Notes: generated by a model from the sequence alone, not told the origin. A stretch of DNA of 32,000 bases from Candidatus Micrarchaeota archaeon (GCA_028866775.1 JAGWHK010000001.1:14007-46006), one strand, 5' to 3'; counted from the stretch's first letter, positions 1 through 32,000 are shown. Program-made: numbers and translations.

Positions 1-722
1 AGGAGGCAGAACACCATCTCCTTGCCTTCGTGGTCCACCACATCCTGAACTATCGCCCTAAGCCCCTTCCTGGGGCCGCCGGCCTTCCTGCTTGCCGTGA
101 AGAGCGCAAGTTCCTCTATGAGAGGCATCCCAGTGTACCACTTCATCTTGTCAGAACTCTTTATGAGGTTCTGGGAGTCGTAAGCTGATACCGGAACATA
201 GGAAACTGGTTTTGTGAACCCGATCGCCTTGAGGTATTTGGAGATATCTTCCTTGACCCTGTCGAACGCCTTCTTGTCGTAACTTACCATGTCCATCTTG
301 TTGATCGCGACTATGAGCCCCTTTATACCGAGCATGTTGGCTATGTAGACGTGCCTCTTTGTCTGAGGCTGAAGGCCCTCGTCCTTCTTCATCGAGACCA
401 TCAGTATGGCTATCTCCCCGTGTGATGCACCGCTCATCATGTTCTTTATGAGCTCGAGGTGGCCCGGCACGTCGATGAACTCGAAGAGGTTGTCCTTGTA
501 GACCAGCTCCGCCCTTGTGGTGTCGATGGTCATCTCCTGGGCCCGCTCCTCCTCGAAGCTGTCAAGGATGTAGCCAGGCTCGAACCTTCCGCCCTTTGAG
601 TACTTCTTTGCTTCGTTTATCCTGTGTTCGGTAGCAGCCCCTGTGGCGATGAGCATGCTCCCAATGAGGGTGGACTTGCCGTGGTCCTTTTCTCCCAGCA
701 TCGTTATGATGTGCTTATCCAT
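1..722 (-). CDS. cysN: Sulfate adenylyltransferase subunit 1-like GTPase (CysN / EF-1alpha family), N-terminal ~240 aa; the 3' end lies outside the window
   Basis: Absent from the ORF track because it runs off the window. My reverse-strand translation from ATG 722-720 gives MDKHIITMLGEKDHGKSTLIGSML (G1 P-loop), FIDVPGH (G3) and AINKMD (G4), and stays open to base 1. It starts 4 nt after the cysD stop. Confidence 0.8.
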   Translation of the reverse strand, partial: MDKHIITMLGEKDHGKSTLIGSMLIATGAATEHRINEAKKYSKGGRFEPGYILDSFEEERAQEMTIDTTRAELVYKDNLFEFIDVPGHLELIKNMMSGASHGEIAILMVSMKKDEGLQPQTKRHVYIANMLGIKGLIVAINKMDMVSYDKKAFDRVKEDISKYLKAIGFTKPVSYVPVSAYDSQNLIKSSDKMKWYTGMPLIEELALFTASRKAGGPRKGLRAIVQDVVDHEGKEMVFCL

Positions 723-726
723 TCCA

Positions 727-1515
727 TCACATGTAGCCGAGCGCGCGGAGTTTCTCCATCACATATTCGCGTTCCTTGTCCTGCTGCCTTCCGCTCCTTT
801 CCTCAACCTTTGTACCCCGCAGTTCGTCCATTATCTTGTCGAGCGTGTCGGCATCCGATTTGAGGGGCACAGTGCAGTGGGTGCATCCGAGGCTCCTGTA
901 CCTGTATCCGTCCTTCGCGAAGTAGAGCGGGTTGACCGGTACCTTGTTGACCTTGATGAAGTTCCAGACGTCCACCTCATTGAAATCTAGAAGCGGATGA
1001 ACTCTTACGTGGTCTGTCCCTTTTTCCTTAGCACTGTAGTTGTTCCACAGCTCCTCTGGCTGGTTCTTGTAGTCCCACTTGAAGTTCCTGTCCCTCGGGG
1101 AGAACGTCCTCTCCTTAGCCCTTATGCCGTGCTCGTCCCTTCTTATCGAGACTATCAGCGCATCGAACCCGTACTCCTTCATCGTCCTCTTCAGCGCGTC
1201 GGTCTTGTTCGCCCCGCAGCACGCGAACCCCGACATCTCCTCCTTTATCTCGCTCTTGGACACTATGAGCTCCATTCCCCACTTCTTGGCCAAGCTGTCC
1301 CTGAAGTCGTACGACTCCGGAAAATCGAGGCCGTTATCAATGTGTATAACCGGGAACGGCACCTTTCCTAAGAATGCCTTTCTTGCTAGGCCAAGCATCG
1401 CGGTGGAATCCTTTCCCATGCTCCACAGCGCCGCTACGTTCCTGAACTTTGACTTCGCTTCCCTCAGTATGTAAATCGACTTCTCTTCCAGTTTAGCAAT
1501 ATCTTGTTCCCTCAT
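727..1515 (-). CDS. cysD: Sulfate adenylyltransferase subunit 2 (CysD; PAPS-reductase/ATP-PPase fold)
   Basis: 262-aa ATG-started ORF. It has the PP-loop-like WSMGKDS, RRDEH, HPLLDFNEVDVWNFI and the C-terminal RSGRQQDKEREYVMEKLRALGYM. It resembles CysD over its full length and is paired with a CysN-like GTPase. Confidence 0.9.
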   Translation of the reverse strand: MREQDIAKLEEKSIYILREAKSKFRNVAALWSMGKDSTAMLGLARKAFLGKVPFPVIHIDNGLDFPESYDFRDSLAKKWGMELIVSKSEIKEEMSGFACCGANKTDALKRTMKEYGFDALIVSIRRDEHGIRAKERTFSPRDRNFKWDYKNQPEELWNNYSAKEKGTDHVRVHPLLDFNEVDVWNFIKVNKVPVNPLYFAKDGYRYRSLGCTHCTVPLKSDADTLDKIMDELRGTKVEERSGRQQDKEREYVMEKLRALGYM

Positions 1516-1519
1516 TGTA

Positions 1520-1807
1520 TCAGTCCTTGATTATACTCCTGTTTATCTCAAGGCCCTTGAGGTACCAGGTAGCCCCTTCTATTTTCTTGCCCGCCTTCTT
1601 GGATATCGGGATCTTGTAAAGGTTCTTGTGGTTCTTGTCGTAGATTATCACGTAGGCGCCCTTCAGGCTCATCGAGCCCTGAACGCCATCAGGATAGAAG
1701 GTGTAGTAGTACTTGCCCTCCTTCAATATCTTCTCCCTCGCCTTCTTCCAGTTCTCCTCGCTGGGGTTCGCCTCCAGTTGCTCGATTATGTCGGGTCTAT
1801 TAGCCAT
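1520..1807 (-). CDS. Hypothetical 95-aa protein, first gene of the orf95-cysD-cysN operon
   Basis: ATG start. Its stop lies 4 nt before the cysD ATG. A/T-rich promoter-like sequence sits directly upstream. No motif recognised. Confidence 0.6.
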   Translation of the reverse strand: MANRPDIIEQLEANPSEENWKKAREKILKEGKYYYTFYPDGVQGSMSLKGAYVIIYDKNHKNLYKIPISKKAGKKIEGATWYLKGLEINRSIIKD

Positions 1808-1814
1808 GCTCTCA

Positions 1815-1850
1815 CTTAATTATGGATAATTAAGGAAATTATGCATAATT
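1815..1850. promoter_or_regulatory. Two tandem AATTAT-NN-ATAATT palindromes (candidate operator) in a divergent promoter region
   Basis: CTTAATTAT-GG-ATAATTAAG (1815-1834; 9+2+9 perfect inverted repeat) and AATTATGCATAATT (1837-1850; perfect 14-nt palindrome). Centres are 19 bp apart. They lie between orf95 (ATG 1807, minus) and the RHH gene (ATG 1889, plus). Confidence 0.5.
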
Positions 1851-1852
1851 AC

Positions 1853-1861
1853 ATATATAAA
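1853..1861 (+). promoter_or_regulatory. TATA box for the RHH regulator gene
   Basis: ATATATAAA lies about 30 nt upstream of ATG 1889, the spacing seen at most genes in this window. Confidence 0.45.
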
Positions 1862-1888
1862 CCTTCGCCTTGATAAACTTATGATGGG

Positions 1889-2110
1889 ATGAAGGTCAAA
1901 AGGGAGAAGAGGATAGAGTTCACCAGCATATCGATACCGAACACGCTCTTCCAGAAGCTGGAGAAGCACATAGCGGGCACGGGCTTTCCTTCGGTCTCAA
2001 GTTACGTGGCGTTCGTTCTTAGGACCATCCTGAGTGAGGGGGGGAACACAAAGGCTGACTATGAGGCAGAGGCAGTCAAGAAGAGGCTCAGGGAGCTGGG
2101 CTATCTCTAG
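1889..2110 (+). CDS. Ribbon-helix-helix (CopG/Arc-type) transcriptional regulator
   Basis: 73 aa. N-terminal RIEFTSISIPNTLFQKLEKHIAGTGFPSVSSYVAFVLRTIL fits a beta-strand/helix/helix RHH pattern. It sits next to the palindromic operators. Confidence 0.75.
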   Translation: MKVKREKRIEFTSISIPNTLFQKLEKHIAGTGFPSVSSYVAFVLRTILSEGGNTKADYEAEAVKKRLRELGYL

Positions 2111-2120
2111 CAGGGTTTGC

Positions 2121-2393
2121 ATGATAAAGATACCGGATTTCTCAATCCCCAAGAATTTCGGGATTGCGACCTTCGTTTTCGTCACGGTGGTAGCATTGAT
2201 CGTAATCAGGCATATACTCTATGCACTGATTGCCGGTGCGGTTATAGGCGCCATCGCATATGTGGCCCGTGGTGTATACATCAGGTGGTTTGGGGTCGAC
2301 AACAACGACTACTCGAAGATGACATGGTCCATGAACGGCTCCCAGAATTCGGGATCAGAAGAAAGCATGTTCCAGAGCAGGCCCAGGCTTTAA
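2121..2393 (+). CDS. Small membrane protein (two predicted TM helices)
   Basis: In-frame ATG at 2121 inside track ORF 2034-2393, 10 nt after the RHH stop. Hydrophobic stretches: [36 protein letters not shown]. Confidence 0.55.
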
Positions 2394-2908
2394 GAGAGGC
2401 AAGACAGGACTTCGCCGCTGTGCCCCAATGGCCTTACCCTCTCGAATATCTTGGATATCCTACCCTTCTTGTCTATTATGAACGTCTTCCTGAGGGTTCC
2501 CATCCCGAATATCCCCTTGTCACCGTATGCGTTGTAGAGCTTTATCACCTTGCTCACAGGATCGGAGAGCAGCAAAAATTCCAGGGAGTACTTCTTCCTG
2601 AACCTTTGGTGGGATTCAAGCCCGTCGCTGCTCACGCCGATCACTATCGCACCCCTCTTCTCTATGTCGGAGAGCGACCTGTTGAACTCCTTGGCCTCTA
2701 TCGTGCATCCGGGCGTGTCGTCCCTGGGGTAGAAGTACAGCACGACCTCCCTTCCCCTGAAGTCGCTTAGTCTGTGCTCCTTACCGTCAGAGCCCATGAG
2801 TGTAAAATCAGGAGCGGCAGAACCCTCTTTCAGCACATCACCACCGTACTCCTTGCGGCTCGAATCTTTATATAGCTTGCTGGATTCATATAATGCGGTA
2901 GTCTGCAT
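2390..2908 (-). CDS. bcp: Peroxiredoxin, Bcp type (thiol peroxidase)
   Basis: APDFTL...[21 protein letters not shown]...IGVSSD...FLLLSDP is the classic Bcp/AhpC-TSA pattern. The first ATG is at 2908. An in-frame GTG at 2836 ([11 protein letters not shown]) would give a typical ~148-aa Bcp and sits ~25 nt from the TATA-like AGCTATATAAAG, so the true start may be 2836. Confidence 0.9.
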
Positions 2909-3581
2909 GTTCAACCTGTTCGGAGGGAAAAGGAAGACGACGATAACCGGGATAAACATAAGGCTTCAGGGGGCAGTGCACCAGCTGAAGGGGCTTGAAT
3001 CGGGAGATAGCGTTATCGAGCTGAGGATACCGTTCAGGAACAAGGTCCACAGCGACATGCTCACAGATGCGGGCGTATTCAAGGCCCAAGAGGGAAAGCC
3101 GATCTCGATAAAGGAGATCAAGGTCTCTGACCCGTTCAGCATCGTCGGGATTGAGCCCAAGGCCCCGGTTGAGATAAAATCCGGAGATGCAGTCGAATTC
3201 CGGATAAGGGTCAACGCGCCTGAGCACAATTACACCGGTCCACTGACAATAAGCTTCGAGACCGCGGCAGAGGAGGTGGTCCACATAGAGATCGCAAGGA
3301 CTATACTGGAGTGGAAGGGGAAGAGGACAGAGATCGAGTCATCGGCCAGGATGCTCAACGTGCAGAAGAACGGCATTATAGTTGAGAATGTGCAGCTCTA
3401 CAAGGCGATGTCCTTCGGCGACATAGTAACAAGCGCAGATGTGGAGTTCCCGTTCAGAATGGCAAGCACAGAGCCCAAGCTTCCTGTCAAGCTCGACACG
3501 CCGAACGGCTACATAATGGGATTCTTCATCCAGGCTCCCGACCACAGCTATTCTGGCGACCTGGTCATAAAGATATCTTAG
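2907..3581 (+). CDS. Hypothetical protein with an internal tandem duplication of a ~50-aa beta-rich module
   Basis: Start taken at ATG 2907 within track ORF 2796-3581; the longer form would run antisense through bcp. Repeat signature: PF..(G/S).EPK.PV...AP(E/D)H.Y(T/S)G.L.I, seen twice. Start uncertain. Confidence 0.6.
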
Positions 3582-3700
3582 CCTTATCCGGGAACCTGCT
3601 CCAGCGCGGGTTTGGAGGCCGGAGGTCCTGCCAAGTAGTCTTGTATTGTTGCACTTAATGTTGCCAGGTATCATTTACTAGAGCCGGCAGCATCAGAGCT

Positions 3701-5014
3701 CTACGACGCGGTTACGCTGGTAGATGCGTGGGCATCCTCTGTGCCCTGCACAGCAACCAAGTAGCTCTCGTTCGGCACGAACTGGGCCCCAATGTGGCTG
3801 TCGCCGAATGAGGCAACGCCGTTGAATGTCAGCGTAACACTCGAGCCGGCGGCCAGCACGAAGCCATTTGGCCCCTCTGCCTCAAGCGAGCTCTGCGGTA
3901 GCGAAAGCGTTCCGTTCTGCCCCACTATGAAGTTGAGCGAGGAGTGCAGGTTATGCCTTGATATCAGGGTTGCGTTGACGAACGCCATCACCTCTGAGCT
4001 CATGTTGTGCATGCGAAGATCCGCCTCTATCGTGCTGTTCAGCGAGGCGTTTGCGTGCATCCCTCCCTCAAGGGATCCCAGGCCCATGCTCGTGTGCATG
4101 TTTGCTGATGCGCCGATGCCCTCCATCCCCATGTCAGAGGACGAGTTGGAGTGCATGCTCATGCTCTCGTTGGACGAATTGTCAGATTCGCCGCCCACGC
4201 TTCCGTTGACCGTGGCGGCAAGCGCACCCCTTATGAACAGGTGCTTGATGGTTACGGAGTTGTTGCCATTGTTCGTCACGTTGACCGAGATCACTATGTT
4301 GTTGCCCACCTCGGCAAGCGAGGCAGAGCTTATGGTTATGCTAGACCGGTTCTCATCGATTTGGCTGTGCTCGCCGGCATTCAGGTCCTCGCGGTCACCG
4401 ACCCTTGCGGAGAACTTGTTGACCGATGCATTGCCTAGGACCACGGCCTTTGCGAATGGCACCAGCACGAAGATGTTCTGGGTCGCATTGGCGCCCCCGT
4501 ATATCTGCACCACGGACGGAGTCAGGTCTATCAGGGCACCGCCATCATTGCTGCTCAGCGTGCCGCTGAACTTGACCCTGAGCGAGGAGCTCGGGACCGT
4601 AACGTTGTATGTGCTGTTGTTTATCGTTATCTTGGCGCTTGCGCCTGTAAATACTATTGAGTCAAATGATACGTTGGCGGGCACGTTTGCCACAGCCACC
4701 ACCTGGCTGACATTCACCAGGCTTGTAAGGTTCACGCTGCCGCTTGAGCTTAGGTCGATGAATCCGGTGCTGTTGGAGTTGCCGGTTTCATGGAGCTTGA
4801 GCCCAGTATAGGAAAGCACGAGCGCGCTTGTGCCAGGAGGAACCTGAGGCGGGTCGGTTATAGAGAGCACGACCGTGCCACTGCCACCACTGGAGCTGAG
4901 TACCGTGCTGCTCTGGCCACCATTGCTGGGCGCCCTTCCGGAGAGCGCAAGCGCAAGGATTGCGACTACTATGATTATGGCTGCTATTCCGATTACCAGG
5001 TTTTTGCTTGACAT
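3701..5014 (-). CDS. N-terminally anchored, Ser/Thr/Asn-rich surface (glyco)protein; N-terminal part resembles DUF4382
   Basis: 437 aa. It has an N-terminal hydrophobic anchor/signal (LVIGIAAIIIVVAILALAL), then VVLSITDPPQVPPGTSALVLSYTGLKLH. I count about 22 N-x-S/T sequons. A Met/His-rich segment spans residues 285-343. Confidence 0.8.
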   Translation of the reverse strand: MSSKNLVIGIAAIIIVVAILALALSGRAPSNGGQSSTVLSSSGGSGTVVLSITDPPQVPPGTSALVLSYTGLKLHETGNSNSTGFIDLSSSGSVNLTSLVNVSQVVAVANVPANVSFDSIVFTGASAKITINNSTYNVTVPSSSLRVKFSGTLSSNDGGALIDLTPSVVQIYGGANATQNIFVLVPFAKAVVLGNASVNKFSARVGDREDLNAGEHSQIDENRSSITISSASLAEVGNNIVISVNVTNNGNNSVTIKHLFIRGALAATVNGSVGGESDNSSNESMSMHSNSSSDMGMEGIGASANMHTSMGLGSLEGGMHANASLNSTIEADLRMHNMSSEVMAFVNATLISRHNLHSSLNFIVGQNGTLSLPQSSLEAEGPNGFVLAAGSSVTLTFNGVASFGDSHIGAQFVPNESYLVAVQGTEDAHASTSVTAS

Positions 5015-5052
5015 GCTTACACCACAATTCCAGTATCCATTTGGGTAGAGGG

Positions 5053-5060
5053 TATTTAAA
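5053..5060 (-). promoter_or_regulatory. TATA box for the surface protein gene
   Basis: TTTAAATA on the minus strand lies about 40 nt upstream of ATG 5014, with GGTG 10 nt before the ATG. Confidence 0.4.
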
Positions 5061-5178
5061 CATTTTGAAATGTTCCGCTTTGTCAGTCGAAGGTGCTCTT
5101 ACACTTGTACGCTGTTCACAGTCCTGCCAGGGATATTGAATGGTACTATTGCGATTAGAGGTTTAATAAAGCTCTGGC

Positions 5179-5206
5179 GCGGCCCCCTGAATCGAGTAGG
5201 GGGCGC
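5179..5206 (-). terminator. GC-rich hairpin followed by CTTTATTAAA on the minus strand; possible rfcS terminator or small structured RNA
   Basis: GCCCCCT (5182-5188) pairs with AGGGGGC (5198-5204) around a 9-nt loop. Two further pairs form beyond a 1-nt bulge. It lies ~100 nt downstream of the rfcS stop. Confidence 0.25.
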
Positions 5207-5308
5207 TTGCCTGGGTCAAGCCGGCCAGAACCACCCATAAGATATGAAAATCAAGGGCTAAATGCCTGCTGTTTAAGTTTGGTTTTCCTAGATGCGCCGC
5301 TTCTGCGA

Positions 5309-6268
5309 TCACTTCTTGATGCTGAGAAGGGCTATGCTCGCAAGCATCGCCTCCATCTGTATGCGCTCGTTTGCACCCTCCACTATCTTGAAGTTGCAGT
5401 CGCCCAGCTCGCGCATTATCTCCAGTTTGGTCCGCTCCGGAACAGTAAGGTTCTGCACCTCGCGGTAGCATTGGGTCAATATGTCTTCCGCACTCATGCC
5501 ATGGCGCAGGATCAGGTTGTCGAGTTCGCCGCGTGCCTCGTCGAACTTGCTTGTGACTGCGAAGTTGAGCATTGCGACAATCTCCTTTGGGCGGGCGCGG
5601 GCTGCGACATTGTATATGCTCTGCTCTGTTATGTTCTTGTTCTGGAGAGCGCTGCTTTGCAGAGTGTTGGTGAGCTTTCTCATGTCTCCCTCGCTGGTGT
5701 AGATGAGAGCTTCCACGGCATTGTCATCGATGTTGAGACCCTCGCCCTGCGCAATGCGGTTTATGTATATCTTCATCTCGTCCTCGTTGAGGTGCTTGAA
5801 GCGGAAGACAACGCAGCGGCTCTGGATCGGCTCGATTATCTTGCTTGCGTAGTTGGCGTTGAGTATGAAGCGCGTCTCGGCGGCGAACATCTCCATGGTT
5901 CTTCTGAGCGCATGCTGGGCGTCGGCGGTGAGGGCGTCGGCCTCATCCAGGAAGATTATCTTGATCGGTACTTTGTTGATTGATATTGTGCGGGCGAAGT
6001 CCTTGACCTTTCCCCTTATGACGTCGATACCGCGATCGTCGCTAGCATTGAGTTCCCTGAATGCCCCGTCTAGGCTGCTCCCATAGAGGTCATGGGCCAG
6101 CGCGACAGCAGCCGCGGTCTTCCCGACACCAGGTGAGCCTGCGAAGATCATGTTTGGGAAGTTGCCGCGCTCGACGAATGACTTCAGGCGGTCCACGATG
6201 AGCTTCTGGCCTATGACATCATTGAGTGACTTGGGCCTATACTTCTCTGTCCATGGCAGGTCTATCAT
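5309..6268 (-). CDS. rfcS: Replication factor C small subunit
   Basis: PWTEKYRPKSLNDVIGQ, Walker A GSPGVGKT, Walker B/DEAD-like FLDEADALT and the SRC motif (IQSRC). 319 aa, typical length, no intein. Confidence 0.95.
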   Translation of the reverse strand: MIDLPWTEKYRPKSLNDVIGQKLIVDRLKSFVERGNFPNMIFAGSPGVGKTAAAVALAHDLYGSSLDGAFRELNASDDRGIDVIRGKVKDFARTISINKVPIKIIFLDEADALTADAQHALRRTMEMFAAETRFILNANYASKIIEPIQSRCVVFRFKHLNEDEMKIYINRIAQGEGLNIDDNAVEALIYTSEGDMRKLTNTLQSSALQNKNITEQSIYNVAARARPKEIVAMLNFAVTSKFDEARGELDNLILRHGMSAEDILTQCYREVQNLTVPERTKLEIMRELGDCNFKIVEGANERIQMEAMLASIALLSIKK

Positions 6269-6350
6269 CTAAACCACAAAACAAGCAATACGATTATGAA
6301 AAGGAGCTTTAATAACTTTACGCCGAATAAGATATACAGTTTTATTAACA

Positions 6351-6423
6351 GGGGAGTTACGCTAACCTGGCAGACTTCCAGCCTTGGGCGCTGGAGATAG
6401 GAGTTCAAATCTCCTACTCCCCA
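6351..6423 (+). tRNA. tRNA-Pro (anticodon UGG); CCA not encoded
   Basis: Acceptor GGGGAGT/ACTCCCC plus discriminator A. Anticodon arm CCAGC-CUUGGGC-GCUGG (U33, UGG, G37). T arm AGGAG-TTCAAAT-CTCCT. The D loop has A14, GG and A21, but the D stem pairs poorly (see findings). Confidence 0.8.
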
Positions 6424-6429
6424 TTCTGC

Positions 6430-6966
6430 TCATTCTTTTGTTTCGTCTCTCCTGATTGCAACCCCAGATTCGGGCTTAGTATAAGCAACATGATGGTCCA
6501 TCTCGCCACTGCATGCTTTCAGATTTAGCCCAAATTCCTCAAACATCACCAGTGGCTGCCCACGCTTTGAAGCATCCACCGCACTTTTTGCCACGAATAT
6601 TGAATTGCTTGCCTGCAGCACGGATCCCTCTTCTGCCCTTACTATAGTTCCACTTTTGGCATCTTTGAAATACACATCTTCGCTGGTGAACGACTCGCTC
6701 GGGCCGACAACTATTGACCCGATATTGTTAGAAACGATTCCCCTTATTCGGTCGTTAAGAAAAACTGAGTCCGCATTTGCAAGGCTCGCCCCCATCGCTT
6801 TTAGTATACCATCCGCCTTCAACCCGTTCATTTTTTCTGTTGTGATTGAAACAGAACTTTTTGCTTCTGTTGCAGCCGGTTTTGTAGTGTTCATTTTATC
6901 CCACCACCAAATCGGATCATCATAATATATTAACCTTTCTTTTGCCACTTTAGTCGAATTCGGCAT
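6430..6966 (-). CDS. Hypothetical protein (178 aa), soluble
   Basis: ATG start 4 nt after the stop of the upstream gene (6970). Its stop lies 7 nt from the tRNA 3' end. No recognised motif. Confidence 0.55.
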   Translation of the reverse strand: MPNSTKVAKERLIYYDDPIWWWDKMNTTKPAATEAKSSVSITTEKMNGLKADGILKAMGASLANADSVFLNDRIRGIVSNNIGSIVVGPSESFTSEDVYFKDAKSGTIVRAEEGSVLQASNSIFVAKSAVDASKRGQPLVMFEEFGLNLKACSGEMDHHVAYTKPESGVAIRRDETKE

Positions 6967-6969
6967 CGT

Positions 6970-7797
6970 TCAGCTTATTGAGGTCTCGTTGAGCTTCAGG
7001 CTTCCAGTAACTTGCTGGCTCTTGAAAGACCCATAGATTGTCAATGGGACAAACTTGCTGTTGTCCATGCACAGGCTGAACGTTCCTGCTCCAGATTCGG
7101 AAGGCTGGGAGAGGATGCCTTGTATCACTGTGCATGGAATTCCCCTGTACTTGCTCTCATACACACTCTTGATGTTCATGCTGATCCCATGACTTGACAA
7201 AGAGCTAAAATTGAAGAATTCGATTTGGGTGGAAGTTATGCCGTCTTCACCGGCAGGGCTGCATGACAGGCCGCTTTTGCTGCGGGCATTGAGATAGCTC
7301 TTGTCCTGTATGGCGGTCAGGTTGAAGTTCGCGCAGAGAGACAGGGAGCCGCTCTTGTTGACCAGTTCCAGCACGCCCGAACCTATGAACGGAATGCTCG
7401 TCATGTTTGCTTCCATTGTGAAGCTGTTTCCTGATTTCGAGTAATTGATTACTATCGGGGTGCTCAGCGATACGAACGCGCCCAATCCCGAAAGGTGGCC
7501 GTAAACCTGGCCCCTATATTTTATGTCCAGATTTGTCGTGTTTGAGATGTGGGAGCGGATCATGGATGATATCAGGGCGCTTGCCTGCGTGCCGCTCAAT
7601 GCCTCAAGGTTGGAGAATTGTACCGGAACCGATGCATTTGTGTGCGGGAGTGCAGGAGGCGAAATGGCCTTGGAGCTGTTTATAATGTAGGAGGCAAGGA
7701 ATACGGCGGCTACTACAATGACAACTGCAAGCGCGCCCAGCTTGAACAGGCTGTGGCCCTTTGATTGCCCTTTCACTTTTTCTGACTTCGCCTTCAA
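6970..7797 (-). CDS. Hypothetical membrane-anchored extracellular protein (275 aa), sequon-rich
   Basis: Basic N-terminus followed by the TM segment LGALAVVIVVAAVFLASYI. It has many N-x-S/T sites. The start codon at 7797 is TTG (an alternative GTG is at 7776); there is no ATG upstream of the TM. TATA-like CTTAAATC lies ~30 nt upstream. Confidence 0.6.
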   Translation of the reverse strand: MKAKSEKVKGQSKGHSLFKLGALAVVIVVAAVFLASYIINSSKAISPPALPHTNASVPVQFSNLEALSGTQASALISSMIRSHISNTTNLDIKYRGQVYGHLSGLGAFVSLSTPIVINYSKSGNSFTMEANMTSIPFIGSGVLELVNKSGSLSLCANFNLTAIQDKSYLNARSKSGLSCSPAGEDGITSTQIEFFNFSSLSSHGISMNIKSVYESKYRGIPCTVIQGILSQPSESGAGTFSLCMDNSKFVPLTIYGSFKSQQVTGSLKLNETSIS

Positions 7798-7857
7798 GTG
7801 ACCACGCTACCCTTTCTGTAACAAGATTTAAGTAGGTATGGTGAAGGCCTATCAGAG

Positions 7858-7882
7858 CCCAGAGGGCATGTTGCCCTTTGGG
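7858..7882. other. Strong hairpin in a 200-nt intergenic region
   Basis: CCCAGAGGGCA-tgt-TGCCCTTTGGG forms an 11-bp stem (one G:U) with a 3-nt loop. A second small hairpin, CCCAAG-tctc-CTTGGG, lies at 7941-7956. Confidence 0.35.
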
Positions 7883-7970
7883 GTGACCGGCAAAGCGAGC
7901 GGCGCGGTATTCGTATGCTCCACACCATGCTTGACAAATGCCCAAGTCTCCTTGGGACAAGGCTTGAAAG

Positions 7971-7982
7971 GTATATATATGG
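7971..7982 (+). promoter_or_regulatory. TATA box for the ABC transporter operon
   Basis: GTATATATATGG is centred ~25 nt upstream of ATG 8001. This favours 8001 over the GTG at 7986 as the start. Confidence 0.45.
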
Positions 7983-8000
7983 CCCGTGAGGATACTGCAC

Positions 8001-8900
8001 ATGCGGAGCGACATAAGCGTAAAGTCTGCGGTGAAGTCCTTCGGGAAGACCGTGGCCCTTAGCCGCGTAGATTTCTCATCAGCAAAAGGCATGAACATGA
8101 TACTCGGCCCGAACGGCGCCGGGAAGAGCACGCTGCTCAGATGCATAGACGGCCTCTACCATGTCGATTCTGGATCGGTCACGGTTCTGGGCGAGAATCC
8201 CTACAAGAACACCAGGATGAAAGACAAAATATCCCTCCTCACGGACAACTACGCGCTTTACGACTTCATGACCGTTCGCGACAACCTCAAGTTCTTCGGC
8301 AGGCTATATGGACTTGGGGGCGGAGAGACGATCTCCATTGCGAAGGATGTTCTTGCAAGGCTGGACGCCACGGAGTACATAGACAGGAAGGTCGCTGAGC
8401 TCAGCAGGGGCACGAAGCAGAAGGTCGCCTTCTGCAGGGCGGTCCTGAACGACCCGGATATCCTCCTGCTCGACGAGCCGACAGCATTCCTGGACGCCCA
8501 TTCGGCTGAGGCGATGAGGAGGATACTGCTCGATTGTGAGAAAAGGGGCAAGACGATCCTGCTTGTGACTCAGAAGCTGGACGAGGTCACAAGGTTCAAC
8601 GCCAAGATCGCGATAATAAGGAAGGGAAAAATGGTTAAGGAGACAAGCACAGAGGGGCTCTACAGCCTTGTGCTGAAGAAGGTGAATGTGGACTTCAGGC
8701 TTGCAAGGCCGCTCGCCTTGAAGCAGGCAAGAAGGATCAGGGGATTCTACAGGGCAAATTCCGATAATGCGACCCTCATCAGCTTCAGGGTCTCGAACTA
8801 CAAAGACATAAACAGGATACTAAAGTCCCTGATGGGTTTCGGGGCGATAATAGCAAGCGTCGATTACGTTGAACATCTGATAGATGACCTGTCGGCATGA
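8001..8900 (+). CDS. ABC transporter ATP-binding protein (ABC-2/DrrA-like, with C-terminal accessory domain)
   Basis: Walker A GPNGAGKST, signature LSRGTKQK, Walker B ILLLDEPTAFLD. A ~90-aa C-terminal extension is typical of ABC-2-type ATPases. Confidence 0.9.
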   Translation: MRSDISVKSAVKSFGKTVALSRVDFSSAKGMNMILGPNGAGKSTLLRCIDGLYHVDSGSVTVLGENPYKNTRMKDKISLLTDNYALYDFMTVRDNLKFFGRLYGLGGGETISIAKDVLARLDATEYIDRKVAELSRGTKQKVAFCRAVLNDPDILLLDEPTAFLDAHSAEAMRRILLDCEKRGKTILLVTQKLDEVTRFNAKIAIIRKGKMVKETSTEGLYSLVLKKVNVDFRLARPLALKQARRIRGFYRANSDNATLISFRVSNYKDINRILKSLMGFGAIIASVDYVEHLIDDLSA

Positions 8901-8904
8901 TACT

Positions 8905-9687
8905 ATGGACTTTGGAAAGGTCTGGGCGATAGCAATCAAGGATCTGCTTGAGGTTTTCAGCAGCCCGTCAATCTATGGGCCGATGCTCGGGGTACCCCTC
9001 TTCTTCGCCATTGTGCTGCCGTTCCTGACCTTCTACGTGGCGCAGTACGGGGCCCCGCAGCTTGCCTCCAAGATAGCCGCGGTGCCTGTCGCCCTTCTGG
9101 GGCAGTCGGCAACCGGCGGCCTGATATTCATGTCCTTCTTCGCGGTCAGCGTACTAGGACCTATCTTCCTGACGATGCCGATATTCACCGCAACGGTCAT
9201 AGCCGCGGACAGCTTCGCCGGGGAGAAGGAGAGGAAGACCTCAGAGGCGCTGCTTGCAACGCCGGTGAGCACAGGGGAGCTCCTGCTCGGCAAGGTTATG
9301 GCATCATTCATACCTGCGGTACTTCTCACCCTGATGATATTCCTCATCTACGGATACACGGTCAATACTCTTGCGATACAGAGCTTCCACAAGGGCGTTC
9401 TCCCAACCGCGCCATGGCTGATGATGCTCCTCACGGCACCGTTCCTTGCCGTGGCCGCGATAGGGCTCGTCGTCTTGGTCTCATCGCACGTGAAGGGCAT
9501 CAAGGAGGCGCAGCAGGTGAGCACGATACTCGTGCTCCCGATACTTGTGATGCCGTTCATATCGATACTTGGGCTCGCGAACCTGACGGTCTCCTTCTTC
9601 TCGTGGGTTATCGTAGTCCTCCTGATAGCTGACACACTGATACTCTACATTGGAGTGAAGACCTTCAGGAAGGAGAATATATTGTGA
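8905..9687 (+). CDS. ABC-2 type transporter permease
   Basis: Starts MDFGKVWAIAIKDLLEVFSSPSIYG, a typical ABC-2 permease N-terminus. It has 6 hydrophobic segments. ATG 8905 lies 4 nt after the ATPase stop; an alternative ATG at 8884 overlaps it. Confidence 0.85.
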   Translation: MDFGKVWAIAIKDLLEVFSSPSIYGPMLGVPLFFAIVLPFLTFYVAQYGAPQLASKIAAVPVALLGQSATGGLIFMSFFAVSVLGPIFLTMPIFTATVIAADSFAGEKERKTSEALLATPVSTGELLLGKVMASFIPAVLLTLMIFLIYGYTVNTLAIQSFHKGVLPTAPWLMMLLTAPFLAVAAIGLVVLVSSHVKGIKEAQQVSTILVLPILVMPFISILGLANLTVSFFSWVIVVLLIADTLILYIGVKTFRKENIL

Positions 9688-9725
9688 TTCCTTAGGGTGT
9701 TATTCCAACGTCTACCCCCGGATTT

Positions 9726-9741
9726 AAATTAAAATAAAAAA
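9726..9741 (-). terminator. Oligo-T terminator for the YciI-like gene
   Basis: The minus strand reads TTTTTTATTTTAATTT, 15 nt downstream of the stop at 9756. Confidence 0.4.
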
Positions 9742-9755
9742 GGAGAAGAAGGGGA

Positions 9756-10094
9756 TTACATCGGCATGTCGATGCATTCCCTGACGATGGTCGGCCCCAT
9801 GTTCTGCTTTGCATGTGGTGTGGCCTGGGCTATCTTGACCGCCTCCTCCATCGAGTCCGCCTTTATTATCAGGTATCCACCGACATCGTTGGTCTTGGCC
9901 TTGTAGTCCTTTACGCTCCTCTTCCTGGCGATCTTTCCGCTTCTCTGCACCGGGAGGCCTCCTTCCATCTTCCCCTGCCTGTGCAGCTCGCCCAGGAATT
10001 CCCTCCATGGCTTTATTCCAGCCTCCGCCTGCTGAGGATCTGTCGGCATCGGCATCTCCTTGTTCAGCATCAAGAGTAGGTATCTCTTGGTCAT
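9756..10094 (-). CDS. YciI-like (YCII/DGPF family) protein
   Basis: MTKRYLLLMLNKE...WREFLGELHRQGKMEGGLPV...DVGGYLIIKADSMEEAVKIAQATP fits the YCII pattern. ATG at 10094 (the track start 10103 is GTG). TATA CTTTTAAATC lies ~34 nt upstream. Confidence 0.75.
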   Translation of the reverse strand: MTKRYLLLMLNKEMPMPTDPQQAEAGIKPWREFLGELHRQGKMEGGLPVQRSGKIARKRSVKDYKAKTNDVGGYLIIKADSMEEAVKIAQATPHAKQNMGPTIVRECIDMPM

Positions 10095-10196
10095 AGAAAT
10101 CACAATATTATTTACGTGGTTAAGATTTAAAAGGGGTGCAGGATACCTCTCCTGATATTGATGGATTTAAATATTATCCATATGCTAGGTTATTTC

Positions 10197-10418
10197 ATGC
10201 AGATGGGGGAAAGGAAACCTTTTGCAGACAAGACGCTTACAGTCCTGACAAAGTCCAAGCACTCCCCTCTCGATTTGGCCCACATCAAGCGCGAGGCCGA
10301 GGAGCACTACCTTCCGCTCAGGGGACTCGGCATAATCGTTGTCTCGGAGGATTGCGGGAGCGACACCTGGGCGTTGTTCCTTAGGAGCAGTGTCGAGGCC
10401 GCCGACCACAGGAAATAG
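10197..10418 (+). CDS. Hypothetical small protein (73 aa)
   Basis: In-frame ATG at 10197, about 26 nt downstream of the TATA ATTTAAATATTAT (10165-10177). The track ORF begins at TTG 10158. No motif recognised. Confidence 0.4.
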   Translation: MQMGERKPFADKTLTVLTKSKHSPLDLAHIKREAEEHYLPLRGLGIIVVSEDCGSDTWALFLRSSVEAADHRK

Positions 10419-10472
10419 GAAAGGGAAGCAATATATATTGTATCGGCGGTAAGCTTTATCTGGTGAAACGAT

Positions 10473-10712
10473 ATGGCACATGCGGAAATCAACCTTTCTG
10501 GAAGTGTCAGGAGGATGCTCGAGGAGAGCATGACCAAGGAGCTCGGGCATGCCCCGAACGAAGACCAGCTGGCCAATAAGGTCGACCAGCTCAGGAGGCA
10601 GAACGTGCAGCTTACCCCATCAGGACTCGGGGTATACCTCGCTTCGCTCCGGACCGGCAGGATGGTGTCGGGTGCGAACCAGGCCCAGTCCCGTGCAAGG
10701 CTCAGGTCTTAA
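10473..10712 (+). CDS. Hypothetical small protein (79 aa)
   Basis: ATG preceded by GGTGA (10462-10466) and the TATA AATATATATT (10430-10439). No motif recognised. Confidence 0.45.
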   Translation: MAHAEINLSGSVRRMLEESMTKELGHAPNEDQLANKVDQLRRQNVQLTPSGLGVYLASLRTGRMVSGANQAQSRARLRS

Positions 10713-10778
10713 TCACGACGACAAACCCGTGCAAACTTATATATATTAGGCCTGCCCAAGCGTATTGGGTAAGGGTAT

Positions 10779-12662
10779 ATGCACAGGCATAGGAGCAGCC
10801 ACACGCATGAGATAGAACGCAAATTCCTAGTTAACACGATCCCCAACAGCATTGACCTGCAGGCGCTCCCAAAGAAGAGGATCCACCAGAACTACCTGAT
10901 AGTGGGCCCGGAGAGCGAGCTCAGGATAAGGCAGGAGGGTGACTCCTACCTTCTGACTGTCAAGCATGGCAACGGGCTTGTGAGGCGCCAGCCTGAGATA
11001 GCGCTGAGCCGTGAGCAGTTCGAGGCGCTCTGGGACTCCAACGGCAGCAGGCTGGAGAAAACCAGGTATTATATCCCGCTCGGAGGGGGCCAGGTCCATG
11101 TAGATGTTTATAAGGGCCCCAATCTTGAGGGTCTTGTAACCGCAGAGGTGGAGTTCGGAACAAAGGCAGAGGCGCGCCGCTTCCGACCGCCCTGGTGGTT
11201 TGGTCAGGAGGTCACCTACGACTCGGATTACAGGAACAGCGCTCTTGCGATGAGGGAGGAGCCCATACCGCAGCCCCAGAGGCTGAGCGTGCCCAGCGAG
11301 CTTGAGATCGGCTTGGAGGAGCTCTCCAGGCGGGCTGCCGCACTGCTCTTCAAGAAGGAGGAGGGGAGCATAGTCGTGCTTGTGAGTGGGGGCTCGGGCT
11401 CCGGGAAGACCACGGTGGCCGAAAGATTCGACGATAGGCTGAAGGACGATGCAGTGGTGATATCCATGGATCACTACTACAAGAGTAAGAGGAGGGCCAA
11501 TTTCGACGAACCAGATGCGGTGGACCTTGATTTGCTTGCAGAACATCTTGCCGCACTTCTCTCAGGAAAGAGCATAGAGAGACCTGTGTACGACTTCAAA
11601 ACCAGCAGCAGGCTGGACGAACACGTCACAGTTCCGCCCAAGAGAGTGCTAATAGTGGAGGGCCTTTATGCCCTGCACCCCAAGATCCGCAAGTTTGGCG
11701 ATATCTCTGTTTTCGTGGATGTGGGCGCACATGGCAGGATGATAAGGAGGCTCATCAGGGACTCGCAGCGCACCAGCATGTCGGTCTTCGAGACGCTCAG
11801 GTATGTGACGCAAGTTGCCGAGCCGATGTACAGGGAGCACATCCTGCCCACCAAGGCGTCGGCCGACATAGTGATAAGGAACGACTACGACCCAAGGAGG
11901 GAGGCAAGGGGCATAGAAACGGTCCAGTCACAGCTGAAGTACAAGGCCCCAAACCTCACGGATGAAATGCTGAGGAGGGAGGGCTTCAACAGAATCGCAA
12001 GCGTGAAGCAAAGCGACAGGTACTATGTTCCTCTGGATAGTCCGGTTGGCGGAGATGAAGTGATCATGCTCAGGGAGGAGGTGGACATTAGGAAGCTGGC
12101 CGAGGTGCTTGCCAGCCAAGCTGGAAAGTCCCTTGAAAAGTACAGCAACATGATAACAACTGAACTAAGGGAGAGGATTGAAGAGATGAAGGGGGAGGTT
12201 GAGGCTGCGATCATTAAGAACGACCTCAATGCAATGAGCGATAAGGCCAGCTCGCTGGGGATGGTCCTACAGAATGTGGGTCATGATGCCTATCCCGCTT
12301 CACTCGAGCAGGTAATATTCACATACAAGGGGCCCAGTGCACCAAGAACAGACAGCATGGAGAGGAACACGCTCAGCTTCGTGATCAACAAGGATACTGA
12401 GATGGTGCTCTCCTCAATATACAGCACGCAGCCCTCTGCCGCCATAATAAAAGACAGGGCGATCTATCATTCTGGCGGCATAGTGCTCTCGTTCGATACC
12501 AGGATAGCGGTTTGCGTGCAGTCCACCTTCCAGCCGGTGAACCACGTGGAATTCACCCTGCCGCCCGGGGCCTCAGGAAAGAAGATGGTGGAGAGGGTGG
12601 CAGCGAGGCTGGGCCTGACCCAGGCGGACCAGATCAATAAGCCTTACAGGGAAATGGCCTGA
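10779..12662 (+). CDS. Three-domain protein: CYTH (triphosphate tunnel) + uridine kinase/PRK-like P-loop kinase + second, divergent CYTH-like domain
   Basis: - N-terminal domain: the CYTH signature EIERKFLV at residues 11-18.
- Middle domain: P-loop GGSGSGKTT (204-212), ISMDHYYK, FDEPDAVDLDLL and VLIVEGLYAL, a uridine kinase/phosphoribulokinase family pattern.
- C-terminal domain (residues ~380-615): CyaB-like strand order (QSDRYY, IMLRE, FTYKGP, IKDRAIY, VLSFD, HVEF). Confidence 0.85.
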   Translation: MHRHRSSHTHEIERKFLVNTIPNSIDLQALPKKRIHQNYLIVGPESELRIRQEGDSYLLTVKHGNGLVRRQPEIALSREQFEALWDSNGSRLEKTRYYIPLGGGQVHVDVYKGPNLEGLVTAEVEFGTKAEARRFRPPWWFGQEVTYDSDYRNSALAMREEPIPQPQRLSVPSELEIGLEELSRRAAALLFKKEEGSIVVLVSGGSGSGKTTVAERFDDRLKDDAVVISMDHYYKSKRRANFDEPDAVDLDLLAEHLAALLSGKSIERPVYDFKTSSRLDEHVTVPPKRVLIVEGLYALHPKIRKFGDISVFVDVGAHGRMIRRLIRDSQRTSMSVFETLRYVTQVAEPMYREHILPTKASADIVIRNDYDPRREARGIETVQSQLKYKAPNLTDEMLRREGFNRIASVKQSDRYYVPLDSPVGGDEVIMLREEVDIRKLAEVLASQAGKSLEKYSNMITTELRERIEEMKGEVEAAIIKNDLNAMSDKASSLGMVLQNVGHDAYPASLEQVIFTYKGPSAPRTDSMERNTLSFVINKDTEMVLSSIYSTQPSAAIIKDRAIYHSGGIVLSFDTRIAVCVQSTFQPVNHVEFTLPPGASGKKMVERVAARLGLTQADQINKPYREMA

Positions 12663-12680
12663 GGGCGGCGCTCGGGAACG

Positions 12681-12690
12681 AATAAATACC
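12681..12690 (+). promoter_or_regulatory. TATA box for the hypC operon
   Basis: AATAAATACC is centred ~31 nt upstream of ATG 12716. Confidence 0.4.
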
Positions 12691-12715
12691 TGAGACGCCC
12701 TATCACTCTGATTTC

Positions 12716-12913
12716 ATGTGCCAGGCTCCGGTGGGGAAGGTTCTAGAAGTCAGGGGAGACCGCCTTGTGGTTGACGTAAAGGGCAAGAGAAGGGAGCTGC
12801 GCTCAAGGCTTCCTGGTATAGGGGTTGGCGATTATGTCTCGTTCTCCCTAGACATAGCGATAGACAGGATCGAGAAGGAGGAGGCGGAGGCAGTCTTGGA
12901 GGGGATGAAGTGA
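12716..12913 (+). CDS. hypC: [NiFe]-hydrogenase maturation chaperone HypC/HupF family
   Basis: 65 aa starting MCQAPVGKVLEV (the essential Cys2). The short OB-fold-like pattern and C-terminal helix EKEEAEAVLEGM are present. Confidence 0.85.
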   Translation: MCQAPVGKVLEVRGDRLVVDVKGKRRELRSRLPGIGVGDYVSFSLDIAIDRIEKEEAEAVLEGMK

Positions 12914-13464
12914 ACGATGAGGCAAGGATAGTATTCACTAGATACGCGATCCCTTGTTCCGGGACGATAATAGAGAGGGGCAAGATGACAAGGGAGCAGG
13001 TCGACAGGCTCACAGAGCTTGTGACAGATGGAAGGGCTCCCGAAGACGGCGTCGAGAGGATGTATCCAGTCGCGGATGCGATGTGCAAGCTGGTCGCAAG
13101 ACAGATGGGGAAGAGCGAGATTGACGCTGAGGTTGTGAGGGAGTATTTCCTGATCAGGCACAGCGCAGTGGTCGACGAGCGCTACGAGCTGATGAGGGAC
13201 TTCGACCCCAATGAGTGCAGGACCTATCCCGGAAAGGTGGTCGCTGTCAATGACGGCCAAGCAATCGTGGAGACCTCAAGGGGCAGGAGAGCTTACAAGA
13301 CAGTGCTTGCCCGGGATGTGGGGCCAAATGACTTAGTATCGGTGCACTTCGATTTCGTCGTTGAGAGGATAACAGAGCAGATGGCGGAGAGGATGAGGAA
13401 GGTGGCGTCAAATGAGAAAGGAGCAAAAGGGCATAATACTCGCAATCTTAGCCGCAGTATTTAG
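12910..13464 (+). CDS. HypC-like domain protein with a ~100-aa N-terminal extension
   Basis: GTG 12910 overlaps the hypC stop (GTGA). The C-terminal half, CRTYPGKVVAVNDGQAIVETSRGRRAYKTVLARDVGPNDLVSVHFDFVVERITEQMAERM, aligns by eye to HypC (C-x3-PGxV...VHxGFA..I.E..A). The N-terminal 102 aa are unrecognised. Confidence 0.7.
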   Translation: MNDEARIVFTRYAIPCSGTIIERGKMTREQVDRLTELVTDGRAPEDGVERMYPVADAMCKLVARQMGKSEIDAEVVREYFLIRHSAVVDERYELMRDFDPNECRTYPGKVVAVNDGQAIVETSRGRRAYKTVLARDVGPNDLVSVHFDFVVERITEQMAERMRKVASNEKGAKGHNTRNLSRSI

Positions 13465-14320
13465 CGGAGTAGCCATCCCGGCCAACAAGTTCTTCATAGT
13501 CAGCCTCAGCCCGGCGGTCTTCACCGCGGTGAGGGCCCTGATCATAGGAGTTGTATTCTTCGCGATAGCGTCGTATCAGGCGCGGAGGGGACACAGGAGC
13601 TTCAAGAAAGTGCCGTGGAAGTACCTCATTGCAATAGCAGTAATCGGTGGCGCTGCGGCATTCCTTCTGTATTTCACAGGGCTCAAGCTCACGACCGCAG
13701 GGAGGGCCGCCTTCCTCTACCACTCCGTGCTCACGATATTCACCGTGGTTCTGGCAGCCGCGTTCCTGAGCGAGAGGGTAGACAGGAGAATGGCCATGGC
13801 GCTCGGCGTGATGCTCATCGGCACCATAGTACTCTACGTCTCGCAGGTTCAGCCATCGCAACTCTGGTCAAATCCCAACCTTGGGGACCTGCTCATAATA
13901 GTCGCGTCAGTATTATGGGCCGTAGAGTACGTGATATCCAGGAAGGCCATGACGATGGGCGAGACCAACTTCGTGGTCTCGTTCGCCAGGATGTTCTTCG
14001 GGGGGCTGATACTCTTCGGGTTTGTCATAGTCACAGGAAACGCAGCTGCGTTGCTGAAGCTGTCGTTCCAGCAGTGGACAAACATAGGAGTGTCGACCCT
14101 GTTGCTTTTTGGTGACATACTCTGCTGGTACTGGAGCATCAGGTACATCAACGTGTCGAAGGCCAGTATCCTGCTGCTCCTTGCGCCGGTCATATCGCTG
14201 GTTGGTGGGAGCCTGTTTCTCAACGAGCCGGCGCCGCTGCTGCAGCTCGCGGGGTCCGCAGTTATACTAATCGGGGCTTATATTGTAATTGGTGTCAAGA
14301 GTGAGCAGGGAAAGGGTTAG
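13412..14320 (+). CDS. EamA/DMT-superfamily transporter (10 TM)
   Basis: 302 aa made of two EamA-like halves of hydrophobic helices: AILAAVFSGVAIPANKF... and ...ASVLWAVEYVISRK... . It overlaps the preceding gene by 53 nt. Confidence 0.85.
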   Translation: MRKEQKGIILAILAAVFSGVAIPANKFFIVSLSPAVFTAVRALIIGVVFFAIASYQARRGHRSFKKVPWKYLIAIAVIGGAAAFLLYFTGLKLTTAGRAAFLYHSVLTIFTVVLAAAFLSERVDRRMAMALGVMLIGTIVLYVSQVQPSQLWSNPNLGDLLIIVASVLWAVEYVISRKAMTMGETNFVVSFARMFFGGLILFGFVIVTGNAAALLKLSFQQWTNIGVSTLLLFGDILCWYWSIRYINVSKASILLLLAPVISLVGGSLFLNEPAPLLQLAGSAVILIGAYIVIGVKSEQGKG

Positions 14321-14702
14321 GTTTCTGGTCTTCGGGAACCCGATGCTGAGGATCGACAGCATGCCGATTCGGCTGATGCCTGATCTGAGGAAAAGGTTCC
14401 CGCAATTCGAGTTCGTGGAGTTCGACCCAAATGAGAATCTTGAGAGGGAGGGCAGGACGCTCGAAATCATAGACTCGGTGGAAGGAATAGATAAGGTCAC
14501 GCTCATCACAGACATCGATTCCATACAGCCCTCACCAGTTGTATCGATGCACGACTTTGACCTCGGGTATTCGCTCAGGCTGCTGAAGAAGCTCAAGCTC
14601 ATCGACAGCGTGAGGATATTCGGCGTCCCTATGGGGATGAAGAAGGCAGAGGCTTTCAGACAGCTTTCTAAGATCATCGCCGCTTCCGGGACGTTGGGGT
14701 AA
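14289..14702 (+). CDS. Hydrogenase maturation endopeptidase (HycI/HybD/FrhD family)
   Basis: FLVFGNPMLRIDSMP aligns with VGNxxxGDDGxG, LEIIDSV with the vDA motif, and SMHDFDL with the H motif. The track start 14289 is TTG; GTG 14292 or 14301 are equally possible. It overlaps the EamA 3' end. Confidence 0.7.
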   Translation: MVSRVSRERVRFLVFGNPMLRIDSMPIRLMPDLRKRFPQFEFVEFDPNENLEREGRTLEIIDSVEGIDKVTLITDIDSIQPSPVVSMHDFDLGYSLRLLKKLKLIDSVRIFGVPMGMKKAEAFRQLSKIIAASGTLG

Positions 14703-14758
14703 CTGCATTGCTCAAACCGTATTTTAGGCGGGCTTCTTCGATAACCCTCACCAATCGT

Positions 14759-14950
14759 TTATCCCCCCTCTCTGCGGGCTTGGATAAGCACCTCATCCGA
14801 ATTCAGCACTAGGCCCCTTGCCATGGCCGTATAGAATTCTTTTTCTTTGGGGTTGTTGGCGAGTTCAATCTTGGCTTCCCGCAGAGCTGCCAAGAGCACC
14901 GAGTTGGAGGATAGTTTCGGTGTTCTTGCATTTCGGCCTGAAGATTGCAT
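14759..14950 (-). CDS. Hypothetical 63-aa protein, translationally coupled to the hydrogenase large subunit
   Basis: The ATG lies 1 nt after the large-subunit stop (TAAgATG). No motif recognised; coding status uncertain. Confidence 0.35.
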   Translation of the reverse strand: MQSSGRNARTPKLSSNSVLLAALREAKIELANNPKEKEFYTAMARGLVLNSDEVLIQARREGG

Positions 14951-14951
14951 C

Positions 14952-16262
14952 TTATCTCCAGTTTACCTTGAGGAAGTGGCTGGCGCAGCTCATGCAGGGG
15001 TCATAGGCCCTGATGAGCTTCTCTATCTCGTGCTCCAGCATGTGCCTGTCCATCGAGAGGTTATTCTGCACCAGCTTTGCGGTGCTTCTCTCCATGATCA
15101 TCTGGTTCTGCTGGGTAGGTACGATTATGTTGCCATAGGTCACCTTGCCCGTTTTGTCGATTGAGACCATGTAGTACAGCGTTCCCCTGGGAGCCTCGAT
15201 CAGGCCGACACCATCACCCTCCTTTATGCAAAGCGGCTCGTGCTGCTCCTGCGTGAACTGGCTTGACTCCAGGATCTCGATGGAGTGGTCTATGCTGTGC
15301 AGTATCTCTATCGCCTGGGCCAGGTTGTTGTGGTATATGTTCTTCGAGGGGAATGCGGATAGGTACTTTGCGGCATCCTTGCGGGTGTCTACGTGGAGTG
15401 CATCCCTGTTTAGGTTCATCCTTGCGAGGGCACCCACCATGTACTCGCGACCCTCGAATTTGTAGCTAGTCGCCTCGGAATATGGCATGACTATGCGCTC
15501 CAGATAGTCCCAGTACCTGTCCTCGGAGGTGTGCAGGCCGTTCGAATCAACGATGTTGCCCCTGAAGAAGGAGTAGTCCTTCGTCGCCAAGGCCACGAAG
15601 TCTGAGTCAAGCTCAAGGCTCGCATTCCAATTGTAGAACAGCTCTATCGCCTCTATCGCGTAGTCCCTCGCGACCTTCAGCTCGGCAATCACTTTCTTTA
15701 CTGTATCTGGGTCAGGGAGGTGCGAAAACTTCCCTACCTCAGCGAATGTCGCATGCACGGCCCTGCCCGCAATCGCCTTTGAGAGCTCGTTACCCGCGCT
15801 TTTTATCGCGAACGCCTTCTTCACCAGGTCGTCATGCTCCTCCCCAAGATCGAGGACAGAGTCCTTCCCGAACAGGTCCGGAAGGCAGAACATGAAGAGA
15901 TGGAGGGCATGGTCTCTTATCATCATCCCGTACAGCGACAGCTTCCTGAGCAATAGCGTCTGATCGCTGGGCGTATAATCAAGCGCCCTCTCCACCGCCT
16001 CTGAGCAGCAGGTCAGGTGAGCTATGCTGCAGGTGCCGCATATCCTCGATGTCATCAATGGCAGGGAAAGGGCGAACTTGTTCCTTATCGCCTGGGTGTA
16101 GAACCTCTTGCTCTCTGTTATCTTGAGCTTCGCATACTCGACCTTCCCGTTCTTGACCTTTATGTCAAGCTTGCCGTGGCCTTCCACCTTCGACATGTTG
16201 TCCACGTGTATGTGCTCGACCGAATTGCCACCTGCACCCTCAACATCCTCAAACCTATGCAT
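14952..16262 (-). CDS. [NiFe]-hydrogenase large (catalytic) subunit
   Basis: N-terminal ligand pair RICGTCSIAH. C-terminal ligand pair DPCMSCASH followed by a 7-residue tail, FLKVNWR. VEGHGKLDI near the N-terminus. ATG at 16262 (the track start 16271 is GTG) overlaps the small-subunit stop by 8 nt. Confidence 0.92.
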   Translation of the reverse strand: MHRFEDVEGAGGNSVEHIHVDNMSKVEGHGKLDIKVKNGKVEYAKLKITESKRFYTQAIRNKFALSLPLMTSRICGTCSIAHLTCCSEAVERALDYTPSDQTLLLRKLSLYGMMIRDHALHLFMFCLPDLFGKDSVLDLGEEHDDLVKKAFAIKSAGNELSKAIAGRAVHATFAEVGKFSHLPDPDTVKKVIAELKVARDYAIEAIELFYNWNASLELDSDFVALATKDYSFFRGNIVDSNGLHTSEDRYWDYLERIVMPYSEATSYKFEGREYMVGALARMNLNRDALHVDTRKDAAKYLSAFPSKNIYHNNLAQAIEILHSIDHSIEILESSQFTQEQHEPLCIKEGDGVGLIEAPRGTLYYMVSIDKTGKVTYGNIIVPTQQNQMIMERSTAKLVQNNLSMDRHMLEHEIEKLIRAYDPCMSCASHFLKVNWR

Positions 16263-16749
16263 TAACAACACCGAACTCTTTGAGGTACTTGTCCAGGACC
16301 TTTAGGAAGACGTCCTCCTCCATCGGGCATCCCTGGACCTCGTCATCTATTGGTATTACCTCTTTGACCATGCGCACCTTGTCGGCCTGCTTGAACCGCT
16401 TGAGCAGGAAGGATATCTCCTCCTTGAGTTCAGGCGGGAAGGTGTTCCTTTGCGCTGCCGGCATCCCGTTTACCGCGCAGGCACCTATAGCCACCACCCT
16501 CTTTGCGTTCTTCCTTATCTGCATGAGCTTCTTCGCGTCGGCATCGTTGGTTATTGCACCCTCCACGAAGGCCACGTCCAAACCCCTCATGCTGTTTTTC
16601 TTCTTTAGGACCCTGGCATGCCTTATGTCGAGCAGGCTCTTCCACTCGAAGAACCTCTGGTTCATCATCTCTATCCAGATCATGGTGCTGTCCTCGCAGC
16701 AGGTGAAAGAGAACCAGCCCACCCTAAGCTTTTTGACCATGGTACGCAT
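16255..16749 (-). CDS. [NiFe]-hydrogenase small subunit, minimal form (proximal cluster only)
   Basis: KLRVGWFSFTCCEDS, DVAFVEGAI, AIGACAVNG, VQGCPMEE. There are exactly four Cys. ATG options are 16749 and 16740 (the track start is TTG 16788). TATA CTTTATTATT (16771-16762) favours 16740. Confidence 0.85.
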   Translation of the reverse strand: MRTMVKKLRVGWFSFTCCEDSTMIWIEMMNQRFFEWKSLLDIRHARVLKKKNSMRGLDVAFVEGAITNDADAKKLMQIRKNAKRVVAIGACAVNGMPAAQRNTFPPELKEEISFLLKRFKQADKVRMVKEVIPIDDEVQGCPMEEDVFLKVLDKYLKEFGVVNA

Positions 16750-16822
16750 TGCCCTTGAAAGAATAATAAAGCTTTCCGGGATATCCAACTAGGTATTGTG
16801 GCCTAGACGGTTATGCGTCAGG

Positions 16823-17635
16823 TCAGGCAACCAGGCGCCGCTTCTCAGTCACCGTATTCTCGGGCTTCTTTGTTGCCATCTGATTCAATCCGTTCAGGAA
16901 ACGAGGTACATCAATCTTGACGCCAATTCTGACCTCTATCTCCTTTGGAAGGAAACCGGTGCCCTCCAACCCGTTCAGGCTCTTGAGGAGTTTCTCGACC
17001 TTTTCTTTTGTTGGAGTCATATCTTGGTAAAGAGCGATAACCGCGCCGTACGCGTAGTCCTTCATTCCGCTTTCCAGTGAGGGAGTTATTGGGAGGCCGA
17101 GCTCCTTGCAGATCTGATAGGCCTGATAGGGTTTCTTGTCCTTCATTACTATATCCTGGATTAGGGAGTTCTGCCCGATGAATATGTTTATGGAGGTTAT
17201 TTGATCGTGTGTGAAGTCACCCATATGGTTGCGCACAAAGGATTCGACGCGCTTGTCACGGTACTCCTTTTCGTTCTTTAGCTCAGTTACCGAAAGCTTT
17301 GCCATCTCATAAACAGGGATCTTGAATATGTCCTCTTTTCTCAGACTGTAGATATTGTAATTATGCCGTGCGTGCGATTCGCTGTCCAGCTGCACATGCT
17401 TGGTGAGCAATACAACCTCTTGCTCTTTGTTCACTTCTGTGACAGGTTTGTTCCTGTCAGTTTGGGTCAGTCCAAAATAAGTGTAGGTAGTTCCCTGGAA
17501 GTCAGAGCGAGCACCAAAGCCATGACAGATCGTCATGTCCTCAACCGCAGAAACCAAGACGATGGCCAGCTGGCCATGTTTCAGCTTCTTCAGTTGATCG
17601 GATTCAGATTTAGTAAGTCCTGAGAGTCTGCCCAT
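16823..17635 (-). CDS. Hypothetical 270-aa protein upstream of the hydrogenase structural genes
   Basis: ATG with the TATA ATTTATATTT ~33 nt upstream. Same strand as the hydrogenase genes. No recognised domain; only 2 Cys. Confidence 0.65.
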   Translation of the reverse strand: MGRLSGLTKSESDQLKKLKHGQLAIVLVSAVEDMTICHGFGARSDFQGTTYTYFGLTQTDRNKPVTEVNKEQEVVLLTKHVQLDSESHARHNYNIYSLRKEDIFKIPVYEMAKLSVTELKNEKEYRDKRVESFVRNHMGDFTHDQITSINIFIGQNSLIQDIVMKDKKPYQAYQICKELGLPITPSLESGMKDYAYGAVIALYQDMTPTKEKVEKLLKSLNGLEGTGFLPKEIEVRIGVKIDVPRFLNGLNQMATKKPENTVTEKRRLVA

Positions 17636-17663
17636 GATATCCCCAAGACCCTTGATTAATCCA

Positions 17664-17673
17664 AATATAAATG
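17664..17673 (-). promoter_or_regulatory. TATA box for the 270-aa gene (and possibly the hydrogenase operon)
   Basis: The minus strand reads ATTTATATTT, centred ~33 nt upstream of ATG 17635. Confidence 0.4.
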
Positions 17674-17842
17674 ACTTTCTCTACCTATTGGCCGCGCCAC
17701 GGTACTCATATTCATAGCATGACCCATACCTCTCGGCCGTGGCAAGCGATTCTGGGGGAGGGGCCTTAAATAGTCTTGCTATCCGCTTGGGAACTACCTT
17801 TTCGACGTCAAAACCAAAGGGGGATTGCCTTGTGGGTAGCGG

Positions 17843-17854
17843 TTTTATATAATT
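17843..17854 (+). promoter_or_regulatory. TATA box for the HxlR-family regulator
   Basis: TTTTATATAATT is centred ~26 nt upstream of ATG 17874 (leaderless spacing). Confidence 0.45.
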
Positions 17855-17873
17855 GACGCTGCATAATATCAAC

Positions 17874-18251
17874 ATGTCCGGCAAATCAACCTCTTGTCCC
17901 ACTCTTAACCTGCTCCACATGATCGGTAAGAAGTGGACCATCCCGATTGTGGAGCTGCTTCACCCTTCAAACAAGGCGCTTCAATTCAACGAGATGCAGC
18001 ACCTCCTGGTTGACATAACGCCCAAGAACCTCAGCAGGAGCCTGAAGGAGCTCTCTGATGCCAAGATAGTGAGCAGGGTCGAGATCCGCAACGACGGGAT
18101 CAGGTATACTGAATACTCTCTCACTGAGAATGGCAAGAAGGTCGAGGGATTGGTCAGGGCCGCGAAGGAGCTTGGTATCTGCATGTATGACATGAACGCC
18201 TATTGCGTCAACCGCCAGTGCCACCTCTGCCCGTTGCTCAAGTCGACCTGA
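17874..18251 (+). CDS. HxlR-family winged-helix transcriptional regulator with a C-terminal Cys cluster
   Basis: CPTLNLLHMIGKKWTIPIVELL...FNEM...ITPKNLSRSLKELSDAKIVSR...YTEYSLTENGKK is the HxlR pattern. The C-terminus reads CMYDMNAYCVNRQCHLCP. Confidence 0.85.
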   Translation: MSGKSTSCPTLNLLHMIGKKWTIPIVELLHPSNKALQFNEMQHLLVDITPKNLSRSLKELSDAKIVSRVEIRNDGIRYTEYSLTENGKKVEGLVRAAKELGICMYDMNAYCVNRQCHLCPLLKST

Positions 18252-18346
18252 CTTCTACTGACTTTCCGCCTGCCTGTAGTGCAGCGCGACCCGGTTTTAC
18301 CGAGATACCCAACCGGATAATCCGAATACCCTTTTGGATACTTTTT

Positions 18347-18358
18347 CTTTTAAAATAG
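18347..18358 (+). promoter_or_regulatory. TATA box for nrdD
   Basis: CTTTTAAAATAG is centred ~34 nt upstream of ATG 18387. Confidence 0.4.
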
Positions 18359-18386
18359 CACCGTGAGCAGTAGTGCTGGTGTTAGT

Positions 18387-20537
18387 ATGGATGGAAAGCT
18401 AGAGGGGATAGTCAACGGGAATGGAAGCAACGGCATGGGCTTCAAGTCGATAATGAAGAGGGACGGCCGTATAGTGAGATTCGAGCTCGACAAGATAGTA
18501 AAGGCCATAGCCAAGGCTGGGGCGGCGACCAACGAGTTCGGAGACGTGGTGGCAAAGAGGCTGGCGATGAAGGCTGTTGCCCTGCTCGTGGCGACCAGCG
18601 AGAAGGAGATCCCGTCAGTGGAGGAGATACAGGATGCGGTGGAGGAGATACTCCTCTCCAGCCAGTACAGGAAGACTGCGAAGGCATACATACTCTACAG
18701 GGAGCAGCACGCCAACATAAGGAACATAGTCAACACCGCGAGCGTCGACCTTATTGGCCAATACCTGGACAAGATAGACTGGCAGGTCAACGAGAACAGT
18801 AACATGGACTACTCGCTGCAGGGGCTCAACAATTACATCTCGTCAGAGATAAGCAAGGTCTACTGGCTCAACAAGATCTATCCCAAGGAGGTGAGGGAGG
18901 CGCAGCTGAACGGCGACTTCCACATACACGACCTCAACACCCTTGCGGTATACTGCGTCGGTTGGGACCTCAACGACCTGCTGATAAGCGGGTTCAAGGG
19001 GGCCAGAGGCAAGATAGAGAGTTCCCCCGCGCGGCACTTCAGGGCTGCGCTGGGTCAAGTAGTCAACTTCTTCTATACCTTACAGGGGGAGGCGGCAGGT
19101 GCGGAGGCGTTCTCCAACTTCGACACCCTTCTTGCGCCATTCATCAAATACGACAGCCTCTCGTACGCAGAGGTTAAGCAGGCCATGCAGGAGTTCATAT
19201 ACAACATGAACGTGCCAACGAGGGTCGGATTCCAAACCCCCTTCACGAACATAACCCTGGACCTCAACGTGCCCAAGCATATGGCAGACAAGCACGTCAT
19301 AATAGGGGGGAAGTTCCAGGAGCTCACCTACAAGGATTTCCAGAAGGAGATGGACATGTTCAACAGGGCGTTCCTGGAGGTCATGCTGGAGGGAGACGCC
19401 CAGGGCAGGGTCTTCACCTTCCCGATCCCCACATACAACATAACAAAGGACTTTGATTGGGAGGACCCGAAGCTGGACCTCCTCTTCAAGGTGACCGCGA
19501 AGTACGGCATCCCATACTTCTCCAACTTCGTAAACTCTGACATGAAGCCCGAAGACACAAGATCGATGTGCTGCAGGCTCAGGCTCGACACAAGCAAACT
19601 GGAGCAGAGAGGGGGAGGCCTCTTCGGCGCCAATCCGCTGACGGGATCCCTGGGGGTCGTGACGATAAACCTGGCCAGGATAGGCTACAACAGCAAGAGC
19701 GAGCAGGAGTTCACCACGCAGCTAGACAGGATGATGATGGCCGCAAGGGAGAGCCTGGAGATAAAGAGGAAGGTCGTGGAAAGGTTCACCGAGGCGAACC
19801 TCTACCCGTATACCAAGTTCTACCTAAGGGACATGAAGCAGAGGTTCGGCGAATACTGGAAGAACCACTTCTCGACCATAGGGATAGTCGGCATGAACGA
19901 GGCGGTCAGAAACATGCTGGGAGAGACCGAGGGCACCCACAGCGAGAAGGGCAGGGCCCTGGCGATCAGGATAATGGACCACATGAGGAGCAGGCTTGTC
20001 GAGTTTCAGAAAGAGACCGGCAACAACTACAACCTCGAAGCGACACCGGCGGAGAGCACAGCCTACAGGCTGGCCCGGAAGGACAAGGAGCTCTACCAGG
20101 CGATAACCTGCGCCAACGAGGCCCAGTACAAGCAGGGCGCGGAGCCCTATTACACAAACTCTACCCACCTTCCTGTGGGCTACACGGACGATATGTTTGA
20201 GGCGCTCGACCTGCAGGACGAATACCAGACGAAGTACACCGGCGGCACCGTGCTCCACCTCTTCGTAGGGGAGAAGATAACCGACGTGAGGGGCGTAAAG
20301 AGCCTGGTGAAGAAGGTCTGCAACAATTACAGGCTGCCGTACTTCACGATAACTCCCACCTTCAGCGTCTGCCCGAGTCACGGCTACATGGCCGGGGAGC
20401 ACCAGAAGTGCCAGAAGTGCGAGAGCGAGTGCGAGGTCTACTCGAGAATAGTAGGCTACCTGAGGCCGGTGCGACAGTGGAACAAGGGCAAGAAGGCCGA
20501 GTTCTCCGACAGGAAGGCCTACAAGGCGATGCTGTGA
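18387..20537 (+). CDS. nrdD: Anaerobic ribonucleoside-triphosphate reductase (class III), with N-terminal ATP-cone
   Basis: ATP-cone IMKRDGRIVRFELDKIVKAI. C-terminal Zn-ribbon Cys CPSHG...CQKCESEC. Glycyl-radical motif SRIVGYLRPVRQWNKGKKAEF. ATG at 18387 (the track start is GTG 18363). Confidence 0.95.
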   Translation: MDGKLEGIVNGNGSNGMGFKSIMKRDGRIVRFELDKIVKAIAKAGAATNEFGDVVAKRLAMKAVALLVATSEKEIPSVEEIQDAVEEILLSSQYRKTAKAYILYREQHANIRNIVNTASVDLIGQYLDKIDWQVNENSNMDYSLQGLNNYISSEISKVYWLNKIYPKEVREAQLNGDFHIHDLNTLAVYCVGWDLNDLLISGFKGARGKIESSPARHFRAALGQVVNFFYTLQGEAAGAEAFSNFDTLLAPFIKYDSLSYAEVKQAMQEFIYNMNVPTRVGFQTPFTNITLDLNVPKHMADKHVIIGGKFQELTYKDFQKEMDMFNRAFLEVMLEGDAQGRVFTFPIPTYNITKDFDWEDPKLDLLFKVTAKYGIPYFSNFVNSDMKPEDTRSMCCRLRLDTSKLEQRGGGLFGANPLTGSLGVVTINLARIGYNSKSEQEFTTQLDRMMMAARESLEIKRKVVERFTEANLYPYTKFYLRDMKQRFGEYWKNHFSTIGIVGMNEAVRNMLGETEGTHSEKGRALAIRIMDHMRSRLVEFQKETGNNYNLEATPAESTAYRLARKDKELYQAITCANEAQYKQGAEPYYTNSTHLPVGYTDDMFEALDLQDEYQTKYTGGTVLHLFVGEKITDVRGVKSLVKKVCNNYRLPYFTITPTFSVCPSHGYMAGEHQKCQKCESECEVYSRIVGYLRPVRQWNKGKKAEFSDRKAYKAML

Positions 20538-21223
20538 TCATAGGTGGCCTCCAGAAAAGCTCTCTGATCGACTATCCGGGCAAGGTATCCGCGATAGTCT
20601 TCACGCGCGGCTGCCCCCTGAGATGCCACTTCTGCCACAATCCAGGGCTTGTGCTTCCAGAGATGTTCGGCAAGGCGACACCGGACTGGGAGGTGCTCGA
20701 GTTCTTGAAGTCAAGGGTCGGCAGACTTGACGCGGTAGTCGTTACCGGGGGGGAACCCACGATCCACAAGGATCTGCCGGACTTCCTGGCAACCATAAAA
20801 GGCATGGGATACCTGGTGAAGCTCGACACGTCAGGCGTGAACCCGGAGATGGTGAAGGTGCTGCTCGGCAACGGGCTGGTCGACTACATCGCCATGGACA
20901 TAAAGGCGCCTCTATCGAGGTACAGCGAGGTCGCAGGCGTCAAGGTCAACACAGAGGCAATAAAGAGGAGCGTAGAGATTATAAGGGAGAGCGGAGTTGA
21001 CTATGAGTTCAGGACCACAGTCGTCAAGGGCCAGCTCTCGAAGGATGACATTGTGCTGATAGCGAAATATATAGAGGGCGCCAAGAGATACTTCCTGCAG
21101 AGGTTCCGGGGAGGCGTGACCCTCGACCCTGGATTTGCCAAGAGGGGCGCATACAGCGATGCGGAGTTCGAGTCGATTAGGGATGAGTCGGCGAAGCATG
21201 TAATCGAGTGCGAGGTCAGATGA
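20534..21223 (+). CDS. nrdG: Anaerobic ribonucleotide reductase activating protein (radical SAM)
   Basis: IDYPGKVSAIVFTRGCPLRCHFCHNP (CxxxCxxC) and VVVTGGEPT. The start is inferred as GTG 20534, overlapping the nrdD stop (GTGA). The longer track ORF from 20408 would run inside nrdD. Confidence 0.9.
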   Translation: MIIGGLQKSSLIDYPGKVSAIVFTRGCPLRCHFCHNPGLVLPEMFGKATPDWEVLEFLKSRVGRLDAVVVTGGEPTIHKDLPDFLATIKGMGYLVKLDTSGVNPEMVKVLLGNGLVDYIAMDIKAPLSRYSEVAGVKVNTEAIKRSVEIIRESGVDYEFRTTVVKGQLSKDDIVLIAKYIEGAKRYFLQRFRGGVTLDPGFAKRGAYSDAEFESIRDESAKHVIECEVR

Positions 21224-22314
21224 TGGCAGAGCCTTTGAGGATGAGGATCTCCGGAAGATTATACTCGGGAGTCGTGAAGCCCATATACTTCAAGTTTGAC
21301 CCAGAGGACGTGCACAACAGGCTTGTCTCGGTGGGGAAAGTGCTTGGATCCAACCCAATAACCAGGGGGTTGACATCGATGGCCTTCGAGTACAACAATC
21401 CTGCCCTCGAGCAGCGGATATTTGGCCTCCACTTCAGGAATCCGGTAGGGCTCTCTGCCGGGTTCGACAAGAACGGGGATTCTGCCAGGATAATGAGAAG
21501 CGTGGGGTTCGGGTTCACAGAGATAGGGAGCATCACGGCAAAGCCATGCGCCGGAAATCCTGGGGTGAGGCTCAAGAGGCTGAAGGAGAAGAGGAGCATA
21601 CTTGTCCACATGGGGCTCAACAACAGGGGGGCGGGACTTCTACACGAACAGTTGATGGACAGAAAACCGGACATCCCCACGATCATAAGCGCAGCCAAGA
21701 CAAACTGCAAGGAGACCACCAATCCCGACGTGGGCCTGGAGGATTACCTGTTTACGGTAAGGACATTCAGGGACATCGCGGATGTGTTCGAGCTGAACAT
21801 AAGCTGCCCCAACGCCTTCGGCGGGCAGGACTTTGCAGATCCGAGGCTGTTCGAGAGGCTTGCGAAGGGCGTGAATGGGCTGAGGCTGAGACAACCGGTA
21901 ATCGTGAAGCTCTCACCCGACCTTACAAAGAGAAACGTAGACAGGATAATCGAGATCTCGGCGAGGCACGGGATTTCAGGGTTCGTCTGCACGAACCTCA
22001 CAAAAAGGCACGATGAGGGGGAGGGCGGGCTCTCTGGCAAGGCAGTGGAGGGAAGGGCCAACGACCTTCTTTCCCACGTTTATAAGAGGAACCTTGAGTA
22101 CAGGAAGAGATTCGTGCTGATAGGGGTGGGCGGAATATTCTCTGCGGAGGACGCATACGGAAAGATAAAGCTCGGCGCCAATCTTGTGGAGCTGATAACG
22201 GGGATGATATACCAGGGGCCACAGCTGATAGGGGAGATAAACTACGGCCTCGCAGAGCTTCTCGAAAGGGATGGCTACTCTAACATAGGCGAGGCAGTTG
22301 GCACAGCTAGATGA
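21220..22314 (+). CDS. pyrD: Dihydroorotate dehydrogenase, class-2-like scaffold
   Basis: FDPEDVHNRLV, GLHFRNPVGLSAGFDKNGD, GFGFTEIGSITAKPCAGNPGVRLKRL, GLNNRGAG, LNISCPN, GGLSGKA, IGVGGIFSAEDAYGKIKLGANLVEL. ATG 21220 overlaps the nrdG stop (ATGA). Confidence 0.9.
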   Translation: MMAEPLRMRISGRLYSGVVKPIYFKFDPEDVHNRLVSVGKVLGSNPITRGLTSMAFEYNNPALEQRIFGLHFRNPVGLSAGFDKNGDSARIMRSVGFGFTEIGSITAKPCAGNPGVRLKRLKEKRSILVHMGLNNRGAGLLHEQLMDRKPDIPTIISAAKTNCKETTNPDVGLEDYLFTVRTFRDIADVFELNISCPNAFGGQDFADPRLFERLAKGVNGLRLRQPVIVKLSPDLTKRNVDRIIEISARHGISGFVCTNLTKRHDEGEGGLSGKAVEGRANDLLSHVYKRNLEYRKRFVLIGVGGIFSAEDAYGKIKLGANLVELITGMIYQGPQLIGEINYGLAELLERDGYSNIGEAVGTAR

Positions 22315-22876
22315 GCGCCTTCAGCTCCTTCAGCAATACAGGAAGCTGGGTCACGTCGTCCTCATCAGTGAAGTGGCCCCTCTTTTGGTCCAGCACGATT
22401 TTGGCGGAAAGCTCCCTCTTTAGGATCTCTGCCTCGCTGGAGGGCACGTACGGATCGTCATCCGAGCATATGTCCACGATCTTGCCTGCATGCTCCCTTA
22501 TATTGCCCCACTTTATTGGGGTCTCGAGCCATGGCCTTGCGATCTCTGGCTCGCCTTCCGACAGGTTCGTGAGCGTATTTATCCATGGCGCCACCAGCAC
22601 AGCGCCTCCCGCCCTTGTGCCATCAGGAAGGGTCTCGAGGAGCCTTAGGACTGCCTGGCATCCTATGCTGTGGCCCACGAAATAGGTATTGCCATCAACC
22701 GCGCCGGCCACGCCCTTCAGGAATGGCACCCACTGGTCGATCCTTGGAGCGTTGGTGTTGGGCATGTCGGGCACCACTACTTCCGCACCGGACTTCTCCA
22801 TCTCGGCCTTTAACCATGGGATCCAGTCGCATGCCGAATTGCCGTACCACCTGTGCACCACGATGACCCTAACCAT
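22307..22876 (-). CDS. Alpha/beta serine hydrolase, YdeN/RBBP9 family
   Basis: VIVVHRWYGNSACDWIPWLKAEMEKSG...PDMPN, nucleophile elbow GHSIGC, and a late D...H (DDDPYV...RGHF). The ATG directly abuts the ferredoxin stop. Confidence 0.75.
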   Translation of the reverse strand: MVRVIVVHRWYGNSACDWIPWLKAEMEKSGAEVVVPDMPNTNAPRIDQWVPFLKGVAGAVDGNTYFVGHSIGCQAVLRLLETLPDGTRAGGAVLVAPWINTLTNLSEGEPEIARPWLETPIKWGNIREHAGKIVDICSDDDPYVPSSEAEILKRELSAKIVLDQKRGHFTDEDDVTQLPVLLKELKALI

Positions 22877-23320
22877 TCACCTCATCTCTTCGTGGCTCTC
22901 CCATGTCTGAGTGTTTGATTTTCTTCTGAGCGGCCTGTATATGTACTCGTGCCCCCAGGGATCCCTGACCTTTACCTTGTATGGCCTGGCCTTGGTGTAC
23001 TTGGACAGCGCGAATTCGTCCTTTGCCGGATCGATGTCGAGCATCGGGCCCTGCTTCGGCTGGTACCTGGGCTCCCTGTCGGTCTTGACTATCTCTATGC
23101 ACGATACAGGGCACTCGTTGGGGCATATCATGCAGCCCGTGCACTTGGACACCTGTATCGGATACTCCGTCATGAAGGTGGTCTGGTCAGTCTCTTTCTT
23201 CTCGTCTTCTACATGGGCATGCCGCGGTCTGGTGAAGTCAAGGGCATTGACAGGGCAGGCATCGCCGCATATGCCGCACTGTATGCATGTGGTGTTGTCA
23301 AAAGTGAACTTGAACGGCAT
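22877..23320 (-). CDS. 2x[4Fe-4S] ferredoxin-domain protein with a ~70-aa C-terminal extension
   Basis: Two CxxCxxCxxxCP motifs: CIQCGICGDACP and CTGCMICPNECP. A ~35-aa linker separates them. Confidence 0.85.
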   Translation of the reverse strand: MPFKFTFDNTTCIQCGICGDACPVNALDFTRPRHAHVEDEKKETDQTTFMTEYPIQVSKCTGCMICPNECPVSCIEIVKTDREPRYQPKQGPMLDIDPAKDEFALSKYTKARPYKVKVRDPWGHEYIYRPLRRKSNTQTWESHEEMR

Positions 23321-23324
23321 CCTG

Positions 23325-24101
23325 TCACTTCTTCTCGCTTGGCGGCATCACGTCCTTGACGACCGGCTTTGGCTTGGGCTCTATGAACCTGTTGAAGATT
23401 CCGCCCTTGAACGAATACAGGATCGCGACCAGCCCGCACAGCACCAGTATGCCGAAGCAGACGTAGAAGGTGTAGATCGATAGCGAGGGGTTGTTCACCG
23501 AGTTCAGGTAGACGTTGGCGAAGCCCCAGATGTTGGATGTGCTGTTCGAAACCGTGGGTGGCAGGATCGAGAGCGCCACCGGGCTCTCGGTTACCAGCAC
23601 TATGCCTGTTATGTAGAGAAGCGAACCGGCTATGACCAGTATCGTGAGCATGCTGTTGTAGAACGGCTCCTCGTCGGTGTCGACGACAAGCAGCATGACC
23701 AGCGCCATCGCGAATAGGTCTATCGAAAGAGGGGCAAACGGCATCCCTATAGGGAAGTCCTGATATACGCCGGGCCAGAAGAACATGAATCCAAGGAAGA
23801 CCATGAGGAATATGCTTGCATCCCTTAGGATTATGTAGATGAGCCACCACATGTCTGCGGCGAGCCTCAGGGTGAACTTCCTGAGTATCCTGAGAAAGTA
23901 TCCACGGGCTATCTGTATCGAGAGCGCAAGCACAGCGATCATCGTCAATATGACCGCTATCGTATTCTCCGTGAAGGTCGCGCCCGCGGCAACGTAGGTA
24001 CCGGAAGCGGCCTGAAGCAAGAAACCAAGCAAACTATCGCCGCGCAATTTAACGAAAGCAAGGTTTTTATGTTTTGGTGTCCAGTCGCGGTCGCCGATCA
24101 T
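23325..24101 (-). CDS. Hypothetical polytopic membrane protein (about 6 TM)
   Basis: 258 aa with multiple hydrophobic helices. Its stop lies 4 nt before the ferredoxin ATG. No family recognised. Confidence 0.65.
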   Translation of the reverse strand: MIGDRDWTPKHKNLAFVKLRGDSLLGFLLQAASGTYVAAGATFTENTIAVILTMIAVLALSIQIARGYFLRILRKFTLRLAADMWWLIYIILRDASIFLMVFLGFMFFWPGVYQDFPIGMPFAPLSIDLFAMALVMLLVVDTDEEPFYNSMLTILVIAGSLLYITGIVLVTESPVALSILPPTVSNSTSNIWGFANVYLNSVNNPSLSIYTFYVCFGILVLCGLVAILYSFKGGIFNRFIEPKPKPVVKDVMPPSEKK

Positions 24102-24157
24102 AGTCGGGTATTAATATAATTGGGTAACATTAGCTTTGTTCGGTTCAGTGGTGCCAG

Positions 24158-25579
24158 ATGATACTCTACAATACCCTTGCAAGGAAGGAGGAGGAGTTCA
24201 AGCCCGCAAACGGCAAGAAGGTCAAGATGTTCGTCTGCGGATTCACCGTATATGATGACGCCCATCTCGGTCACGCCAAGACGTTCGTCAACTTCGATGT
24301 CATAGTGAGGTGGCTGCGCCACCAGGGCTATGATGTCGAGTACATACAGAACATAACCGATGTTGACGATAAGATAATAAAGAGGGCCGCTGAGAGGAAG
24401 ATTGACCCCATCGAGCTTGCAAGGATGTACGAGAAACGTGCCCTTGAGGACTTGGACAGATTGGGGGTTAAGAAGGGCGTTACAGACTTTCCACGCTCGC
24501 ACGACTACATAGAGGCGATAGCAAAGCAGATACAGCTTCTGCTCGACAAGGGCTATGCGTATATTTTGGACGGGGATGTCTATTACAACGTGGCGAAGTT
24601 CCCAGATTATGCGAAGCTCTCCGGAATAAGGCTAGACGAGCTTGAGAAGCACAGGATCGAGCCCAGGGAGGGCAAGATCAATCAGTATGACTTCGCGCTC
24701 TGGAAGGCCTCCAAGGGGGGAGAACCCAGCTGGGAAATAATACTCAATGAGAAAGAGAGGACCGCGGAACTGGACGGCAGGCCAGGCTGGCACATCGAGG
24801 ATACCGCGATAACCTATGAGAAGTTCGGCCCCCAGTATGACGTGCATGGAGGCGCGAACGAGCTGATATTTCCGCATCACACGAATGAGATAGCACAGGC
24901 GGAGGCCGCTTTCGGGAAGAGGCCGTTCGTGAGGTATTGGCTGCACTCTGGGGTTCTCAATGTGAGGGGGCAGAAGATGAGCAAGAGCCTGAAGAACTTT
25001 GTCACGATACGCGAGGCGCTGGAGGGACACAAGCCAGAGGCGATAAGACTCCTCTTCTGCTCGACGCACTACCGAAAGGAGATTGATTATTCTGAAGAGT
25101 CCATAAAGGAGGCGGGCAAGAGGCTTGGATATCTCTACGCTGCCCTAGGAATATTCTATAACATGAAGGCCATTGCAAAGGGGCGGAACGATGATGAAGT
25201 TTTGGGAATTACCGATGCGCTCGATACCGAGTTCTCGGCCGCCATGGAGGCAGATTTCAACGCCCCTCTGGCTTTGGCAAACCTGGTAATTGCACTGAAC
25301 AGGCTGCGTGCATTCGCCGCAAACAACGAGGAGGTTGGAAGGTCCGCAAAAACAAAGGCGATAAAGAAGGTTCTAGAGATGGCCCAGATATTCGGCATAT
25401 TGGAGGAGGACTCTTACAAAGAGCCAATACCCAAGGAGGCGATAAGGCTTATTGAGGAAAGGGAGGTGCTTAGGAAGCAGAGGAAATTCACCGAAGCGGA
25501 CAAGATAAGGGAGGCGCTGAAGAGGCAGGGGATAATAATAGAGGATACAAAGGATGGCGTGAGCTGGCATCGGGGATGA
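24158..25579 (+). CDS. cysS: Cysteine--tRNA ligase
   Basis: HIGH motif (DDAHLGHA), KMSKS motif, WHIEDTAI/FPHH zinc-site region. 473 aa. Confidence 0.95.
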   Translation: MILYNTLARKEEEFKPANGKKVKMFVCGFTVYDDAHLGHAKTFVNFDVIVRWLRHQGYDVEYIQNITDVDDKIIKRAAERKIDPIELARMYEKRALEDLDRLGVKKGVTDFPRSHDYIEAIAKQIQLLLDKGYAYILDGDVYYNVAKFPDYAKLSGIRLDELEKHRIEPREGKINQYDFALWKASKGGEPSWEIILNEKERTAELDGRPGWHIEDTAITYEKFGPQYDVHGGANELIFPHHTNEIAQAEAAFGKRPFVRYWLHSGVLNVRGQKMSKSLKNFVTIREALEGHKPEAIRLLFCSTHYRKEIDYSEESIKEAGKRLGYLYAALGIFYNMKAIAKGRNDDEVLGITDALDTEFSAAMEADFNAPLALANLVIALNRLRAFAANNEEVGRSAKTKAIKKVLEMAQIFGILEEDSYKEPIPKEAIRLIEEREVLRKQRKFTEADKIREALKRQGIIIEDTKDGVSWHRG

Positions 25580-25580
25580 G

Positions 25581-26123
25581 ATGAAGGAAAAACTCGTTTA
25601 CAAGGGCCCGATCTTCAGGGTGTACCAATGGAAGCAGCGAATGTTCGACGGGACCTACAAGACGTTCGAGAGGGCCGAGAGGCCGTCCTCTGCGGAGATA
25701 ATAGCTGTGGTGGGAGGTCGGATTGCCATCGCGGAGGAGAGGCAGCCTGGCGGGAAGGGATTTATCGGCCTGATCGGAGGCAGGATTGACGAGGGCGAGA
25801 CGCCTCTCGCCGCGGCCAAGAGGGAGCTCTTGGAGGAAGCGGGGATGAGGGCGGCCGGATGGAAGATTCTTAGGGCGTTCAAGTCCAGCTCAAAGAAGCT
25901 CAAATGGGACGTCTACCTTTTGGCGGCACTTGATTGCAGGAGGGTCGGAAGCCAGAAACTTGACAGCGGTGAGAGGATAAAGGTACGGTACATAACCCTA
26001 GAAGAGCTGCTGGACTGGGGAAAGGACACGGCGCGCATAGGCCCGGATATCGCGCTTTACTTCAACGAGCTCAGACATGATCGCGGGGCGAGGAGACGGT
26101 TAGAGCGCATCTTGGGGCTCTGA
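25581..26123 (+). CDS. Nudix hydrolase (ADP-ribose pyrophosphatase-like)
   Basis: Nudix box GGRIDEGETPLAAAKRELLEEAGM. The ATG lies 1 nt after the cysS stop. Confidence 0.85.
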   Translation: MKEKLVYKGPIFRVYQWKQRMFDGTYKTFERAERPSSAEIIAVVGGRIAIAEERQPGGKGFIGLIGGRIDEGETPLAAAKRELLEEAGMRAAGWKILRAFKSSSKKLKWDVYLLAALDCRRVGSQKLDSGERIKVRYITLEELLDWGKDTARIGPDIALYFNELRHDRGARRRLERILGL

Positions 26124-26652
26124 TTCCCAGGAATCCTGTTCCCTCCTTTGCGATCCTTCTCAGCATTGATGCGATCCCTGCCTGCTTGTATTTCTCTGCC
26201 AAGTTGGCAGCCTCGAGGATCTCGTAGTGCGCCTCGTAGGATTTTGGGTATCTGACCGCGATCGCCCTTACAGTGCCGGTCCTTCCTGCGGCAGAGGCAA
26301 GAGCCAACGGGGTGAACCCCTGCGAGTTCCTCGGGTTGATCAAGGCATGCCACGAATCGAGGAGGCGCTCGGCCTTCGAGCTTAGCCCCCTGATCGATAC
26401 ATGGTGCATCGATGTGTTGAGGTCCATGTCTACCGCATTCACCTTGGCGTCCATGCAGAGCATGCGCTCCATCTCCCTAATCGTGCCGGTTGCCGCTGCA
26501 GTTATCAGGCTGTTGTTCAGCACCCTCAACTGCGCCTCGGGATTTTCAGTATCCCTGAGCAGAGAGGCCGGGACGAACCTGAGTCTTGGCATCGTGACCC
26601 TTATGTGAGGGGCCTTGCTGGCCTCCCTGATGTGTCTGTTTGTAATATGCAT
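26071..26652 (-). CDS. Ankyrin-repeat protein (about 3 degenerate repeats)
   Basis: SQGFTPLALASAAGRTGTVRAI plus two weaker upstream repeats (LITAAATGTIREMERML..AKVNAVD; NTSMHHVSIRGLSSKAERLL). It has its own TATA, CCTTAAATAATAAGG, ~33 nt upstream. The 3' end overlaps the Nudix gene convergently. Confidence 0.6.
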   Translation of the reverse strand: MHITNRHIREASKAPHIRVTMPRLRFVPASLLRDTENPEAQLRVLNNSLITAAATGTIREMERMLCMDAKVNAVDMDLNTSMHHVSIRGLSSKAERLLDSWHALINPRNSQGFTPLALASAAGRTGTVRAIAVRYPKSYEAHYEILEAANLAEKYKQAGIASMLRRIAKEGTGFLGIRAPRCALTVSSPRDHV

Positions 26653-26724
26653 TTTATCAAAGATTCCTTCTGCTCGCCTTATTATTTAAGGGTTGCGGGG
26701 CAGCATTGGCGAGATGGCGTAGGC

Positions 26725-27648
26725 CTACTTAACTGGCAGGGTCGCGATTATACCGTCTATTATGCCGTTTACCCCTATTCCCCCTGTTGACCTCACGACC
26801 AGCCTGTGGCTCAGCACCGGCTTCGCCAGGAACTTTATGTCGTCTATCGTGACCTCGCTCCTGCCCTGTATGAGCGCCCTCGCCTTGCCGCATCTCATGA
26901 AGCTTATCTCTGACCTGGGGCTTCCGCCCAATATTACATGTATATCTGTCCTGGTGGCGTCGACTATCCTCGTCACATAGTCTATAACGTTGGGGGGCAT
27001 CTTGATCTTCTCAACGTCCTGCTGCATCCGCAGTATCTCCTCCAGCCCTATCACCTTGTTGGTGACCACCTTCATCTCGGTTTCCTTCAACTTCAGCATC
27101 TCCACCTCCTCCCCCATGGTCGGATATGTGACGGCAATCCTCATCAGGAACCTGTCGGCCAGCACCTTCGGGATCGCGACAGTCCCCTCCACGCTGATCG
27201 GGTTCTGGGTCGCGTATGCTATGAAGGGGTCCATGAGCGGAAGGCTCGCATCCGCGCCGGCTATCGTGACCTGCCTCTCCTCCAGGGCCTCCAGGAGCCC
27301 GGCTATGGTCCTCTGCGGCATCCTGTTGAGCTCGTCGATGAGGAGCAGGTTGGTGAAGATCGGGCCCTTCTTTAGGACAATGTTATGCGTGTGCTCATCC
27401 ATGTAGGTGTAGCCTATTATGTCTGGAGTTGTCAGGTCAGGCGTTCCCTGTATCCTCTTGAACTCCCCGGACATCGAATCCGCGAGCGCCTTTGTCATGG
27501 TGGTCTTGGCCACTCCTGGCATGCCCTCCAGGAGGACGTGGCCGTTCGCCACCAGGGCTATGAACATGAGCTCTATCACATCGGTCTTCCCGGCTATGTG
27601 CTTGCGCACCTCCCCCAAGACAGCTTCCCATGCCGATTTGGCGTCCAT
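26725..27648 (-). CDS. MoxR-family AAA+ ATPase
   Basis: GHVLLEGMPGVAKTT (Walker A), LLLIDELNRMP (Walker B), TIAGLLEALEERQVTI, QNPISVEGT. The start is taken at ATG 27648 (MDAKSAWEAVLGEV...), which gives a typical N-terminus. The longer track ORF would overlap rpoF. Confidence 0.9.
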   Translation of the reverse strand: MDAKSAWEAVLGEVRKHIAGKTDVIELMFIALVANGHVLLEGMPGVAKTTMTKALADSMSGEFKRIQGTPDLTTPDIIGYTYMDEHTHNIVLKKGPIFTNLLLIDELNRMPQRTIAGLLEALEERQVTIAGADASLPLMDPFIAYATQNPISVEGTVAIPKVLADRFLMRIAVTYPTMGEEVEMLKLKETEMKVVTNKVIGLEEILRMQQDVEKIKMPPNVIDYVTRIVDATRTDIHVILGGSPRSEISFMRCGKARALIQGRSEVTIDDIKFLAKPVLSHRLVVRSTGGIGVNGIIDGIIATLPVK

Positions 27649-27727
27649 CAGAAACCCTTTTATAACCTCAGTAAGGAATTGTATAGAAGGCTTATTAAAC
27701 TGATTAGCAAAAGCCTCAGTGGTAGTC

Positions 27728-28054
27728 ATGATAGGGAAAGAAGTGAAGGGGAGCAAGCCGGTCTCCATATCGGAGGTGGCAAAGATACTGGAGGAGAACT
27801 CCGGGGCCACGCCTACTTATGAGCAACAGGTCGCGCTCGAGCACGCCAAGAAGGTGGCGGAGGGAAAGAGCCACGAGAAGGTCAGGAAGGCACTGGAGGG
27901 GCTCAACCTTATGTCAGAGGCAGGAGTCATAAAGGTTCTCGAGACCTGGCCAAAGAACATGTCGACGCTGAGGCAGGTCCTCTCCAGGGAGAAGAAGACC
28001 TTCAGCGACGAGGATCTAAACAAGGTCCTGGAGCTAATCAAGGGCGCAAAGTAA
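27728..28054 (+). CDS. rpoF: DNA-directed RNA polymerase subunit F (Rpo4)
   Basis: MIGKEVKGSKPVSISEVAKILEE...YEQQVALEHAKK, ~108 aa. It resembles archaeal RpoF and precedes DUF655 in the conserved synteny. The track start 27719 is GTG. Confidence 0.8.
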   Translation: MIGKEVKGSKPVSISEVAKILEENSGATPTYEQQVALEHAKKVAEGKSHEKVRKALEGLNLMSEAGVIKVLETWPKNMSTLRQVLSREKKTFSDEDLNKVLELIKGAK

Positions 28055-28065
28055 ACGGGGTTTGG

Positions 28066-28644
28066 ATGGAAGAACGAGAGGAAAGAAGAGAGGAGTATGC
28101 CTACGTTCTGGACTATTTGACCAGCGGCAAGTCCCACTCAAGCAGGTCGGAGCCCCTGACGCAGATGATAGGCGAGGAGAAGTTCACGCTCCTTGAGGCG
28201 ACAGCGAAGCCCGGAGCGAGCATGACAATCGGCGAGAGGGTCTACATAGGCAAGGACGAGAGGGAGAAGATACTGCTCATAAAGTCCAGGATCACCTGGG
28301 ACGAGCTTACCACTGCAGCGAAGGGCGACATAGACGCCATAGTCCTCAGGATCATACAGTCCAACGAGAAGAGGTTCGTCGACATATTCAACAGCGCGGG
28401 CCCGCTCAACATAAGGGAGCACGCGCTCGAGCTACTTCCCGGGATAGGGAAGAAGCACCTTGAGGCGATACTGAAGGCGAGGGAGCAGAAGAAGTTCGAG
28501 AGCTTCGCCGACATAGCGTCGAGGATACCGCAGCTGCAGGACCCCAGCAGGCCCATCAAGGAGAGGATAATCGCAGAGCTGCAGGGCAACGAGCGCTTCT
28601 ACATGTTCACAAAGCCATACAGGAAGATCCCCGGACGGTTCTGA
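28066..28644 (+). CDS. DUF655-family protein (archaeal, putative nucleic-acid binding with HhH)
   Basis: EEYAYVLDYLTSGKS...EKFTLLEA...GERVYIG...RFVDIFNSAGPLNIREHALELLPGIGKK. Conserved position after rpoF. Confidence 0.8.
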   Translation: MEEREERREEYAYVLDYLTSGKSHSSRSEPLTQMIGEEKFTLLEATAKPGASMTIGERVYIGKDEREKILLIKSRITWDELTTAAKGDIDAIVLRIIQSNEKRFVDIFNSAGPLNIREHALELLPGIGKKHLEAILKAREQKKFESFADIASRIPQLQDPSRPIKERIIAELQGNERFYMFTKPYRKIPGRF

Positions 28645-28659
28645 TCTCCTGCTTCCGCC

Positions 28660-29625
28660 TCAGTCGGCGTATATTATCTTGCTTCCTTCGAAATCGAATT
28701 TTATCGGCACCCTCTTGAGGCCGCTTACCTTTACTATGCTTTCCTGCATACTCGGCTTGGCAAACGCCAAGAGAAAGCCCCCGTAACTCGCACCTATGCT
28801 CTTGACCGGAACCCCCTCCTTTTCTATTTTTTGGCAGATGCGATCTATCATGCTTTCCTTTCCCTTGTCCCCGCCCTTTATCTTCAGCCTGTTCCCCTTC
28901 AGGATAAAATTCCCTGTTTGCTCCCAGTTCCCTTGCAGTAGCTCATAGTAGAGCTCGTAAGCCATTCTCTTTCGCTCCATCATCTGCTCTTGGTTGTTGA
29001 AGAGCGGCACCTCTTTCAGTGTTTGTTGCGCCGACCTGGTCATCCCCAGGTTAAGCAGCAGCATACGCTTCTGCAATTCCATTATGGAATCGTGGTTAAG
29101 CGCTATTCTTTTAGGCTCGAAGCTCCCATTCCTATTGAATTCGAACAGGTTTATTCCCCCGAATGCCGCTGCCGCCTCGTCCTGCATCCCGCAGTTTGTC
29201 TTTAGCCTCTTGTTCTCTATGCGAAATGCGGCCCTTACCAGTTCTTCCCTTGTAACTGGTATCTGCTTCCACGCGTAGAGCGCATTCAGGAGCCCAACGG
29301 TAAATGTTCCGCTTGAGCCCAGTCCAGATCCCTTTGAGGTTATGTCTGCCAGGCTCGCTATCTCTAGCGGCTCCCTAATTCTTAGCAGCTTGAATGCCTC
29401 CCTGTAGATTGGGTGGCTTATTTGGTCTGAACTCTTGACCTCCTCATTCTTCGAGTACCTAAGACGGATTTTGTCATCGAAGGATTTGTGCACAAAGATG
29501 TAGATGTGCTTGTTGATCGCTGCATTCAATACCGCGCCCCCCTCCTTCCTGCTGAAATACGGAAGGTCGGTTCCTCCCCCTGCGAAGGTTATCCTCAAAG
29601 GCGTCCTGCTTATCACGTTTTGCAT
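28660..29625 (-). CDS. hddA: GHMP sugar kinase, D-glycero-D-manno-heptose 7-phosphate kinase (HddA)-like
   Basis: ISRTPLRITFAGGGTDLPYF, GHMP motif SKGSGLGSSGTFTVGLLNAL, and GMQDEAAAAFGG. Last gene of the sugar operon. Confidence 0.8.
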   Translation of the reverse strand: MQNVISRTPLRITFAGGGTDLPYFSRKEGGAVLNAAINKHIYIFVHKSFDDKIRLRYSKNEEVKSSDQISHPIYREAFKLLRIREPLEIASLADITSKGSGLGSSGTFTVGLLNALYAWKQIPVTREELVRAAFRIENKRLKTNCGMQDEAAAAFGGINLFEFNRNGSFEPKRIALNHDSIMELQKRMLLLNLGMTRSAQQTLKEVPLFNNQEQMMERKRMAYELYYELLQGNWEQTGNFILKGNRLKIKGGDKGKESMIDRICQKIEKEGVPVKSIGASYGGFLLAFAKPSMQESIVKVSGLKRVPIKFDFEGSKIIYAD

Positions 29626-30281
29626 TTGCCCTTCACCTTCGCATACTCGGTTATGAACTCGTTTATGGTGCTTTCGGTTCTCGGGTGCAGCGGGATCTTG
29701 CGTAATATGGCTGATGGCACAGTTAGAACATGCGCGCCGGCCTTCTCCGCCCTGGTGTAGTCGCCGACCGACCTTAGCGAGCCCGCAATTATTTTTGAGT
29801 TTAGTTTATGCAAGTCCAGGAGCTCCCTTGTCTCCCTTATCACCTGCGCCCCATCCACACCCATGTCCTCTATGCGGCCCATGAATATGCTTACATATGT
29901 CGCACCCGTCTTTGCCCCGAGAATCGCCTGGTTGCAGTTCATGCAGGCGGTCATGTTGGTCTTGACGCCCTCCCTGTTGAGCAGCGTTGAGGCCTTCAAC
30001 CCATCCGGATTCAGCGGAAGCTTAACTACTATGTTCTGATCCTTCCTGTTCCAGCCTGAAATCTCCTTGGCCTCAGCAAGCATGGCCTTCAGGTCGTTAG
30101 TGGTCACCTCTATGCTTGTCGGTCCCTGGACAAGCTTGAGGATCTTTATCATGTGGCCCTTCATGTCTGTGATGCCCGCCTTCGCCAGAATCAGCGGGTT
30201 GGTGGTGCAGCCGTCAAGGATTCCCCAGGCCTTGAACTCCTTTAGGTCATCCAGGTTCTCGGTATCCGCGAATATCTTCAT
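29613..30281 (-). CDS. Transaldolase / fructose-6-phosphate aldolase (short type, ~220 aa)
   Basis: MKIFADTENLDDLKEFKAWGILDGCTTNP, VVKLP (Schiff-base Lys region), and VSIFMGRIED. Confidence 0.9.
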   Translation of the reverse strand: MKIFADTENLDDLKEFKAWGILDGCTTNPLILAKAGITDMKGHMIKILKLVQGPTSIEVTTNDLKAMLAEAKEISGWNRKDQNIVVKLPLNPDGLKASTLLNREGVKTNMTACMNCNQAILGAKTGATYVSIFMGRIEDMGVDGAQVIRETRELLDLHKLNSKIIAGSLRSVGDYTRAEKAGAHVLTVPSAILRKIPLHPRTESTINEFITEYAKVKGKCKT

Positions 30282-30285
30282 TCTC

Positions 30286-30885
30286 TCACCATAAAATAAT
30301 ATTATTTGCTCTTTGCCTTGGCCTCAGCGTTGGGTGGTTTACGAGCAGATGCCACACGACGGCCTGAAATTCCTCTGCATGCGCCGTCCTCCTTTCAATG
30401 GAAACCGTAGGTATCACAACGCATACGTCGGCTTTTTGTGCGGTGTAGCCCCTGTCCGACCCGACCACCCCGATTATCCTGCTTTTCCTCTGCTTGGCGT
30501 AGTCGATGGCCTCTATTATGTTGGGGCTTATGCTTCTCTCGGAATCTCCACCGTTTACCGAGAATATCATTATTGCGTCGTTCTTGTTCAGCCTGCTTAC
30601 CCTCAGGTAATTTATAAACGTCTTGGAGAGGCCCTCGTCGTTTACCCTTGCGCTGAATTCAGCCACATTGTCAGTCGGGGTATGCGCGTCTATCCTGCAT
30701 ATCTTCCTGAAATCGTTCACGGCGTGGCTAGCATTCGCTGCCGAGCCACCGAGACCAAGGATGAACAGCCTTCCTTTGTCGTCTGCGCACCTTCTTAGCA
30801 GGCCCACCATCTTTTCAATCGCATCCGTGTCTATCTCTTTACATATCTTCCCGCTTTCCCGAAGATATTGTTTTGTATATTGCAT
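30286..30885 (-). CDS. gmhA: SIS-domain sedoheptulose-7-phosphate isomerase (GmhA-like)
   Basis: GRLFILGLGGSAANASHAVNDF, IMIFSVNGG, and IGVVGSDRG...ADVCVVIP. Confidence 0.85.
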   Translation of the reverse strand: MQYTKQYLRESGKICKEIDTDAIEKMVGLLRRCADDKGRLFILGLGGSAANASHAVNDFRKICRIDAHTPTDNVAEFSARVNDEGLSKTFINYLRVSRLNKNDAIMIFSVNGGDSERSISPNIIEAIDYAKQRKSRIIGVVGSDRGYTAQKADVCVVIPTVSIERRTAHAEEFQAVVWHLLVNHPTLRPRQRANNIILW

Positions 30886-31808
30886 TATCCAACACCATAA
30901 TACTTCTTGGCCCTCTCTATCCCCTCCTCCACGCTAATGAACTTGTAATCTCCGATCGCCTTCAATGTCTTTTTCATTCCCCCTCTAGTGAGAAGAGGAT
31001 AGTAGCTATTGGGGTTCTTGACATGCTTCGATTCGCCACCGACCAATTCGGCGAGCCTGTTGAAGTTTGTGGCAATTCCGGTGCCCACATTGTACACTCC
31101 GTCATCTGCTTTTTCCATGAGCCTTATGATTATGCTGGCGCAGTCGGTTATGTAGATGAAATCCTTTGCCTGCTTGCCGTCCCCATATATCTCTATCGTC
31201 TTGCCCGCCCTCTTCTGCAGTATCATTTGGGTCGGGGCGCATGCCGATCCGCCCTTTTCCATCTCTCCCTCCCCAAACGCGTTCATGATCCGAATCCCTA
31301 TGTTTGTCATCCCATACGCATCATGATAGGACTGGGCTATTATCTCATTCACCATCTTTGACTTCCCGTAATGGTTCTGCTCCTCCCCGTAGAATACCCG
31401 GTCCTCTTCAGTCATCATTACCTTGTTGGTCCCGGTTTCCAGCCTGTGATAATATCTCCCATAGACTGCGGAGCTGCTTGCGTAGACGAACTTCTTCACT
31501 TTAAGCCTATGCGCTATTTCCATCAGCTCCAGAAATGCAGTTATATTCGACGTATAGTTTCCATAGAGGTCCTTTTCGAACACCCTCTGCGGCGTGCATT
31601 CTGCCGCTAGATGTATTATGTACTCGCATCCTTCGACGTCCTTTGAGACGACATCCTTTATGTCCTTCTTTATGAAAAGGTCTGGTTTCTTGCTGATGTC
31701 GACAGGCTCGTTCCGGTCTAGGCCCACCACGAAATGGCCGTTCCTTTTCAGCTGGCTTGTGATCTCCTTTCCTACGAAACCGCTGCTTCCAGTAATAAAG
31801 ACTCTCAT
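30885..31808 (-). CDS. NAD-dependent epimerase/dehydratase (extended SDR)
   Basis: MRVFITGSSGFVGKEI (Rossmann GxxGxxG), ASSSAVYG, and YGKSK (the S-Y-K triad). Its stop overlaps the gmhA ATG by 1 nt (TAATG). Confidence 0.85.
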   Translation of the reverse strand: MRVFITGSSGFVGKEITSQLKRNGHFVVGLDRNEPVDISKKPDLFIKKDIKDVVSKDVEGCEYIIHLAAECTPQRVFEKDLYGNYTSNITAFLELMEIAHRLKVKKFVYASSSAVYGRYYHRLETGTNKVMMTEEDRVFYGEEQNHYGKSKMVNEIIAQSYHDAYGMTNIGIRIMNAFGEGEMEKGGSACAPTQMILQKRAGKTIEIYGDGKQAKDFIYITDCASIIIRLMEKADDGVYNVGTGIATNFNRLAELVGGESKHVKNPNSYYPLLTRGGMKKTLKAIGDYKFISVEEGIERAKKYYGVG

Positions 31809-31827
31809 GATACCACTTAGCGTTTTA

Positions 31828-31842
31828 TCATATATTTATAGA
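31828..31842 (-). promoter_or_regulatory. TATA box for the sugar operon
   Basis: The minus strand reads TCTATAAATATATGA, centred ~27 nt upstream of ATG 31808. Confidence 0.45.
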
Positions 31843-31880
31843 TGATGGAATATCCCTTTGCTCGCACCGCCAACCTAGCG

Positions 31881-32000
31881 TCAGCCCTTTCTTGAGATGC
31901 CCGAGGCCTTCCTGATCCTCCCTTCTAGCGATTCGAAGCATTCGGTGCAGATGTGGTATTTCATTACCGTGCCGTTCATTCCAGGAGGAGAAAAGAGCAG
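31881..32000 (-). CDS. 3' end of an unidentified ORF running off the window (or a 32-aa micro-ORF)
   Basis: My translation: ...LLFSPPGMNGTVMKYHICTECFESLEGRIRKASGISRKG*, with no stop in 39 codons and one CxxC. Too short to identify. Confidence 0.25.
   Translation of the reverse strand: MLFSPPGMNGTVMKYHICTECFESLEGRIRKASGISRKG

Follow-up and report, generated by a model that had tools for sequence, protein, structure and literature searches.

A minimal two-subunit [NiFe]-hydrogenase, probably of group 3b descent, in a Micrarchaeota genome, and its possible link to thiol chemistry

We show here, by comparison of gene and protein sequences, that a 32,000-nucleotide stretch of a metagenome-assembled genome of a Candidatus Micrarchaeota archaeon (GCA_028866775.1, JAGWHK010000001.1:14007-46006; hereafter the window, with positions counted from its first letter) codes for a two-subunit [NiFe]-hydrogenase that is predicted to be functional and cytosolic, probably stems from group 3b and has its own maturation set. 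As judged from gene content and domain architecture, the clade to which this enzyme belongs has shed the HyhB/HyhG diaphorase, and its small subunits have lost their C-terminal Fe-S domain, so that one cluster is left beside the Ni-Fe site. The reading that we prefer, and that we regard as roughly an even bet when taken as a whole, is that of a group 3b-derived minimal hydrogenase with a bolt-on flavoprotein partner encoded elsewhere in the genome and with H2 feeding thiol enzymes. Such an H2-dependent thioredoxin-reductase system is a new proposal and corresponds to no established family.

The large subunit is encoded on the minus strand at 14952-16262 (436 aa; Pfam NiFeSe_Hases, E 1.2e-23); its open reading frame spans 14952-16271, with the likely ATG at 16262, and the resulting protein matches NCBI entry P0001 exactly. 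As the original prediction stated, it has both pairs of Ni-Fe ligands, RICGTC (N-terminal RxCGxC) and DPCMSCASH (C-terminal DPCxxC), the latter followed by a tail of seven residues, FLKVNWR. The two motifs and the tail are invariant, or nearly so, in an alignment of 14 homologues, and the tail is predicted to serve proteolytic maturation. In agreement with the earlier suggestion of a catalytically competent, protease-processed enzyme, the conserved ligands and tail occur together with a family of maturation endopeptidases. The best PDB match is the SHI alpha subunit (9nez_D, 6e-65), ahead of MvhA and HoxH (2e-38 for the latter). The start of the gene overlaps the stop of the small-subunit gene (AATGCATAG), and its own stop is followed, after a single base, by the start of a 63-aa open reading frame (TAAgATG), as had been described.

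The small subunit (16255-16740, minus strand; 161 aa; Pfam Oxidored_q6, E 1.5e-18) lies in an open reading frame spanning 16255-16788, with a likely ATG at 16740, as annotated (P0121); an alternative ATG at 16749 gives the 164 aa of the original prediction. Its exactly four Cys (C14, C15, C88, C138), found in FTCCEDS, GACAVNG and QGCPME, would form a single Fe-S site, and the tandem CC and the lack of a C-terminal Fe-S extension, both pointed out before, are plainly visible. The protein aligns only to residues 3-151 of SHI delta from Pyrococcus (261 aa) and to positions 4-154 of 261 in HydD, which implies that the C-terminal Fe-S domain is missing. The best folds for its AF2 model (pLDDT 82) are SHI delta, of which half is covered, and 5xf9_C and 7t2r_E, which are matched from end to end and are the best of the whole-chain hits (TM 0.69-0.76); NuoB matches less well (TMq ~0.55) than hydrogenase small subunits do (0.73-0.76). 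All 67 unique small subunits share ligand motifs three and four (GxCA and GCP), and the tandem pair is retained to a variable degree (C14 in 61, C15 in 46). Because relatives with only three Cys in this subunit exist, ligation of the cluster by four Cys is plausible rather than proven. The pair had been likened to that of cluster N2 in NuoB/Nqo6 of complex I, and a profile alignment (hhalign) tentatively sets it on the CC of Thermus Nqo6. The two pairs nevertheless appear to have separate origins: CCEGC is found in many of the long small subunits of canonical 3b enzymes, and the CC of the window would have arisen within the 3b lineage (CCEGC to CCEDS), independently of NuoB/Nqo6. The top 120 homologues are all 149-197 aa long, and a rough neighbour-joining tree separates the short subunits from the canonical long forms.

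The core formed by small subunit, large subunit and protease recurs in ~85 loci, hosted by Micrarchaeota, Aenigmarchaeota, Woesearchaeota, AR10, Nitrososphaeraceae metagenome-assembled genomes and some CPR bacteria; with so many loci sharing the partner-less two-subunit layout, it is no assembly accident. The claim that the usual partner modules are not adjacent holds on a larger scale, as no gene for a diaphorase, FrhB, MvhD/Hdr, cytochrome b or Mbh/Ech was found among the ~40 open reading frames of the 32-kb window, and no HyhB/HyhG-like cluster within 10 kb in the 85 related loci. General traits of [NiFe]-hydrogenases are all present, namely the ligand pairs of the large subunit and an Oxidored_q6-fold small subunit with a predicted proximal-cluster site. 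The large subunit has its best PDB and NCBIfam matches in group 3b, with NCBIfam scores of 264 bits for ShyA (cut-off 700) and 235 bits for HydA (cut-off 880), both under the equivalog cut-offs. Group 3b small subunits typically have ~240-290 aa and a C-terminal Fe-S domain, an extension of ~100 aa in the canonical long forms that the window clade, with its 161-aa protein, does not have. Group 3d shares with the window the single-cluster, HoxY-type small subunit (whole-chain matches 5xf9_C and 7t2r_E), and neither HoxF/HoxU operon genes nor a HoxH-type large subunit were found in the window.

The flanks of the hydrogenase had been described as orphan open reading frames devoid of partner modules. 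The second part of that description stands, but a set of maturation genes and a transporter had been overlooked on the plus strand. Convergent with the large-subunit gene lies a divergent HycI/HybD-type maturation endopeptidase (14289-14702, plus strand; 137 aa), kept beside the large subunit in 74 of the 85 loci; in relatives it abuts or overlaps the 3' end of that gene. Pfam HycI is matched by 12 of 13 members of this endopeptidase family (best E 6e-6), the window copy falling below threshold. The latter aligns over its full length but weakly to E. coli HybD (1cfz), and in this weak alignment the invariant D23, D62 and H88 of the family fall on the metal-site positions of HybD. An EamA-family transporter (13412-14320, plus strand; 302 aa; Pfam EamA, E 4e-41) is present in 40 of the 85 related loci, usually between protease and HypC. 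Further along are a HypC/HupF chaperone (12716-12913, plus strand; 65 aa; Pfam HupF_HypC, E 1.1e-11; NCBIfam hypC_hupF) and a protein in which ~100 aa of additional N-terminal sequence precede a HypC-like domain (12910-13464, plus strand; 184 aa). This fusion protein, which matches Pfam HupF_HypC on residues 103-164 (E 7.5e-9) and is related to DUF6390, albeit by a weak match, is likely a maturation factor. HypC-cluster genes are present in 47 loci, and in 7 loci DUF6390 is found at that position. Although no HypA/B/D/E/F genes were found within the 32-kb window, the tail of the large subunit, the HycI-type protease family and the two HypC genes together indicate hydrogenase maturation.

A hint about the electron partner comes from sister lineages whose small subunit is likewise of the CCEDS type; there an NAD(P)H-independent, TrxR-like flavoprotein is fused to its N-terminus or encoded in the operon (16 related loci). 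Fusions of ~500 aa that join Pyr_redox_2 and Oxidored_q6 were found in 7 species-level loci and account for ~30 of the 120 top protein clusters, and unfused copies overlap the stop of the large subunit (L057) or lie inside the module (L062, L078/L086/L087, L088). The best PDB match of the flavoprotein is DvTRi (5nii, 2.8e-55), an NAD(P)H-independent thioredoxin reductase with unknown reductant (PMC5627308). Its NADPH motifs are degenerate (GGGxxA to GNGNHA, HRRD to SNAD) and the CxxC redox disulfide is retained; genes for OsmC and a DsbA-like thioredoxin flank one operon with the fusion (L091). Yet another relative has a NuoF-like flavoprotein fused to the small subunit, followed by large subunit, protease and DUF6390. 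Since the small subunit is fused to a TrxR-like flavoprotein in related archaea, H2 may drive thiol chemistry and not the turnover of NADPH. A single-cluster ferredoxin of 74-79 aa, encoded beside the protease in ~6 genomes of the clade, accompanies the TrxR-like gene where present and may be a relay to the flavoprotein, not the end partner. A TrxR-like gene was found neither in the window nor within ±10 kb in any Micrarchaeota locus, and none of the best 120 TrxR-like matches was named Micrarchaeota. Our best guess is that the window hydrogenase has a thiol-redox flavoprotein encoded elsewhere as its partner, a soluble ferredoxin being the main rival. In line with this guess, the small subunit is matched in structure by entire single-cluster subunits (5xf9_C, 7t2r_E) which in their own enzymes pass electrons to flavoprotein modules.

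Other neighbours are particular to the window and its close relatives. Divergent from the hydrogenase operon is an HxlR-type winged-helix regulator (17853-18251, plus strand; Pfam HxlR, E 1.1e-13) that scores weakly in NCBIfam against RrpA/RrpB, which are redox regulators; its gene is the neighbour of the small-subunit gene in 8 loci as well as in L090, all within one sub-lineage. It is followed by NrdD, a class III (anaerobic) ribonucleotide reductase (18363-20537, plus strand; Pfam NRDD, E 6e-206, and ATP-cone), and by the radical-SAM activase NrdG (20408-21223, plus strand; Pfam Radical_SAM), whose homologues have 227-232 aa and whose true start probably lies downstream of the listed GTG. 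The SMCCRL sequence of NrdD aligns to the SCCR motif of T. maritima, where T4 has MGCR; the window protein bears the extra Cys of that motif, which makes it a candidate for the cysteine-rich (redoxin-type) class III kind, and it possibly consumes a reduced thiol redoxin. No thioredoxin- or NrdH-like open reading frame was recognised in the window. The HxlR-NrdD-NrdG arrangement beside the hydrogenase operon is conserved in the sub-lineage of the window. NrdD adjoins the hydrogenase in the window, L001/8, L002/3/16, L006, L007 and L090, and is found 6-7 kb from it in L037, L041 and L045. Being concentrated in closely related genomes, this adjacency may represent inherited synteny, not functional linkage. 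The window also encodes an AhpC/TSA protein (peroxiredoxin) and a PAPS reductase.

In the mechanism that we propose, H2 would be split at the Ni-Fe site and its electrons passed to the single cluster of the small subunit. In the absence of a built-in Fe-S wire, they would move from this cluster to the flavin of the bolt-on partner, directly or via a small ferredoxin. The weaker step is the identity of the partner, which would be encoded elsewhere in the genome and would most likely be a flavoprotein disulfide reductase/thioredoxin system. H2 could in this way supply reducing power to thiol enzymes such as the adjacent, putatively redoxin-type NrdD, the peroxiredoxin and the PAPS reductase.

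Alternatively, with a probability that is appreciable yet clearly smaller, the enzyme may be a minimal hydrogenase coupled to a soluble ferredoxin, which would be reduced by 2-oxoacid:ferredoxin oxidoreductases and dock on the exposed cluster, excess reductant being vented as H2 during fermentation. An alpha-delta form of Pyrococcus SHI shows activity and takes electrons from pyruvate:ferredoxin oxidoreductase, a precedent that favours such coupling, and structures of alpha-delta heterodimers exist in the PDB (9e1j). Micrarchaeota of the same group as the window have been described as fermenters with KorAB/OforAB (PMC8561730). The small clade ferredoxin beside the protease can also be read in this sense, as can a 2x[4Fe-4S] ferredoxin-domain protein encoded in the window itself, 5.6 kb away (22877-23320, minus strand; 147 aa; Pfam Fer4 families). 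However, the Micrarchaeota loci show no ferredoxin conserved alongside the module, and the small one co-occurs with the TrxR-like gene, for which it may be a relay. The window ferredoxin is a singleton cluster among 15 billion proteins, with one weak tblastn match in 90 related loci (L048, E 3e-4). It is missing from L090, the closest syntenic relative of the window (large subunit 83% identical), where CysRS directly follows PyrD.

Much less probable is an ordinary NADPH-coupled group 3b enzyme of the HyhBGSL type with its diaphorase subunits encoded elsewhere. Published surveys based on HydDB do place related enzymes in "group 3b, NADPH-coupled" (PMC8561730 among them), and the large subunit is nearest to the alpha subunits of SHI/SHII in both PDB and NCBIfam searches. 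The original prediction had named membership of a described subgroup with partners encoded elsewhere as the outcome that would overturn it; the surveys agree with the first part, but HyhBG partners elsewhere are unlikely because the small subunit does not have the ~100-aa C-terminal domain that wires canonical delta subunits to HyhBG and because in relatives it is fused to other flavoproteins. In addition, adjacent hyhB and hyhG genes are missing from the window as they are from the 10 kb around the 85 loci, and both subunits score far under the NCBIfam equivalog cut-offs.

The proposal of a novel redox partner subunit among the two flanking orphans is effectively refuted. Both candidates lie on the operon strand and are tightly spaced, the 63-aa open reading frame (14759-14950, minus strand) starting one base past the stop of the large subunit. 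Nevertheless, tblastn against 90 related loci, L090 included, retrieved no counterpart of either. The 270-aa open reading frame (16823-17635, minus strand), judged to lie outside the hydrogenase module, is lineage-specific: it has no match in Pfam, NCBIfam or PHROGs, forms a singleton cluster named hypothetical protein among 15 billion proteins, shows no recognised cofactor motif, and yields a low-confidence single-sequence AF2 model (pLDDT 49). GC content around it dips to 0.47, and L090 has a non-homologous 122-aa open reading frame in its place. The 63-aa open reading frame, also placed outside the module, has no Cys and no family match in Pfam, NCBIfam or PHROGs, is missing from the source annotation and has no exact copy among the 15 billion proteins; it is probably not a gene. 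The two open reading frames and the window ferredoxin, the candidate partners of the original prediction, are all three missing from L090 and, apart from the weak ferredoxin match in L048, from the other related loci. Equally remote is an H2-sensing regulatory hydrogenase signalling to the HxlR regulator, as the juxtaposition of a two-subunit enzyme and a divergently transcribed regulator might suggest: group 2b sensory hydrogenases are not known to have a C-terminal tail on the large subunit, whereas here the tail is retained with a conserved dedicated endopeptidase, the best matches are to group 3 and not to group 2 (2b/2c), and the HxlR adjacency is confined to one sub-lineage.

Among known systems, the closest are the group 3b enzymes (SHI/SHII of Pyrococcus/Thermococcus; HyhBGSL/HydBGDA), which share with the window enzyme the ligand motifs and short tail of the large subunit, nearest to SHI alpha, the N-terminal domain of the small subunit, nearest to SHI delta, and in many canonical cases a tandem Cys (CCEGC). 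They differ by their beta/gamma diaphorase genes and in the small subunit, which in the window is cut to the proximal-cluster domain and has Ser in place of the canonical second Cys (CCEDS). In architecture, as far as known from sequence and model, the small subunit rather recalls HoxY of the group 3d-type NAD+-reducing hydrogenase (5xf9_C) and HydS of bifurcating HydABCSL (7t2r_E), which have ~160-180 aa and only the proximal cluster and hand electrons to a flavoprotein module. By contrast, both window subunits have 3b sequence affinity, HoxFU/HydABC genes are not adjacent, and in relatives the partner is TrxR-like or, in one case, a fused NuoF-like protein. With NuoB/Nqo6 (cluster N2) of complex I the small subunit shares the Oxidored_q6 fold family and the tandem CC, but their origins appear separate and the structural similarity is below that to hydrogenase small subunits. 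The flavoprotein of the relatives belongs beside DvTRi (5nii), the ferredoxin-dependent FFTR (6gna) and the deeply rooted DTR (5j60), being nearest to DvTRi, with CxxC kept and NADPH motifs missing. The flavin of FFTR is reduced directly by an Fe-S protein. Unlike in these NAD(P)H-independent thioredoxin reductases, the Fe-S donor here would be, by analogy, a hydrogenase small subunit, often covalently fused; the TRi signature TQ/NGK is not kept (SNADK), and the window itself has no such gene. Finally, the group 3f/3g hybrid [FeFe]-[NiFe] hydrogenases, reported in a paper without a description of the two-subunit [NiFe] enzymes of DPANN archaea (Cell 2024; PMC11216029), have an [FeFe] H-domain with NuoEFG-like subunits as fusion partner and small subunits that retain extra Fe-S domains. 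One similar hybrid fusion (P0375) was among our distant small-subunit matches, and these hybrids provide a precedent for the fusion of a group 3 small-subunit domain to a different redox module.

The window encodes a real two-subunit [NiFe]-hydrogenase, and the original prediction was correct both in that observation and in reading the enzyme as minimal. Both of its genes lie on the minus strand. The large subunit (LSU; ORF 14952-16271, likely ATG at 16262, 436 aa; Pfam NiFeSe_Hases, E 1.2e-23) carries the Ni-Fe motifs RICGTC and DPCMSCASH, the latter followed by the C-terminal FLKVNWR; both Cys pairs are invariant in 14 homologues of 59-83% identity, as is the C-terminal ligand motif DPCM.CA.HFL. 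The small subunit (SSU; ORF 16255-16788, likely ATG at 16740, 161 aa, as in the NCBI annotation, protein P0121; Oxidored_q6, E 1.5e-18) has four Cys in total, C14, C15, C88 and C138, and its stop codon overlaps the start of the LSU gene (AATGCATAG). The junction sequence also agrees with the TAAgATG described directly after the LSU stop. Pfam scans of the approximately 40 ORFs of the window revealed genes of archaeal character, including those for the RFC small subunit, DUF655, CysRS and NrdDG, and no diaphorase, FrhB, Hdr/MvhD, cytochrome b or Mbh/Ech genes.

The description of a neighbourhood devoid of the usual partner modules thus holds, although it had overlooked a set of maturation genes on the opposite strand. 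They code for HypC (12716-12913, +), a 184-aa HypC fusion (12910-13464, +) and, beyond an EamA transporter (13412-14320, +), all three detected by Pfam scan, a 137-aa maturation protease (14289-14702, +) recognized by family conservation, Pfam HycI matches in family members and alignment with HybD. The identity of the protease rests chiefly on the HycI matches, found in 12 of 13 family members (best E 6e-6); its alignment with Escherichia coli HybD is full-length but weak, with the invariant D23, D62 and H88 falling on HybD metal-site positions, and a profile search against the PDB retrieved HybD only at E about 0.8. The family of this protease adjoins the LSU gene in 74 of 85 related loci, and the presence of a cognate protease backs the proposal that the LSU is proteolytically processed. 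The EamA transporter, co-conserved within the maturation cluster in 40 of the 85 loci, weakly resembles, by NCBIfam, exporters of cysteine/O-acetylserine and of aromatic amino acids, and NicO-type nickel transporters replace it or stand beside it in some loci (L086, L088). The HypC fusion joins a HypC-like domain to an uncharacterized N-terminal region, and its position is taken in other loci (DUF6390 genes in L052, L055, L061, L063, L067, L072, L077, L088) by the 240-aa DUF6390 family, which has a HypC-like C-terminus in common with it; HypC fusion and DUF6390 may be a lineage-specific maturation factor. Farther along (10779-12662, +) lies a 627-aa protein with CYTH and uridine kinase/PRK domains and a long C-terminal region, which adjoins the hydrogenase cluster also in L090, the closest syntenic relative of the window.

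This enzyme is not a one-off; it belongs to a large conserved clade. Scanning one genome for each GTDB species gave 574 relatives, of which 80 loci were retrieved; their sources are Micrarchaeota, Aenigmarchaeota, Woesearchaeota, AR10, Nitrososphaeraceae/Nitrososphaerales (on contigs of up to 1.8 Mb) and a small number of Patescibacteria. Complete genomes with the enzyme include CP010424 (AR10), OY969902 and OY969114. When ORFs were called and clustered in 85 loci, the LSU was present in all 85 and a short SSU, lacking the C-terminal Fe-S domain, in at least 75, the rest being fused or truncated at contig ends; HypC or a HypC fusion occurred in 47, NrdD in 11 and HxlR in eight. The best 120 SSU homologues all measure 149-197 aa and, among 1.84 billion representatives searched, the nearest relatives are likewise short, canonical subunits of 240-290 aa appearing only at about 28-42% identity. 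In a rough NJ tree the short SSUs stand apart from the long ones. A literature search, with most subscription journals outside its scope, found no paper on the missing subunits or on the thioredoxin reductase (TrxR) fusions described below. Nitrososphaera/Nitrososphaeraceae/Nitrososphaerales MAGs contain the same two-subunit hydrogenase with a CC-type SSU and adjoining hypE, hypD and hypF (L026-L030, L033-L035, L038-L040, L047, L050; L034 on a 1.8-Mb contig). Among the ‘binchicken’ TPA MAG records with the DPANN-type module described here, several bear organism names seemingly at odds with their gene content (‘Methanosarcinales’ for L042, L052, L055 and L062; ‘Gammaproteobacteria’ for L056, L061, L067 and L074; ‘Saccharibacteria’ for L064) and may be mislabelled bins.

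The tandem Cys of the SSU can be placed through its flanks, which align without gaps: GWFSFT-CCEDS in the window, GFFSFT-GCEGC or -CCEGC in canonical group 3b subunits and T-SCYGC in the delta subunit of SHI, the Pyrococcus/Thermococcus group 3b hydrogenase. This alignment puts C15 at the first canonical ligand position and Ser18 at the second; C14 is an extra Cys already present in many long 3b subunits (CCEGC). Among 67 unique short SSUs, C88 and C138 are invariant, whereas 61 have C14, 46 have C15 and 16 have a Cys at position 18. The N-terminal motif is CCEDS in 44 sequences, a type nested within the short group of the tree, CDEGC in nine, GDEGC or SDEGC in five, CSEDS or CSGDS in five, GCGGDS in two, and CCEGC and GCEGC in one each. 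The SSUs of L041, L045, L048, L057 and L072 have three Cys in total, and those of L017, L021, L023 and L063 are of the CSEDS type, with one Cys in this motif. For the window SSU, the simplest reading of the sequence is a [4Fe-4S] site with four Cys, the CC pair included, although the family tolerates three Cys plus, possibly, a carboxylate; the reduced-Cys subunits may point to a ligand other than Cys or to a [3Fe-4S] cluster. The likeness proposed to cluster N2 of NuoB/Nqo6 is fair: by hhalign the window CC falls on the CC of Thermus Nqo6, but its origin is independent. A register for the CC other than that of NuoB received no support from hhalign. An Asp or Glu is conserved near the N-terminal motif in the three-Cys and CSEDS subunits. 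With CCEDS, CDEGC, GDEGC and CSEDS, the family provides cluster-ligand variants in a natural series.

What, then, accepts the electrons? The suggestion that a flanking orphan ORF is a new partner must be discarded, given tblastn searches of 90 related loci, inspection of L090 and a cluster look-up. The 270-aa ORF (16823-17635) has no Pfam, NCBIfam or PHROGs match and no tblastn match in the 90 loci, is a singleton among 15 billion proteins, and yields an unusable AF2 model (mean pLDDT 49). The 63-aa ORF (14759-14950), which has no Cys and is absent from the source annotation, likewise has neither a match in these three databases nor a tblastn homologue in the 90 loci; in relatives the protease gene directly adjoins the LSU 3′ end or overlaps it, so that such an ORF would have no space. 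L090, whose LSU is 83% identical, has the order MoxR...CysRS-PyrD-NrdG-NrdD-HxlR, an unrelated 122-aa ORF, and then SSU-LSU-protease-HypC fusion-CYTH/uridine kinase, and lacks both orphans as well as the block of the 147-aa ferredoxin (22877-23320 in the window). GC content is 0.47 at 16800-18000, over the 270-aa ORF, versus 0.52-0.58 elsewhere. The ORFs in the spacer between SSU and HxlR differ from relative to relative (L006, L007, L090) and are unrelated, so this spacer looks like a variable insertion spot.

Relatives outside the window provide the most interesting lead. In seven species-level loci (L044, L051, L054, L058, L059, L060, L073) the SSU forms the C-terminal domain of a fusion protein, about 500 aa long, whose N-terminal 300 residues are a Pyr_redox_2 domain (for example L044:2994-4487 and L051:8025-9539; proteins P0391-P0437). 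Such fusions make up about 30 of the 120 best clusters in a TrxR-like profile search, and databases name them only “FAD-dependent oxidoreductase” or “thioredoxin reductase (NADPH)”. The best PDB match of the flavoprotein is 5nii (2.8e-55), which is DvTRi, an NAD(P)H-independent thioredoxin reductase (TRi) whose reductant is unidentified (PMC5627308); the SSU-fused flavoprotein keeps the HYCVxCDGP redox disulfide, with GNGNHA and SNAD in place of the GGGxxA and HRRD of NADPH-dependent enzymes. Unfused orthologues, 44-58% identical, overlap the LSU stop codon in L057, lie inside the module in L062 and L078/L086/L087, often with a single-cluster ferredoxin of 74-79 aa, and are found 4 kb away in L088; L089 has an unlinked paralogue of 48% identity. 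In L091 the fused operon comprises HypC, HypC fusion, EamA, TRi-SSU and LSU, followed by the protease, a small ferredoxin, OsmC and a DsbA-like thioredoxin. P0247 (702 aa; JGI 3300072015, 6.8-kb contig) represents another type of flavoprotein fusion, in which a NuoF-like FMN/[4Fe-4S] domain is joined to a CSEDS-type short SSU and followed by LSU, protease and DUF6390. We read the short SSU as a plug-in electron outlet that would dock onto flavoproteins, among which the TrxR relative is its commonest partner. The small ferredoxin (Fer4_13/15) stands beside the protease in about six genomes, mostly with a TrxR-like gene (L054/L091:9436-9660, L062:8223-8447, L078/L086:6048-6287, L053, L082), and may relay electrons from hydrogenase to flavoprotein.

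In the window’s own genome the partner can be proposed only tentatively. A thiol-redox flavoprotein is possible, falling short of probable: the window contains no TrxR-like gene, nor does any Micrarchaeota locus within 10 kb of the hydrogenase, and no Micrarchaeota name appears among the best 120 matches of the TrxR-like profile search. A soluble ferredoxin is only slightly less likely as the partner. Transfer from H2 to thioredoxin is downhill, and a fermentative role would favour the direction from ferredoxin to H2. A hidden HyhBG, the diaphorase of SHI, is very improbable, with no HyhB- or HyhG-like cluster among the ORF clusters of the 85 loci. As for possible clients of a thiol-redox flavoprotein, the window encodes AhpC/TSA and PAPS reductase, both of which are thioredoxin-dependent. 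HxlR, NrdD and NrdG adjoin the operon across the sub-lineage (window, L001/8, L002/3/16, L006, L007, L090), and in L037, L041 and L045 the distance to NrdD is 6-7 kb. In a full-length alignment of the window NrdD (18363-20537, +), which has an ATP-cone, SMCCRL aligns with SCCR of Thermotoga maritima, the formate-dependent T4 enzyme having MGCR; a 99-aa NrdD fragment gave no matches in the PDB. A “third Cys” is described as a mark of the NrdD2/NrdD3 subtypes, and reduction by thioredoxin was shown for the N. bacilliformis enzyme; we take the extra Cys of SMCCRL to be this third Cys, whose place the source leaves unstated. The HxlR regulator (17853-18251, +) has an N-terminal Cys (STSCP), a C-terminal CHLC motif and weak likeness to the redox-sensing RrpA/RrpB, and for these reasons could be a thiol or metal sensor over both divergent operons.

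Taken as a whole, the reading that we advance, while doubting that it will hold in full, is that the clade might constitute an H2:thioredoxin (disulfide) oxidoreductase system, with NrdD as client in the window’s organism. The lone Fe-S cluster of the stripped-down hydrogenase would pass electrons to the FAD of an NAD(P)H-independent thioredoxin reductase, whether fused, operonic or free-standing; for the window’s organism this would place the flavoprotein gene elsewhere in the genome and make the adjacent class III ribonucleotide reductase a main client. If true, DPANN archaea and some relatives of ammonia oxidizers would possess NADPH-free, H2-powered reduced thiols serving ribonucleotide reduction and peroxide defence, and TRi-type thioredoxin reductases would at last have a named physiological reductant. 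The TRi fusions put forward H2-driven thiol reduction as a concrete and testable function, and also suggest the hydrogenase as a candidate donor for thioredoxin reductases of stated-unknown reductant.

Metabolic reconstructions of DPANN routinely list a “group 3b, NADPH-coupled, bidirectional” hydrogenase, and surveys of the same organisms, including LFW-125_1 (L025), LFW-242_1 (L082) and AR10 (L072), call this enzyme “group 3b” and assume NADPH coupling. With neither a diaphorase nor an Fe-S wire in the sequences, that label is unsupported for the two-subunit enzyme, and models dependent on it need revisiting. A review of ammonia-oxidizing archaea names only the four-subunit 3b enzyme of Nitrosocaldus and the Ehr complexes of Nitrososphaera; the enzyme on megabase contigs of Nitrososphaerales lies outside its coverage. 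The proposed ‘Group 3e’ (a bioRxiv preprint) is described there as Anaerolineae-specific and without regular accessory genes, and [FeFe] and hybrid enzymes are the subject of a 2024 Cell paper on hydrogenases of archaea. Against solved structures, the LSU is closest to SHI alpha (6e-65), then to MvhA (8e-44), HoxH (2e-38) and FrhA, and alignment of the SSU is confined to residues 3-151 of the 261-aa SHI delta. NCBIfam scores are far under the equivalog cut-offs for both subunits (LSU: ShyA, 264 bits versus 700, and HydA, 235 versus 880; SSU: HydD, 54 versus 500, over profile positions 4-154 of 261). An AF2 model of the SSU (pLDDT 82, pTM 0.81) covers only half of SHI delta (TMq 0.73, TMt 0.48) and the whole of the single-cluster subunits 5xf9_C (HoxY) and 7t2r_E (TMq 0.75-0.76, TMt 0.69), NuoB-type subunits scoring lower (TMq about 0.55). 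At about 600 residues with one cluster, this natural alpha-delta hydrogenase is an attractive minimal scaffold; it is a distinct variant of the group 3b/3d hydrogenases, 3b-like by sequence and, in its predicted small-subunit architecture, 3d-like.
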